The notes under the pieces: generated by a model
The model's database searches: none
Seen by the model: only the letters and a program-made list of their open reading frames with translations
Told to the model about the DNA's origin: nothing
Virus record (IMG/VR): IMGVR_UViG_2531839454_000026
Origin: a virus
Lineage: Duplodnaviria; Heunggongvirae; Uroviricota; Caudoviricetes
Length of the DNA: 26,722 nucleotides
Direction: 5' to 3' (one strand)
Part shown: positions 1 through 26,722 of the stretch, piece by piece
How positions within the stretch are numbered: the first letter of the stretch is position 1
Layout: every line of letters starts with the position of its first letter
Translations under genes and position numbers: made by a program

Positions 1-171
1 CCGAAGGATGCCACCCTGACGGCGCTGGCGGAGCTTGCTACATCAGCAGATAAACTCCCATATTTTACAGGGGCAGATCGTGCCGCGTTAACCGCGTTGA
101 CAAGTGTTGGACGTGCCATTCTTGGTAAAACCAGCACTCAGGGAGTTCTTGATTACCTTGGTTTGGGAGAA
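1..171. repeat. Left arm of perfect inverted repeat (reverse complement of 2011..2181); truncated by window edge
   Basis: Base-by-base comparison: window 1..171 is the exact reverse complement of 2011..2181; identity stops exactly at 171/2011. Confidence 0.95.
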
Positions 172-519
172 GCGGCGAAAAGGGATGTGGGCACAGGAGA
201 AAATCAGATACCGGATATGTCAGCCTGGAAAAGAGATCCGAGTTCTAATCGCTGGAGAAAATTGCCTGATGGAACCATCATTCAAATGGGAATATCAGCA
301 TCAGGGCCATTAGGCTCACCTGTAAATATCACCCTGCCGATATCTTTCAGCAATACCAATTATTGTGTTGTTGCATCGTACGATAATGCACGGTCAGGTG
401 TGTCAACAATGGTTAGTTTTGCAGCGTTACCTGTTTCACCATCGCAATTTTCCCTGATGTCATCTGTGACTGAGCAAGGAGTAAATCCTTTTGCTTACTG
501 GATTGCTTTTGGAGATTGA
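1..519 (+). CDS. Alternative tail-fibre C-terminal segment (Hv'), 5'-partial at window edge, silent in the current orientation
   Basis: Frame open from nt 1; first 57 codons (PKDATLTALAELATSADKLPYFTGADRAALTALTSVGRAILGKTSTQGVLDYLGLGE) identical to an internal stretch of H, then a different C-terminus; stop TGA 517..519. Confidence 0.6.
   Translation, partial: PKDATLTALAELATSADKLPYFTGADRAALTALTSVGRAILGKTSTQGVLDYLGLGEAAKRDVGTGENQIPDMSAWKRDPSSNRWRKLPDGTIIQMGISASGPLGSPVNITLPISFSNTNYCVVASYDNARSGVSTMVSFAALPVSPSQFSLMSSVTEQGVNPFAYWIAFGD
146..171. other. hix/gix-like 26-bp candidate serine-invertase crossover site (left copy)
   Basis: Reverse complement of the 2011..2036 site; lies exactly at the inner end of the inverted repeat. 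Confidence 0.4.
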
Positions 520-522
520 TAA

Positions 523-942
523 ATGGACAGATACTTCTATTCACAAAAAGAAAATGGTTTTTTTACCGATTTAAATAAAGCACCTTCAGATGCTGTTGAG
601 ATAACCACGGATGAATGGCTGTTACTACTGGATGGTCAGGATAATGGCATGAAAATAGTCAGCAATCAGGAGGGATATCCGGTTTTGACAGAGCAACCAC
701 CTTTATCAAAAGAAAACCTTATTGCATTGGCGGATTTGAAAAAAAGAAAACTTATTAATGAAGCCAACGAGCACATGAACAGCAGACAATGGCCAGGTAA
801 AGCGGCGATTGGTCGCCTGAAAGGTGAGGAACTGGCGCAATATAATTTGTGGCTGGATTATCTGGACGCACTGGAACTGGTCGATACTTCCGGTGCGCCA
901 GATATTGAATGGCCTACGCCTCCGGCAGTTCAGGCCAGATGA
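523..942 (+). CDS. Alternative tail fibre assembly chaperone (Tfa-like, G')
   Basis: 139-aa ORF 3 nt after Hv' stop, RBS GGAGA upstream; C-terminal WLDYLDALELVDTSGAPDIEWP resembles the Tfa C-terminus of G (LDYIDAVTATDTSTAPDVIWP); 3' end overlaps G convergently (914..942). Confidence 0.7.
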   Translation: MDRYFYSQKENGFFTDLNKAPSDAVEITTDEWLLLLDGQDNGMKIVSNQEGYPVLTEQPPLSKENLIALADLKKRKLINEANEHMNSRQWPGKAAIGRLKGEELAQYNLWLDYLDALELVDTSGAPDIEWPTPPAVQAR

Positions 943-1519
943 CGTCCGGCGCGGTGCTGGTATCTGTTGCCGTCACCGCGTCAATGTAATCCAGCACAGC
1001 GTTAAGTCGGGTGTTTTCTGTCTGCATCAGCTTCCGCCCGGCCTGCAATTTCAGTTGAATCAGACTAATGGAAGCCATTGCAGTATCAATCAGTGACTGA
1101 CGCTGTGCTTCTGCCGCGCCTACTGCGGCGCTATGCTGTGCCTCAGTATCTGTCACCCATTTCTCACCATCCCATTCATCGTATGGCGTTAACGGGGCGA
1201 TAGTGGTTGTATTTTCAGGATAATCACCCGGAGCTGTGATTTCTTTCGATTCTCCTGTTTCGGTGCTATAGATGATTTCACCACGATGGTCTGGCACATA
1301 TTCCCATGAGTTAAAATCTGCAGAACGGCAGATTGCATAACCAGCTTTATGTGTAACTGGTGCATCTAAACAAGAACATGCCGGGATACCGACGCCGACA
1401 GCGAGATATTCAGTTGATGTAGAAATATATTCCCGCGTTTCACCATCATAATTATAAACGGTAATATCTCCCGCTTTTATGGCAATGAGTTCGCTATTTA
1501 ATACAGCTTTATTCATCAT
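914..1519 (-). CDS. G: Tail fibre assembly protein G (Tfa family)
   Basis: 201-aa ORF directly downstream of H with ATGA-type overlap; Tfa-like conserved C-terminus. Confidence 0.85.
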   Translation of the reverse strand: MMNKAVLNSELIAIKAGDITVYNYDGETREYISTSTEYLAVGVGIPACSCLDAPVTHKAGYAICRSADFNSWEYVPDHRGEIIYSTETGESKEITAPGDYPENTTTIAPLTPYDEWDGEKWVTDTEAQHSAAVGAAEAQRQSLIDTAMASISLIQLKLQAGRKLMQTENTRLNAVLDYIDAVTATDTSTAPDVIWPELPEA

Positions 1520-3156
1520 GCGGCCCTTACAATATAATTAAAAGCGATGTTACGAGGACGAGTTTCTGTACCTACATTTTCACTAATTTCACCATAACGT
1601 TTAACACTACGAGAGCTAATAGCTCGTAGTGAGGAAGGCACCTTAAGACCGGGTTCGTCCGTTTTAACTATTCCCCCGTCACCGTATGTAGCCAGTATTC
1701 CTGGGTTTACTCCTTCCCGTGCACTTCCTGCGGCGAGTCCGTCCCCTGTCCATAATTCCATATAGTGTGCATGGTCCAAAATTGTGTGTGGCTGCCAATT
1801 AAGCAAAGCGCGACCAGTATCAATCCCGCGACCGTCATCCCAGCCACGAATAAATTCACCGCGTAAATCAGGCAATTTATTGGTCGGGTAAGCCTTTGCC
1901 AGTTCCGGGTATTCTTCAACAGAAAAAGCCGCACCATTGCATTTCAGCCAGCCTGTTGGCGGAGTGGCTGAAGGCCACGGAACAGGCACCCCAACCGGTA
2001 ATGCAGAGCCTTCTCCCAAACCAAGGTAATCAAGAACTCCCTGAGTGCTGGTTTTACCAAGAATGGCACGTCCAACACTTGTCAACGCGGTTAACGCGGC
2101 ACGATCTGCCCCTGTAAAATATGGGAGTTTATCTGCTGATGTAGCAAGCTCCGCCAGCGCCGTCAGGGTGGCATCCTTCGGTTGCTTACCCGCAAGCGCG
2201 TTAGTCATGGTGGTCGCAAAATTCGGGTCATTGCCCAGCGCCGCAGCCAGTTCGTTCAGCGTGTTCAGTGCATCAGGTGACGAATCTACAAGTGCGGCAA
2301 TCGCGGCCATAACGAAAGCCGTGCTTGCGATCTGGGTACTATTAGTCCCCTGTGGCGCTGTTGGTGTTGTTGGCGTTCCGGTCAGTGCCGGGCTGTTTAA
2401 TGGTGCTTTCTTGTTCGTTTCATCCATTACCGCCTTAACAGCTTTTGGTGTCGCTGCCAGTGTTTCAGACGTGCTGTTCGTGGCGCTACTGAGCTGAACA
2501 ATCCCTTTTTGTGTAGTGGTGGCGTTCTGGGCGGTATATTTCTCGTTAGCCAGGTCATATGCAGCCTTAACCGCTTTCGGTGTTGCGGCCAGTGTTTCTG
2601 ATTCACTGTTAATTGCACTGCTTAACTGAGTAAAACCTTTTACGGTCAGCGAGGCGTCCGGGTGACGTCGTGACTGTTCGTGCTCTGATATTTTATCATC
2701 CACATATTTGCGGGTTGCCAGAACCACAGACGGGTCAATTTTCAGCGTGATGGCTTCGGTGTTCGTGACAACCAGAATCATGCGGATAGTTTGGGTGCGT
2801 CCACTGCCTTCCTGCAACTGCGGTTTGTACGTTTCCGGGCAGTTTGCCACCGCAATGAGTACACCTTCATCATCATAAAGACCAATCTCACGGATCCAGA
2901 ATCCTCCCTCGTTTTCAGGGATGATTTGCTCCGCAATAATCTGGCTCTGATTGTTAGGGTCAACACTCAGAAGATTCAGCGGTGCAATGCGTTTCTGGTT
3001 AATCAGTTTTGTTTGTGCAGGGTCTGGTGTTGGTAACACACCATTTGCATCACCAACGGCCATTTGCGTCAGATTCAGCTTACTGCCGAGCATCGTCGCG
3101 TTAGCCAGTCGTGCCGCGCCCTGATTAGTCAGAATGGCGTAGTATTTCACTGTCAT
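1516..3156 (-). CDS. H: Tail fibre protein H (constant N-terminal part + variable C-terminal part)
   Basis: 546 aa; N-terminus MTVKYYAILTNQGAARLA...MAVGDANG typical of P2 H / side tail fibres; internal 44-aa tandem repeats; position between I and G. Confidence 0.9.
   Translation of the reverse strand: MTVKYYAILTNQGAARLANATMLGSKLNLTQMAVGDANGVLPTPDPAQTKLINQKRIAPLNLLSVDPNNQSQIIAEQIIPENEGGFWIREIGLYDDEGVLIAVANCPETYKPQLQEGSGRTQTIRMILVVTNTEAITLKIDPSVVLATRKYVDDKISEHEQSRRHPDASLTVKGFTQLSSAINSESETLAATPKAVKAAYDLANEKYTAQNATTTQKGIVQLSSATNSTSETLAATPKAVKAVMDETNKKAPLNSPALTGTPTTPTAPQGTNSTQIASTAFVMAAIAALVDSSPDALNTLNELAAALGNDPNFATTMTNALAGKQPKDATLTALAELATSADKLPYFTGADRAALTALTSVGRAILGKTSTQGVLDYLGLGEGSALPVGVPVPWPSATPPTGWLKCNGAAFSVEEYPELAKAYPTNKLPDLRGEFIRGWDDGRGIDTGRALLNWQPHTILDHAHYMELWTGDGLAAGSAREGVNPGILATYGDGGIVKTDEPGLKVPSSLRAISSRSVKRYGEISENVGTETRPRNIAFNYIVRAA
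2011..2036. other. hix/gix-like 26-bp candidate serine-invertase crossover site (right copy)
   Basis: TTCTCCCAAACC-AA-GGTAATCAAGAA: two imperfectly symmetric 12-bp half-sites around a 2-bp core, central AAACCAAGGT as in hix/gix sites (hixL recalled from memory as TTCTTGAAAACCAAGGTTTTTGATAA); located exactly where the H and Hv' coding sequences diverge. Confidence 0.45.
2011..2181. repeat. Right arm of perfect inverted repeat (inside H coding sequence)
   Basis: Exact reverse complement of 1..171. Confidence 0.95.
2432..2633. repeat. Intragenic imperfect tandem repeat in H (two ~70-nt copies 132 nt apart)
   Basis: DNA copies at about 2432..2501 and 2564..2633; protein motif QLSSA(I/T)NS(E/T)SETLAATPKAVKA occurs twice. 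Confidence 0.7.
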
Positions 3157-3761
3157 GCGTTTACTCTCAGATTATCAATTAAATGAATGGCTGGGGCAGG
3201 GAAATAATCCCCTTCGACAATAATGGACTCCGGGGTGTAGGGATAAACCGTCAGGGCATCGCCGTGATAGCATCCCGTACCAACGAAAATCTTTCCGTTC
3301 ACACTCAGGCTGATCGCCAGCCCCGTCAGATGGCGACTTACTGGTTTTGCATCCGCAATAAGGCGCTCAAGTTCCTGATACATTTCATCGGTGATGCCCT
3401 GATCAAGTACTCCGACAACAATGCGAAATGTTCCCGGCTCCTCGTTGAGTTGCCACCACTCCTTTACTTCAATCAGGTAGCCGAGAGGCTCCACGGCTCT
3501 TCGCAGTGCGCTGATGGTCCCTTTGTGTCGGTGTATCAGCCATGCATCACGAATCACCTGTCGCTTTGTCTCTTCCGGCCAGTTGCGATCCCAGCGGTCA
3601 ACGGAAAACGCCCAGGCGAGATAAGGCAGCAGATGCACCGGGCAGGTGTCCGGCGACCACAGCGTGTTGAGGTCTACCGGAATGTCTGTAATGCGTGTTC
3701 CGACGGCTTCGGCACAACGCATGAAATTGCTGGCTGATGGTGGTAACAACGAATTACTCAT
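3153..3761 (-). CDS. I: Baseplate assembly protein I
   Basis: Position between J and H; ATG at 3761 preceded by RBS AAGGTGG (ORF track gives GTG at 3794); stop overlaps H start (ATGA). Confidence 0.75.
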   Translation of the reverse strand: MSNSLLPPSASNFMRCAEAVGTRITDIPVDLNTLWSPDTCPVHLLPYLAWAFSVDRWDRNWPEETKRQVIRDAWLIHRHKGTISALRRAVEPLGYLIEVKEWWQLNEEPGTFRIVVGVLDQGITDEMYQELERLIADAKPVSRHLTGLAISLSVNGKIFVGTGCYHGDALTVYPYTPESIIVEGDYFPAPAIHLIDNLRVNA

Positions 3762-4650
3762 TGCGTCCACCTTCGCTGATGGTGAATGACTCACAGCGCG
3801 CCGCCTGTATGTCGCTGATGGCCATATTCTGTGTGGGTTCGATTATCTCCACGCGTTGCACACCGTGCACATGCAGTGCGGCAGCAATGGCGGACAACGC
3901 CACGTCCTGACCGATAAGCCCCTGCTCAGCCAGCCACTTCCTGAACGACGATTCAGCCGCGGCCAGAATAGGTTCGGATTCCGGGCCGGGGTAAAAGTAC
4001 AGTTTTGCATTCAGCCGCCATGTCACGATTCTGGCGCTCTGTACGGTCAGGCGGTCGGCCACCGGGCGGGTATCCTCTGCATTCAGAACGGCGCGAACGG
4101 TATTAAGCAACGCCTCCGTTGCTGTGCCGTCGCCTTCAGTGGACAGGATGGAAACCGTCACACAGGCCGGAGACGGGCTGATGGCCCGCGCATCACGCAC
4201 CAGACCGCTGGCGCTGCGTGCAAAATACTCGTATGCACCTGCCGGGCCAGCAACACTCAGGCCGTCATACGCCCGTTGCGCCCGCAATCTCAGCGAGGTG
4301 TCGCTCTCCATCACCGCGTCGGTGGTATCCGTTGCCGGAGTGATAACCAGGCGCTTTGTGTTCATATTGCCCGCGAGGTTGTCCAGGTTTGTCCCTGAAC
4401 CGTGGCTTAACATGCAGGCGCGTGCGCCCTCGTTAACCCGCTGGCGTAACAGCATTTCACGAAAAGACATGGTTTGAGCGATAACGTTCAGGGGTTCCGA
4501 TTCCAGCTCCAGCGCGGCGGAGACGGCTTCACGCTGTTCGGCAGGATAGGACGCAATCATCATGGCCTTTGTGTCAGCCAGAATTGCCTCAAAATCAGGC
4601 TCCGCGATGATGGCGGGTTCCGGTAACTGGGAAAGGTCAACAGCAGGCAT
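3754..4650 (-). CDS. J: Baseplate assembly protein J
   Basis: 298 aa, N-terminus MPAVDLSQLPEP... like P2 gpJ; synteny W-J-I. Confidence 0.9.
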   Translation of the reverse strand: MPAVDLSQLPEPAIIAEPDFEAILADTKAMMIASYPAEQREAVSAALELESEPLNVIAQTMSFREMLLRQRVNEGARACMLSHGSGTNLDNLAGNMNTKRLVITPATDTTDAVMESDTSLRLRAQRAYDGLSVAGPAGAYEYFARSASGLVRDARAISPSPACVTVSILSTEGDGTATEALLNTVRAVLNAEDTRPVADRLTVQSARIVTWRLNAKLYFYPGPESEPILAAAESSFRKWLAEQGLIGQDVALSAIAAALHVHGVQRVEIIEPTQNMAISDIQAARCESFTISEGGRNE

Positions 4651-4653
4651 GAT

Positions 4654-5004
4654 TTACTCTCTCAGCGTGATGGTTAATTCAACATTCTGCATGGTCTGCA
4701 TGACAGTGCCCGACAGCGTCACCCCGGCGCGGCCTCCTGCCTTCCAGACAACGTCGATGGCGTCCAGGGCAATGCGGGGTTCCCATCGTGTCAGCGCAAT
4801 CACGGCAGCACTCATGCATTGCAGACGCGTGGTGTTATTCATGGGTTCGTCAATCAAATCAGGCACAAGGCTGCCATATTCCCGTCGCATAACCCGGCTG
4901 GCCAGCGGGGTGGTCAGGATGTCCCTGACTGACTGTTTCAGGTGCTCCATATCGTTCAGGTTTCCCGTTCCGTCCGGGTTCATTCCTGTGTAGCGGGTTG
5001 TCAC
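4654..5004 (-). CDS. W: Baseplate assembly protein W (gp25-like)
   Basis: 116 aa, size and position as P2 gpW. Confidence 0.9.
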   Translation of the reverse strand: MTTRYTGMNPDGTGNLNDMEHLKQSVRDILTTPLASRVMRREYGSLVPDLIDEPMNNTTRLQCMSAAVIALTRWEPRIALDAIDVVWKAGGRAGVTLSGTVMQTMQNVELTITLRE

Positions 5005-5582
5005 TGCGGGCCTCCTGTCGAATCGCTGCCACCTTTAACGCCACCGTGTTTATGCGTATGCACTGTGATGCCGTTTGAGGTGAAATCGCCGCCGCTGTGC
5101 GTGATATTGCCGCTCATCTTTCCCCCTTTTGTGACGTCAAGCGTCGCCGTTCTCAGAAGGTTTGTGCATTCCACGACGGGCGTGTCCAGTGTCACGCTGA
5201 CGGATGCCTGTAAAGTGGCCGTTTTCATGCCGCTGGCGCTCAGTGCGCCTGCGTCCGCGTCGTAGCGGAACACCGCGCCGTCCGGCGCGCTGATCACGAT
5301 TTCTTTCAGGCTTTTGCCGGGTGCCGGATTGGCATCACTCCACAGGCTGCCAATTATCATGGCGGTTTCCGGGTTGCCGCCAATGCAGGCAATTACCACC
5401 TGTTCGTCCACTGATGGCGGCAGCCACACATTGAAGGCTCCCGCGCGCGTGGTGTTCCAGCGCAACCAGCCTGTTTCCAGTTCGCCGCTACGAACGCGCA
5501 CGCGCCAGGACTTCTCATCAACTTCAGAGATGATCCCGGTGCGGATGATATTGCTCAGCAGTCGCATGAGTTCTGCGCTCAC
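5001..5582 (-). CDS. V: Baseplate spike / assembly protein V
   Basis: 193 aa; motifs IRTGIISEVDE, VTLDTP...CTNLL, GNITHSGG...SNGITVHTHKH match the P2 gpV pattern as I recall it. Confidence 0.9.
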   Translation of the reverse strand: MSAELMRLLSNIIRTGIISEVDEKSWRVRVRSGELETGWLRWNTTRAGAFNVWLPPSVDEQVVIACIGGNPETAMIIGSLWSDANPAPGKSLKEIVISAPDGAVFRYDADAGALSASGMKTATLQASVSVTLDTPVVECTNLLRTATLDVTKGGKMSGNITHSGGDFTSNGITVHTHKHGGVKGGSDSTGGPQ

Positions 5583-6223
5583 CGTACAGCCTCCGCAATC
5601 CGGCCCAGCACCGTGTTATAAATCAGGCGTTCATCTGCCTGGCTGATACCCAGCAGCTCACGTACCGGGTAATCGGTGAAAATGCCCGGCATAACCTGAT
5701 CGCGCTCACCGAACTGATGAACGCGTGCAATACGTGCGGCCACGCCGCTGTAACCCACCGTCACACCGGAAGCATCTGCACGGGCTTTCAGGTAGCGGGC
5801 GGTGCGCAGTTTTACGAACATGGGGACGCGCTTTGTGCTGTCCTGGTTGATGCGCCGGGTGCGTATTTCCAGAAAACGGTCGATGTCATCCCGGTAAAAC
5901 GTGCGGATATTGTTTTTATCCTCATCCCCCCCGGTAATGGTTCGCCCGTATTTCCCCGTGTCGTGATGCCAGTTTTTCAGCGTGCGTGCTTCGTTATTCC
6001 AGATAAAGCGAATGCGTTCCTGTATCCGGGTTACGCGGCGTCTGCGTGGTGTCCACGCGGTCCCGTCCGGCGCTTTCTGTGACCGGATACGCGCCTGCTG
6101 GGCGCGGCGTAAATCCTGTGCCAGCTTTCTGGCGATGTTATTGATGGCCTGCTGATTCAGGCTGTCGCGGATGGCCTCAAAGGTTTCATCCACGCGGGTG
6201 AATGCCTTATCCATCGCTTTCAC
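5579..6223 (-). CDS. S: Tail completion / virion morphogenesis protein S (start uncertain)
   Basis: Position between R and V; longer than the ~150 aa I recall for P2 S; start could be the second Met. Confidence 0.65.
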   Translation of the reverse strand: MKAMDKAFTRVDETFEAIRDSLNQQAINNIARKLAQDLRRAQQARIRSQKAPDGTAWTPRRRRVTRIQERIRFIWNNEARTLKNWHHDTGKYGRTITGGDEDKNNIRTFYRDDIDRFLEIRTRRINQDSTKRVPMFVKLRTARYLKARADASGVTVGYSGVAARIARVHQFGERDQVMPGIFTDYPVRELLGISQADERLIYNTVLGRIAEAVR

Positions 6224-6674
6224 CCCACGTCACATCCTGGAATACATGCGACCAGTCGCCTTCGGAAGATGGCAGGCGGGGTTTTGGCTCCGGCAGGTGT
6301 TCTGCCTGCGGCGTGCCCTGACTGCTGCGCGTGATGCGAACGCGTTCCCGCAGAGGGAGCGTAAACAGGAGATCGGCGCTGTCATCGTCATTGATAACGG
6401 CGGAGAATTTGATGTCCTGATTACGCTCCGGATTGAGCAACAACTGTGGCTGATTTTCTGATAACCACGCCAGTAGCGGCAGCGTGAGGTCGTCCAGCTC
6501 CCCGGCGTAATCCATGACAAACATCACCATCTGATAGCGGTAAACAAACGAGGGCGTTTCTCCGGTCGTTTCAATGTTGCCGCTCTCCACGAAAATGGTG
6601 AATTTTTCCGGGTTGGCCTGACACCATCGGCATGAACGGGTCATGGCTTCACGCAGGGAATCAGTTTTCAGCAT
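6207..6674 (-). CDS. R: Tail completion protein R
   Basis: 155 aa, same size and position as P2 gpR; N-terminus MLKTDSLREAM... Confidence 0.75.
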   Translation of the reverse strand: MLKTDSLREAMTRSCRWCQANPEKFTIFVESGNIETTGETPSFVYRYQMVMFVMDYAGELDDLTLPLLAWLSENQPQLLLNPERNQDIKFSAVINDDDSADLLFTLPLRERVRITRSSQGTPQAEHLPEPKPRLPSSEGDWSHVFQDVTWGESDG

Positions 6675-6951
6675 GGTTGTTGTCCTCGTTGTTCAGTCGT
6701 TGCAGCCTGCGCTGTTCCAGTAATTCAATGGCCCGTTTATCTGCGTTACAGGTTTCCAGTGCATCCAGAAGGCGGTCGCCCCATATACCGAGATTTCCCC
6801 ATGTGGGAGTGTCAGGGAAGGGGGGAGGCGTTACCGGTATGGTCAGCGTCTGCGGTATAAGCCGGACTGACGGCGCTGGCCGTGGCGCGTTCTGCGTGCC
6901 TGCGCAACCTGTCAGTAAAACGAGCATCAGGCAAAGCGTGGGCGCATTCAT
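6661..6951 (-). CDS. lysC: Outer-membrane spanin lipoprotein (LysC/Rz1-like), overlapping the i-spanin in another frame
   Basis: Internal ATG at 6951 gives MNAPTLCLMLVLLTGC... (lipoprotein signal with LLTGC lipobox); Pro-rich mature part; overlaps 3' end of the i-spanin. Confidence 0.6.
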   Translation of the reverse strand: MNAPTLCLMLVLLTGCAGTQNAPRPAPSVRLIPQTLTIPVTPPPFPDTPTWGNLGIWGDRLLDALETCNADKRAIELLEQRRLQRLNNEDNNHAEN

Positions 6952-7219
6952 CTTTTGCAATATCGTTGCGTAGCTGTTCACGTCTGGCTTCTCCGTCCTG
7001 ATTGCGTTGCTGATTTTCCACGCGGAGTTGCGCCAGCACCTGCTGCATATCCTGTACCCCGGTGCTGATGATATTCAGGGTGTCGACGGTACTTTTCAGG
7101 GTGCTGGCCTGCGCTTCGTTTCTGGCGTTCTCCCGGCCCAGCGACCACGACAGACGCATGGATGTTCCCCATGCGGCAATCAGAAGGAAAGCGACGCCCA
7201 GCGTGGGCCAGAGCTTCAT
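6812..7219 (-). CDS. lysB: Inner-membrane spanin (LysB/Rz-like)
   Basis: ATG at 7219 overlaps endolysin stop (ATGA); MKLWPTLGVAFLLIAAWG N-terminal TM followed by charged coiled-coil-like region. Confidence 0.7.
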   Translation of the reverse strand: MKLWPTLGVAFLLIAAWGTSMRLSWSLGRENARNEAQASTLKSTVDTLNIISTGVQDMQQVLAQLRVENQQRNQDGEARREQLRNDIAKDECAHALPDARFTDRLRRHAERATASAVSPAYTADADHTGNASPLP

Positions 7220-7608
7220 GCCGGATAGGCTCCGTGTGGTAACTGAAAATGCGGTCCGTCTTTCAGGGTCTTCCAGTCGCCGCCCCATTCCACCGGAATA
7301 TTCAGTTCCCGGCTGGCCTGTCTGAATGCTGCTGCGATTTTTTCGTACAGCGGCCATTCCCATGACACCTGGCTGCCGACATAAGCCACAACATCCACGG
7401 CATGCCCCGTAAGGTGGCGGCTGTTCATGGTCTGGCTCTTACCCGTGGCCACAAGTTGCTTCTGGCGGTAACGGCTGCGCAACCCTTCGGTGATACCAAA
7501 ATCCACTTCCGAGATTTCCAGTGCCCGTCGGGTCACTTTCACCAGATCAGGATTTACACCCTGCAAATTCTTTTCGCTCCGGCTGCTGAATTTAAATGTG
7601 TTGCTCAT
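7216..7608 (-). CDS. Endolysin, peptidase M15-type (L-alanyl-D-glutamate peptidase-like), not a P2 K-type lysozyme
   Basis: 130 aa; SRHLTGHAVDV zinc-ligand-like motif typical of small M15 endolysins; sits between holin and spanins. Confidence 0.75.
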   Translation of the reverse strand: MSNTFKFSSRSEKNLQGVNPDLVKVTRRALEISEVDFGITEGLRSRYRQKQLVATGKSQTMNSRHLTGHAVDVVAYVGSQVSWEWPLYEKIAAAFRQASRELNIPVEWGGDWKTLKDGPHFQLPHGAYPA

Positions 7609-7928
7609 TCGTCCTTCTCCTTCACCCTGCGATTAAAGGCTGCAATAACCTTGTCGCGTGCTTTCTCTGCGCCCATAAAACCGATTGATGCGCCGATAAA
7701 CGTCACGGCATCTTCAGGAAATCCGAAGAAGCGCAACGACCCGGCCACGGCCATGGCAAGAACGCCGCACGCCAGCGATCCCGTTACGGTCTGAACCAGT
7801 GTTCGTCCGTCATAAAGACTCATCAGCGCGGAAATGCTGACCGCCGCGCCTACTGCATACACCGTTGGCAGGTGGTCAAAGAGCCACGCAATAACCTGCT
7901 CTGTGATCCCTGTTTGAATGGTGCTCAC
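7605..7928 (-). CDS. Y: Holin (Y-position), GTG-initiated
   Basis: GTG at 7928 with RBS GGGGGGAG; product has hydrophobic TM segments (VYAVGAAVSISALM, LACGVLAMAVAGSL) and a charged C-terminus; the longer 7605..8147 ORF is an out-of-frame overlap with X. Confidence 0.6.
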   Translation of the reverse strand: MSTIQTGITEQVIAWLFDHLPTVYAVGAAVSISALMSLYDGRTLVQTVTGSLACGVLAMAVAGSLRFFGFPEDAVTFIGASIGFMGAEKARDKVIAAFNRRVKEKDE

Positions 7929-7930
7929 TG

Positions 7931-8137
7931 CTACTCCCCCCACAACTGAATCATTTCTCGTTTCTTCTTTTCCGGCTCCGGCATCTCCACTTCCTGTCCG
8001 GCGTCCAGAAATACCTGCTGGCAGAGTCCGGGGTTGGCATCCAGCACCTTTTCGGTGACGCCCTGCGTCGTGCCGTAGTACCGGAAACAGAGCGAATCCA
8101 CGGTGTCGCCTTCCAGTGCCTTCACTTTCATCAGCAC
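7931..8137 (-). CDS. X: Tail protein X
   Basis: 68 aa, size and position as P2 gpX (between L and the holin). Confidence 0.7.
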   Translation of the reverse strand: MLMKVKALEGDTVDSLCFRYYGTTQGVTEKVLDANPGLCQQVFLDAGQEVEMPEPEKKKREMIQLWGE

Positions 8138-8634
8138 AACTCCGCAAACATTCGTGGTCGCCCCAGAATGTCAGAGATGGCCCAGCTCACATCGCGCCAC
8201 AGGTCTGCGGCCTGTGCGTCCAGTGCGTCTGCCCGGCGCTCGCCCTTGTCCGTTGTGTCTGCATCACGATAACGCTCCAGAATCAGGGCGCGTGTGGCGG
8301 TATAAACAGCATTGCGCCAGTGCCAGAGATTGACGCTTTCTCCGTTAATTACTGATGCCGGAACATCGGCCAGCGTCTGATGGCCAGCCGCCTGCTGTTC
8401 CTGCTGCCATGCTTCCAGCTCGCGGGTAACGTGGGCCACGGCCCCGGTGGCGGTATGCAGCAGGCGGGAGGTGGTCACGCGGCCCGGCAGTCGTACCGCC
8501 AGACGCAGCTCGCGCAACACAATATCCGGCCAGAATGCACCCGCTGAAATACGGGTATCGCCATCATCGGTGTCGGTGATGTCGTCCTCTGCGGGTCTGG
8601 GTTCAGTTCTGGCAACCATACTCATGGGGTTCAC
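8131..8634 (-). CDS. L: Capsid completion protein L
   Basis: 167 aa, position between M and X. Confidence 0.8.
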   Translation of the reverse strand: MNPMSMVARTEPRPAEDDITDTDDGDTRISAGAFWPDIVLRELRLAVRLPGRVTTSRLLHTATGAVAHVTRELEAWQQEQQAAGHQTLADVPASVINGESVNLWHWRNAVYTATRALILERYRDADTTDKGERRADALDAQAADLWRDVSWAISDILGRPRMFAELC

Positions 8635-8726
8635 TCCTGAAAAAATCGGGCGGTGGGTACGCGGCGTAAACGGTCACGGAGTCAAACCGGAACACCGCGC
8701 ACGCCGCCCGCTGACGGGGTCAGTCG

Positions 8727-9527
8727 TTAACCGCGCTTCGCCTTCTGCGTCGCGGTGGTTTTTCGTGTTGCAGGCTTCCGCGTTGTCTTTTTACTTTTGC
8801 TGCTTTCGTCCTGCGTCTGCTGTGCGCTGGCGTCTTCTGGTGCGGCTGCGGAATCGGCTTTTTTCAGGGCGCGGGAAAGGGTTGCAATCTCGCGTTTCAC
8901 ACCTGCGTTCGGGTTCAGGTGCATTGCTTCGCGCAGCAGCTTCAGTGACAGGGCCATGCTGTCCGCATCACTCAGGCCACGGCGGACAAAGGCGCACGCT
9001 TTGCATAATTTGGCGCGCACTTCGTCCGGCATGTCCTGGTCGGTGACAATCTCCCGGAGGGTGTCCAGTGGTTCGATAAAGGCGGACAAATCCGCGTCGG
9101 CATCCGTCCCGGCCTGCGTCAGTACCGGATTACAGATTTCTTCGGTCAGTACCGTGGCAGCAGTACGGCCAAAGTTATCCGGCATGATGAGGTTGTGACG
9201 GACCACATACGCGCCGATACGCAGCGCAAGCGGAAGATCGCCACAGTCAATCGCCCACACCATCAGCGTGGCAATCACTTCATCCTGCTGCCCGCCGTCA
9301 GCCTCCAGCGTTCCCTCAATCCAGCCGGAAAAATCCGGCAACAACTCTTTTTTGATGGCGGCTTTCGCGCTTCTGGCCTGTACGCCCTTAAGCCGGGCCT
9401 GTGCCAGACGCAGACGATACAGCACCTCTTCATGCGCGGTACGCGCGGCGTGGTCCACGCCTTCATTCGCCCGGCCTGCGCGCTGTGCCATCACGTTCTG
9501 CCAGTGTTGTTGTGCAGGAGTAATCAT
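8727..9527 (-). CDS. M: Terminase endonuclease (small) subunit M
   Basis: 266 aa; MITPAQQHW..., ...MPDEVRAKL... resemble P2 gpM; basic C-terminal tail. Confidence 0.85.
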   Translation of the reverse strand: MITPAQQHWQNVMAQRAGRANEGVDHAARTAHEEVLYRLRLAQARLKGVQARSAKAAIKKELLPDFSGWIEGTLEADGGQQDEVIATLMVWAIDCGDLPLALRIGAYVVRHNLIMPDNFGRTAATVLTEEICNPVLTQAGTDADADLSAFIEPLDTLREIVTDQDMPDEVRAKLCKACAFVRRGLSDADSMALSLKLLREAMHLNPNAGVKREIATLSRALKKADSAAAPEDASAQQTQDESSKSKKTTRKPATRKTTATQKAKRG

Positions 9528-9544
9528 TTTTTCTCTCCGTTACA

Positions 9545-9563
9545 GGCGGGCATGATGCCCGCC
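9545..9563 (-). promoter_or_regulatory. GC-rich palindrome between N stop and M start (possible mRNA processing/attenuation hairpin)
   Basis: GGCGGGCAT.ATGCCCGCC between 9527 and 9573, no U-tract, followed by RBS GGAGA of M. Confidence 0.3.
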
Positions 9564-9572
9564 GGGAGTTGA

Positions 9573-10625
9573 TTAGCTGTCGGCGAACTTCAGGCCAGTA
9601 ACCATCGCGCACTTGCCATAGTCTTCAACGACATAAGCGTCATTGATGGACTGGTAGGTGGCGATGCGGTTGTATTCCGGCTCGTCTTTCATCAGGCGAC
9701 GCATTGAACCTTTCTGCCAGTAAATCGACAGGTTGTTGAACGAGGTGATCAGCATCGTTGCATCCGGGAAGAACGGCGCAAGGAACACGCCCAGCCCGCC
9801 AATGGTGCGCGATGACAGGATGAGCTGCCCGGCGAGTAATTCCGCATTGGGATTCTGGCCGCTGATGCTGTTCAGCACGGGCAGACGCAGCGAGTTAAAC
9901 AGGTTGCGCCCCATAATCACCACGAGGTCGTCAGCTTCCTTGTGCCATTCATCCAGCAGGGATGAACGCGCGTCCTGTACCAGTGCATCAGCGTTCGCAT
10001 ACTTACCCGCGTGCGCCACGGTGTTGTCCATGTTGCGGGAGGTCAGCGTCACGTCATTCATAACGCGTTCGCTGGCGTCGGTTCTGATGTGCTCCAGCCA
10101 GCCCACGTTAACGTCCTGAAGCAGCTTATTGGTGCTGAAGTTGGACTCATCCGCGTGAGACGTGCCGTTGAAACCGATCATGATGCGGTCAAGCGCCACC
10201 TGTCGGGCAATCTGTGCGCTGATGCGGGACTGAAAATCAGGGTGTGCCGACCAGGCATCAAGCTGCGGATACGAAATAAACGTGTCGTAGTTCACCTGTT
10301 CACACTGATATTTGCGGTTTTTCAGATCAACCACGTTATTCGGGTTACGGCGTTTTGTGCCGTCATAACTGGTATTCGTGCGCGCAATCGGTCCTGTGGT
10401 ATCCAGGAGGATTTTTTCGCCTTTCTGGTCGGTCACGCCGATCACGTTAATTCTTTTCGTAAATTCGGTACTTTCCTTTGAGGCGTTTTCAAAACGCTGC
10501 TGCACCGCGGGTTCCACGGTAAATCGCGACACCAGTGCAGATACCGGGATATTATTAAGCGACGCCTGCTGCGCCATATAGCAACCCAGCTTGTTGCGGG
10601 TAATATCTGACATCACCAGATTCAT
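9573..10625 (-). CDS. N: Major capsid protein N
   Basis: 350 aa; FTVEP, MIGFNG, LQDVNVGWL, LSIYW motifs as in P2 gpN as I recall it. Confidence 0.9.
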   Translation of the reverse strand: MNLVMSDITRNKLGCYMAQQASLNNIPVSALVSRFTVEPAVQQRFENASKESTEFTKRINVIGVTDQKGEKILLDTTGPIARTNTSYDGTKRRNPNNVVDLKNRKYQCEQVNYDTFISYPQLDAWSAHPDFQSRISAQIARQVALDRIMIGFNGTSHADESNFSTNKLLQDVNVGWLEHIRTDASERVMNDVTLTSRNMDNTVAHAGKYANADALVQDARSSLLDEWHKEADDLVVIMGRNLFNSLRLPVLNSISGQNPNAELLAGQLILSSRTIGGLGVFLAPFFPDATMLITSFNNLSIYWQKGSMRRLMKDEPEYNRIATYQSINDAYVVEDYGKCAMVTGLKFADS

Positions 10626-10648
10626 AAAAAATTTGCTCCTTTGTCTAA

Positions 10649-11485
10649 TCAGAAGTCGGCCAGCTGGTCGGAGGCTGCGCCCGTTGCGGTGAAGCGGTTC
10701 TGCGGATCGCCGTCCTGCGTGCGCAGTTTTTCCTTCAGTGCTGCCAGCTCTGTGGTCAGTGACGTAATTTTCTGACGGTCCTGCTGATGGCGGGTTTCCA
10801 GCACATTAAAACGGTCGATAATGTCGGCCTGTGACGTTGCGACGCCTTCCACCGCTTCCTGAATACGGGAAAAACTGGCGTCATCCGCTTTGCGGCCACG
10901 GCCAATAATCCCCATTACGCGGTTAAACCACTGGGTGCCTTCTTCCTGGCGTTGTTCTGCCATTTCGATGATTTCAGACTCGATGGCTTCGGAGATAAGC
11001 GGCGCTTCACCCTGGATACTGTTAAACGTCATCACCGCCTGACGTTGCTGTGCCGTGAATTTCAGGCGCTCAGTGCCCAGGCTTGCCGGGGGGTCGGTCA
11101 TCGCCAGCCCGACCAGATAGGCGCGCCCGTTAACGGAGAACTGCGGGTGCAGTTCGATACTGGAATAGATTTTCTTGCCGTCCGCAACAAGCTGCTTCAT
11201 GCGCTCGGTCGGTTCGATTTCTGCATACAGCGCAGTACGTCCGGCCAGCGGGCCTTCCGTAATATCTTCCGTACTCAGTGCGGTGACATCACCCATTGCG
11301 GAAAATTCGCTTGACGGGCATGGCGAGAGATAGTGCTCAACGTTCACGCGGGCGGCGTAAACATCCGGGTTGAAGTTCTCGGCGGCTTCACGCAGATGCA
11401 CCGGACTGATTTCACGGCCATCAACAGTTGATCCGGAGACAGCCACGCGAAACTTTTTGCGGGATGTCTTTTTTTCATTAGCCAT
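10649..11485 (-). CDS. O: Capsid scaffolding protein O
   Basis: ATG at 11485 (MANEKKTSRKKFRVAVSGSTVDGREI) with RBS GAGGGG; ORF track start 11518 is an upstream in-frame Met. Confidence 0.85.
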   Translation of the reverse strand: MANEKKTSRKKFRVAVSGSTVDGREISPVHLREAAENFNPDVYAARVNVEHYLSPCPSSEFSAMGDVTALSTEDITEGPLAGRTALYAEIEPTERMKQLVADGKKIYSSIELHPQFSVNGRAYLVGLAMTDPPASLGTERLKFTAQQRQAVMTFNSIQGEAPLISEAIESEIIEMAEQRQEEGTQWFNRVMGIIGRGRKADDASFSRIQEAVEGVATSQADIIDRFNVLETRHQQDRQKITSLTTELAALKEKLRTQDGDPQNRFTATGAASDQLADF

Positions 11486-11639
11486 AGTTTTTGCCCCTCT
11501 GACTGGTTCTTCAGTCATGATGGCAAAGCGTAACAGGCTGATACAAAGGGCTTTTGTTGTAAGAAAACGGCCAGAACAGAGGGTTAAGGAGAACAGTTTC
11601 GCGCGCGGGTAATCTTCCTGTAATTACTCAGGGGGAGCA
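11486..11639. promoter_or_regulatory. Divergent late-promoter region between O and P
   Basis: Only non-coding gap between the divergently transcribed O and P late operons; no exact TGT-N12-ACA activator site found. Confidence 0.4.
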
Positions 11640-13391
11640 ATGATTCAGGACGCTTTTGTGCGCCAGCGTGCGCGGCAACTTTACTGGCAGGGTTATCCGC
11701 CCGCAGAAATATCACGTCTGATGGGAATAAACCCGAACACGATTTATGCGTGGAAAAAACGTGACCAGTGGGATGAAACGCCCCCCGTGCAGCGTGTCAC
11801 GCAGTCCATCGATGCGCGCCTCATCCAGCTTACTGAAAAACAGAATAAAACAGGCGGTGACTTTAAGGAAATAGACCTGCTGACACGGCAGCTTAAAAAG
11901 CTGCATGATGGCCAGCCGGATGTGATGGCCGCAGGAAAGAAAGGCCGGGCGAAAAAACTCAAAAATCATTTCACGCCGGAACAGATTGCCGCACTGCGGG
12001 AAAAAATCATCAGCAGGCTGGAGTGGCATCAGCGGAGCTGGTTTGACTCCCTGACCCTTTGCAGGGAAGCCGGGATACGTAACAGGATGATCCTGAAATC
12101 CCGACAGATTGGGGCGACCTGGTATTTTGCACAGGAAGCACTGCTGATGGCGCTGCGTGACGATGTGGCGCAACCTTACCAGCGTAACCAGATTTTTTTG
12201 TCTGCGTCGCGTCGTCAGGCGTTCCAGTTTAAAAGCATTATTCAGAAGGCCGCGGCTGAAGTTGATGTGGAGCTGAAAGGGGGCGATAAAATCATCCTCT
12301 CCAACGGCGCAGAGCTGCATTTTCTCGGCACTTCTGCTGCGTCGGCACAGTCCTATACGGGCAATTTTTATTTTGATGAATTTTTCTGGGTCAGTCGCTT
12401 TGCTGAACTGCGCAAGGTGGCTGGCGCTATGGCAACCCTCAGCGGACTGCGGCGCACCTACTTCTCCACGCCATCCACCGAAACGCACGAGGCATACGCC
12501 TACTGGAACGGCGACCGCTGGAACGAGAAAAAGGCCTCGCATAAACGCCAGCGTTTTTCTGTGGACTGGAAAACGCTGCATAACGGGCTTATCTGCCCTG
12601 ACCGGACGTGGCGGCAAATTGTCACGCTGGAAGATGTGGTTAATCACGGCTGGAAACACACCGATATTGATGAAATTCGTGATGAAAACACCGAAGACGA
12701 GTTCCTCAATCTCTATATGTGTGAGTTTGTCCGCGAAGGGGAATCGGCATTTAACCTGAATATCCTGATTGGCTGTGGCGTTGACGGATACGACGACTGG
12801 AAAGACTGGAAACCTTTTGCTCCCCGCCCGATGGGGAATCGTCCGGTATGGATTGGGTATGACGCAAACGGCAGCAGTGGCAACGGCGACAGCGGCGCTG
12901 TGTCCGTGGTGGTTCCTCCGGCTGTTCCTGGGGGCCGTTTTCGAACGGTGGAGACGCGACGCGTTCAGGGGCTGGAGTTTGAAGAACAGGCCAGAGTCAT
13001 TGAAGAGTTCACGTGTCGCTACAACGTGGAACACATCGGCATTGATGTGACGGGCGGGAACGGGGAGGCTGTTTATCAGATAGTGAAACGGTTTTTCCCT
13101 GCTGCTATTCCGTACACCTTCACGCTGTCATCAAAACGGTCGCTGGTACTGAAAATGCTGCAAATAATGCGTGCCGGGCGGTGGGAATACGATCGCGCCG
13201 AACGCGAGCTGGTCGCGGCCTTTAACGCCGTGCGTAAGGTGAAAACACCGGGCGGCTTTATCACTTACGAAACGGACCGCGCGAGGGGGATCAGCCACGG
13301 CGACCTTGCGTGGGCAACCATGCTCGCTGTCATTAACGAACCGATTGGCGGCGAAGGAGAAAACGAGCGTTTCACGGTTATGGAGTTCTGA
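11640..13391 (+). CDS. P: Terminase ATPase (large) subunit P
   Basis: 583 aa, RBS GGGGGAG; size and position as P2 gpP; stop overlaps Q start (TGATG). Confidence 0.9.
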   Translation: MIQDAFVRQRARQLYWQGYPPAEISRLMGINPNTIYAWKKRDQWDETPPVQRVTQSIDARLIQLTEKQNKTGGDFKEIDLLTRQLKKLHDGQPDVMAAGKKGRAKKLKNHFTPEQIAALREKIISRLEWHQRSWFDSLTLCREAGIRNRMILKSRQIGATWYFAQEALLMALRDDVAQPYQRNQIFLSASRRQAFQFKSIIQKAAAEVDVELKGGDKIILSNGAELHFLGTSAASAQSYTGNFYFDEFFWVSRFAELRKVAGAMATLSGLRRTYFSTPSTETHEAYAYWNGDRWNEKKASHKRQRFSVDWKTLHNGLICPDRTWRQIVTLEDVVNHGWKHTDIDEIRDENTEDEFLNLYMCEFVREGESAFNLNILIGCGVDGYDDWKDWKPFAPRPMGNRPVWIGYDANGSSGNGDSGAVSVVVPPAVPGGRFRTVETRRVQGLEFEEQARVIEEFTCRYNVEHIGIDVTGGNGEAVYQIVKRFFPAAIPYTFTLSSKRSLVLKMLQIMRAGRWEYDRAERELVAAFNAVRKVKTPGGFITYETDRARGISHGDLAWATMLAVINEPIGGEGENERFTVMEF

Positions 13392-14437
13392 TGAGCAGAA
13401 AAAATAAAAAAGTGCGCATGAGTTCACGCATTGATCTCGCTGATGCGCTCAGGAAAGAATCGTCGCTCAGTGCATTCACATTTGATGGTCCTTATCGCCT
13501 GACCGGGCATGACCTGCTGGACAATATGTACTGTGCTGATAACGGGCGGTGGTATGAAACCCCGGTGGACTGGTACGGTCTGGCAAGAGCTGCCCGGCAA
13601 ACGTCCTGGCATCAGTCTGCGCTTTACTTTAAGCGCAATGTATTACTCGGTTGCTACATCCCGCACCCGCTGCTTTCCCGGCAGGATTTCTCGGCGCTGG
13701 CGCTGGACTGGTTTGTGTTCGGTAACGCATTCCTTGAGCTTCGAAGCAATATGCTCGGCGAACCGCTTAAATTACGGCACGCCCTGGCGAAATACATGCG
13801 ACGCGGTAGCGATCTTGAATCATGGTGGTATGTGCAGGATGGCAAGGATGCGTTCCAGTTTCGCCCTGGCAAAGTGTGCCACCTGATGAATCCTGACATT
13901 AACCAGGAAATCTACGGCATGCCGGAATATCTCGGCGCATTACTCTCGGCCAGCCTGTCTCATTCGGCGGACATGTTCAGAAAACTGTATTACGACAACG
14001 GATCCCACGCCGGGTGCATCATCTACATCGGTGCAGCGCAGGTAAACCGCGAAAGCATGGACTCCCTGAAAGAAACGCTACAGGGTGCACGTGGTGGCGG
14101 TGCGTTTAAAAACGTGCTCATTCATGCGCCCAACGGGGGTAAAGAGGGGGTGCAAATTTTGCCGTTCCAGCAGATCACCGCAAAGGATGAGTTCATGAAT
14201 GTTAAGGCGGCATCCCGTGATGATGTGCTGGCTGCGCACCGCGTTCCGCCGCAACTGATGGGGGCGATGCCGGGTGAAAAAAGTGCGTTTGGTGATGTGG
14301 AGAAGGCCGCGCGGGTTTACGCAATTAACGAGCTGATGCCCGTCATGGAGGCCATGAAGCACATCAATGACTGGCTTGGCGAAGAGGTGATCCGCTTTAA
14401 CCCTTACGCACTGTTAGATACCCAGCCCACATCCTGA
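13391..14437 (+). CDS. Q: Portal protein Q
   Basis: 348 aa, translationally coupled to P, last gene before the cos-proximal region. Confidence 0.85.
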   Translation: MSRKNKKVRMSSRIDLADALRKESSLSAFTFDGPYRLTGHDLLDNMYCADNGRWYETPVDWYGLARAARQTSWHQSALYFKRNVLLGCYIPHPLLSRQDFSALALDWFVFGNAFLELRSNMLGEPLKLRHALAKYMRRGSDLESWWYVQDGKDAFQFRPGKVCHLMNPDINQEIYGMPEYLGALLSASLSHSADMFRKLYYDNGSHAGCIIYIGAAQVNRESMDSLKETLQGARGGGAFKNVLIHAPNGGKEGVQILPFQQITAKDEFMNVKAASRDDVLAAHRVPPQLMGAMPGEKSAFGDVEKAARVYAINELMPVMEAMKHINDWLGEEVIRFNPYALLDTQPTS

Positions 14438-14465
14438 CGCGCTTCGCTTGTCTGCTGCTTCGCCG

Positions 14466-14486
14466 GGGCATAAAAAATTTATGCCC
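14466..14486 (+). other. 9-bp-stem palindrome 26 nt after Q stop (no U-tract)
   Basis: GGGCATAAA-AAA-TTTATGCCC. Confidence 0.3.
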
Positions 14487-14766
14487 GGCTCTCCAGCTCC
14501 TGTATCAATCAGATAATTTCACGACGCTTTTCTGCTTATTGCCATCATCGGCGGTCAGACTCTTACGCAATCCCACCGCGTTGACTGCATGTTCTTCGCC
14601 GCCTCAGTGCGATTTTGACGGCCTTACCTTTCACCCCATCAAATCAGAATCCCTCACGTATTTTTCATGCTCAGCGTGAGAAATACAGCCATTCTGTTGT
14701 GTCTCTGCGACATCGTTCAGGGAATGCTATTTACCCCCTGAAACGCGGGCTGTTCCCCCGTCACCT

Positions 14767-14791
14767 GCGCGCAGAAAAAGCGCGTTTTTTT
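14767..14791 (+). terminator. Candidate intrinsic terminator for the P-Q late transcript
   Basis: CGCGC-AGAAAAA-GCGCG stem-loop followed by TTTTTTT. Confidence 0.45.
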
Positions 14792-14860
14792 GTGCACGCA
14801 CGGATCCCTGACGGATCCAGCCGCCACGCGGGCCAGAAGGGCAAAAATTCGTTCAAAAAA

Positions 14861-14890
14861 ATTGTGCAAATTTGTGCACTATTGTGCGCT
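14861..14890. repeat. Three phased 10-bp tandem repeats (ATTGTGCAAA / TTTGTGCACT / ATTGTGCGCT) upstream of the cassette promoter
   Basis: TTGTGC core repeated three times at exact 10-bp spacing, ending 17 bp upstream of the putative -35. Confidence 0.6.
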
Positions 14891-14906
14891 AAATCGAATC
14901 CCTGTA

Positions 14907-14934
14907 TTGCTTACCAGCTCATTACATGTAAACT
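14907..14934 (+). promoter_or_regulatory. Candidate sigma70 promoter of the ATPase/TOPRIM cassette
   Basis: TTGCTT - 16 nt - TAAACT, about 40 nt upstream of RBS AAGGTGG and ATG 14974; moderate match only. Confidence 0.3.
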
Positions 14935-14973
14935 CAACAGGTAGCAATATTTACTTCCAAAAGGTGGAACAAA

Positions 14974-16173
14974 ATGGCTTTTACAAAAATCAGAATCGAT
15001 AATCTGTTTTGCTTTGAAAATAGCATCCTTGACTTAAGCTTCTCCAGACCCCCGATCAACAGCTCACTGGAAGGTGAGTACATTGATGGATTTGAAAAGT
15101 TCTACTTCAAAAAGGTTTGCATCGTTTCTGGTGCTAATGCATCTGGTAAAACATCTCTTGGTCGCGTGATGCTTTCTGTGTTGCGTTTTCTCAGTAGTGG
15201 TGTTTTCAATCCAGAACCGTTAAAAATTACTGACAAAAGAAAACCTGCATATATAGAGGTTGACTTTTTCCAGAGTCATTTAAAATGTTTGTTTAGGGCA
15301 GGTGTCTGGCTTAGGGCTATGGATGAGTCTGTTGTTGTAGAAAAAATTGCAATGGCATCTGTTGATTTAAGAAGCTCGGAATCATGCGCAAAGACGACCA
15401 AAAGACTGGATGCTGTGTGGGATGCGCAAAAGTTTGAATTAAATGGTCAAAATAGATTTTTTTCAACCGAAAACGCTAACTCAAAAGAATTTTCCCAATA
15501 TTTAGAGGGTTTGGACTTTGTTCTTGGTTGGCATTTCATTCTATCTGAAAACCAAGAGAACACGGATAAAATATCACGAATTAAGAAGAATGTGCTTAAT
15601 AGCATATTAAAAACCTTTGACAATACTGTTAAATCTGTCTCAGGACTCACTCTTAAAGATGATGAGGGAAAGGAGGATTTGCAGGGTTATTCAGTAGTCT
15701 TCAATAATGGAGATAGAGTTATTATTGATATGGAAGGTGATATAACAAATAAAGATAGACTGTCTCGTGGTACTTATGAGGCAGTAAAAATATCCCATCT
15801 CCTGTCAGGAGTGCTTGAAGATAAAATAGAAGAGCGAGAGTTCAATTTCCCTTGCAGTGGGGTGTACTTTTTGGATGAGAAAATGGCCTTCACTCATACT
15901 GAATTAGAAAAAATGATGGTCACGCTGATTATATCTAAGCTTTGCAGATATGGTCAATTTATATACACCACACATAATTATGATATCTTGAGCTTAGATC
16001 TGCCTACGCATTCATATACTTTTACTAAAAAAGTAGATGGTGTAACCACTTTTGTTGAAGCTACCACACATCATAAAAAGAATGATCGCAATCTTTTAAA
16101 TAAAGTAAAAAATGACTGTTTTGCAACAATACCTGACGTTTCATTAATCGAAGAGATGCTATTTGAGGATTGA
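14974..16173 (+). CDS. ABC-type (OLD/AriA/AbiLi-like) ATPase, first gene of accessory cassette
   Basis: 399 aa; SMC/RecF-like N-terminus IRIDNLFCFEN; Walker A GANASGKTS; Walker B VYFLDE; H-loop-like TTHNYD; large insertion between Walker A and B; AT-rich codon usage. Confidence 0.8.
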   Translation: MAFTKIRIDNLFCFENSILDLSFSRPPINSSLEGEYIDGFEKFYFKKVCIVSGANASGKTSLGRVMLSVLRFLSSGVFNPEPLKITDKRKPAYIEVDFFQSHLKCLFRAGVWLRAMDESVVVEKIAMASVDLRSSESCAKTTKRLDAVWDAQKFELNGQNRFFSTENANSKEFSQYLEGLDFVLGWHFILSENQENTDKISRIKKNVLNSILKTFDNTVKSVSGLTLKDDEGKEDLQGYSVVFNNGDRVIIDMEGDITNKDRLSRGTYEAVKISHLLSGVLEDKIEEREFNFPCSGVYFLDEKMAFTHTELEKMMVTLIISKLCRYGQFIYTTHNYDILSLDLPTHSYTFTKKVDGVTTFVEATTHHKKNDRNLLNKVKNDCFATIPDVSLIEEMLFED

Positions 16174-16694
16174 TTATGGCAGTTAAGAAATTTGCTATTA
16201 TTCTTGTTGAGGGAGATACGGAAAAAGCATTGTTTCAGGATTTCAAAACATTGCTAGGCTATCCTATTAAGAAAATAGTAATTGCTAATTTATGGAATGT
16301 TAATATAAATAAATACATGCCAGCATTAACCGAAAATAGCGAAATCATAGTGGTTTTTGATACGGATAGGATTGAGAATCTTGATAGATTTAAGAATAAT
16401 CTCAATCTATTAAAGGCGAAAAAACACACAATCCACCTATTTCAACAAACAAGCAATTTTGAGGATGAGCTTGCCAATGCTTGTGGTGTAAGTAATAGAA
16501 AGTTGTATTCTTGTTTTTGCCCAAAGATCATCTCTGCAGATAACTTCAAGAATGAATTCATTGCGCTGCGCAACAGGATGATGAAATTAGATGGACTTGG
16601 ACTAAATAAAACGTTGCTTTGGAGTAGAGGGATTATCCCCCAATTGAGAGATTATAATTTTCATGTTTCCTCTCATGATGATTATTTTTTATAA
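16170..16694 (+). CDS. Small TOPRIM-like putative nuclease (RloB/DUF4276-like), second gene of accessory cassette
   Basis: 174 aa; start overlaps ATPase stop (ATGA); ILVEGDTE (conserved Glu) and VVFDTDR (DxD) about 50 residues apart = TOPRIM metal-binding signature. Confidence 0.7.
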   Translation: MIMAVKKFAIILVEGDTEKALFQDFKTLLGYPIKKIVIANLWNVNINKYMPALTENSEIIVVFDTDRIENLDRFKNNLNLLKAKKHTIHLFQQTSNFEDELANACGVSNRKLYSCFCPKIISADNFKNEFIALRNRMMKLDGLGLNKTLLWSRGIIPQLRDYNFHVSSHDDYFL

Positions 16695-16736
16695 AAATAA
16701 TAGTCCTCATTAAGATAAACATATTTTAAGACACAA

Positions 16737-16755
16737 GACCGCCAGCTAGGCGGCC
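16737..16755. terminator. Candidate bidirectional terminator between the convergent cassette (+) and parMR (-)
   Basis: CCGCC-AGCTA-GGCGG hairpin with an outer G-C pair, flanked by T-rich sequence on both strands. Confidence 0.35.
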
Positions 16756-16824
16756 TTATATCTTTGACGTTCGACTCCTTATTTGTTGATTGTTTTCAGA
16801 ACTGGAAACCTCCCGTGCAAAGTT

Positions 16825-17136
16825 CTAATCGGGAAATAACGCCCGGATATTTCCGGCCATCTGACTGGTTATCTGTGCGGTGGGGGCTGTCTGTAACATG
16901 TGGCGTTCTGCCCTGGTTTGTGTCACTGATAACGCTTCATCGTCAGCCCATGCAGCCAGTCGGTAAGCCTCTGCCGGATTCATTTTCAGAAGTGCCAGCC
17001 CGGCCAGAAAAGCCACGCGTTGGCCGCTTTTGCGGGCTTCTGGTGTAAGGCTGTCCAGCCAGGCGCATGCTTCGCCTTCGTTCTTGACGGCGGCGGGCTT
17101 CAGATAGAAACTTATCCGTCTGGTTGGTATCGTCAT
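16825..17136 (-). CDS. parR: ParR-like centromere-binding adaptor
   Basis: ATG at 17136 with RBS GGAG, 4 nt after parM stop; 103 aa; RRISFYLKP...LDSLTPEARKSGQRVAFLAGLAL resembles R1 ParR (RRTIAFKLNP...LDSIPQGERSRLNRAALTAGLAL, from memory). Confidence 0.7.
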   Translation of the reverse strand: MTIPTRRISFYLKPAAVKNEGEACAWLDSLTPEARKSGQRVAFLAGLALLKMNPAEAYRLAAWADDEALSVTQTRAERHMLQTAPTAQITSQMAGNIRALFPD

Positions 17137-17140
17137 TGGT

Positions 17141-18100
17141 TTACTCCTTGTCCATTGCGTACAAACCATTGACCAGAGCAAACTGTGGCACCCCGTCCGC
17201 GATGAAAGTCGCATTAACTCCGCAGGCTTCGCGGATAGCGGGTGCCACAATCTCCGCCCCTCCACCGACAACCATCACCCGCCCGTAACCCGAAAAACCC
17301 GCCAGCGCGCGGATCACTCGTTGTTTCAGTGTTTCTTCCTTTTCACGAATAACCGCCATCAGGCTGTCGTAATGCGCGTCATTGTGGATGTGCTGGCGCA
17401 GCCAGGCTTCATCATGGCGATGTTCGATAATGGTATTGGCGATGTGGTGACTGGTGCGCATACCGTTAGTGGCCATCACCGACAGTACGGCATCGGCCAT
17501 CAGAGAAACGCCTACGTGTGGATCGCAAAACACCTGGCTGATACCTGCCAGTTGCCCCTGAACCTTTGCCACATCCAGCGTGGTTCCGCCCAAATCCACA
17601 ATCAGCAGGGATTCAAACGGACTCATGTCAGCCAGTGCCTTAAAGCCAGCCGGAATGGATTCAGGCATAACCCGTACGTTACGGATAGTGAATGCTTCGC
17701 CGTTCTGGTACTCCACCGGGCGCATGACGTTCGCTTTTTTGCGGTTGATGTTGGCCATGTCCGGCTGTGCGTTTGTGTCGAAATACTCGCTCAGTGGCAG
17801 GGTGACAACCACATCCACCTCCTGTGGCGTGATGCCTGATTTGACCAGTGCGTGATGAATGGCAATGACATTCACATCACTGTACTGGTATTGCGTGTCG
17901 GTCGTCTGGACAAAGCGATCGCTGACCGGATCAAAACCATAGCGCACGCCATCAAGCATGTAGTTCGCGGGCTGCGTGCCACCGAACGGCGCAGACCATT
18001 CCGACTTGAAGCTGTTCGGGCTGATGGCGTTGCGGCGTTCGCCGTTCTCAGTCCATGCCAGCTTGATGTTGGTGGAGCCGTCGTCGATACAAATTTTCAT
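17141..18100 (-). CDS. parM: ParM/StbA actin-like segregation ATPase
   Basis: 319 aa; phosphate-1 IDDGSTNIKL, phosphate-2 LIVDLGGTTLDV, adenosine motif VMVVGGGAEIV; N-terminus nearly identical in pattern to R1 ParM. Confidence 0.9.
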   Translation of the reverse strand: MKICIDDGSTNIKLAWTENGERRNAISPNSFKSEWSAPFGGTQPANYMLDGVRYGFDPVSDRFVQTTDTQYQYSDVNVIAIHHALVKSGITPQEVDVVVTLPLSEYFDTNAQPDMANINRKKANVMRPVEYQNGEAFTIRNVRVMPESIPAGFKALADMSPFESLLIVDLGGTTLDVAKVQGQLAGISQVFCDPHVGVSLMADAVLSVMATNGMRTSHHIANTIIEHRHDEAWLRQHIHNDAHYDSLMAVIREKEETLKQRVIRALAGFSGYGRVMVVGGGAEIVAPAIREACGVNATFIADGVPQFALVNGLYAMDKE

Positions 18101-18129
18101 GTCGCTTTTCCTTATGTTGATTAATTAAT

Positions 18130-18244
18130 CGTTTACGGGATTCTGAAATCCCGTTTTTGCCTGTTTTGTGCGCGCTTCATATATCGCGGCGCGTTTTTTG
18201 CTCATTTACGGGATTTGTGAATCCCGTTTCTGTCTGTTTTTTGT
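18130..18244. repeat. Two ~40-bp direct repeats, each with a perfect 8-bp-arm palindrome (ACGGGATT-N4-AATCCCGT) and a T-run, flanking a third hairpin; spans A stop and the parM upstream region
   Basis: Palindromes at 18135..18154 and 18208..18227 (73 bp apart); hairpin CGCGC-N13-GCGCG + T6 at 18171..18199. Confidence 0.8.
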
Positions 18245-21002
18245 TTCCACTGGTCAGGCCACCCCGCAGCAGGTATGCTTTGCGGCGGGCGCGTTCAGTG
18301 GTTTCACTGATTCTCTGTGCGTGCTCTGCGTCGCGGATGGCGCGCAGCATGTCAGAAAGCACGGTAACGGGTGTTTTCATGGTGTTCTGGTCTTGCTGAA
18401 GTGTGGATGCCAGGCGTGCGGCGGCTTCAGGGTCTGATGCCCCCAGCTGTTCCAGATAGCTGGCGACCGGGTTATGGCGGATCTCCGTGCTGCTTACGCC
18501 GTGATTACGGCTCAGGCGTTGCCAGAGCTGCGTGATTCGGCTGTCCGGGCGGGTATCCGGTTTGCGTACAATTTCAAATCCCTGCGGTGCAATGATGCTG
18601 CCGTCAACGTACAGACTGCCACCCCGTAACAGGTGCAGCATCTGCTGTTCACCGATATGCAGGCCGAGAGATTCAGCAGACTCCCGCCATTCTTTAGCGA
18701 GTAACTCGTGGTTATCAGGCAAAGGCCGCGGCTGTTTGCGGCTCTGCGTCCAGTTCTGCATTTCATCGCTGCTGTTTTTGGCCTGTTTGTCACGCAGCGA
18801 ACGCATCAGCGCCCGGCGTTCGTGCCGTTTCAGTGAGTGCATCCATTCATTCACTTCAATGCCGTCAGGAAGCTGCGGCCACGGTGCTGGCCGTTCTTCC
18901 GGCTGTTCTGTCCCGTTGTTGTCTGTTTCCTGTACACGGGGACAGTTATTGCCACGAGTCCAAGGGGCGGCAGGGCCGCCCTGAAGGTCAAAACCATTTT
19001 CGCGGGCGCTGTCTTCCGCTTCCGGTTTACGTCTTACCAGCTTCCAGTTATCCGGGTGCGTGCACACGCGGGAAGATTCCCCTATTTGTGGCGACCAGAT
19101 CCCGTAAATCTGTACGCTTTGCTCGCCGTAATCGTTCAGCTCTTCTGCGAGGTCGTAGGCGGTGCGAATCAGGTAATCTTTGCGTGGAACAAGTACGCCA
19201 CCCTGTTTCTCTATGTAGGTGGCAAAACATCCGGCATCAGCGGCAGCAAGAACCGCGTCCATTGCGTCATCCTTCAGCCGTTGCGGGCCTTCCGGGTTGC
19301 GTGCCATCTGGCTGGCAAGGCGACGCAGTTCACGCCACACCTGACGGGAAGGGATACCAAAGAACTGGAACTGGCGGACCCGGTGAAGGCGCGCCCAGCC
19401 GATGGCGCGTTCCACGCTCTCGGCCATTGATTTTCCGGTTTCGTGGTCAACGCGTGGCTTGCCCGTTTTCGGGTCGATGCCATCCACGGCGCGGCTGTCC
19501 AGGTTCTTTCCGATGTAGGTGGCGATGTAGCTGGTTGGCGTGCCTTTTGAGCCGTCTACGTACTCCGCCTTAAAACGCGGAGTTATGTCATCGCCCAGCT
19601 CGTGGCGGTCTTCCTGAATGGCGATATCGCAGACGTGGGACACGATGGTTTCAATCTCGTCCGGGTGTGCAAAGACCATCATATGCCAGTGCACGGTACC
19701 GTCATGGTGAGGCTCCACCGTGCGGATGCCATACCAGCGCAGACCGTCGCGGTTCAGTTTTTTGCGGACCGCCGCAAAAAACGTGTTAACCAGGTAATCG
19801 CTGGAGTCGCGCATGGTGGCCCCGTTCCATTTGGGGTTCGGATGACCGTTCTCCGTTGTTGCGTGGTATTTTGACGGGCAGGTGACAGTCAGAAACACCG
19901 CTCTGTCGCCACGGGCTTCGGCCAGAAGTTCCAGCCCTTTCATGGTGGCCATCATTTCTGCCTTACGGTGGACCGGGTTACTTACTCCCGCGTAATACAC
20001 CGTCTCGAGATCAATCGTGAACCCGTCTTCATTTTCCAGCATGAAACTTTTCAGGAAATCGCGTGTTTTCTCGCGCTGTGCGCGAAATTCACTTAATGCG
20101 TCCTGACTCAGATAGGGCGATGTTTTTCTGGAAACCAGACAGGCAGCGCGGAGTTGTTCCTCTCTCCATTCGCAACGTAAAAGCCACAGTTTGCGTTTCC
20201 ACCATTCCGCACAGGTCAGGCGAAGGATTGCGCCCGGCAGCAGTTCCGTATCCGGTTCGCTCTTGTTCAGGGCTTCGTAATGTGGCGGCATGATGTGCAG
20301 GCGTAATGCGATACGAGCCAGCATCCGGTAAGCCTTCAACATTACATCCATGGTCAGCTCGCCATCTCTGGCACCAAAGCCATCGCAGAGTGTTTCGAAG
20401 GTGCTGCTGAACATCGCCGCGGTCATGGTGGCCAGCGTCTGTATCTGGTGTTTGTTGAGCTGCGGCAGGGAAAGCAAATCGTCCAGGCGTTCGCGCCCGG
20501 CAAGGGAGCGATAACCCGGTGTCAGCCAGCGTCCGTCAGTGCGATCCAGACGTTCGAATATTTTGCGCAGGGTTCCGCGTGCATAGCGTTCCGCCTGCCA
20601 GCTCTTTTTGCCTTTCTGGCGATCGGCTTCCTGTTTTTTGCGCAGGAAAGAGAGGTGACGGCTCAGTGGTTCACGCAGATAAACAGGTAGTGCCTTTAGT
20701 GTGGCAAAGGCACGGGCTACCGGGTCTTGTTCTGTTGCCCGGCGCTTACTGATGATGCTCTGTGCCAGCTTTTCACGCTGTCCGGCTTCCTCAAGGGATG
20801 CCATGAGTTTTTTACCCATGGCGGATTGTGCGAAAAAGGCTTCTTCCTTCGCTTCCTGTTCTTCCAGTGCCCTTTTGTCTGCCTCAAGGTAGTAACGGAT
20901 GGCGCGTTGCAGGTCGGTTTCAGTTTCCTGCCTGCGCTCCGTAAATCTGGCCGGATCAATGGCTGGCCGTGGTTCATTCCAGCTCCATGCAAACTCGCTC
21001 AT
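18177..21002 (-). CDS. A: Replication initiation endonuclease A (rolling-circle, gpA family)
   Basis: VEPHHDGTVHWHMM and YIATYIGKNLD motifs; likely start MSEFAWSWNEP at 21002 (ATGA overlap with upstream ORF), ORF track start 21029. Confidence 0.9.
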   Translation of the reverse strand: MSEFAWSWNEPRPAIDPARFTERRQETETDLQRAIRYYLEADKRALEEQEAKEEAFFAQSAMGKKLMASLEEAGQREKLAQSIISKRRATEQDPVARAFATLKALPVYLREPLSRHLSFLRKKQEADRQKGKKSWQAERYARGTLRKIFERLDRTDGRWLTPGYRSLAGRERLDDLLSLPQLNKHQIQTLATMTAAMFSSTFETLCDGFGARDGELTMDVMLKAYRMLARIALRLHIMPPHYEALNKSEPDTELLPGAILRLTCAEWWKRKLWLLRCEWREEQLRAACLVSRKTSPYLSQDALSEFRAQREKTRDFLKSFMLENEDGFTIDLETVYYAGVSNPVHRKAEMMATMKGLELLAEARGDRAVFLTVTCPSKYHATTENGHPNPKWNGATMRDSSDYLVNTFFAAVRKKLNRDGLRWYGIRTVEPHHDGTVHWHMMVFAHPDEIETIVSHVCDIAIQEDRHELGDDITPRFKAEYVDGSKGTPTSYIATYIGKNLDSRAVDGIDPKTGKPRVDHETGKSMAESVERAIGWARLHRVRQFQFFGIPSRQVWRELRRLASQMARNPEGPQRLKDDAMDAVLAAADAGCFATYIEKQGGVLVPRKDYLIRTAYDLAEELNDYGEQSVQIYGIWSPQIGESSRVCTHPDNWKLVRRKPEAEDSARENGFDLQGGPAAPWTRGNNCPRVQETDNNGTEQPEERPAPWPQLPDGIEVNEWMHSLKRHERRALMRSLRDKQAKNSSDEMQNWTQSRKQPRPLPDNHELLAKEWRESAESLGLHIGEQQMLHLLRGGSLYVDGSIIAPQGFEIVRKPDTRPDSRITQLWQRLSRNHGVSSTEIRHNPVASYLEQLGASDPEAAARLASTLQQDQNTMKTPVTVLSDMLRAIRDAEHAQRISETTERARRKAYLLRGGLTSGNKKQTETGFTNPVNEQKTRRDI

Positions 21003-21388
21003 GGCTGGTATCCCGTCACGCGCTGCCACTCCTGCGAGAAAATGGCGGAAAGGCGGTTAAATTCAGCGGTGTATTCACTCAGCGAGGCACACCCGCCAGC
21101 AGTGCGATGCGCCAGCATTGCCGCGAATACGGAGGCCGGGGAGTCGTAATACGCCAGCAGTGATTCGCCGTGTGGTGTCAGGCAGTGCAACGCCAGCCCG
21201 TGTGGTGTGAAATCCACGCGGTAGCAGTCGTCTACTGTGAAATAAAGGGTGTCCGCATTCTCCGGTTTTGTAGTGCGTGCTCTGTTGTCACGACCACGGA
21301 TGTAAAGATCAAATAATCCCTGAAGAACGGGAGCCAGACGGGTGTCCTGTGTGCGCACCCATCTTGTGAAGTCATGAGCGTCAATCAT
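20999..21388 (-). CDS. Hypothetical early protein
   Basis: 129-aa ORF translationally coupled to A. Confidence 0.5.
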   Translation of the reverse strand: MIDAHDFTRWVRTQDTRLAPVLQGLFDLYIRGRDNRARTTKPENADTLYFTVDDCYRVDFTPHGLALHCLTPHGESLLAYYDSPASVFAAMLAHRTAGGCASLSEYTAEFNRLSAIFSQEWQRVTGYQP

Positions 21389-21460
21389 GCTGCAATTCTC
21401 TTTACTACAGATGTGCGAAGGCCTCCCGCCGCAAGGTGCAGGAAAGGCCCGGAACAGGAA

Positions 21461-21691
21461 TTAATGGAGTTTGTTTTGCTGCTGGATGAGCTGCTGAAGC
21501 TCGCGCAGATCATCCGCCAGATAGCTGAAAACAGCGGATGAGTAGAGGTTTGAAAGTTCGCAGCTACGCTCATGCAGCATATTGATGTGCATGATTTTAG
21601 CGACACGGAATGCGCGGGAAAGTCTGCGGTTGATTTCAGTCTGGATGTGACGACGCTCCGCGATAGCGCGGTGCTGTTTGCGGTTTGCCAT
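21461..21691 (-). CDS. Hypothetical small basic protein
   Basis: 76-aa ORF in early operon orientation. Confidence 0.4.
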   Translation of the reverse strand: MANRKQHRAIAERRHIQTEINRRLSRAFRVAKIMHINMLHERSCELSNLYSSAVFSYLADDLRELQQLIQQQNKLH

Positions 21692-21864
21692 GGGGTGGCC
21701 TCTTTGGTTGTAAGTTTTGAAAACTCACCATCCAGAGCTGCGAAACTGTGGGTGGCGAGACGTACGGGGTTCGCAGTACCGGCAACCAAAGAACCCGGCC
21801 CGACCGAAGTCGGCCCCGTACGCCCCGCCATAATTCGTGTGCGAAAAAGACGTGGCAATACAGT

Positions 21865-21897
21865 ACGCACAAAAAAACCGCTGGCGCGGTTGTGCGC
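21865..21897 (-). terminator. Candidate intrinsic terminator inside the early operon
   Basis: On the - strand: AACCGC-GCCA-GCGGTT hairpin immediately followed by TTTTT, with flanking GCGCAC/GTGCGC outer arms. Confidence 0.4.
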
Positions 21898-22027
21898 TTT
21901 GGTTGTCAGCAGGCTGCGAAACCCGGCACCCGTTTTATGAGGTGCAGCGAAAATGTAACCTGACTGATTGCGGCATGGCAAGCGGTTTTTTTGTGAGAAC
22001 GGCATACTAAAAAATCCTGATACTGCT

Positions 22028-22052
22028 CCGGCCAGCGATTTTCACTGGCCGG
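22028..22052 (-). other. 8-bp GC-rich stem-loop immediately 3' of the SPFH gene
   Basis: CCGGCCAG-N9-CTGGCCGG, 7 nt downstream of the stop; U-run is not adjacent. Confidence 0.35.
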
Positions 22053-22058
22053 GTTTAA

Positions 22059-22889
22059 TTACTTCACCGGAACAAACGGAACAGCGGTATTGCTGGTCAT
22101 GTATTGCGGCAGCGTGCCGTTCCATTTGTTGATTGCTTCCAGCTCCATAACGCCGGGATTCTGGCGCAGAGCTTCACCGCGTAAACGAATGGCGTCGGCT
22201 TCAGCCTGGGCTTTTGTGCGAATGGCATCAGCCTGTCCGGCAGCTTCTGCGCGCAACATGTTGGCTTCTGCTTCGCGCTGTTTTACTTCCTGTTCGCGTT
22301 GCAGGGTTTTCTGGTTCGCTGTGACTTTGGCATTAATGCTGTCGATCACGGTTGGCGGGTATTCCGGTTTACCGACATAAGAGAGGCTCATTACCTGAAT
22401 GCCGATAGGTGTCATTTCTGCCTGAATGTCTTTAAGTGCTGAATCCAGCAGTTCAGACTTGCCACCGTCGATAAACTTATCGGTGGTCATTTTGCTGGCC
22501 AGTCGGTTGAGTGCATCGGCGATCTTTTGGCGCAGGTCAGTGTCGGTAATGTCATCCACGCCTTTGCGGTAGGTCTGAAACACTGTGGTAACTTTGGATG
22601 GATCAACCTTGTAGGCCACACCGATGTGATAGCCGATGGTTGTGCCGTCACTCATCTGAAAGCTGAATGGCTCATCGTAGGTCTTCATTTGTTTGAAGGT
22701 CGGGAAGATGTAAACCTCGGTATTCCAGCCTGTCCAGTAGCGGCCAACGCCAACCACTTCACCGACGCCTTTATCGTCGCCCAGTTTGTTGACTTTGATG
22801 CCCACATTACCTGGCTCAACGCGATCGCAACCAACCAGCAGGATGGCGGCAAAAAGCGGGATAATCTGAAAGAGTTTGAATTTCTTCAT
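22059..22889 (-). CDS. SPFH/band-7 (prohibitin/stomatin-like) lipoprotein
   Basis: 276 aa; signal peptide with lipobox LLVGC; central SPFH-like region followed by Ala/Glu/Gln-rich coiled-coil (QREAEANMLRAEAAGQADAIRTKAQAEADAIRLRGEA). Confidence 0.8.
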   Translation of the reverse strand: MKKFKLFQIIPLFAAILLVGCDRVEPGNVGIKVNKLGDDKGVGEVVGVGRYWTGWNTEVYIFPTFKQMKTYDEPFSFQMSDGTTIGYHIGVAYKVDPSKVTTVFQTYRKGVDDITDTDLRQKIADALNRLASKMTTDKFIDGGKSELLDSALKDIQAEMTPIGIQVMSLSYVGKPEYPPTVIDSINAKVTANQKTLQREQEVKQREAEANMLRAEAAGQADAIRTKAQAEADAIRLRGEALRQNPGVMELEAINKWNGTLPQYMTSNTAVPFVPVK

Positions 22890-23089
22890 TGTTTGATTTC
22901 CTTGATGTACTTACTGAAAAGGCGAACAACGCCTGCCGGGTACAGCATGGCAATGAAAATGCCCAGCAATACCAGGAAGGAGCTGTCTGATGAAATCATT
23001 CGGGGGAGTAGTCCTGCATACAGAATGAGAGAAACGAGGACGCATACCAGCGCCCACATGTATGCGCGAAACCAGGTCTTTTTGTTCAT
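22886..23089 (-). CDS. Small two-TM membrane protein coupled to the SPFH gene
   Basis: 67 aa, two hydrophobic helices; stop overlaps SPFH start (ATGA); RBS AAAGGA. Confidence 0.55.
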   Translation of the reverse strand: MNKKTWFRAYMWALVCVLVSLILYAGLLPRMISSDSSFLVLLGIFIAMLYPAGVVRLFSKYIKEIKQ

Positions 23090-23100
23090 ATCGCGGTCCT

Positions 23101-23400
23101 TTACTGGTTAAGGAAGAAATCAAAAACCTTGTCGATGCGTTGCAGTAGCTCTCGTTGCATTGCTTCCGGCGTTTCTGGTTCACCAGGCGAACCCAGTGGT
23201 GCGCAGAAATCAGCGATTTCATGATGGAGCGCCAGGCGAATGGCTGGAGACATGGTTCTGGCGTGCTCCAGCTCATCCAGCAGTGCCAGCACGGCAGACG
23301 GCGAGAGCATTGCGCGAAACGCCAGTAATTTTTGATGCGTTGCCATTCGTTGCAGGTCAATCGCCAGTTCGCGTAATTCCTGATGGTTGATGGCGCTCAT
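23101..23400 (-). CDS. Hypothetical early protein
   Basis: 99-aa ORF, ATGA-coupled to upstream gene. Confidence 0.5.
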   Translation of the reverse strand: MSAINHQELRELAIDLQRMATHQKLLAFRAMLSPSAVLALLDELEHARTMSPAIRLALHHEIADFCAPLGSPGEPETPEAMQRELLQRIDKVFDFFLNQ

Positions 23401-23642
23401 GCTCTGGCTTCCTTCAGTAGCTGGTTAAACATGTTGGTAAGTGGATTGCCGCACCCGAACGGCATCGGGTTTATCTGGTAAGAAAAGCGACCGCCTGTTT
23501 TGCGCTCTTTTCTTATGACTGAACCGCTGCGCCAGAGTCGGCGTAACTCCGCATTAATGGCTGTGGTTGGGGTATTCAGTGCTGCGGCGATTTCTCCACC
23601 GCTACACCCCGGATTGGCGGCGATATAGTCCAGAATGGTCAT
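23397..23642 (-). CDS. Putative winged-helix DNA-binding protein
   Basis: 81 aa; MTILDYIAANPGCSGGEIAAALNTPTTAINAELRRL resembles a wHTH recognition unit. Confidence 0.45.
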   Translation of the reverse strand: MTILDYIAANPGCSGGEIAAALNTPTTAINAELRRLWRSGSVIRKERKTGGRFSYQINPMPFGCGNPLTNMFNQLLKEARA

Positions 23643-23842
23643 CTGTGTGACTCCTGTACCTGTCGGATAAGGTTCACCCGCACCACATTCGTGGCGCAGA
23701 AGTAAGTGCCGTCAGTGAGATAGATGTGATGTGCATCCTTTTCTGAACGGTGTTTGTCGATTGTGGTAATCAGGCGTTCGTCGACTTCGTATTCACGTCC
23801 TCTGGAGGTAAAACGAACGACAGGAAAATGCTTAATTGCCAT
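23639..23842 (-). CDS. Hypothetical early protein
   Basis: 67 aa; strong RBS AAGGAGG 5 nt upstream of ATG 23842. Confidence 0.5.
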   Translation of the reverse strand: MAIKHFPVVRFTSRGREYEVDERLITTIDKHRSEKDAHHIYLTDGTYFCATNVVRVNLIRQVQESHR

Positions 23843-23928
23843 TACGCCTCCTTGGCGTGTGCGAATACCTCCGCGAATGCGGATTGTTTTTACATTTTCT
23901 TATTTAACCTGTGGTTTTATTTGCTCTG

Positions 23929-24042
23929 TTATTCGCCAGTGAAAAAGCGTTCAATCTTTTTTACTGAATGAATAATTCGCATAATCCCAATGGCGCAGGC
24001 CACCGAAATAATCAGAACAAGCCATGAGATAAATATACTCAT
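23929..24042 (-). CDS. Candidate 37-aa hydrophobic peptide (MSIFISWLVLIISVACAIGIMRIIHSVKKIERFFTGE), not in the ORF track
   Basis: ATG at 24042 overlaps stop of upstream ORF (ATGA); single predicted TM helix followed by basic tail. Confidence 0.3.
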   Translation of the reverse strand: MSIFISWLVLIISVACAIGIMRIIHSVKKIERFFTGE

Positions 24043-24281
24043 GCAATATTCCCCAGCTTATACGGTTCAATATGTTCCCCGCATTCTGCGGCACAGATCA
24101 GCTCGGAAAGTTCGTTAAGTGCATCCAGATCATCAGCGTAAAAAGCCACGTCATACAGACTCCGGATTGCCCTGGTCAATGAGTCACGGGCTGCACGTTC
24201 AGCATGAGCGCCTGATGCACTTAAGCGAAAATAAAAACGCTCAAGTGCTTTGTTAATGAGAGTTTTATATTCTTTGCCCAT
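24039..24281 (-). CDS. Hypothetical early protein
   Basis: 80-aa ORF in early operon. Confidence 0.45.
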   Translation of the reverse strand: MGKEYKTLINKALERFYFRLSASGAHAERAARDSLTRAIRSLYDVAFYADDLDALNELSELICAAECGEHIEPYKLGNIA

Positions 24282-24292
24282 CGCAACGCCCT

Positions 24293-24571
24293 TTAATCTG
24301 CTTTCTGAATTTCAGTTTCTGAATCCATACAAATAATTTCGATATAGGGTTCATCGCCATTAGCCTGGCGTGCCTTTTCAGCTTCGCTAATAATTTCGCG
24401 TACGGTCTGGTACGGAAGTTCCACAAACAATCGCGTGCCGTTCAGATAAAGGTAAGTAGCCACATCTTTTGCTGCCGGGACTACAGCATCAATAGCCGAT
24501 GCGCGTAATAACAGTTCACCGCGAAAATCAATAAAACGGATAAATACACCTTGTGCATGCTCTTTGGTCAT
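24293..24571 (-). CDS. Hypothetical early protein (start at internal Met MTKEHAQGVF)
   Basis: ORF track 24293..24631; preferred start 24571 lies after the stop of the upstream ORF. Confidence 0.4.
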   Translation of the reverse strand: MTKEHAQGVFIRFIDFRGELLLRASAIDAVVPAAKDVATYLYLNGTRLFVELPYQTVREIISEAEKARQANGDEPYIEIICMDSETEIQKAD

Positions 24572-24581
24572 AAAGCACCTG

Positions 24582-24923
24582 TTATAAATCAGCCTGTTTA
24601 ATAAAACTTTGCCCGCGAAGCAGACGATCAACCGTGCGTAGTGCTTCGTATAATGTGAAATCCTGCCCGAACTGATTGTCGCCGCAGCTCAATGCAAAAA
24701 TGCGGTTTCCGGTAAACGGATTGCGTGGGCATTTGTGAACCACGATTCCAGCTTTCTCAATCAGCCAGGCATGCTCGCCGATTTGTTTTACTGGGTGGCC
24801 ATCCGGCGTTGCGTGTGTATCACTCAGGCTGTAGCGGATGTTGCTGCGTGATGCACTGGTAGCGAAACGGTTAGCGTGGCGTTCAGCACCATTACGAAAG
24901 CGTGAATTACGTTGCTGTTTCAT
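24582..24923 (-). CDS. Hypothetical early protein
   Basis: 113-aa ORF immediately downstream of the cox-like gene. Confidence 0.45.
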   Translation of the reverse strand: MKQQRNSRFRNGAERHANRFATSASRSNIRYSLSDTHATPDGHPVKQIGEHAWLIEKAGIVVHKCPRNPFTGNRIFALSCGDNQFGQDFTLYEALRTVDRLLRGQSFIKQADL

Positions 24924-24941
24924 ATCAAAACTCCCTGCATC

Positions 24942-25268
24942 TCATGCAGCAAAATTAAGAAAGCCTAATCCCAAATCTTCCGCCAGCTTCTTGGCTTTCT
25001 TAAGCCAGTGATTGCGCCAATCTTTACGCTCAGGAGGAAGCTGTTTCGTTGCGTCATAGACCATTTCGAGCCACTCATTCCAAAGGATGAGAAGACGGCG
25101 CGAACTCCCTTCCTCGCCTAAAACCTCGCGCTCAGTAGTTAGAGGGATGAGTCGACGCTCTACCAACTTTCTTACGGCTGATTCGGTCTTACCTGTGCGG
25201 CGGGAAAACTCATCGACGGTGATGGGGTCTGGGATCTTAAACAATGCCCTCAATAGTTCTTCATTCAT
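24942..25268 (-). CDS. cox: Cox/Apl-like excisionase and early-operon regulator
   Basis: Start MNEELL at 25268 with RBS GGGAG; HTH segment ITVDEFSRRTGKTESAVRKLVERRLIP resembles P2 Cox; divergent from the C repressor gene. Confidence 0.6.
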   Translation of the reverse strand: MNEELLRALFKIPDPITVDEFSRRTGKTESAVRKLVERRLIPLTTEREVLGEEGSSRRLLILWNEWLEMVYDATKQLPPERKDWRNHWLKKAKKLAEDLGLGFLNFAA

Positions 25269-25363
25269 GTGATAATCTCCCTGTTTGGGGTATTTCTTGC
25301 GACGGATGCCCCAAATCAAACTCATTTGTATAAACATTAATACAGGCGTTGGAGAATTGCAAC
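25269..25363. promoter_or_regulatory. Lysis-lysogeny switch region (face-to-face early and repressor promoters, operators)
   Basis: 95-bp gap between divergent cox-like and C-like genes; inverted repeat TTTGGGG-N18-CCCCAAA. Confidence 0.5.
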
Positions 25364-25666
25364 ATGCGTATGACTATTGGAGAGCGCATAAAAATCATGC
25401 GTGAAAGCGAGAGACTTACTAGCCTCCCGGATACAGCAAAAATGCTTGGTTTAAACCGTGATGCTCTGTGGAGATATGAAAGCGGTAAAACTATCCCTAA
25501 TGCTGAAGTAATTGAGCAAATACTAAACAACCCCAGATTTGAGAAATATGCGTTGTGGTTTATGACTGGGAAAATTGCGCCTGAATCCGGGCAGATAGCT
25601 CCGGCTCTCGCACACTATGGGCAAGAGCCAACGGACTTACCCCCATCCGAAAGGAAAATTGGCTAA
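25364..25666 (+). CDS. C: Immunity repressor C (P2 C-like)
   Basis: 100 aa from ATG 25364 (RBS GGAG); ...KYALWFMTGKIAPESGQIAPALAHYGQ closely resembles the P2 C C-terminus as I recall it; ORF track start 25349 is TTG. Confidence 0.85.
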   Translation: MRMTIGERIKIMRESERLTSLPDTAKMLGLNRDALWRYESGKTIPNAEVIEQILNNPRFEKYALWFMTGKIAPESGQIAPALAHYGQEPTDLPPSERKIG

Positions 25667-25732
25667 CCCTTTATTATTCTTACGTTTTACAAACTGGAAA
25701 TGTCTTTCCTCGTTTCACCGGAGGGCTTGCCA

Positions 25733-26722
25733 ATGGCAATTAAAGCGCTCGATGGTGGACGGTATAAAGTGGATGTTAGACCGCGTGGCCGAAGTGGACG
25801 TCGGATTCAGCGGATTTTTAAGAAAAAGGCAGATGCAGTGGCCTTTGAGCGTTATGTTCTCAGCCACATGCACGATAAGGAATGGCTTGAAAAGCCAACA
25901 GAGCAACGTCATCTCTCAGATCTGCTTCCGTTATGGTGGGAATTGGGGGGACGCAATAAGCCATATGCTAACGGCGTTCTAACCAGGTTGAAAAAAATCA
26001 TCAAAGAAATGAATGATCCAAGGGTTAGCCAGATTAATGCTCGTTTCATGGCCGCTTATCGAAGCTCCCGTTTATCCTTGGGAGTAAAAGAGTCTACTGT
26101 TCGGCGTGATGAGTCGGATCTCGGAGGAATGTTTACACTCCTGGCAAATGCCGGGGAATTTCACGGAGAAAATCCGCTCCGCGCCCTCCCCTCTTTGAAA
26201 CGAAAATCACCCGAAATGACGTATCTCACCACGGAAGAAATCGCCAAATTACTGGATGCAGTAAGCGGTGATGCCCGGCGGATTACGCTACTTTGTCTCA
26301 GTACTGGGGCGAGATGGGGAGAAGCGAAAAATCTGCGCGCGGAACACATCATCAATAATCGCGTGACGTTTAACAAAACTAAAAACGGAAAAGTTCGAAT
26401 TATTCCTGTCTCTGATGAAGTTGTTAGTGAGATCAAAACAAAGAAATCCGGCCTTTTGTTTGACGTCAATTATGAGGAATATCGCAAGGTGCTTCGCAGT
26501 GTTAAGCCAGACCTACCAAAAGGACAGGCTGTACATGTTCTACGCCATACCTTTGCTGCTCACTTTATGATTAATGGAGGAAATATACTTACGCTCCAGC
26601 GAATTATGGGGCACGCTACGATCCAGCAAACTATGACCTATGCGCACCTCGCTCCTGATTTCCTCCAGGATGCAATTTCACTTAATCCGTTAAAAGGAGG
26701 CATCCACATTTCATCCACATAA
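25733..26722 (+). CDS. int: Tyrosine integrase (P2 Int family)
   Basis: MAIKALDGGRYKVDVRP... from ATG 25733 (RBS GGAGGG); catalytic-region motifs LCLSTGARWGEA, HVLRHTFAAHFMINGG, YAHLAP; ORF ends at the last base of the window. Confidence 0.95.
   Translation: MAIKALDGGRYKVDVRPRGRSGRRIQRIFKKKADAVAFERYVLSHMHDKEWLEKPTEQRHLSDLLPLWWELGGRNKPYANGVLTRLKKIIKEMNDPRVSQINARFMAAYRSSRLSLGVKESTVRRDESDLGGMFTLLANAGEFHGENPLRALPSLKRKSPEMTYLTTEEIAKLLDAVSGDARRITLLCLSTGARWGEAKNLRAEHIINNRVTFNKTKNGKVRIIPVSDEVVSEIKTKKSGLLFDVNYEEYRKVLRSVKPDLPKGQAVHVLRHTFAAHFMINGGNILTLQRIMGHATIQQTMTYAHLAPDFLQDAISLNPLKGGIHISST

Follow-up and report, generated by a model that had tools for sequence, protein, structure and literature searches.

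The stretch of DNA analysed here (the window, 26,722 nt) corresponds to bases 2-26723 of the NCBI draft contig AQCY01000111.1 (62,264 bp; assembly GCA_000354335.2). It carries a P2-like (Peduoviridae) gene set for structure, lysis, replication and integration, with the P2-type domains Tail_P2_I, Baseplate_J, GPW_gp25, Phage_base_V, Phage_tail_S, P2_Phage_GpR, Phage_tail_X, Phage_GPL, Phage_term_smal, Phage_cap_P2, Phage_GPA and Phage_Cox, plus an integrase. At the left end of the window lies a tail-fibre locus (Table 1). The constant part of the fibre gene H (2025-3156) consists of Phage_tail_fib and Phage_fiber_2 repeats, and its variable tip, Hv (1519-2010), is a Collar domain (Pfam). A second tip, Hv', has the receptor-binding domain Gp53-like_C (Pfam PF21882, E = 1.5e−13), and its reading frame is continuous from base 1 with a copy of constant-H sequence. 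The domain assignments confirm the two convergent pairs of fibre C-terminus and Tfa chaperone described in the earlier, sequence-only reading of this DNA, with Hv-G on the minus strand and Hv'-G' on the plus strand. Because the two tips belong to unrelated Pfam families, they are likely to recognize different receptors.

Table 1. Features at the left end of the window (coordinates in window positions).
Feature	Position	Strand	Remarks
Second copy of the last 157 nt of constant H, up to the outer half-site	1..157	+	Reverse complement of 2025-2181
Constant-H tail (1-171) fused to Hv' (172-516), stop codon 517-519	1..519	+	Open frame, alternative fibre C-terminus
Left 26-bp crossover site, as assembled	146..171	+	TTCTTGATTACC-TT-GGTTTGGGAGAA, central TT 158-159
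Invertible segment, ~1.86 kb, between the central dinucleotides	160..2022		Hv'-G' on plus, G-Hv on minus
G', tail-fibre assembly chaperone cognate to Hv', 139 aa	523..942	+	Pfam Caudo_TAP, E = 3.4e−25
G, tail-fibre assembly chaperone cognate to Hv, 200/201 aa, TfaE-like	914..1519	-	Pfam Caudo_TAP, E = 2.4e−30
Tail-fibre gene H, assembled (A) orientation, 546 aa	1516..3156	-	Pfam; annotated as phage tail protein in L001
Right 26-bp crossover site, inside H	2011..2036	+	TTCTCCCAAACC-AA-GGTAATCAAGAA, central AA 2023-2024

An inverted-repeat search of the window found two arms (1-172 and 2010-2181) of 172 nt that are 100% complementary and are spaced 1,837 nt apart; the perfect inverted repeat noticed earlier at 1..171 is thus real and one base longer. 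Since the search of the first 6 kb of the window found no other repeat longer than 21 nt, the length of this one is far beyond chance. In the source contig the repeat measures 173 nt, with contig base 1 (A) pairing with window position 2182 (T). It reaches the first base of AQCY01000111.1 and is therefore truncated by the physical end of the contig. The repeat had been described as cut by the window edge; it is indeed cut, but by the contig end and not merely by the edge of the window. AQCY01000111.1 ends 158 nt past the left crossover site, without an invertase gene, and in the other direction it extends without interruption from the segment across the entire prophage and takes in another 35 kb of DNA. 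Two other draft contigs (L022 and L023) also break in or around the segment.

Within the arms lie two crossover sites in inverted orientation, which have a 12-2-12 architecture (an imperfect dyad) and the same central dinucleotide (TT/AA). The 26-bp sequence at 2011..2036 that had been proposed as such a site is present, and its reverse complement occupies 146-171. The motif TTGGTTTGGGAGAA, with up to 2 mismatches allowed, occurs at only 2 places in the 26.7-kb window, against a chance expectation of 0.2. A multi-site shufflon, of the kind found in one P2-like prophage of EPEC, is ruled out by the presence of only two sites in the window. When compared with sites extracted from the K-12, P1 and Mu records, the inner half-site together with the central TT (14 nt) is identical to both pix sites of e14. 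As assembled, the left site has an outer half-site of the constant-H type. The native left site on the invertase side, as found in orientation A in the near-identical prophage L001, is TTTTCTTAAACG-TT-GGTTTGGGAGAA.

Comparison with close relatives locates the ends of the segment within these sites. Finished relatives are overall ~99.8% identical to the window, and L001 is 99.9% identical across 9 kb. In L001 and L002, the match to the window does not begin until about position 155-158, and an invertase gene lies further left instead. In L001, divergence begins at the base beside the central TT (window position 157, C versus G), which fits an exchange at the crossover site; the match of L003 ends at position 2024, in the central AA. 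The breakpoints fall in a 15-nt shared core that starts at the central TT. In the finished relatives the repeat amounts to no more than a match of 18 nt (exact over 15 nt) within the 26-bp sites, and the two outer half-sites differ. The proposal that the element is natively bounded by a perfect 171-bp repeat does not survive this comparison. Because the identity with finished relatives starts exactly at the central TT, window positions 1-157, as judged from these alignments, belong to the flipped-orientation junction, on its constant-H side, and are not the native left flank. The element itself does not include the long perfect repeat, which is a flipped-state junction caught at the end of a draft contig.

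The invertase gene found in L001 and L002 encodes a 199-aa serine recombinase and lies 57 nt from the site. The 199-aa recombinase of L001 and L003 has the domains Resolvase (PF00239, E = 9e−52) and HTH_7 (PF02796, E = 1e−12) and the catalytic motif YVRVS, matches the Mu Gin structures 3UJ3 and 4M6F (E ~1e−90) and is 81.5% identical to PinE, 74.7% to Cin and 71.5% to Gin. Its exact sequence is present in very many assemblies. In the relatives the 5' end of the gene adjoins the site, and the gene reads away from the segment. Nucleotides 19-90 of the gene are 81-82% identical to cin and gin, compared with a gene-wide identity of 68% to gin, and synonymous-codon identity is 0.52-0.64 in codons 7-30 versus 0.30-0.38 elsewhere (P = 0.01-0.05, uncorrected). 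This pattern is compatible with, and may faintly hint at, a candidate Fis-dependent enhancer in the 5' end of the invertase gene. The expectation that an invertase gene lies just left of the window is borne out in near-identical prophages, where it adjoins the segment, but not in the window's own contig, because only one further base is available there. The invertase of the window's strain would have to lie on another contig of the draft assembly.

Among long contigs and finished genomes, the segment occurs in both orientations. Orientation A is found in L001, L002, L010, L013, L017 and L018-21, and orientation B in L003, L007, L011 and L016; the end of the window's own contig holds the B junction. 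H accordingly exists in two forms, of 546 aa (Collar tip, followed by G) and of 497 aa (Gp53-like_C tip, followed by G'), both of which are intact in finished genomes. The 497-aa form, in which constant H is fused to Hv', is intact in L007, L011 and L016, and flipped-state finished genomes thereby substantiate the prediction that inversion joins Hv' in frame to constant H. CE0021a (orientation A) and 504838 (orientation B) have identical recombinase and Tfa protein accessions, and the latter has an intact 497-aa H. In a census of junctions in finished genomes (junction covered at least 80%; Hc, constant H; Rc, recombinase side), we counted 135 genomes with Hc-Hv, 90 with Rc-Hv', 2 with Hc-Hv' and 946 with Rc-Hv. 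A 61-nt pattern representing the flipped junction had no match in the genome-contig and metagenome-contig collections scanned. With both orientations present in finished genomes and breakpoints at the 26-bp sites, the proposed Gin/Pin-type invertible tail-fibre switch is upheld.

An identical flipped junction exists in finished genomes as well as in three independent viral contigs, and this bears on whether the terminal repeat could be a pure artefact of sequencing or assembly (a hairpin, a chimeric read or a fold-back mis-join). Its position at the very end of a contig in a 2013-era draft assembly would suit such an origin. However, a break precisely at the central dinucleotide of a recombination site is not what random fold-backs would give, and the 15-nt common core is too short to mislead k-mer assemblers. 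We give an artefactual origin next to no credence. A random hairpin or fold-back in particular is ruled out, given that the breakpoint is the crossover dinucleotide and that the junction is known from finished genomes.

The assembled sequence, taken at face value, shows a perfect repeat that is open-ended at the contig end, as would be expected of a true chromosomal inverted duplication in which a second, convergent H (full or partial) replaces the invertase side. Such an arrangement might have arisen by an invertase-mediated rearrangement or by fold-back at a replication fork, and the prophage would then have two complete fibre genes with different tips and would no longer switch. However, the chimeric arrangement of the window, in which positions 1-157 are joined to the segment in the presence of an A-type right junction, occurs in none of the 5,426 finished E. 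coli genomes, and each of the 16 long or finished loci has exactly one site of the constant-H type. The chimeric arrangement was seen only in the window's contig and in L004, in both cases at a contig end; the arms measure 173 and 70 nt, respectively. The breakpoint lies exactly at the recombination site, as it does in the flipped junction. Long perfect palindromes of this kind are unstable. We therefore regard a chromosomal duplication as very improbable, and the second complete convergent fibre gene that the sequence-only reading had offered as its alternative finds no counterpart among the finished genomes or in L004, where the extra copy likewise runs into a contig end.

Taking these observations together, we propose, with a probability of about 85%, that window positions 146-2036 are an invertible host-range module of the Pin/Gin/Cin type in a P2-like E. 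coli prophage and that the terminal repeat is its flipped junction. The small serine recombinase that near-identical prophages encode beside the segment would attach to the inverted pair of 26-bp sites, cleave each at its central TT/AA and turn the intervening DNA through 180 degrees, a catalytic mechanism suggested by homology to Gin. In the assembled state, constant H is fused to the Collar-type Hv and would be co-transcribed with the chaperone G; after inversion, constant H is in frame with the Gp53-like Hv', followed by the chaperone G'. Flipped virions would gain another receptor specificity, and we infer that the switch changes the host range. If the sequenced culture held both orientations, the assembler would have left the segment along flipped-state reads, so that 157-158 nt of constant H would have been joined to the segment, on its Hv' side, where the contig ends. 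Judging from this one contig end, the presence of both orientations in the sequenced culture is the most likely cause of the terminal repeat.

The flipped junction could instead have come from a second prophage in which Hv'-G' is fused to an identical constant H, with the shared sequence collapsed in assembly and the contig ended where the two copies diverge. Parts of the cassettes are indeed multi-copy in E. coli, where several elements per genome share them (at a median of 2 and up to 11 places), and the exact G' protein is found beside Gp53-like_C tips in P2-like, Mu-like and e14-like elements. L005 has a different fibre, of 627 aa, with the same constant-H tail on an Hv'-like tip, and other draft contigs break within the segment as well. 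Because L022 and L023 break around the segment and parts of the cassettes are multi-copy, a repeat-collapse origin of the contig end is possible. However, the contig is uninterrupted through the prophage and the 35 kb beyond, and most of the prophage is therefore single-copy, while the second copy would have to be identical over Hv' and at least 158 nt of constant H. For prophages of this kind, switching at high frequency within clonal cultures has been documented, which makes a mixture of orientations the simpler explanation. We consider a second element unlikely; were it present, the switch would still be real and the contig end would be silent on ongoing inversion.

With an invertible module as the preferred reading, the observation has a practical side. 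When a contig ends inside a long, perfect inverted repeat beside a 26-bp invertase site, the repeat denotes an invertible segment assembled from a mixed population or a collapsed second copy. In annotation, such a terminal repeat should not be taken for a native repeat, nor should it be propagated as a duplication. The contig end also hints, cheaply and without recourse to reads, that the sequenced strain may have had both orientations (or a second copy).

Among known systems, the C segment of P1 with its invertase Cin shares with the locus described here the central TT, 10 of the 12 positions of the inner half-site (GGTTTAAGAGAA) and an invertase of 74.7% identity, and the annotated enhancer of cin has an equivalent (nt 19-90) that is identical at 58 of 72 positions. 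In contrast, cin is transcribed towards its segment, cixL overlaps the 3' end of cin, the segment measures 4.2 kb and the prophage is a plasmid. The G segment of Mu follows the same logic, with Sc fused to Sv or Sv' and accompanied by U or U'. Its invertase is likewise directed away from the segment, its sites are 26 bp in length with the 12-2-12 arrangement, and Gin (71.5% identity) aligns end to end through its solved structures. Mu differs in the gix site (TTATCCAAAACC-TC-GGTTTACAGGAA), which has a central TC instead of TT and 16 of 26 positions in common, in its 34-bp perfect repeat and 3-kb segment, and in belonging to another phage family.

The P segment of e14 in E. coli K-12, with its invertase PinE (Plasterk and van de Putte 1985, as cited in PMC4272514), resembles the locus in several respects. 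TT-GGTTTGGGAGAA is identical, the outer half-site on the invertase side agrees at 11 of 12 positions, and the invertase (81.5% identical) is encoded by a gene whose 5' end is beside the site and which runs away from the segment. The e14 segment also holds two convergent cassettes of fibre tip and Tfa, and its tfaP/tfaE/stfE region is 88.5% identical to window positions 775-1568 and 93% identical to positions 1807-2027 at the nucleotide level. However, e14 is a defective lambdoid remnant, whereas the prophage described here is complete and P2-like. The constant part in e14 is StfP/YcfK, as opposed to a P2 H-type fibre (Phage_tail_fib and Phage_fiber_2); its invertase has 184 aa, compared with 199 aa and a longer C-terminal tail in the relatives of the window; and its own tip is unlike the Gp53-like_C tip of Hv'.

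In overall organization the prophage is like P2 (H, G, Z/fun), with baseplate, tail, lysis, capsid, terminase, GpA, Cox and integrase genes in P2 order. In canonical P2, H and G form a fixed pair and no invertase is known. Fels-2 carries the Fin invertase. Here, unlike in P2, the position after G accommodates an invertase and a second cassette; it is a hotspot at which invertases are common in P2-like phages (preprint 10.1101/2024.10.15.618418). In the P2-like prophages of EPEC E2348/69, orientations coexist in culture, and the variants were found by read mapping (Goldberg 2014, PMC4272514). Phi1, Phi2 and Phi4 of EC958 undergo tail-fibre inversions, with both orientations present in culture (Forde 2014, PMC4134206), and the PacBio assembly of that strain yielded spurious contigs from the alternative allele and artefactual duplications (PMC4134206). 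The prophages of EC958 and EPEC share with the locus described here a fibre gene whose 5' part, with Phage_fiber_2 repeats, is stable and whose 3' part, with a Collar domain, is invertible, together with a chaperone downstream, a mirror-image alternative allele, an adjoining invertase and 26-bp crossover sites, and the sites of EC958 Phi2 (…ATTACCTT GGTTTAGGAGAA / …TAAACGTT GGTTTGGGGGAA) are closely like those found here. The differences are the strain, the combination of cassettes and the form taken by the alternative state: here it is an inverted duplication at the end of a short-read draft contig, not a separate contig of the alternative allele. The type of switch is already documented, and biologically it is nothing new: Pin/Gin-type tail-fibre switches in P2-like E. 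coli prophages have been described in the literature, and hundreds of finished genomes contain them, some 99.8% identical to the window.

The P2-like prophage carries a tail-fiber switch of a known kind, near-identical copies of which are already annotated in RefSeq. According to a 2024 preprint (10.1101/2024.10.15.618418), the P2 hotspot after G, the position of the invertase in such prophages, often carries invertases. The sequence-only reading, that an invertible segment exchanges the tip of the tail-fiber gene H, was right at its core: both orientations occur in finished genomes, the crossover sites are of the pix type, and relatives carry the invertase. Two convergent cassettes lie between the repeat arms, and domain matches identified them, as had been proposed, as pairs of tip and chaperone, Hv with G on the minus strand and Hv' with G' on the plus strand. 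Beyond the two 26-bp sites, the 14-nt core TTGGTTTGGGAGAA has no further occurrence in the window, even at two mismatches.

Features of the prophage in window coordinates
Feature	Position	Strand	Matches and remarks
Open frame from base 1	1-519	+	Gp53-like_C
Left 26-bp site	146-171		sequence match; reverse complement of 2011-2036
Chaperone G', 139 aa	523-942	+	Caudo_TAP
Chaperone G, 200/201 aa	914-1519	-	Caudo_TAP
H, 546 aa	1516-3156	-	Phage_tail_fib, Phage_fiber_2 repeats, Collar; C-terminus inside arms
Right 26-bp site	2011-2036		sequence match; TTCTCCCAAACC-AA-GGTAATCAAGAA
Two-gene cargo	14974-16694	+	
ParM-type protein, 319 aa	17141-18100	-	StbA_N, E = 2e-82; ParM_N, E = 1e-68
GpA replication protein, 950 aa	18177-21029		
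SPFH/Band 7 protein, 276 aa	22059-22889	-	E = 8e-31
Tyrosine integrase, 340 aa	25700-26722	+	

The flipped junction is present in three IMG/VR contigs. A relative's locus (L003) holds the complete flipped state, with the constant part of H (Hc) fused to Hv' and followed by G', and with G and Hv on the opposite strand; after Hv come the site TTCTCCCAAACC-AA-CGTTTAAGAAAA, a 199-aa recombinase and gpU. L003 matches the window only as far as 2024, the central AA. The finished genome of E. coli 504838 has the same prophage as E. coli CE0021a but flipped, and the recombinase and both chaperones have identical RefSeq protein accessions in the two. H of 504838 is intact (497 aa), which bears out the prediction that inversion fuses Hv' in frame to constant H. 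Exact look-up of G' retrieved P2-like prophages of either state, with an H of 546 aa (L010, L013 and L017) or 497 aa (L011 and L016), as well as Mu-like and e14-like elements with invertases of 184 aa. In a junction census of 5,426 finished E. coli genomes (four 400-nt queries, matches counted at 80% or more of the query covered), Hc-Hv was found in 135 genomes, recombinase-Hv' in 90, Hc-Hv' in two and recombinase-Hv in 946; both Hc-Hv' genomes are the top two of the recombinase-Hv list.

An invertase had been expected just left of the window, where the record has no sequence; that expectation arises from a contig end. The 172-aa product of window 1-519 matched a single contig in an exact-sequence look-up, AQCY01000111.1 (62,264 bp; NCBI draft GCA_000354335.2), whose positions 1-520 are the partial gene. 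The first 10,519 bases compared are all identical to the window, at an offset of one. The left edge of the window is a true contig end. The right edge coincides exactly with the stop codon of the integrase gene, while the source contig runs ~35 kb further; this edge resembles a provirus limit that was trimmed to the end of a gene.

The perfect 171-bp inverted repeat of the sequence-only reading is real as a pair of arms, which a repeat search placed at 1-172 and 2010-2181 with 100% complementarity (the second-longest inverted repeat in the window's first 6 kb is only 21 nt). Base 1 (A) of AQCY01000111.1 also pairs with window 2182 (T), and the repeat is therefore 173 nt long and cut by the draft contig's physical end. 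As the boundary of the element it does not stand, being a consequence of that end: in native form the inverted repeat spans 18 nt with a single mismatch, and 15 nt of it are exact. Over 9 kb, CE0021a shows 99.9% identity to the window, starting only at ~155-158. Left of its segment come a 57-nt spacer and the gene of a 199-aa "recombinase family protein", which points away from the segment; beyond that gene are gpU, tape-measure protein, tube and sheath. LR-46 has the same layout. The window leaves CE0021a at 157, the base adjoining the central TT, and window 1-157 is thus a stretch of constant H that meets the Hv' end of the segment at the crossover site. The reading frame is unbroken across this junction, which is exactly what inversion would create. 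We infer that the window's own strain has the invertase as well. In CE0021a (locus positions 1-5307) and L003 (2770-8343), the sheath-tube-E-tape measure-U block and the H operon are convergent, and the invertase gene lies between the segment and gpU; we take the direction of the block to be inverted relative to the canonical P2 map. L012 (6163-8420) is also a P2-like prophage and encodes a 197-aa invertase; its sheath and tube genes are co-directional with H.

In the window, constant H stands at either end of the segment. This is most simply explained by a sequenced culture that contained both orientations, in which case the assembler would exit the segment along flipped-state reads until its path ran back into itself. 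Of 18 loci with the constant-H-type 26-bp site, just two carry a second copy of it, the window's contig and L004, and in each this extra copy adjoins the contig end (the arms measure 173 nt in the former and 70 nt in the latter). Goldberg et al. (2014, PMC4272514), who sequenced whole genomes of clonal cultures, observed that the two orientations coexist in e14 and in P2-like prophages of EPEC, and tail-fiber inversions in EC958 prophages give spurious contigs and artefactual duplications (Forde et al. 2014, PMC4134206). The main rival, a second, already flipped copy elsewhere in the genome, is improbable. A real palindromic duplication in the chromosome is more doubtful still, because the window's chimeric arrangement occurs in none of the 5,426 finished genomes; no record's coverage of window 1-3200 goes past 158. 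In 245 of 1,003 collection blocks with exact G', no contig carrying it reaches 2 kb, roughly the length of the invertible segment, which suggests that draft assemblies very often leave the segment as an isolated unitig.

Gin, Hin and Pin act as serine invertase dimers with a Fis-bound enhancer and cleave at the central dinucleotide. By homology, invertase dimers on both sites would synapse with a Fis-bound enhancer, and both duplexes would be cut at the central dinucleotide via phosphoserine links, rotated and religated. The sequences show directly that constant H has two alternatives: fusion to the Collar tip, accompanied by G, or to the Gp53-like tip, accompanied by G'. The parked cassette lacks N-terminal fiber domains. 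The unrelated tip folds and the classical systems suggest that the switch alters receptor specificity. The invertase-side flank gives the parked cassette an in-frame ATG-ATG leader (MMPVSRNLCIFLNVGLGE...; CE0021a locus 5961-6362, L003 1568-2116), so that annotation pipelines call the silent tip a protein of 133 or 182 aa or, in 504838, a frameshifted pseudogene.

The cargo sits where P2 has its old/tin hotspot, with the portal gene on one side and the replication genes on the other. It encodes a 399-aa AAA_15 ATPase (top PADLOC match AbiLi, E = 1e-27) and a 174-aa OLD-like TOPRIM protein with weak matches to AbiLii and GajA, and looks like an AbiL-like anti-phage pair. This integrated prophage also encodes a ParM-type actin-like segregation protein, whose gene adjoins that of an unusually long GpA, and an SPFH/Band 7 protein among the early genes.

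The relatives' recombinase, which contains Resolvase and HTH_7 domains, can be aligned over its full length with the solved structures of Mu Gin (3UJ3 and 4M6F, E ~1e-90). It keeps the YVRVS active-site motif, and its identity is 81.5% with e14 PinE, 74.7% with P1 Cin and 71.5% with Mu Gin. Nucleotides 19-90 of its gene, which correspond to the annotated enhancer within P1 cin, are 81-82% identical to cin and gin (68% gene-wide versus gin), with synonymous codons identical at 0.52-0.64 versus 0.30-0.38 elsewhere (P = 0.01-0.05, uncorrected); this is compatible with, and no proof of, a conserved enhancer. Written as outer half, center and inner half, the sites are TTCTTGATTACC-TT-GGTTTGGGAGAA on the H side and TTTTCTTAAACG-TT-GGTTTGGGAGAA on the invertase side, the latter being the native left site of CE0021a. 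Among comparison sites from the K-12, P1 and Mu records, Mu gix (TTATCCAAAACC-TC-GGTTTACAGGAA) differs in its TC center, whereas P1 cixL and cixR (CAATCCTAAACC-TT-GGTTTAAGAGAA and TTATCCAATACC-TT-GGTTTAAGAGAA) share the center but have a different inner half. Both e14 pix sites (CTCTCGAAAACC-TT-GGTTTGGGAGAA and TTTTCATAAACG-TT-GGTTTGGGAGAA) have the same center and inner half as both sites here, and the system is therefore of the pix type.

Follow-up and report, generated by a model that had tools for sequence, protein, structure and literature searches.

A compact ABC-ATPase and OLD-type TOPRIM gene pair, closest to AbiL, as a probable anti-phage module in the Q–A hotspot of a P88-like prophage

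Systems that combine an ATPase with a TOPRIM protein (OLD, Gabija, PARIS and retron effectors) are a major theme of bacterial immunity. GajA and other OLD nucleases cut DNA, PARIS AriB cuts tRNA and, according to a recent preprint, P2 Old reportedly cuts tRNA as well. The Q–A slot of P2 holds old and tin. For the AbiL branch we know of no described trigger, target or structure. AbiL and MADS3-4 have the ABC ATPase plus TOPRIM architecture in common with PARIS, Gabija and OLD (Burman et al., PMC11464382), and in PARIS the ATPase AriA sequesters AriB and releases it upon sensing a trigger (PMC11464382). F. nucleatum AbiLii is toxic in E. coli and is not neutralised by AbiLi in trans (PMC3985639). 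The Q–A locus itself is a validated defence hotspot (PMC9122126).

We analysed a 26,722-nt stretch of DNA (the window; IMG/VR record IMGVR_UViG_2531839454_000026) from a P88-like prophage of E. coli, in which a two-gene cassette occupies the Q–A slot, where gpQ (portal) and gpA form conserved flanks around a variable insert. Features of the locus, in window coordinates, are as follows.

14767–14785: terminator-like site between the portal gene and the cassette, from a scan
14888–16825, no strand assigned: cargo island in the Q–A (cos-proximal) hotspot of the P88-like prophage, 1,938 bp, 35.4% GC
14907–14934, + strand: weak, putative promoter, with −35 TTGCTT at 14907–14912, a 16-nt spacer and −10 TAAACT at 14929–14934
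14961–14968, + strand: Shine-Dalgarno AAGGTGGA of gene 1, read from the sequence, with the ATG five bases further on
14974–16173, + strand: gene 1, AbiLi-like Rad50/SMC-type ABC ATPase, 399 aa, 45.6 kDa
15130–15156, + strand: gene 1 Walker A GANASGKTS (aa 53–61)
15760–15774, + strand: gene 1 ABC signature LSRGT (aa 263–267)
15862–15879, + strand: gene 1 Walker B VYFLDE (aa 297–302)
15967–15984, + strand: gene 1 H-loop TTHNYD (aa 332–337)
16165–16169, + strand: Shine-Dalgarno GAGGA of gene 2, within the end of gene 1 and six bases 5' of the ATG at 16176
16176–16694, + strand: gene 2, stand-alone OLD-type TOPRIM protein and putative nuclease effector, 172 aa, 20.0 kDa, pI 8.9
16728–16764, + strand: terminator-like hairpin with a T-rich tail, core CCGCC-AGCTA-GGCGG at 16739–16753, from a scan

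Phage P88 and E. coli GPEC1031 match the prophage up to 14887 and again from 16826/16829; both carry different cargo between the matching flanks. The low GC content claimed in the original prediction holds on exact calculation (35.4% for the island versus 53.4% for the remainder of the window; other 1,938-bp segments have a minimum of 45.6%, a mean of 54.0% and a standard deviation of 3.6), and P2 old matches the cassette in slot and orientation. GC content, flank boundaries and the position of old thus agree with the predicted foreign origin: the cassette is foreign, exchangeable cargo of the Q–A hotspot. The flanks were found in 1,432 of 5,426 complete E. coli genomes and the full cassette in six of the 5,426, with different cargo filling the slot in 1,400+ E. 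coli genomes. The cassette had also been described as lying opposite to its flanking genes, which is true of ParR, ParM and gpA downstream (− strand) but not of the portal and large terminase genes upstream, which share its + strand.

Gene 1 is the predicted 399-aa ORF and contains every motif quoted for it (GANASGKTS, VYFLDE and TTHNYD). Its catalytic set of Walker A, signature, Walker B and H-loop is complete and conserved; the signature, LSRGT, had been overlooked earlier. The fold is that of a Rad50/SMC head, common to PtuA, AriA, OLD and GajA, and in the model the insert between Walker A and signature consists of short helices and strands, without a long coiled coil. The best defence match is PADLOC AbiLi (PDLC02335; E 9.6e-28, 95 bits), a model that matches 120/120 gene 1 relatives, more than any other, and outscores AriA in each. 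PADLOC mad3 also matches (E 2.9e-11, model positions 18–355 of 374), as it does in 114 of the 120 relatives. Motif set, fold and AbiLi match all bear out the assignment to OLD/AriA/AbiLi-type ABC ATPases. Septu membership was ruled out on its partner gene, no PtuB HNH nuclease accompanying the ATPase.

For gene 2, the predicted ORF and its end at 16694 stand; its length of 174 aa is obtained only from a TTG at 16170, an alternative start that would overlap the gene 1 stop as TTGA. The ATG at 16176, which gives 172 aa, is the NCBI start and agrees with the N-termini of all homologues. The protein contains EGDTE (E12, E16; VEGDTE at aa 11–16), DTD (D62, D64; FDTDR at aa 61–65), NFEDE (E96, E98) and K125. 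Across 127 family sequences D62 and D64 never vary, and conservation reaches at least 90% at E12, G13, E16, E96, E98 and K125. Pfam OLD-like_TOPRIM (PF20469) matches marginally, at 24.2 bits for a cut-off of 23.2, and reaches E <= 0.01 in just 18 of the 127 gene 2 relatives. The PADLOC models GajA (TOPRIM part), AbiLii and mad4 match at E 6e-5 to 2e-4 (AbiLii 6e-5, mad4 2.3e-4), AbiLii being the model most often matched among the relatives (82/127 at E <= 0.01, best 1e-7). Pfam RloB, at 17.6 bits, falls short of its cut-off of 31.5.

The AlphaFold2 model of gene 2 (pLDDT 96.2) has a four-strand alpha/beta core followed by helices, with about 70 residues outside the TOPRIM core; E12 comes after strand 7–11, and D62 and D64 lie at or just past the end of strand 56–62. 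In hhalign comparison with the P2 Old family, EGxTE...DxD falls in register with the invariant E398...D453xD455, at a probability of 33–48% that denotes remote similarity. Fold searches with gene 2 were unspecific, and sequence searches of PDB chains with both proteins and both family profiles gave nothing useful, the sole TOPRIM-like match being 1t6t (E 0.042). The above-cut-off PF20469 match, the family-wide motifs and their register with P2 Old support the earlier TOPRIM claim, and gene 2 is best described as a small stand-alone OLD-like TOPRIM protein, predicted to be a nuclease. The family has 342 cluster representatives, and the 150 listed range from 85 to 199 aa.

The pair's family corresponds to PHROG 5836 + 10204. 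Of about 125 homologous loci from Proteobacteria, Firmicutes, Fusobacteria and Treponema, 112 (~90%) have the ATPase and TOPRIM genes adjacent and co-directional with the partner directly 3', and the divergences of genes 1 and 2 correlate (r 0.90; Mantel 0 of 999). For the pair dN lies far under dS, which is saturated, and we take the pair to be under purifying selection. Close copies (62–100% identical) have this Q–A position and orientation in P2-like phages with portals just 49–78% and gpA proteins 30–48% identical. Further homologues were located in phages, on a small plasmid, beside an integrase and between IS elements. Among the 141 ORFs nearest to 38 chromosomal homologues, a few are further ATPase-nuclease defence genes and many are housekeeping genes; given the latter, and with no background control, we make no claim of defence-island enrichment.

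Distribution also bears on whether the pair might be a RecF/RecR-like recombination or replication accessory of the phage, with no immune role. A pattern-limited scan of one genome per species (185,579 species) yielded 77 loci, a sporadic distribution that, like the six occurrences in 5,426 E. coli genomes and the non-essential swap-in slot, argues against such a function. Moreover, neither protein has a Pfam or NCBIfam RecF/RecR match, and defence ATPases and Rad50 score higher, so that we regard this explanation as very improbable.

The original prediction could not place the pair in a named family. It can be placed: its best defence matches are the PADLOC AbiL models, and the exact pair is already listed by Rousset et al. 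(2022) as P2-hotspot system #90 (Table S5B, 37 occurrences), labelled 'AAA_15/AAA_21/SMC_N | RloB' (PMC9122126). That label calls gene 2 RloB, a Pfam family linked to AbiLii (PMC10440598), and the methods of Rousset et al. give HHpred for domain assignment (PMC9122126). The AbiL placement and this listing make the pair less new than the earlier prediction implied. It appears not to be among the systems cloned by Rousset et al. (PMC9122126), and our literature search found no paper mentioning WP_000885992 or WP_000279222 and no phenotype for the pair's family.

Like AbiL of L. lactis, as represented by the PADLOC AbiLi/AbiLii models, the cassette is an operon of two genes in which the ABC ATPase precedes a TOPRIM/RloB-like protein. 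It differs from AbiL in that the AbiLii match of gene 2 is weak and the Pfam RloB score below cut-off, and in host and vehicle, an enterobacterial P2-like prophage here and a lactococcal plasmid for AbiL. A tblastn search of PLSDB plasmids with gene 1 and a Firmicute relative gave no Lactococcus match, only an Acinetobacter plasmid. MADS is also similar, mad3 covering nearly all of gene 1 and mad4 matching gene 2, but here the pair stands alone: the 1.94-kb island contains no methyltransferase, no other mad genes and no helicase gene.

We also considered a divergent PARIS proper (OLD class 4), with genes 1 and 2 as AriA and AriB. Gene 2, however, lacks the DUF4435 domain of AriB (no match to PF14491 at E <= 1), and AriB models are absent from the PADLOC matches of gene 2 and its relatives. 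The proteins are smaller (45.6 and 20.0 kDa, compared to 55 kDa for AriA and 35 kDa for AriB; PMC11464382), the gene 1 model is without the long coiled coil of the Walker A-signature insert, and AbiLi outscores AriA in every relative. PARIS proper, which forms hexamers, senses Ocr and cleaves tRNA, is in consequence highly unlikely. With P2 Old (class 1 OLD) the cassette shares, besides slot and orientation, the register of the TOPRIM motifs and the order of the ATPase motifs, but Old and GajA (class 2) are single polypeptides of ~580–630 aa, whereas here two ORFs are separated by a stop codon; Gabija differs further in its GajB helicase partner. Membership of OLD class 1 or Gabija was ruled out, ATPase and TOPRIM being unfused and a helicase absent from the cargo. 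The roughly 170-aa putative nuclease is without the extra domains that AriB and OLD proteins have around the TOPRIM core.

Each structural element of the predicted split, miniaturised ATPase-nuclease module was thus upheld, and we consider the two genes a likely anti-phage module of the ABC-ATPase plus OLD-type TOPRIM nuclease class, closest to AbiL, with the anti-phage role itself inferred. In the mechanism that we propose, the 46-kDa Rad50-like ATPase would oligomerise, bind the 20-kDa TOPRIM protein and hold it in an inactive state. An infecting phage would provide a cue (candidates are a phage protein, damage or replication intermediates) that alters the state of the ATPase, and the nuclease would be freed or switched on. 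Its two-metal site (E12, D62/D64 and E96/E98, with K125) could then cut nucleic acid, which would halt the competing phage and probably arrest or kill the cell. If the pair is a defence system, we give sequestration and release about an even chance: the putative nuclease is, like that of PARIS, a small polypeptide separate from the ATPase, and this inclines us against a DNA-cutting complex that stays permanently assembled. For AbiL itself a sequestration model is not established (see F. nucleatum AbiLii/AbiLi, PMC3985639). A nuclease kept permanently in an ATP-regulated assembly, like those of Gabija or class 1/2 OLD, would nick or degrade invading DNA with neither release nor cell death. We think this unlikely, since 97/97 full-length pairs taken from the loci encode the ATPase and the nuclease as separate polypeptides, the cassette lacks a GajB-like helicase and the nuclease has so few residues outside its TOPRIM core.

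Alternatively, the pair may act mainly in addiction, with a TOPRIM toxin neutralised by the ATPase, and stabilise a ParM/ParR-bearing prophage rather than exclude other phages. ParR and ParM directly adjoin the cargo, a YafO-family toxin occupies the Q–A hotspot of other prophages, and pairs of AAA ATPase and TOPRIM_OLD behaved as toxin-antitoxin systems in neutralisation assays (PMC10440598). Against this, the slot is the validated defence hotspot (PMC9122126), most homologues reside in chromosomes or in phages without partition genes, and F. nucleatum AbiLi failed to neutralise AbiLii (PMC3985639). We judge addiction in place of defence to be quite improbable; toxin-antitoxin behaviour and abortive defence are, nevertheless, not mutually exclusive.

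Returning to a defence role, it is possible, if rather doubtful, that the PHROG 5836 + 10204 family forms a distinct minimal branch of ATPase plus TOPRIM immune systems, with assembly, trigger and target unlike those of PARIS and Gabija/OLD. Were this true, the pair would be the smallest tractable model of a Rad50-like sensor gating a TOPRIM nuclease, and the AbiL group would gain its first mechanism. Knowledge of the hotspot and of the ATPase plus TOPRIM class is unchanged, the exact pair being in a published catalogue already; what the cassette offers is an E. coli example of the AbiL branch that is self-contained and, at 1.9 kb, compact. Its compactness, its mutable catalytic residues and a hotspot that has already yielded PARIS make it a practical candidate for testing.

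The expression signals were in part as predicted. The strong ribosome-binding site of gene 1 was confirmed, AAGGTGGA lying within a 25-nt leader that hardly varies among seven cassette copies; a conserved hairpin in this 5' leader is no more stable than shuffles (z −1.1). The claim that the cassette has its own candidate promoter fared less well: a scan for consensus sigma-70 promoters upstream of gene 1 gave nothing at its threshold, and the best candidate, at 14907–14934, agrees with the consensus at only 7 of 12 positions; among seven cassette copies in diverged P2-like phages, five retain its hexamers and spacing. The junction of the two genes reads GAGGA-TTGATT-ATG, with the gene 1 stop TGA at 16171–16173 and a gap of 2 nt to the ATG (TGA-TT-ATG), so that the ATGA overlap reported at 16170–16173 is absent; coupled translation is still plausible because the genes are only 2 nt apart. 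Downstream, the predicted hairpin was recovered at 16739–16753 (−12.3 kcal/mol, z −3.3; equalled by one of 200 shuffles), and four further cassette copies (L094, L095, L096 and L013) have other GC-rich hairpins directly 3' of gene 2.

The cassette pairs a Rad50-like ATPase with a separate OLD-type TOPRIM protein, each with a complete catalytic set, in a co-inherited, conserved, swap-in cargo of a defence hotspot. The window holds an entire P2-like Escherichia coli prophage, from the integrase through the tail fibre genes, whose nearest named phages are P88-like (Xuanwuvirus, Peduoviridae), and the 2.7 kb queried around the cassette were 100% identical to strain 504838 (NZ_CP025856). The slot lies at the gpQ-gpA locus, defined as a defence hotspot by Rousset et al. 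2022 (PMC9122126), with the following gene order:

Before the cassette in window orientation, + strand: large terminase
13391-14437, + strand: portal gpQ
Between portal gpQ and gene 1: non-coding stretch
14974-16173, + strand: gene 1, ABC ATPase (399 aa)
16176-16694, + strand: gene 2, putative TOPRIM protein (172 aa)
16825-17136, - strand: ParR-like protein
17141-18100, - strand: ParM (actin-like)
From 18177, - strand: gpA, replication endonuclease

The pair had been described as opposite in strand to its flanking genes, which holds for those on the gpA side and fails for the upstream phage genes, encoded on the same strand. The ParR-like and ParM partition genes (16825-18100, - strand) separate the hotspot from gpA; such a partition system occurs in about one quarter of P2-like phages, which may persist as plasmids (PMC9122126).

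Homology to P88 and to an E. coli prophage with other cargo stops at 14887 and restarts at 16826-16829, and hence the insert is 1,938 bp long. Its low GC content was borne out by exact calculation (35.4% for 14888-16825 versus 53.4% for the remaining window), the lowest value for windows of the same length elsewhere in the prophage being 45.6%. Of 5,426 complete E. coli genomes, 1,432 have the flanks, around diverse inserts (ead/Ea22-like, DUF4760 and YafO toxin genes and others), and six have the full cassette. Copies whose gene 1 product is 62-100% identical occupy the same slot in the same orientation in P2-like phages that are themselves diverged (portal only 49-78% and gpA only 30-48% identical), and the cassette therefore moves between them as a unit. 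In P2 this slot is taken up by old and tin, whose transcription runs from the cos side toward A, the direction also followed by the window cassette.

Both predicted ORFs are real, and every motif quoted for them was found at its stated position. Gene 1 has the strong ribosome-binding site claimed (Shine-Dalgarno AAGGTGGA, 14961-14968), and the expected hairpin lies downstream of the pair (16739-16753, -12.3 kcal/mol, z -3.3). The ATGA overlap proposed to couple the genes does not exist: the junction reads GAGGA TTGATT ATG, with the gene 1 stop TGA at 16171-16173, and gene 2 likely starts at ATG 16176, six bases past GAGGA, which is also the NCBI start and that of all homologues. As to a promoter of its own, scanning 5' of gene 1 yielded no sigma-70 consensus site above threshold; the best candidate, TTGCTT-16-TAAACT (14907-14934), is weak, but five of seven diverged copies of the cassette keep it. 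A 25-nt leader at 14950-14976, ACTTCCAAAAGGTGGAAC(A/T)AAATG, is near-invariant across seven copies, some with only 62-64% protein identity, while synonymous sites of both genes are saturated. It holds a TTCCA/TGGAA inverted repeat overlapping the Shine-Dalgarno of gene 1, and the predicted leader hairpin had no extra stability relative to shuffles (z -1.1).

The gene 1 product matched Pfam AAA_15 above cut-off and gave a confident AF2 model (pLDDT 89.7, pTM 0.90). When 120 homologues sharing 33-87% identity with the window protein were aligned, Walker A G53, N55, G58 and K59, ABC signature R262, S264 and G266, Walker B D301 and E302, and H-loop H334 were invariant. The best PADLOC match was AbiLi (E 9.6e-28), whose model detected 120/120 of the relatives, compared to 114 for mad3 and about 50 for the AriA models.

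An exhaustive profile search for gene 2 gave a family of 342 cluster representatives. Among the 150 listed, lengths were 85-199 aa (150-200 aa in 141), and hence no fused form is among them. Over 127 of those listed, which share 24-55% identity with the window protein, D62 and D64 did not vary, and E12, G13, E16, N38, N75, Q91, E96, E98, K125, L138 and W149 were at least 90% conserved. The very confident AF2 model (pLDDT 96.2) has four strand-helix repeats and then a helical tail, with E12 right behind strand 1 and the DxD closing strand 3, the TOPRIM arrangement. Pfam OLD-like_TOPRIM was passed by 1 bit (24.2 versus a cut-off of 23.2). Weaker support, in each case over the same N-terminal 100 residues, came from PADLOC models (the TOPRIM parts of GajA and ATPase-Toprim, AbiLii and mad4) and from the retron-Eco8 effector model of NCBIfam. 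Profile-profile comparison with the P2 Old family (56 members; probability 48%, E 1.8e-4) placed EGxTE and DxD in register with the invariant E398-G-x-T-E402 and D453-x-D455 of P2 Old. From its sequence, motifs and predicted topology, we accept gene 2 as encoding a TOPRIM protein; the matches from fold searches were unspecific.

Cassette loci (77 sampled in a one-genome-per-species scan, 44 in an IMG/VR scan) came from Gamma- and Betaproteobacteria, Lachnospiraceae and other Firmicutes, Fusobacteria and Treponema. Of about 125 loci that had room downstream, 112 had a gene 2 relative directly 3' of gene 1, on the same strand and a few bases apart, and pairwise distances of the two proteins were correlated (r 0.90, Mantel 0/999, 86 non-redundant pairs). 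Compared with copies that share 84-88% identity in gene 1, gene 1 has a dN of 0.07-0.10 and gene 2 one of 0.14-0.19, low against a dS of about 2-3 and saturated beyond estimation, respectively, so that strong purifying selection acts on both. Homologues also occur in an Acinetobacter prophage, on a 12.7-kb plasmid, next to a lambdoid integrase (E. coli), beside a Cap4 nuclease gene (Psychrobacter) and at IS-flanked sites; the nearest neighbours scanned include a few other ATPase-nuclease defence genes and many housekeeping genes.

The original reading as a candidate anti-phage ATPase-TOPRIM module is right in essentials, and the cassette is a real finding of a known class, caught by existing AbiL models and catalogued already. 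The entries for WP_000885992 and WP_000279222 in Table S5A of Rousset et al. are both labelled 'hypothetical', and curated Table S5B has the pair as system #90, 'AAA_15/AAA_21/SMC_N | RloB', counted 37 times and left without comment. Among the cloned systems in their HHpred table, RloB is listed under PARIS-2 and old-tin only, and hence the pair was apparently not tested there. A search for either accession found no citing paper among those covered, and PHROGs lists both families under unknown function. Burman et al. 2024 (PMC11464382) count AbiL and MADS3-4 among the ABC ATPase-TOPRIM systems, together with PARIS, Gabija and OLD; according to a 2026 review, whether AbiL and RloAB act like PARIS is still open. 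Fusobacterium nucleatum AbiLii was toxic in E. coli and was not neutralised by AbiLi in trans, and lactococcal AbiLii was not toxic (Dy et al. 2014, PMC3985639). In the mechanism we envisage, the ATPase would sense infection and gate the nuclease, which would cut RNA or DNA and so block a competing phage. Purely by analogy, sequestration and release as in PARIS is favoured, given that ATPase and nuclease are split and the latter is very small. The value of the cassette is as a compact, apparently untested representative of the AbiL branch.

Three TTGTGC direct repeats with exact 10-bp spacing (starts 14862, 14872 and 14882) form the final bases of the conserved flank before the cargo (14862-14887). 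The array recurs in P88 and another E. coli prophage, both with different cargo, and in two loci with copies of the cassette (L095 and Erwinia L014); P2 has three ATGCA repeats, spaced about 10-12 bp, at the equivalent place just 5' of the old transcript starts. It may serve whichever cargo occupies the slot, as an operator or promoter of the backbone or as a binding array associated with cos. A terminator-like hairpin (GCGCGC...GCGCGT, then a T run; 14767-14785, + strand) separates the portal gene from the cargo and would shield the cassette from late-gene read-through. Four other cassette loci (L094, L095, L096 and L013) each have a GC-rich hairpin shortly 3' of gene 2, unrelated in sequence, and this terminator seems to be kept or replaced independently among copies. 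In a Piscirickettsiaceae MAG (L087:5079-5921), a single 280-aa ORF matches the HMMs of both gene 1 (E 1e-54) and gene 2 (E 1e-7), which may reflect either misassembly or a deletion that fused the end of the ATPase with the TOPRIM protein. Elsewhere in the prophage, the early region has a gene for an SPFH-domain protein (about 22059-22889, - strand) and a truncated pseudogene of the ash family (21742-22005), as annotated in NZ_CP025856, which may be further accessory cargo. At the window start (about 164-1268), a frameshifted tail-fibre gene fragment and tfaE in opposite orientation adjoin a recombinase gene, an arrangement resembling an invertible tail-fibre segment of which one copy has decayed.

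Follow-up and report, generated by a model that had tools for sequence, protein, structure and literature searches.

The window analysed here, a stretch of viral DNA of 26,722 nucleotides, contained, inside an integrated P2-like prophage, R1-type ParM and ParR genes as a complete pair with repeats upstream, and by homology the locus is a genuine type II (ParMRC) partition cassette. We put the probability at about one half that the cassette was acquired by an ancestral P2-like phage (Peduoviridae), has long been kept after the replication gene and serves transient circles made by gpA, not a stable plasmid prophage. The cassette itself was already known: it is common, annotated and published in the P2-like phage group, names for ParM and ParR exist in PGAP and PHROGs, and Rousset et al. 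2022 remarked on it with the same plasmid hypothesis as an earlier note on this DNA, so that the novelty implied by that note is absent. The features discussed below are the following.

16825..18270, minus strand: whole cassette parC-parM-parR, a mobile unit delimited by homology break points.
16825..17136, minus strand: parR, 103-aa adaptor of the StbB/ParR family (PF10784, phrog_2515, profile search).
17141..18100, minus strand: parM, 319-aa actin-fold ATPase of the R1 ParM/StbA family (Pfam, PDB, PHROGs).
18120..18147, minus strand: weak promoter-like element (-35 TTCAGA at 18147-18142, 16-nt spacer, -10 ATTAAT at 18125-18120).
18129..18170: proximal candidate parC site, 42-nt repeat (palindrome at 18135-18154; GGG at -52 from the parM ATG).
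18202..18243: distal candidate parC site, 42-nt repeat (palindrome at 18208-18227), within the final codons of the open reading frame of gene A.
18177..21029, minus strand: gene A, replication endonuclease (rolling-circle initiator) of 950 aa (Phage_GPA, 8.3e-129).
25700-26722: tyrosine integrase, intact.

The element was assigned from its sequence to the P2-like phages (Peduoviridae; P88-like, genus Xuanwuvirus). Xuanwuvirus records, including phage P88, shared 97% DNA identity with the window, in agreement with its taxonomy line, and Pfam matches together with the annotation of the source region gave the P2-type A, portal, terminase and capsid genes and the cox/C/int layout. The chromosome of E. 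coli 504838 was 100% identical to the window region and the integrase there abuts pheL/pheA, so the element is an integrated prophage, as had been supposed in the earlier note. That note had also placed the gene pair directly downstream of A, and parM indeed starts 76 nt past the gene A stop, in the tin/old slot of P2. A terminator scan found no terminator-like site between A and parM on the same strand, and a Pfam search of the window found no replication gene other than the P2-type A. An AbiL-like pair (AbiLi match with PADLOC, 9.6e-28) adjoins the cassette.

ParM matched the StbA_N domain (1.8e-82) and the ParM C-terminal domain (1e-68) in Pfam, and the structure of R1 ParM (1mwk) aligned with it end to end (E 1.3e-92, residues 2-316). 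This comparison, suggested beforehand as a check, agreed with the initial description of the 319-aa product as an actin-fold ATPase. The PHROGs family phrog_691, 'partition protein', matched at 1e-90. The motifs first listed for the protein were all located (IDDGSTNIKL at aa 5, LIVDLGGTTLDV at aa 166 and VVGGGAEIV at aa 277), and a catalytic loop, MPESIPAG, lies at aa 145; the product thereby holds the R1-type set of phosphate-1, phosphate-2 and adenosine motifs with the catalytic Glu loop. An IncI ParM was 54% identical to it and an R1-like IncF ParM 46.5%, and it has kept every nucleotide-binding motif. The ribosome-binding site of parM is AAGGA (18113-18109).

The 103-aa product, also correctly taken for a ParR from sequence, matched PF10784 (Plasmid_stab_B, StbB/ParR family; 2.4e-24), the Pfam family of R1/NR1 ParR, and phrog_2515 (7.7e-57). 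As a single sequence it had no match in the PDB, and a single-sequence AlphaFold2 model was unusable (pLDDT 47.8). It was a profile of eight phage and plasmid ParRs, that of the window included, that found pB171 ParR (PDB 2JD3, 'StbB protein') over the full length (1.1e-13). Based on this profile match, N-terminal DNA binding of the ribbon-helix-helix type is predicted for ParR, as expected of the small adaptor whose gene follows parM in R1-type systems. Conservation was seen in an N-terminal strand (TRRISFYLKP) and in the C-terminal tail (NIxxLFP(D/E)); the terminal motif (K/R)xN(A/I)xxLFP(D/E) aligned with the C-terminus of R1 ParR (KKNAMKLIN) and may be a ParM-binding tail of similar kind. 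A segment of approximately 25 aa found in other ParRs was missing from the E. coli protein, seen as an internal gap in the alignment (103 aa versus 116 aa in the R1-like plasmid ParR L008). At least three ParR alleles were only about 50% identical to that of the window, while ParM and the candidate sites were nearly invariant. At the gene junction, the parM stop TAA (17143-17141) and the parR ATG (17136) are separated by a 4-nt gap and preceded by AAGGAG (17149-17144). This is the arrangement (GGAG, 4-nt gap) from which coupling had been proposed, and we likewise judge parM and parR to be translationally coupled.

The order of candidate parC, parM and parR, with repeats upstream of parM, is that of R1/NR1 ParMRC (StbAB), although the host here is an integrative phage and not a low-copy plasmid. 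Repeats had been pointed out at 18130..18244, and the two 42-nt direct repeats located there are 81% identical, each with a perfect 8+8 palindrome, ACGGGATT-N4-AATCCCGT. The resulting two candidate sites, CGGG-N10-CCCG, lie 73 bp apart (about 7 helical turns), and this motif is absent elsewhere in the 26.7-kb window, where GGG-N10-CCC has a frequency of 0.19 sites per kb. Pairs of GGG-N10-CCC sites were present at -125/-52 relative to the ATG in E. coli, -131/-59 in Plesiomonas and -128/-55 in Hafnia, a spacing of 72-73 bp kept in the P2-like prophages of three genera; ATTAATCAA was also conserved 5' of the ribosome-binding site in these genera. Cassette-less relatives had lost both candidate sites along with parMR. 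GGG-N10-CCC was absent from the Serratia/Enterobacter subclade, so no motif is common to all P2-like ParMRs; this subclade instead had a conserved inverted repeat of approximately 19 nt (GGGAAC...ATAGAAAAAT / ATTTTTCT...). Whereas R1 has two blocks of five 11-bp AAACCC-type iterons, no iteron array was present here and the candidate centromere consists of two palindromic sites only. With two sites against ten R1 iterons, and with the gap in ParR, the geometry of the partition complex may differ or be impaired.

As terminators, the palindromes had a terminator-like score on the plus strand only, where no gene needs one; this reading was rejected, as the two sites travel with parMR and hold their position in three genera. 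Unlike in R1 ParMRC, there is no clear sigma-70 promoter between the window sites. A relaxed scan gave the element at 18120..18147 as the sole promoter candidate upstream of parM (8 of 12 positions, 4/6 + 4/6), with its -35 inside the proximal palindrome, and a stricter scan gave none. We treat the element as a candidate whose function is conjectural and claim no promoter. If a weak, autoregulated promoter of this kind gave expression in lysogens, it would point to a role other than the one we favour.

Similarity to cassette-less relatives ends at positions 18268-18273 of the window, and in carrier phages the parR stop codon marks the start of shared homology (query positions 127-133 of 16700-18300). 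The cassette was carried by 1307 of 5426 complete E. coli genomes (about a quarter), UTI89, ST131 JJ1886 and O157:H7 and O111 strains among them. It was also found in phage P88 and relatives, and P88 and phiSM are viable carriers, being inducible or plaque-forming phages. The order gpA-parM-parR-variable cargo-portal recurs in P2-like prophages of Plesiomonas, Hafnia, Serratia and Enterobacter, whose ParMs were 63%, 62%, 58-59% and 54% identical to that of the window, respectively; in the Hafnia and Enterobacter prophages further genes lie between A and parM. In a neighbour-joining tree, the ParMs of P2-like prophages clustered together and separately from plasmid ParMs. No plasmid ParM of at least 60% identity was found outside prophage-bearing records, the best sampled being 52-54% identical.

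About 7% of the E. coli prophages that share the gene A 3' end and the portal were without the cassette; A in cassette-less relatives has 921-941 aa, a similar length, and ends in a different C-terminal tail. C-terminally shortened ParMs are common in databases, where clusters of 188, 229 and 261 aa had 555, 649 and 414 members. Given the cassette-less prophages and the many truncated ParM copies, the cassette is dispensable for prophage persistence, which counts against the role favoured here. Dispensability, truncated copies and a mutated proximal palindrome in the O157:H7 remnant prophage would also suit a functionless relic of past plasmid-phage recombination that is passively carried. We find such a relic scarcely credible, since selection on parM is strongly purifying (dN/dS 0.02-0.11 across six E. 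coli alleles), the ATPase motifs are all kept, the functional termini of ParR are conserved, and synteny and site architecture are held down to 54-63% protein identity.

A facultative phage-plasmid, in which the cassette would let the phage live on as an episome of low copy number should attB be missing or integration fail, is in keeping with the completeness of the partition cassette and with the published suggestion (Rousset et al. 2022). One circular 34.4-kb 'plasmid' record in PLSDB, NZ_CP148288.1, moreover comprises the entire ParMR-bearing phage. We consider this explanation unlikely, and the extrachromosomal persistence raised in the earlier note is not borne out by the distribution in databases. 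Of the 1455 cassette copies across the 5426 complete E. coli genomes, 1453 lay on chromosomes. The element has an intact integrase and occupies a site at pheA. The proposed search for circular episomes of related prophages returned, among 72,556 plasmid records, NZ_CP148288.1 as the single credible circular phage-sized replicon with ParMR; a second strain from the same study has an identical phage in integrated form. Since pENTAS02, a P2-like element without ParMR, is likewise deposited as a circular plasmid, ParMR carriers are not enriched among circular plasmids. The other apparent episomes were a prophage excerpt and a linear fragment: 'Escherichia phage 520873' is linear and starts in a fragment of host yecA, and the 26.7-kb 'plasmid' of Shigella boydii is part of a degraded prophage, linear and bounded by IS elements. 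'Plasmids' of 0.44-1.4 Mb in PLSDB were too large to be evidence for a phage-sized episome. By these data the prophage does not appear to be an autonomous replicon in lysogens, and where a phage-plasmid has a plasmid-type replication module active under immunity and usually no integrase, A and a tyrosine integrase were found here. The sole replicon is the cis-acting rolling-circle initiator A in a repressed early operon, which is ill-suited to plasmid maintenance in the immune state. The database evidence thus opposes the published guess of plasmid maintenance and narrows the question to a transient episomal phase.

Such a phase is served by SrpMRC, which in the SXT/R391 ICEs keeps the transiently excised form stable (Carraro et al. 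2015, PMC4489591). Like the window cassette, SrpMRC is of the ParMRC type and belongs to an element that is usually integrated, replicates by an HUH rolling-circle mechanism once excised and needs partition only when episomal; it differs in its ParM clade, in its location on an ICE and not a phage, and in that its function has been shown experimentally (PMC4489591). AlpAC, encoded by the integrated prophage CGP3, is switched on early, and the excised circle does not replicate efficiently without it (Donovan et al. 2015, PMC4446434). AlpAC/alpS similarly combines an actin-like filament former with a DNA-binding adaptor that has its sites in its own upstream region (PMC4446434), but with an actinobacterial host (Corynebacterium glutamicum), a distant actin-like family and reversed gene order it is taken as a functional analogue and not an orthologue. 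By analogy with these systems, the most likely role of the window cassette would be partition or positioning of transient gpA-replicated circles. Among the ideas of repurposing put forward earlier, DNA positioning during replication is the favoured half.

By homology with R1, ParR dimers would bind both CGGG-N10-CCCG sites upstream of parM, the conserved C-terminal tail of ParR would capture the ends of ATP-ParM filaments, and filaments growing between two ParR/parC complexes would drive sister DNA molecules apart. From the gene context we infer that the cassette is transcribed mainly with the early operon cox...A-parM-parR, with which the 76-nt gap after A, the lack of a same-strand terminator and the at best weak promoter over the proximal site are consistent. 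Read out in this way, the cassette would act on the extrachromosomal circular phage genomes made by gpA after infection or induction. By spreading or positioning these circles it may make their replication or packaging efficient, or ensure that each daughter cell receives them before integration takes place. The benefit of partition is not obvious for a phage that lyses its cell within one generation, a point against partition of transient circles.

A more far-reaching possibility, which we hold only tentatively and rather doubt, is that a large P2-like lineage has ParMRC as an integral part of its early functions and uses it to organise rolling-circle replication physically via a minimal two-site centromere. 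Monomeric circles for P2-type terminases might then be separated or positioned, or ParMR might act on the HUH nickase gpA itself, as R1 ParM/ParR do on TraI. An actin-type cytomotive system would in that case belong to the lytic or establishment programme in one of the most abundant E. coli prophage families, and ParMRC would be a recurring partner of HUH-driven integrative elements (ICEs and P2-like phages).

R1 ParM and ParR bind TraI and raise its relaxase activity (PMC4949242), and a link between partition and transfer has been noted for SXT (PMC4489591). ParM and ParR could accordingly be imagined as replication accessories that stimulate gpA or organise a replication or packaging site, a role to which the invariant adjacency of gene A and the position of the distal site within the A 3' end would lend themselves. 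The comparison is purely analogical, however; genes intervene between A and parM in Hafnia and Enterobacter, and cassette-less relatives persist with their A of 921-941 aa. We regard an accessory role as very unlikely.

The position of the cassette within the gpA-gpQ hotspot of Rousset et al., beside the AbiL-like pair, raises the further explanation that it is competition or defence cargo, in which ParR/ParM hamper incoming elements with a related parC (incompatibility or exclusion) or related superinfecting phages. Its presence/absence polymorphism and the divergence of ParR alleles next to nearly invariant ParM and sites point in this direction, and the weak promoter over the proximal site could work in lysogens. 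An anti-phage system of this hotspot would be expected to combine variable presence with a match to a defence family; neither ParM nor ParR matched a PADLOC family, and by this measure the cassette does not appear to be one. It also holds a fixed place beside A in five genera or more and makes up a clade apart, with the variable cargo distal to parR. Non-prophage plasmid ParMs were less than 60% identical, and no site was common to the cassette and the examined parC regions of R1-like and IncI plasmids. In UTI89, the prophage cassette and a stbAB plasmid (PMC5388698) are both present and thus coexist. We therefore rate competition or defence as distinctly unlikely, and partition of transient gpA circles remains the preferred reading.

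Roughly one complete E. coli genome in four carries this actin-type segregation machine on an integrative phage, and its role there has seemingly never been examined by anyone; our literature searches found no functional study of a P2-like ParMRC. The practical value of the locus lies in a well-posed experiment rather than in discovery, the assets being defined cassette limits (16825 to approximately 18270), a two-site candidate centromere, natural cassette-less relatives and the culturable carriers P88 and phiSM. ParMR cassettes on chromosomes are also represented by the cParMRs, which polymerise and for which roles 'beyond plasmid segregation' have been proposed (Ali et al. 2025, PMC12270681). 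The examples shown are mostly from Firmicutes, with one on chromosome 3 of Burkholderia multivorans listed in Figure 1 of that study, and no prophage context was discussed for them (PMC12270681). They have no detailed relationship to the ParM clade of the window. Among 50,697 phage records, the sole other phage with a ParM homologue (47.8% identity) was the P1-like phage-plasmid D6, which has a StbA-type partition system and, in contrast to the integrative element of the window, is a genuine plasmid prophage of 91 kb.

The prophage carries a complete and genuine ParMRC cassette that is under selection, consisting of parM, parR and two candidate parC sites directly downstream of the P2-type replication gene A:

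16825–17136, minus strand: parR, 103-aa ORF (PF10784, StbB/ParR family, 2.4e-24)
17141–18100, minus strand: parM, 319-aa ORF (Pfam StbA_N, 1.8e-82; ParM C-terminal, 1e-68)
18129–18170: proximal candidate parC site, 42-nt direct repeat upstream of parM
18202–18243: distal candidate parC site, 42-nt direct repeat within the 3′-terminal codons of the A ORF
18177–21029: gene A, P2-type replication gene (Phage_GPA, 8e-129)

The actin-fold ATPase motifs from which the earlier note had recognized ParM were located at residues 5, 166 and 277, with an MPESIPAG loop at residue 145. Besides matching both Pfam ParM domains, the 319-aa protein aligned over its full length with the sequence of the ParM crystal structure from plasmid R1 (1mwk; E 1.3e-92). 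The likeness of the 103-aa product to ParR was likewise confirmed by the PF10784 match. A single-sequence search of solved structures with ParR gave no match; a profile built from eight ParRs of phages and plasmids matched pB171 ParR (2JD3) over its full length at 1.1e-13. Conserved in ParR were an N-terminal strand (TRRISFYLKP) and a C-terminal tail (NIRALFPD), the latter aligning with the C-terminus (KKNAMKLIN) of an R1-type ParR. The proposed coupling of the genes and their placement after A also held: parM and parR are separated by 4 nt, with AAGGAG within the final codons of parM, and parM starts 76 nt after the stop of A. The observation thus held in all its details.

The repeats suspected at 18130–18244 proved to be the two 42-nt direct repeats. 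A perfect palindrome, ACGGGATT-N4-AATCCCGT, equivalent to CGGG-N10-CCCG, lies in each repeat, and the two palindromes are 73 bp apart. Within the window, CGGG-N10-CCCG was confined to these two sites, and the looser GGG-N10-CCC occurred only five times in 26.7 kb. Relative to the parM ATG, the GGG-N10-CCC sites were located at −125/−52 in the window and at −131/−59 and −128/−55 in P2-like prophages of Plesiomonas and Hafnia, a spacing of 72–73 bp or approximately seven helical turns. The Plesiomonas and Hafnia ParMs were only 62–63% identical to the window ParM, and the upstream DNA had diverged apart from the two sites. In all three of these lineages, ParR has the strand TRR(I/V)SFYL. A Serratia/Enterobacter subclade had the strand NRKISFYL and a different conserved inverted repeat upstream of parM (approximately 19 nt, GGGAAC..ATAGAAAAAT / ATTTTTCT.., 28-nt spacer; comparison loci L012, 7880–7980, and L016); a TTTAAACGGC element was also found upstream of parM in these cassettes. 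An R1-like plasmid combined the strand RRTIAFKL with 11-bp AAACCC-type iterons, in contrast to TRRISFYL and the CGGG-N10-CCCG sites of the window. This co-variation of ParR strand and upstream sites is suggestive, though no proof. In a degraded remnant prophage of E. coli O157:H7, the proximal palindrome had substitutions (CGGGATTTAAAAATCCTG; alignment A3, columns 177–199) and an IS3 element adjoined parR, with parM, parR and A still intact.

The A–parM junction was present in 1277 of the 1373 genomes matching a probe over the gene A 3′ end and the parM start. Among prophages sharing this gene A 3′ end and the portal gene, approximately 7% lacked the whole sites–parM–parR cassette. In two such relatives, other cargo directly followed A: a Dam methylase with an AAA ATPase in E. 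coli E110019, and three hypothetical genes in E. coli B2; neither locus contained GGG-N10-CCC sites. Since homology of these two loci to the window ended at 18268–18273, just beyond the distal repeat, and homology among carrier phages began at the parR stop codon, the mobile unit is sites–parM–parR, approximately 16825–18270. The C-terminal tail of the A protein differed in E110019 and B2, so the window's gene A owes its last approximately 30 codons to the cassette.

Comparison of six E. coli parM alleles gave a dN/dS of 0.02–0.11. No plasmid ParM was ≥60% identical to the window ParM, apart from a few "plasmid" records carrying the prophage itself; the best sampled plasmid ParM reached 52% (tblastn) or 54% (global alignment, IncI ParM). 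ParMs of P2-like prophages in Plesiomonas, Hafnia, Serratia and Enterobacter were 54–63% identical and, in a neighbour-joining tree without support values, clustered with the E. coli clade and separately from the ParMs of plasmids, integrated plasmids and ICEs. This grouping fits one old acquisition followed by retention beside gene A. Other chromosomal ParMR homologues (approximately 50% identical) occurred in Mangrovibacter, on an integrated plasmid with Rep3 and ParAB, and in Dickeya poaceiphila, within an ICE-like region (TraG, TraU, integrase); ParMRC on integrated elements is thus not restricted to phages. Within E. coli, ParR fell into at least three allele classes, each only approximately 50% identical to the window ParR (L004, L005, L006), with ParM ≥98% identical and the upstream sites nearly invariant across classes. 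The variable part spans 16825–17082 (codons ~19–103), with a recombination break inside parR at approximately 17082 or 16991. Conservation across the classes was restricted to the strand at the N-terminus and the NIxxLFPE tail at the C-terminus, and E. coli ParRs lacked a segment of approximately 25 residues found in other ParRs.

The cassette is an ordinary, previously reported feature of P88-like phages. RefSeq names the products "plasmid segregation protein ParM" and "plasmid partitioning/stability family protein", and in PHROGs each of the two genes has a "partition protein" family of its own. Rousset et al. 2022 studied the gpA–gpQ cargo locus in 18,150 E. coli P2-like prophages and tabulated StbA + Plasmid_stab_B arrangements, and the phiSM paper counts the cassette gene among "fitness" factors. 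The observation and the leading hypothesis of the earlier note, a phage-plasmid, are therefore both already in print. Our literature search found no functional study of the cassette in P2-like prophages; it is unmentioned in a 2026 survey of P2 hotspots and not covered in a 2025 paper on chromosome-encoded ParMs (PMC12270681), which does not discuss prophages.

Persistence as a phage-plasmid was not borne out, at least not as a habit: the cassette occurred in 1307 of 5426 complete E. coli genomes, at 1453 chromosomal places and twice on plasmids, and the integrase was intact. The region matched the E. coli 504838 chromosome at 100% identity; there, a complete P2-like prophage has its integrase adjoining pheL/pheA. 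DNA identity was approximately 97% to phage P88, other members of the genus Xuanwuvirus and Citrobacter phage phiSM; induction yielded P88 and phiSM is plaque-forming, so carriers are viable phages. The search for circular episomes yielded one credible PLSDB record, NZ_CP148288.1 (34.4-kb circle, entire phage), and a further isolate from that study carried the identical phage in integrated form. The remaining apparent episomes were artefacts. A control search with the capsid–terminase–portal block recovered pENTAS02 (NC_015969.1, Enterobacter soli; 32.6 kb), a complete P2-like phage with integrase but without ParMR, in which A is followed by ImmA/IrrE and a hypothetical gene. This phage, too, is deposited as a circular "plasmid". 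A circular record therefore does not depend on ParMR, and the stable-plasmid interpretation is weakened.

We favour, as yet unproven, a role in a transient episomal phase. By homology, ParR on the two upstream sites would cap growing ATP-ParM filaments, which would drive sister DNA molecules apart; from the context, the substrates would be extrachromosomal circles produced by gpA upon infection or induction. The pay-off could be efficient replication or packaging, or copies reaching both daughter cells before integration. Such a function is supported by two systems that also reside on integrated elements and were studied experimentally: AlpAC of prophage CGP3, which is induced early and required for efficient circle replication (PMC4446434), and SrpMRC of SXT/R391, which stabilizes the transient excised form (PMC4489591). 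More speculatively, ParM/ParR might cooperate directly with gpA, an HUH nickase, on the analogy of R1 ParM/ParR, which stimulate TraI (PMC4949242). The sister prophages without the cassette and the frequency of truncated ParM in databases argue against an essential role. C-terminally truncated ParM clusters P0006, P0010 (frameshifted tail) and P0017 (261, 229 and 188 aa) had 414, 649 and 555 members, respectively, some of which may be contig-end partials.

A terminator scan of the A–parM interval detected no terminator-like site on the coding strand, and a tool scan detected no sigma-70 promoter upstream of parM. A relaxed scan returned one weak promoter candidate (TTCAGA-16-ATTAAT) with its −35 inside the proximal palindrome, and a ATTAATCAA element upstream of parM was conserved in three genera. 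On the simplest reading, parMR would be co-transcribed with the early replication operon; it might also be transcribed at a low, autoregulated level.

The hotspot cargo that truly varies is located past parR; in the window it is an AbiL-like pair (14974–16694) between parR and the portal/cos region:

14974–16173, plus strand: AbiL-like candidate defence ATPase, 399-aa AAA_15 (PADLOC AbiLi, 9.6e-28)
16170–16694, plus strand: AbiL-like candidate defence TOPRIM protein, 174 aa, OLD-like (AbiLii, 6e-5)

Related prophages encoded DUF4760, XF1762, KAP NTPase, HicAB or Dam methylase at this spot. The early region contained an SPFH-domain/lipoprotein-like gene (22059–22889, minus strand; phrog_200, 9e-112) and a 206-aa ORF (21385–22005, minus strand), annotated by RefSeq in two parts, as a hypothetical protein and as a truncated "ash family" pseudogene.

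Follow-up and report, generated by a model that had tools for sequence, protein, structure and literature searches.

A palindromic two-box repeat upstream of parM as the candidate parC site of a parMR cassette in P88-like prophages

Introduction

What is the function of two palindromic repeats that straddle the stop codon of a phage replication gene and lie just upstream of parM? The DNA in question, referred to here as the window, is a 26,722-nucleotide stretch of a Caudoviricetes virus (IMG/VR record IMGVR_UViG_2531839454_000026). A previous reading of its letters alone (the sequence-only reading) had pointed out the repeats and offered three non-exclusive explanations: a parC-like centromere/operator bound by a ParR-like protein, an array of + strand intrinsic terminators that insulates gene A from antisense transcription, or part of a replication origin. 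In type II partition systems parC sits directly upstream of parM (PMC5016525, PMC2241845). The parC of plasmid R1 consists of two sets of five 11-bp iterons flanking a 39-bp promoter core, and ParR bends this DNA into a U (PMC2241845). Rousset et al. reported that roughly one E. coli P2-like phage in four has a putative partition system at the gpA-gpQ hotspot, and gave no account of its cis site (PMC9122126); the literature that we searched contained no description of that site.

Results

The parMR cassette and its setting

The window corresponds to an E. coli prophage of the P88-like type (P2 family): its sequence is the same as that of a prophage in strain 504838 and shares 95-98% identity with P88 and further Xuanwuvirus (P2-family) phages. 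On the minus strand gene A is followed by parM and then by parR (Table 1). Downstream, the opposite strand encodes an AbiL-like defence pair of two genes, followed by the portal and terminase genes. The parMR cassette occupies the gpA-gpQ cargo hotspot of P2-like phages, and the A-parM-parR segment was matched in 1376 of 5426 complete E. coli genomes. The AbiL-like pair (14974-16694, + strand) is convergent with parR and also lies in the A-Q hotspot; its overlapping genes encode a 399-aa AAA_15 ATPase and a 174-aa OLD-like TOPRIM protein and match the defence models AbiLi (9.6e-28) and AbiLii (6e-5). Between the convergent parR and AbiL-like genes there is a GC hairpin, CCGCCAGCTAGGCGG (16739-16753), which is likely a bidirectional terminator separating the two cargo modules.

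Table 1. Features of the A-parM-parR region, in positions of the 26,722-nucleotide window.
Feature	Position	Strand	Description
Replication gene A (Phage_GPA)	18177..21029	-	Longest ORF; Phage_GPA match at 8e-129
P2 ori nick-site homologue (best match)	18942..18979	-	30/38 identical, E 7e-4
Repeat copy 2, distal from parM	18202..18243	-	A-rich flank and box ACGGGATT-CACA-AATCCCGT
31-bp core separating the repeat blocks	18171..18201	-	A stop codon, short GC inverted repeat, AT-rich GATATAT
Repeat copy 1, proximal to parM	18129..18170	-	A-rich flank and box ACGGGATT-TCAG-AATCCCGT; intergenic
AT-rich leader	18114..18130	-	12-bp palindrome GATTAATTAATC at 18119-18130; motif ATTAATCAA at 18117-18125
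parM, actin-like segregation ATPase, 319 aa	17141..18100	-	Shine-Dalgarno AAGGA at 18109-18113
parR, 103-aa ribbon-helix-helix (RHH) adaptor	16825..17136	-	PF10784 match at 6e-24

ParM matches the Pfam StbA_N domain (1.8e-82) and the ParM C-terminal domain (1e-68), and it matches the solved R1 ParM structures at 1e-92. ParR is the sole DNA-binding protein of the cassette. Its family profile matches the pB171 ParR structure 2JD3 at 4.6e-14; a phmmer search of the PDB with the single ParR sequence gave no match, and the AlphaFold2 monomer model has low confidence (pLDDT 52). By sequence, an N-terminal RHH strand and a C-terminal ParM-binding tail ([KR]N..LF) could both be aligned, and these two parts, TRRISFYLKP and NIRALFPD (as NIRALFP(D/E)), are kept across ParR variants while the middle goes down to 53% identity. 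ParR is a mosaic in several loci (L011, L014, L007, P0029, P0031), with the N-terminal ~60 and the last ~9 residues conserved, residues ~65-94 hypervariable and an overall identity of 53-98%, next to a ParM that stays 94-99% identical.

Two 42-nt repeats with palindromic cores

The ~40-bp direct repeats with perfect palindromic cores described by the sequence-only reading were recovered as a pair of 42-nt copies with 81% identity, and the computed start-to-start spacing of 73 agrees with the 73 bp it had given between the palindromes. Each copy holds a perfect 8+4+8 palindrome, ACGGGATT-N4-AATCCCGT, at 18135-18154 and 18208-18227. The pattern ACGGGATTNNNNAATCCCGT has exactly two matches in the 26.7-kb window even when two mismatches are allowed, against 0.00 expected by chance (none in 100 dinucleotide-preserving shuffles). 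The A stop codon, TGA on the minus strand at 18177-18179, is indeed straddled by the two copies, and copy 2, previously placed in the last ~20 codons of A, lies within the last ~21, where it encodes ...KKQTETGFTNPVNEQKTRRDI*. The box core GGGATT-N4-AATCCC begins 125 nt upstream of the parM ATG in copy 2 and 52 nt upstream in copy 1. The 31-bp core between the copies is the most variable part of the parMR cassette and a possible candidate for a promoter or loop region, by analogy with R1.

As a predicted hairpin each palindrome reaches about -10 kcal/mol (z -2.6 and -3.2 in folding against shuffles), and the T-run reported after each palindrome is present as a T-rich run on the + strand, where both sites pass a simple terminator pattern. 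The third GC hairpin with a T6 run, read between the repeats, fared less well: a short inverted repeat that holds the A stop does exist at 18170-18200, but it is no stabler than shuffled sequence (z -0.31; 65/200 shuffles fold as well). A-tract helical phasing at the repeats is only suggestive (p ~0.08, against 0.003 for R1-like parC). No clear series of 10-11-bp iterons was found at the repeats, nor was any further repeat family in the cassette.

The 12-bp palindrome GATTAATTAATC between box 1 and the parM ribosome-binding site (RBS) shares a GATT-N4-AATC core with the boxes. In some E. coli variants GGTTAATTAACC takes its place, with both sides changed and the symmetry kept, in what looks like one lineage; the site is not palindromic in the Hafnia relative L007.

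Scans of the window and three relatives detected no sigma-70 consensus promoter on either strand. Two promoters read by hand, TTCAGA-N16-ATTAAT and ATGAGC-N16-TATATG, are weak and not conserved, and we claim no promoter from them. The window and the relatives L246 and L248 (see below) share the ATTAATCAA motif that separates box 1 from the RBS. This motif may be a -10 region, in which case box 1 would cover the -35 position; alternatively, the leader may hold a third weak site. A parMR promoter in the TAATTAAT region, as first proposed, is thus possible in view of the conserved ATTAATCAA motif, but it lacks a detectable sigma-70 consensus. Since A has no sense-strand terminator behind it, its transcripts probably continue into parMR as well.

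The parMR cassette, not gene A, carries the repeats

Four observations assign the repeats to the parMR module rather than to gene A. In one locus (L014) a different A lineage stops 540 bp upstream, an unrelated 157-aa ORF comes next, and the same ~145 bp with both boxes then precedes parM. The same two-box ~145 bp follows a 73-aa ORF in a second locus (L179) and occurs in another upstream context in a third (L189), and overall the cassette was found after four different upstream contexts. The point at which these three loci become homologous to the cassette lies 16-20 nt upstream of box 2, at the left end of copy 2. Since the junction coincides with this end, both repeats lie inside the mobile cassette, and sequence comparison places the 5' boundary of the cassette at the left edge of copy 2. 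Conversely, in an E. coli prophage that carries other cargo and no parMR (L016), a near-identical A gene diverges at ~18277 into a different tail, and the palindrome is absent from that prophage. Among the 2.9 million viral contigs of IMG/VR the two-box pattern was found in 93 stretches, all of them (93/93) directly upstream of parM and 36 nt from its start.

The coding capacity of copy 2 appears to be incidental. The poly-A stretch that precedes box 2 (18228-18246) carries single-base indels that shift the gpA frame in many relatives (L217, L157, L021, L093, L187, L170, L023), yielding at least five different A C-terminal tails and stop positions with the DNA unchanged. Frameshifted tails on a retained DNA sequence indicate that conservation acts at the DNA level and that coding for TGFTNPV is incidental; with alternative tails and stops, the last ~20 gpA residues appear dispensable. 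The cassette provides the final ~21 codons and the stop codon of any ORF that precedes it, and the overlap of the repeat with the end of gene A is a by-product of compaction. This also illustrates how cargo cassettes at the hotspot become joined to the preceding ORF and replace its C-terminus. Two other explanations were considered and rejected: a functional A tail peptide (KKQTETGFTNPV...), as frameshift variants replace the tail, and target-site duplications left by cassette insertion, as both copies are at the same (5') end of the cassette.

Box geometry is kept as the hairpins decay

Distant P2-like relatives with parMR between A and Q were found in Hafnia (L007, ParR 73% identical to that of the window), Hafnia sp. 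(L246, ParM 62%) and Plesiomonas (L248, ParM 63%). Their boxes start at -124/-51, -128/-55 and -131/-59 upstream of the ATG, at spacings of 73, 73 and 72, respectively. Exactly two 16-bp GGG-N10-CCC boxes are present in each of the four lineages, and 0/5000 shuffles per region give such a pair. The inner half-site bases drift, from GGGATT/AATCCC in the window to GGGATT/AAACCC and GGGTTC/AATCCC in L246 and GGGACA/AAACCC in L248. The predicted hairpin energy declines from -9.7 kcal/mol (window) to about -7 (L007), -4 (L246) and -3 kcal/mol (L248); stems in the last two relatives are weak (range -3 to -5 kcal/mol), and neither T-runs nor terminator-like sites were found there. The A stop again lies between the two boxes in L248, and an upstream ORF overlaps both boxes in L246. 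In these distant lineages the boxes keep their geometry although the hairpin potential is lost. Because position, spacing and outer triplets are conserved while the stems decay, the pattern across relatives fits protein-binding sites in duplex DNA rather than terminators or structured RNA.

The presumed DNA-reading strand of ParR is RRISFYL in P88-type cassettes and L248 and RRVSFYL in L246; it is the N-terminal strand that is inserted into the major groove in the known ParR structures (review PMC5016525). The RR(I/V)SFYL strand is present wherever GGG-N10-CCC boxes occur, and since boxes of this type always come with it, the association counts as consistency and not as covariation of ParR with its boxes. 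Broader scans with the ParM profile returned only 99-100% identical copies in IMG/VR, which are uninformative for covariation, and, among species-representative genomes, either near-identical cassettes or ~50% plasmid-type loci with unrelated iterons. One candidate relative (L144, 62%) was rejected as a decayed plasmid-type locus. Enterobacterial-type parM loci also appeared in assemblies labelled Vagococcus, Streptomyces, Clostridiales and Lachnospiraceae (L101, L122, L123, L140), which are probably contaminant or mis-binned contigs.

Relatives in Serratia and Enterobacter have a layout different from the two-box type. These loci (L249, 3380-3445; L250, 3383-3450) carry parMR at the same hotspot, a ParR strand NRKISFYL and, upstream, a long inverted repeat GGGAAC...GTTCCC with arms of 14-20 nt that are 26-28 nt apart around a GC palindrome.

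A per-column comparison of 72 distinct sequences does not show clearly lower polymorphism in the box arms than in neighbouring positions within E. coli, and the common box variants GGGACT and AATCCT break the perfect symmetry. Across 122 distinct cassette/ParR combinations the arm substitutions are single transitions with no compensating partner; the strand on which they are G-U compatible differs between the two copies, with too few independent events to favour either strand.

Discussion

Alternative readings: terminators, RNA hairpins and the replication origin

As intrinsic terminators of the + strand, the palindromes would end antisense transcripts, such as read-through from the convergent AbiL-like cargo or the late operons, ahead of gene A; the stable GC-rich stem-loops with U-tracts that this calls for are found on the + strand in the window and in the Hafnia relative L007, and the cargo genes (14974-16694) are indeed convergent with parR, parM and A. 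Those genes end at 16694, however, with the terminator-like hairpin at 16739-16753 as their own, and there is no + strand gene or promoter-like site upstream of the repeats whose transcripts would end at them. The L246 and L248 relatives retain the boxes and their spacing and give 0 terminator calls, so that stem and U-tract are not maintained as the boxes are. Covariation is about zero on both strands (RNAalifold terms +1.3 and -0.2 across five diverged cassettes), the population variants produce G-U pairs on opposite strands for the two copies, and variants of the central hairpin break its + strand pairing. The terminator array proposed from the sequence alone is therefore not borne out, and we regard it as unlikely; the terminator-like shape is, as judged from these comparisons, a resemblance restricted to the P88/L007 clade, where it could have a side role. 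The palindromes might instead work as hairpins in the sense transcript, stabilising the 3' end of the A message or controlling parM translation and mRNA decay from the 5' UTR. The likely co-transcription of A and parM, the position of copy 1, 34-54 nt upstream of the parM ATG, and variants of the central GC stem that keep sense-strand pairing through G-U all speak for such a role. On the other hand, the hexamer arms do not covary but are invariant, the stems of L246 and L248 lose their stability although the boxes stay in position, and there is no obvious reason for an RNA to carry two identical hairpins at a distance of 73 nt; we consider this role very unlikely. A scan of 16500-19500 against Rfam gave only a sub-threshold STnc180 match, located elsewhere than the repeats.

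Two further readings concern DNA rather than RNA. The suggestion that the repeats are part of a rolling-circle origin recognised by gpA drew on P2, whose origin lies in the 3' part of A; the annotated P2 nick site (rep_origin 29892) is indeed inside A, 427 nt before the A stop, and copy 2 is inside the A ORF of the window. The P2 nick region, though, finds its homologue ~750 bp away from the repeats, at 18942-18979 and not at 18130-18244, and colinear protein alignment assigns it to that very spot (P2 residues 612-625 against window residues 682-697). This homologue is likely the replication origin of the prophage. The near-identical A gene without parMR (L016, homologous to ~18277) has no repeats, the repeats also follow ORFs other than A, and the A tail covering copy 2 is variable in frame. 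The origin reading thus fails, and its probability is negligible. The boxes might also be operators and nothing else, at which ParR or another regulator represses parMR, with no segregation through this site or with the centromere elsewhere. Characterised parC sites have many more repeats than the two boxes present here, it is not obvious what a centromere would do in an integrated prophage, and chromosomal ParMR systems with other roles are reported (PMC12270681; CorMR preprint). Against this, operator and centromere are the same DNA in the type II systems studied (PMC2241845, PMC5016525), the conserved ParM-binding tail of ParR and the 94-99% conserved ParM argue for a working filament-adaptor pair, and the cassette shows no second repeat family. 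We give a purely regulatory function a low probability.

A probable variant parC

We favour the view that the two repeats are the cis site (parC, centromere and operator) of a type II ParMRC cassette, bound by ParR; on the comparative evidence this is the probable explanation, and among the readings first offered it is the one that held up. The repeats accompany parMR into different contexts, are confined to the DNA upstream of this parM and have a geometry that outlives their hairpins. Like type II parC sites, they lie directly upstream of a parM-parR operon and are inherited with the cognate parMR as one module. They do not form a tandem array of direct ~10-20-bp iterons in 4-10 copies, being two 42-nt repeats with one palindromic box each, and for that reason we call the site a variant rather than a canonical parC.

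ParR as the binder, its stoichiometry, repression and centromere activity are what we infer from this arrangement. Each 16-bp box GGGATT-N4-AATCCC would bind a pair of ParR RHH dimers: its half-sites are centred ~10-11 bp apart, about one helical turn, which suits two neighbouring RHH dimers on one face of the helix. The 73-bp distance between boxes is ~7 helical turns, so the boxes lie on the same face as well. From the boxes ParR may nucleate a segrosome that is bent or wrapped, perhaps with assistance from the A-rich flanks, and the C-terminal tails (NIRALFPD) of the complex would capture growing ParM filaments. As box 1 is 20-50 nt upstream of the conserved AT-rich ATTAATCAA motif and the RBS, we propose that ParR binding would also autoregulate parMR, presumably by repression.

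The proposed parC resembles the R1/NR1 sites in its position upstream of parM-parR and in its two blocks around a core (5x11+39+5x11 bp in R1, 42+31+42 bp here), and the partners are homologous, with a PF10784 ParR that has the same layout of N-terminal strand and C-terminal tail. It differs from R1 parC in having one 16-20-bp palindromic box and an A-rich flank per block instead of ten direct 11-bp iterons, in having no visible consensus promoter in the core, in overlapping the coding end of the upstream gene and in belonging to an integrated phage rather than a plasmid. The plasmid parC regions that we fetched are likewise split into two blocks, with unrelated iterons. In the pB171 (2JD3) and pSK41 segrosomes an RHH binder also places one dimer on each ~10-bp subsite and neighbours pair (PMC5016525); with 103 aa, against 115-147 aa, the phage ParR is the smaller protein and has a hypervariable middle, and it would bind inverted half-sites rather than a tandem array. 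The plasmid parC family, too, includes inverted subsites: in a candidate parC upstream of parM, an Erwinia plasmid parMR locus (L103, 2925-2980) has inverted iterons, the 13-bp palindrome TCTCAATTTGAGA occurring twice, 40 bp apart.

Analogies outside type II systems are looser. The type Ib RHH binders ParG of TP228 and omega of pSM19035 recognise short direct or inverted subsites upstream of their operon and double as centromere binders and repressors (PMC5016525), but they partner ParA-type ATPases, not an actin-like ParM, and have no sequence relationship to ParR. The AlpAC/alpS system of the Corynebacterium prophage CGP3 combines a prophage-encoded actin-like filament with a DNA-binding adaptor that has specific sites, and it has been implicated in phage DNA replication and transport (PMC4446434, PMC5539076); its proteins and sites are unrelated and the phage is of a different type, which makes it an analogy for function only.

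A cis site for a parMR cassette is in itself unsurprising; what sets this one apart is its unusually small size, its palindromic form and its fusion to a replication gene. A stronger proposition is that an integrative P2-family phage, found in roughly one of every four complete E. coli genomes, has within the 3' end of its replication gene a minimal type II centromere that works, made up of two palindromic ParR boxes 7 helical turns apart; we hold this to be doubtful on balance. If it were true, the host chromosome would bear a live plasmid-type centromere, ParM filaments would separate or position excised or replicating phage circles during induction or a transient plasmid state, and, as a secondary effect, the same palindromes might insulate gene A when present in single-stranded form or as RNA. 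Should ParR assemble on two inverted-repeat boxes, the site would be among the smallest type II centromeres and useful for studies of segrosome nucleation. Narrowing the candidate centromere to ~115 bp with two defined boxes makes the role of ParMRC in an integrating phage experimentally tractable.

The cassette is also encountered outside chromosomes. The 129-kb E. coli plasmid pCREC455-3 (L252, NZ_CP183151.1) contains an entire P88-like prophage, including integrase, A, parM and parR, and a 272-kb Salmonella plasmid (H61, NZ_CP110658.1) encodes a ParM that is 99.7% identical; in these two cases the phage parMR cassette does sit on a plasmid.

Follow-up and report, generated by a model that had tools for sequence, protein, structure and literature searches.

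SPFH proteins form cages on membranes. The cages of HflK/C, prohibitin, flotillin, stomatin and erlin have recently been solved, and their effect on client proteins is debated. To our knowledge, most bacterial SPFH proteins have no clear phenotype. In HflK/C and prohibitin 1/2, the protomer consists of an SPFH core, a long wall helix and a C-terminal cap segment, and the proteins bear their own N-terminal helices as the transmembrane (TM) part. In the SPFH-NfeD operons (QmcA-YbbJ, YqiK-YqiJ, FloT-YuaF and archaeal stomatin-STOPP), the SPFH gene is co-transcribed and coupled with a gene for a small membrane protein. This partnership is conserved, and the partners are now and then fused. QmcA and YqiK face the cytoplasm. 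Flotillin and stomatin of eukaryotes also face the cytoplasm, and they are attached to the membrane by palmitoylation rather than by a full TM helix.

SPFH genes also occur in phages, and a 2026 paper still calls their presence there unexplained (PMC13239085). A 2026 survey of SPFH proteins in P. aeruginosa does not mention phages, and in the literature on phage SPFH proteins we found annotations and speculation and no experiment. The pair of genes described here is essentially the same as P88 gp11/gp12 (SF19_gp11/SF19_gp12), phiP27 L05, and PHROG 200 and PHROG 1130. These carry labels only ('lipoprotein', 'membrane protein', 'putative serine protease'), and we found no analysis of their function or pairing in the literature.

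A two-gene cassette is optional in P88-like prophages

The window, the whole stretch of 26,722 nt that we analyzed, is a phage P88-like (Xuanwuvirus) prophage of E. coli and is P2-like. We found that it contains a portable two-gene accessory cassette (Table 1). The window is homologous to three sister phages (P884B11, PhiR44_2 and an ST131 P88-like phage) up to 21995 and again from 23101; in these phages, ~18 bp replace the cassette. Among 5426 complete E. coli genomes, the contiguous empty site was found in 957 and the cassette in 145. The pair is thus not part of the P2 core, as a preliminary description of this DNA had proposed. Like a moron, the cassette is polymorphic for presence or absence at a fixed site between conserved genes. 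Its GC content does not single it out as foreign (0.48-0.54 vs 0.52-0.55 in the flanks). Its carriage by phages as an option also sets the pair apart from HflK/C and prohibitin.

Table 1. Features of the cassette and its neighborhood (positions in the window)
Feature	Position	Strand	Basis or detail
Whole inserted cassette	21996..23100	-	1105 bp: ribosome-binding spacer, 2-TM partner gene, SPFH lipoprotein gene, 3' hairpin
Gene for 67-aa inner-membrane partner	22886..23089	-	ORF and hydropathy
ATGA stop/start overlap (translational coupling)	22886..22889	-	Read from sequence; partner TGA over lipoprotein ATG
SPFH/Band_7 lipoprotein gene	22059..22889	-	276 aa
Signal peptide with lipobox L18-V19-G20-C21; Asp22 at +2	22827..22889	-	Sequence
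SPFH (Band_7) domain, residues 23-209	22263..22823	-	Pfam match coordinates; alpha/beta core in AlphaFold model
Ala/Glu/Gln/Arg-rich helix, residues 179-243	22161..22355	-	AlphaFold secondary structure, composition
C-terminal motif K-W-N-G-T-L-P, residues 255-261	22107..22127	-	89-member family alignment
Cassette 3' hairpin	22028..22052	-	RNAfold; 11-bp stem, AAA loop, 6 nt past lipoprotein stop
isrK-like sRNA (neighbor, outside cassette)	21871..21945	-	Rfam RF01394, 65.9 bits, cut-off 50
C4-type antisense RNA (neighbor, outside cassette)	21748..21835	-	Rfam RF01695, 87.1 bits, cut-off 45
Derepression (antirepressor-type) protein gene, 76 aa (neighbor, outside cassette)	21461..21691	-	Pfam PF25738, 29.5 bits, cut-off 27

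Closely related cassettes were present in 711 of the 5426 genomes (about 13%). Their carriers are P2-like, lambdoid/Stx and P1-like phages, plasmids of about 110 kb, and lytic N4-like and rV5-like phages. A locus search with a 12-sequence alignment returned only near-identical E. coli-type loci, and distant single queries returned 0 to 9 loci; the wider diversity was sampled from annotated phage records. Of 50,697 phage records, 666 have a member of the homologous SPFH family.

The lipoprotein gene encodes a full-length SPFH protomer

We found that the 276-aa product is a full-length SPFH protomer, with an SPFH core, a 65-residue wall-type helix and a W-N-G-x-L-P tail. Pfam Band_7 (PF01145) matched it with 107.9 bits (cut-off 23.6; E=7.6e-31) over profile positions 2-176 of 176, and PHROG 200 ('lipoprotein') matched it with E=8.8e-112. 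Its identity to the P88 SPFH lipoprotein (RefSeq locus tag SF19_gp12) is 99.3%, and its phiP27 homologue has a mature domain 97% identical to that of the window lipoprotein.

AlphaFold run on the lipoprotein alone from a single sequence gave an unusable model (pLDDT 46.5), and we used an 89-sequence alignment instead (pLDDT 92.7, pTM 0.74). The resulting model has strands at 21-95 and 164-176, helices at 97-159 and a further helix at 179-243. It shows the SPFH alpha/beta fold, the long coiled-coil helix and the C-terminal segment. Foldseek matched it over its full length to prohibitin, HflK/C, erlin, stomatin, flotillin, QmcA and major vault protein, with a probability of 1.00 and E values from 6.5e-14 to about 1e-6; prohibitin, HflK/C, erlin and stomatin were the top matches. 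The SPFH-like core noted in the preliminary description is therefore borne out by profile, model and structural search alike, and its Ala/Glu/Gln-rich coiled coil is a single helix in the model (60% A/E/Q/R/K). This helix aligns with the wall helices of prohibitin and HflK/C, and flotillin and stomatin have a similar Ala/Glu-rich wall helix. In the solved SPFH assemblies, the cage wall is formed by a long helix of this type. In the C-terminal motif, W256 and G258 are invariant among the 89 family members, and P261 is nearly so.

HflK/C and prohibitin share the fold and the whole protomer plan with the phage protein and are its best matches by both sequence profile and Foldseek. Among solved proteins, the nearest by sequence were prohibitin 1 (E=1.6e-11) and HflK/HflC (E=1e-7 to 1e-6), and QmcA was a weaker match (E=1e-3). 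However, the phage lipoprotein is only 14-19% identical to HflK/C and prohibitin, and it is much shorter than HflK (276 vs 419 aa). There is one SPFH gene rather than a paralogous heterodimer pair, and the adjacent gene encodes a 67-aa 2-TM protein. The lipoprotein is not an HflK or HflC orthologue: it scored 24.8 bits against NCBIfam TIGR01932 (HflC; cut-off 134.4) and 22.7 bits against TIGR01933 (HflK; cut-off 159.4).

The N-terminus predicts a lipoprotein of the inner membrane

The N-terminus of the 276-aa product reads MKKFKLFQIIPLFAAILLVGC followed by DR. It has the layout of a lipoprotein signal peptide, with K2, K3 and K5 followed by a hydrophobic core and the lipobox L-V-G-C21 (Table 1). 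The lipobox, also read in the preliminary description, fits the pattern [LVI][ASTVI][GAS]C of the Lgt/LspA/Lnt pathway, and acylation of Cys21 is predicted from it. A loose pattern found a lipobox in 110/150 family representatives; by a stricter classification, 84 of the 131 full-length representatives were plain lipoproteins.

Asp at +2 is the Lol-avoidance signal of E. coli. Here it stands in the sequence C21-D22-R23, and Arg at +3 reportedly may weaken the retention conferred by Asp. C-D-R is common to the P88, phiP27 and P1 types of E. coli cassette. All three retain the longer C-D-R-V-E-P-G-N despite signal peptides that are 32-42% identical. Outside enterobacteria, the +2 residue of family members is often Ser or Thr.

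We are fairly confident in the prediction that the SPFH protein lies on the periplasmic face of the inner membrane, held by N-terminal acyl chains. The prediction is based on Asp at +2, on the inner-membrane partner, and on fused forms of the two proteins that force the same location (see below). For the same reasons, an outer-membrane lipoprotein that blocks a receptor, of the Llp/Cor type, is unlikely. The predicted arrangement resembles that of HflK/C, which also faces the periplasm and is anchored in the membrane at its N-terminus. In contrast to HflK/C, the phage protein would be held by lipid and not by an N-terminal TM helix, and the TM part is on a separate (or fused, probably cleaved) 2-TM polypeptide. 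It would differ from the cytoplasm-facing QmcA and YqiK in orientation. Attachment by acyl chains is shared with flotillin and stomatin; the phage version, however, would be an Lgt/LspA-type N-terminal lipoprotein on the extracytoplasmic face.

A 2-TM partner is coupled to the SPFH gene

The preliminary description had reported a small two-TM protein translationally coupled to the lipoprotein, and both statements hold. The partner has hydrophobic segments at residues 10-28 (TM1) and 37-55 (TM2), between the positively charged ends MNKKTWFR and RLFSKYIKEIKQ. Its predicted topology is N-in/C-in with a periplasmic loop of 8 residues, in which the motif P-R-M-I-S-S occupies positions 29-34. In the general form P-x-[LM]-[IV]-S, the motif is conserved among the partners of P1-like, lambdoid, N4-like, rV5-like, Pseudomonas and Burkholderia phages. 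PHROG 1130 ('membrane protein') matched the partner with E=1.3e-22. No Pfam family scored above its cut-off, the sole match being RseC_MucC (14.6 bits, cut-off 24.4).

As in SPFH-NfeD operons, the membrane-protein gene is adjacent to the SPFH gene, co-oriented and coupled to it. The likeness to SPFH-NfeD pairs that had been suggested does not extend to the partner itself: the NfeD profile (PF01957) did not match it at E<=0.1, and a protein of 67 aa, consisting of two TM helices and the loop, is too small for an OB-fold domain.

The two genes overlap by ATGA (Table 1), and AAGGA Shine-Dalgarno-like motifs precede both starts. We found an overlapping 2-TM ORF upstream of the SPFH gene in 79/80 related viral loci, with overlaps of 1, 4, 10, 19 or 20 nt. 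This frequency puts the pairing far above chance. Further, the partner and the SPFH protein are fused in a single reading frame in about one sixth (21/131) of the family representatives; 15 of these 21 fused forms have the loop motif and 17 still have a lipobox. Distant family members have another partner or none. The two genes stay together over many phage lineages and are thus a conserved pair. The three E. coli partner types are 25-45% identical, in contrast to 95-98% identity between the mature domains of their SPFH proteins. Any contact between partner and SPFH protein would therefore have to be loose or confined to the loop with its short motif.

The pair lies in the early operon, upstream of an RNA control module

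In the leftward early (Pe) operon, the pair comes after a Cox-like gene and several small early genes and before gene A (Pfam Phage_GPA, E=8e-129); the preliminary description had placed it between the small early genes and A. Only 11 nt separate the stop of the preceding gene from the start of the partner gene. A consensus scan upstream of the pair in the window, in phiP27 and in a P1 variant found no promoter, and site counts were no higher than in shuffled sequences; the scan was crude, and this weak negative cannot exclude expression in a lysogen. The promoter and terminator of its own with which a moron is expressed from a repressed prophage were thus not found for the cassette. Related pairs in lambdoid, N4-like and rV5-like phages are in early or delayed-early units too. 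The placement in early lytic units and the failure to find a separate promoter speak against functions for which the quiescent lysogen would have to express the pair.

A hairpin and a large non-coding gap had been described past the pair. The hairpin is there (Table 1), and it is absent at the empty site. A U-run (22009-22014) begins 13 nt beyond the stem, so the hairpin is not a canonical intrinsic terminator, and the terminator scan did not call it. The gap, in contrast, is not empty: positions 21692-22058 have no protein genes but hold the isrK-like and C4 RNAs. The isrK-like sRNA has a promoter-like site (21981-21952) and a terminator-like site (21891-21876) in the scan. Past the two RNAs come the 76-aa gene, whose P88 counterpart is annotated 'derepression protein', a 129-aa gene, and then A. 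Judged by these matches, the region 3' of the cassette is an sRNA/antirepressor control module.

We considered whether the cassette is linked to this module and rejected it. Sister phages without the cassette still have the module, including the isrK-like sRNA, and the phiP27 locus and the P1 variant have the cassette without the module.

A candidate mechanism and its alternatives

Our results are most consistent with an SPFH ring or cage that is made early on the periplasmic face of the inner membrane together with the 2-TM partner. We put the probability of this structural reading at about 0.6, a figure that excludes the identity of the client. After Lgt/LspA processing, the SPFH protein would be lipid-anchored on the periplasmic face. 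The long helix would then drive oligomerization into a ring or cage, as in prohibitin, HflK/C, erlin and stomatin. We infer the cage by extrapolation from homologues that are 14-19% identical; it would be built from one protomer type, as are the (near-)homo-oligomeric cages of flotillin and stomatin. The partner, made at about 1:1, would supply a transmembrane 'fence', with its conserved periplasmic loop contacting the SPFH base. Assembly would take place during lytic development and not in the quiescent lysogen, given the early-operon position and the lack of a recognizable promoter. Against this reading count Arg at +3, the frequent Ser or Thr at +2 outside enterobacteria, the divergence of the partner types, and the distant family members with another partner or none. 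The walled-off membrane patch might conceivably change what comes within reach of a periplasm-facing machine in the host inner membrane.

The preliminary description had suggested that the pair could modulate a host membrane protease, act in superinfection exclusion or sense membrane damage. For the client, FtsH-type quality control of membrane proteins and, for the role of the cassette more broadly, superinfection exclusion are our leading guesses. FtsH is our first choice, tentatively and with the odds against it, because prohibitin and HflK/C are nearest by sequence and cage FtsH-family proteases, and because HflK/C at least faces the periplasm, as predicted for the phage protein. A contact of HflK Arg191 with FtsH residues 62-64 has been reported (PMC12048511). 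The universal occurrence of FtsH agrees with the broad range of hosts of the phage SPFH family. However, the phage protein scores far under the orthologue cut-offs for HflK and HflC, and it is not obvious why a strictly lytic phage would need to modulate FtsH; both points count against this client.

Superinfection exclusion, or competition more generally, is a rather doubtful alternative, yet the strongest of those considered. An early periplasm-facing scaffold might occupy or reorganize the inner-membrane surface, with early timing like that of T4 Imm and Sp, and so block genome entry or periplasmic transit of later phages, or it might blunt host responses that target membranes. The distribution is that of an accessory gene, patchy in near-identical phages and common to unrelated phages of one host. 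Strictly lytic phages have the family as well, which fits if exclusion operates in the lytic cycle. Most phage lipoproteins and small proteins of the inner membrane whose role is known are exclusion factors (T5 Llp, Cor, T4 Imm, P22 SieA, HK97 gp15), which also favors this alternative. The analogy with these proteins and with T4 Sp is one of role only: they are small accessory phage envelope proteins made early or from morons, but they have neither the SPFH fold nor kinship in sequence or fold to the phage pair, and Llp and Cor are receptor-blocking lipoproteins of the outer membrane. In the Vi01-like phage PhiSH19, the SPFH gene adjoins a gene annotated as superinfection exclusion (PMC3220722), an adjacency that is known from annotation only and concerns a distant homologue. 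Neither protein fits a defense model in PADLOC-DB v2, where the SPFH protein had 0 matches and the partner only a chance-level match to PDC-M18B (E=0.0078, 14.2 bits). No promoter for prophage expression was found in the scan. Moreover, the mature domains of different phage types share 95-98% identity, unlike fast-diversifying exclusion proteins, and a single family occurs in phages of very different entry routes and hosts.

A role in membrane integrity or lysis timing is quite unlikely. Here a holin-like or membrane-perturbing partner would be restrained or organized by the SPFH ring, keeping the membrane energized until late or tuning the time of lysis. The size of the partner and its N-in/C-in two-TM layout are those of class II holins. 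In Kayvirus Sb-1, the SPFH gene is behind a gene for a holin-like 1-TM protein, just past the endolysin gene (PMC7150955), and in a crAss-like phage the order is SPFH gene, 3-TM protein gene, peptidoglycan hydrolase gene. These lysis-gene neighbors are found only for distant homologues with unrelated partners, however, and the pairs of the window and of the lambdoid, N4-like and rV5-like phages examined are among early or DNA-metabolism genes, not beside annotated lysis genes.

It is very improbable that the protein acts on an animal host as a surface or virulence lipoprotein of lysogenic conversion, for instance by leaving the cell in vesicles as a TLR2 agonist. Stimulation of TLR2 is common to all triacylated lipoproteins and does not favor the idea. 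A bovine E. coli chromosome matches the window at 100% identity, and Stx phages have relatives of the cassette; there is also a precedent in the Pasteurella multocida prophage HflK/C-like protein PM0222 (SPFH superfamily), which induces cytokines and whose deletion attenuates (PMC9872710). Against this, the family is common among strictly lytic phages and phages of environmental bacteria, the promoter scan found no promoter for lysogen expression, and a place at the cell surface is at odds with Asp at +2, with the fused forms and with a partner in the inner membrane.

The idea of a membrane protease, either a serine protease or a system of the NfeD type, can be dismissed, although many GenBank records label the gene 'putative serine protease': legacy labels in phiP27, Stx2 phages, Caulobacter phages and others and a weak match to PHROG 11227 ('protease'; E=3e-4, residues 164-259, mostly coiled-coil helix) favor it, but Pfam finds Band_7 only and detects neither a peptidase nor an NfeD domain in the two proteins, and the AlphaFold/Foldseek model is a pure SPFH protomer. 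The label presumably comes from an old association, that of SPFH operons with ClpP-class NfeD proteases.

The early cage on the inner membrane thus remains our preferred reading. The cassette is a known fold, SPFH, in a modestly new arrangement. If two small genes build a periplasm-facing cage, they would be a compact and portable system for the anchoring, closure and loading of SPFH assemblies. They would also inform what a phage gains by partitioning the inner membrane of its host. Possible gains are control of FtsH-dependent proteolysis and hence of the decision between lysis and lysogeny, protection of its own membrane proteins, and keeping out competitors.

A bolder version of this reading, which we regard as unlikely, is a self-sufficient, minimal phage SPFH nanocage with a lipid-anchored wall and a split-off 2-TM fence. 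Made early and placed on the periplasmic side of the host inner membrane, it would sequester FtsH or another universal host machine or seal the membrane against later phages, and in some lineages it could be made as one precursor cut by signal peptidase II. Such a nanocage would be the first viral organizer of bacterial membrane microdomains and a two-gene model for client selection by SPFH cages.

Our results correct the widespread annotations 'serine protease' and 'transposase fusion' and show the small upstream ORF to be part of the SPFH unit.

In relatives, including phiP27 and P1 variants, the small upstream ORF is often unannotated.

The SPFH lipoprotein and its small membrane partner

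We found that the early region of the prophage encodes a two-transmembrane (2-TM) protein whose gene overlaps that of an SPFH lipoprotein (see table). The preliminary description had proposed this coupling, and the ATGA overlap between the 67-aa 2-TM gene and the lipobox-bearing 276-aa gene was confirmed in the sequence. An AAGGA motif lies 5' of both start codons. Hydropathy placed the partner's TM segments at residues 10-28 and 37-55, with a predicted periplasmic loop of 8 residues (PRMISSDS) between them; an N-in/C-in topology is predicted because both ends carry basic residues. The lipobox of the SPFH lipoprotein is L-V-G-C21, with Asp at +2. In PHROGs, the two products matched phrog_1130 ('membrane protein'; partner, E=1.3e-22) and phrog_200 ('lipoprotein'; SPFH protein, E=8.8e-112).

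Coordinates of the cassette and associated features (positions in the window unless a locus is named)
Feature	Position	Strand	Basis or remarks
2-TM partner gene	22886..23089	-	ORF, 67 aa: MNKKTWFRAYMWALVCVLVSLILYAGLLPRMISSDSSFLVLLGIFIAMLYPAGVVRLFSKYIKEIKQ
SPFH lipoprotein gene	22059..22889	-	ORF, 276 aa, N-terminus MKKFKLFQIIPLFAAILLVGC|DRVEPGNVGIKV
ATGA stop/start overlap, 2-TM gene to SPFH gene	22886-22889	-	read from sequence
Hairpin 3' of SPFH gene	22028-22052	-	11-bp stem; folded 78-nt stretch, -23.5 kcal/mol
Cassette including its own 3' hairpin	21996-23100 (1105 bp)	-	junctions versus sister phages
isrK sRNA	21871-21945	-	Rfam, 65.9 bits (cut-off 50)
C4 antisense RNA	21748-21835	-	Rfam, 87.1 bits (cut-off 45)
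Antirepressor module: isrK-like sRNA, C4-type RNA and 'Derepression' gene in tandem	21461-21981	-	Rfam, Pfam
phiP27 2-TM partner, 62 aa	L004 (phiP27 locus) 3292-3480		ATGA overlap with SPFH start; unannotated in record
P1-variant MH422554 2-TM partner, 78 aa	L005 (P1-variant locus) 3309-3545		overlaps SPFH start; unannotated in record

The 276-aa protein belongs to the SPFH superfamily. Pfam Band_7 matched residues 23-209 (107.9 bits, cut-off 23.6; E=7.6e-31). AlphaFold gave a pLDDT of 46.5 from the single sequence, compared to 92.7 (pTM 0.74) with an alignment of 89 family sequences. The latter model has an SPFH alpha/beta core, an unbroken helix (residues 179-243), a short helix and a C-terminal tail. 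Full-length Foldseek matches in the PDB were to prohibitin (8rrh), HflK/HflC (7vhq, 7wi3, 9cz2), erlin and stomatin (E=6.5e-14 to ~1e-10), to flotillin and QmcA (~1e-8), and to major vault protein (1e-7 to 1e-6). Against PDB sequences, the family profile ranked prohibitin 1 first (E=1.6e-11), followed by HflK (1.6e-7), HflC (1.1e-6) and QmcA (1.1e-3). A C-terminal W-x-G-x-x-P motif is conserved in the alignment, its W and G invariant and its P nearly so. The Band_7, AlphaFold, Foldseek and profile results bear out the SPFH core described previously, and the composition of helix 179-243 (60% A/E/Q/R/K) agrees with the Ala/Glu/Gln-rich coiled coil.

Scores were far below the orthologue cut-offs for HflC (24.8 bits versus 134.4) and HflK (22.7 versus 159.4), and both assignments were rejected. 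An NfeD-type partner, also considered at the outset, was not found: the small protein has no NfeD domain in Pfam, and therefore this is not an SPFH-NfeD pair. The SPFH lipoprotein is predicted to face the periplasm, as HflK/C does. Unlike described bacterial SPFH systems, it has a lipoprotein anchor, combines a predicted periplasmic face with a single protomer type, and is paired with a dedicated 2-TM protein, in some cases as a fusion.

The pair is an accessory insertion

The prophage is P2-like and resembles phage P88 (Xuanwuvirus, Peduoviridae). Identity to P88 is 94.6% over region 21300-23500 and 99.3% between the SPFH protein and its P88 homologue (RefSeq locus tag SF19_gp12). The chromosome of bovine E. 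coli E2855 matches the pair region at 100% identity. On the minus strand, genes for Cox-like, DUF4761, 112-aa and DUF4754 products, small ORFs, and genes for a MarR-type wHTH and an Ead/Ea22-like protein are followed by the 2-TM gene, the SPFH gene, isrK, C4, the derepression gene, a 129-aa ORF and gene A. Genes for the HTH (C-type) repressor and integrase are divergent from this early operon.

In P884B11, PhiR44_2 and an ST131 P88-like phage, homology to the window breaks off after 21995 and picks up again at 23101; the intervening sequence in these phages is ~18 bp. These junctions with the empty site define the 1105-bp cassette; the earlier statement that the pair is not part of the P2 core was thus correct. 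The ATG of the 2-TM gene takes the position of the empty site's next reading-frame start, 11 nt past the Ead-like stop. Of 5426 complete E. coli genomes, 957 had a contiguous match to the empty-site probe and 145 carried the P88-type cassette, a carriage of ~1 in 8 prophages of the P88 type.

The pair is real and widespread, and an SPFH protein here is unsurprising in itself. The genes were already annotated in P88 and, except for the 2-TM partner, in phiP27. By tblastn, SPFH homologues were present in 666 of 50,697 phage records, including lambdoid phiP27 and Stx2 phages, P1 variants, lytic N4-like, rV5-like and FelixO1-like phages, phages of Pseudomonas, Burkholderia, Stenotrophomonas and Caulobacter, and crAss-like and Lak phages; distant homologues were found in Staphylococcus and Enterococcus myoviruses. 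Nucleotide-level relatives (711/5426 E. coli genomes) were split about equally between chromosomes and plasmids of ~90-113 kb, and the 90-98 kb plasmid group had the same 86-87% identity as P1 variants. An exhaustive HMMER search of 1.84 billion cluster representatives yielded 221 clusters at E<=1e-30 and 2894 at E<=1e-3. Giant viruses also encode SPFH proteins.

Some homologues are annotated otherwise. In Burkholderia phage phiBtTUL1a (L101, 2501-3304), the homologue on the plus strand is unannotated, and an 1824-nt opposite-strand 'hypothetical protein' CDS, probably a mis-call, is annotated instead. In records of related phages of Burkholderia, Pseudomonas and Erwinia, the homologue goes under 'transposase fusion protein' or 'putative transposase'.

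The two products probably act together

A 2-TM ORF overlapped the SPFH start in 79/80 related IMG/VR loci. The same layout and a loop motif, P-x-[LM]-[IV]-S-[AS], were found for partners in the N4-like phages S6 and Paxi, in rV5-like GEC_vB_MG (with one gene between partner and SPFH gene) and in a P. aeruginosa phage; the BcepF1 partner has a looser motif, P-W-L-I-N-E. All tblastn matches to the P1-type partner adjoin an SPFH gene. Plain lipoproteins account for 84 of the 131 full-length family representatives. Another 24 possess an N-terminal TM helix but no lipobox, and in 21 the 2-TM module precedes SPFH as an in-frame fusion. The fused forms have the loop motif in 15/21 and a lipobox after the two helices in 17/21. 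As Rosetta-stone evidence, such fusions argue for joint action of the two products; they also assign the SPFH domain to the inner membrane. Some distant members have another coupled membrane protein (1-TM MbpV in Kayvirus, a 3-TM protein in Caulobacter phage Ccr5), and SunLIRen and a crAss-like phage have no coupled membrane partner.

Among the three E. coli cassette types (P88, phiP27 and P1), mature SPFH domains share 95-98% of their residues (87-92% identity in DNA). Signal peptides are 32-42% and partners 25-45% identical, and as DNA neither the signal-peptide segment nor the partner gene can be aligned. DNA homology to phiP27/Stx and P1-type cassettes ends at ~22832, just 5' of the Cys21 codon. 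The mature domain is thus swapped, or conserved, separately from the partner and signal peptide. The partner's contribution, whatever it may be, tolerates wide divergence in all but the short loop motif. In the phiP27 and P1-variant loci, the mosaic edge at the lipobox cysteine is sharp (window ~22827-22832).

Predicted topology, assembly and timing

All three E. coli types share C-D-R-V-E-P-G. Asp at +2 is the classical E. coli Lol-avoidance signal, and Arg at +3 may weaken it. From Asp+2, the inner-membrane partner and the fusions, we infer that the lipoprotein faces the periplasm, anchored by its acyl groups in the inner membrane's outer leaflet. In all solved SPFH relatives the long helix mediates assembly of a ring or cage enclosing a membrane patch. 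Since these relatives all assemble and every protomer element is present, the C-terminal W-x-G-x-x-P motif among them, we propose by analogy that the lipoprotein may form a homo-oligomeric ring or cage. The 2-TM partner could serve as its transmembrane fence, the role of the N-terminal helices of HflK/C and prohibitin themselves.

Weak consensus scans found no promoter-like site upstream of the pair in the window, phiP27 or the P1 variant, and the 2-TM start codon comes just 11 nt after the stop of the gene before it. In the window the pair is internal to the Pe early operon; in phiP27 it is distal in the leftward operon, on the int/xis strand, and in lytic phages its neighbours are early or DNA-metabolism genes. 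The scans and these positions point to synthesis during lytic growth and not in a quiescent lysogen.

Possible functions

PADLOC gave no match for the pair, and the literature on phage SPFH proteins contained annotation, speculation or statements of unclear role (PMC13239085), with no experimental function found. An HflK/C-like role in lysogeny has been suggested speculatively (PMC10269572, PMC4936722). Our leading but tentative reading (probability roughly 0.3) is that the client is FtsH-type quality control of membrane proteins. Proteases of the FtsH family are the partners of prohibitin and HflK/C, the nearest relatives; HflK/C faces the compartment predicted for the lipoprotein, and the target is universal. 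Exclusion of competing phages is a rather doubtful second reading, consistent with the accessory gene pattern and with the action of most phage envelope lipoproteins of known role. A part in membrane integrity or lysis timing is improbable; in its favour are the holin-like layout of the partner and distant homologues that adjoin lysis genes. A virulence lipoprotein is a minor alternative; a P. multocida prophage HflK/C-like protein is reported to be a TLR1/2-stimulating virulence factor (PMC9872710). That the SPFH protein is itself a protease was rejected.

Two observations come from the literature. In PhiSH19 the SPFH gene adjoins a gene annotated as superinfection exclusion. For gp200 of the Vi01-like phage Sajous1, true virion association or carried-along membrane debris could apply.

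Neighbouring genes

The preliminary description had placed a hairpin and a large non-coding gap after the pair. The hairpin is present, but it is not a canonical terminator, because a gap of 13 nt separates the stem from the U-run that follows. The stretch 21692-22058 lacks a convincing protein gene but is not empty, as it holds the isrK and C4 RNAs. Promoter-like and terminator-like sites match the RNA positions, with a promoter-like site before each. The derepression gene (76 aa, Pfam 'Derepression' family) lies 3' of them, and the whole resembles a P1/P7 immI-type or Gifsy-type sRNA-controlled antirepressor module. Cassette-less sister phages also have this module, so it is a neighbour and not part of the cassette. 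The module lies in a P2-like early region, just upstream of gene A, and early transcription would have to pass the isrK terminator-like site (21891-21876) to reach A.

A 206-aa ORF (21385-22005, minus strand) is open through isrK and C4 (21748-21945) and overlaps the derepression gene in a different frame. Residues 17-108 matched Pfam Phage_ASH (30.5 bits, cut-off 26), and some phage and E. coli records label it 'transcriptional regulator' or 'ash family protein'. It may be a genuine overlapping gene; alternatively, the Ash family may consist in part of translated conserved sRNA genes.

The gene A product (18177-21029, minus strand; 950 aa) has a Phage_GPA domain at residues 194-513 only, and its ~440 C-terminal residues had no Pfam match. 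Adjoining this replication gene is a complete ParM/StbA actin-like plasmid-segregation protein (17141-18100, minus strand; halves E=1.8e-82 and 1e-68), also annotated in P88 and odd in an integrating P2-like phage. Overlapping plus-strand genes at 14974-16694 encode 399-aa (AAA_15 ATPase) and 174-aa (OLD-like TOPRIM) products. They matched AbiLi (E=9.6e-28) and AbiLii (E=6.2e-5) in PADLOC, with AriA and GajA weaker, and are probably an AbiL-type anti-phage system, roughly at the position of the tin/old cargo in P2.
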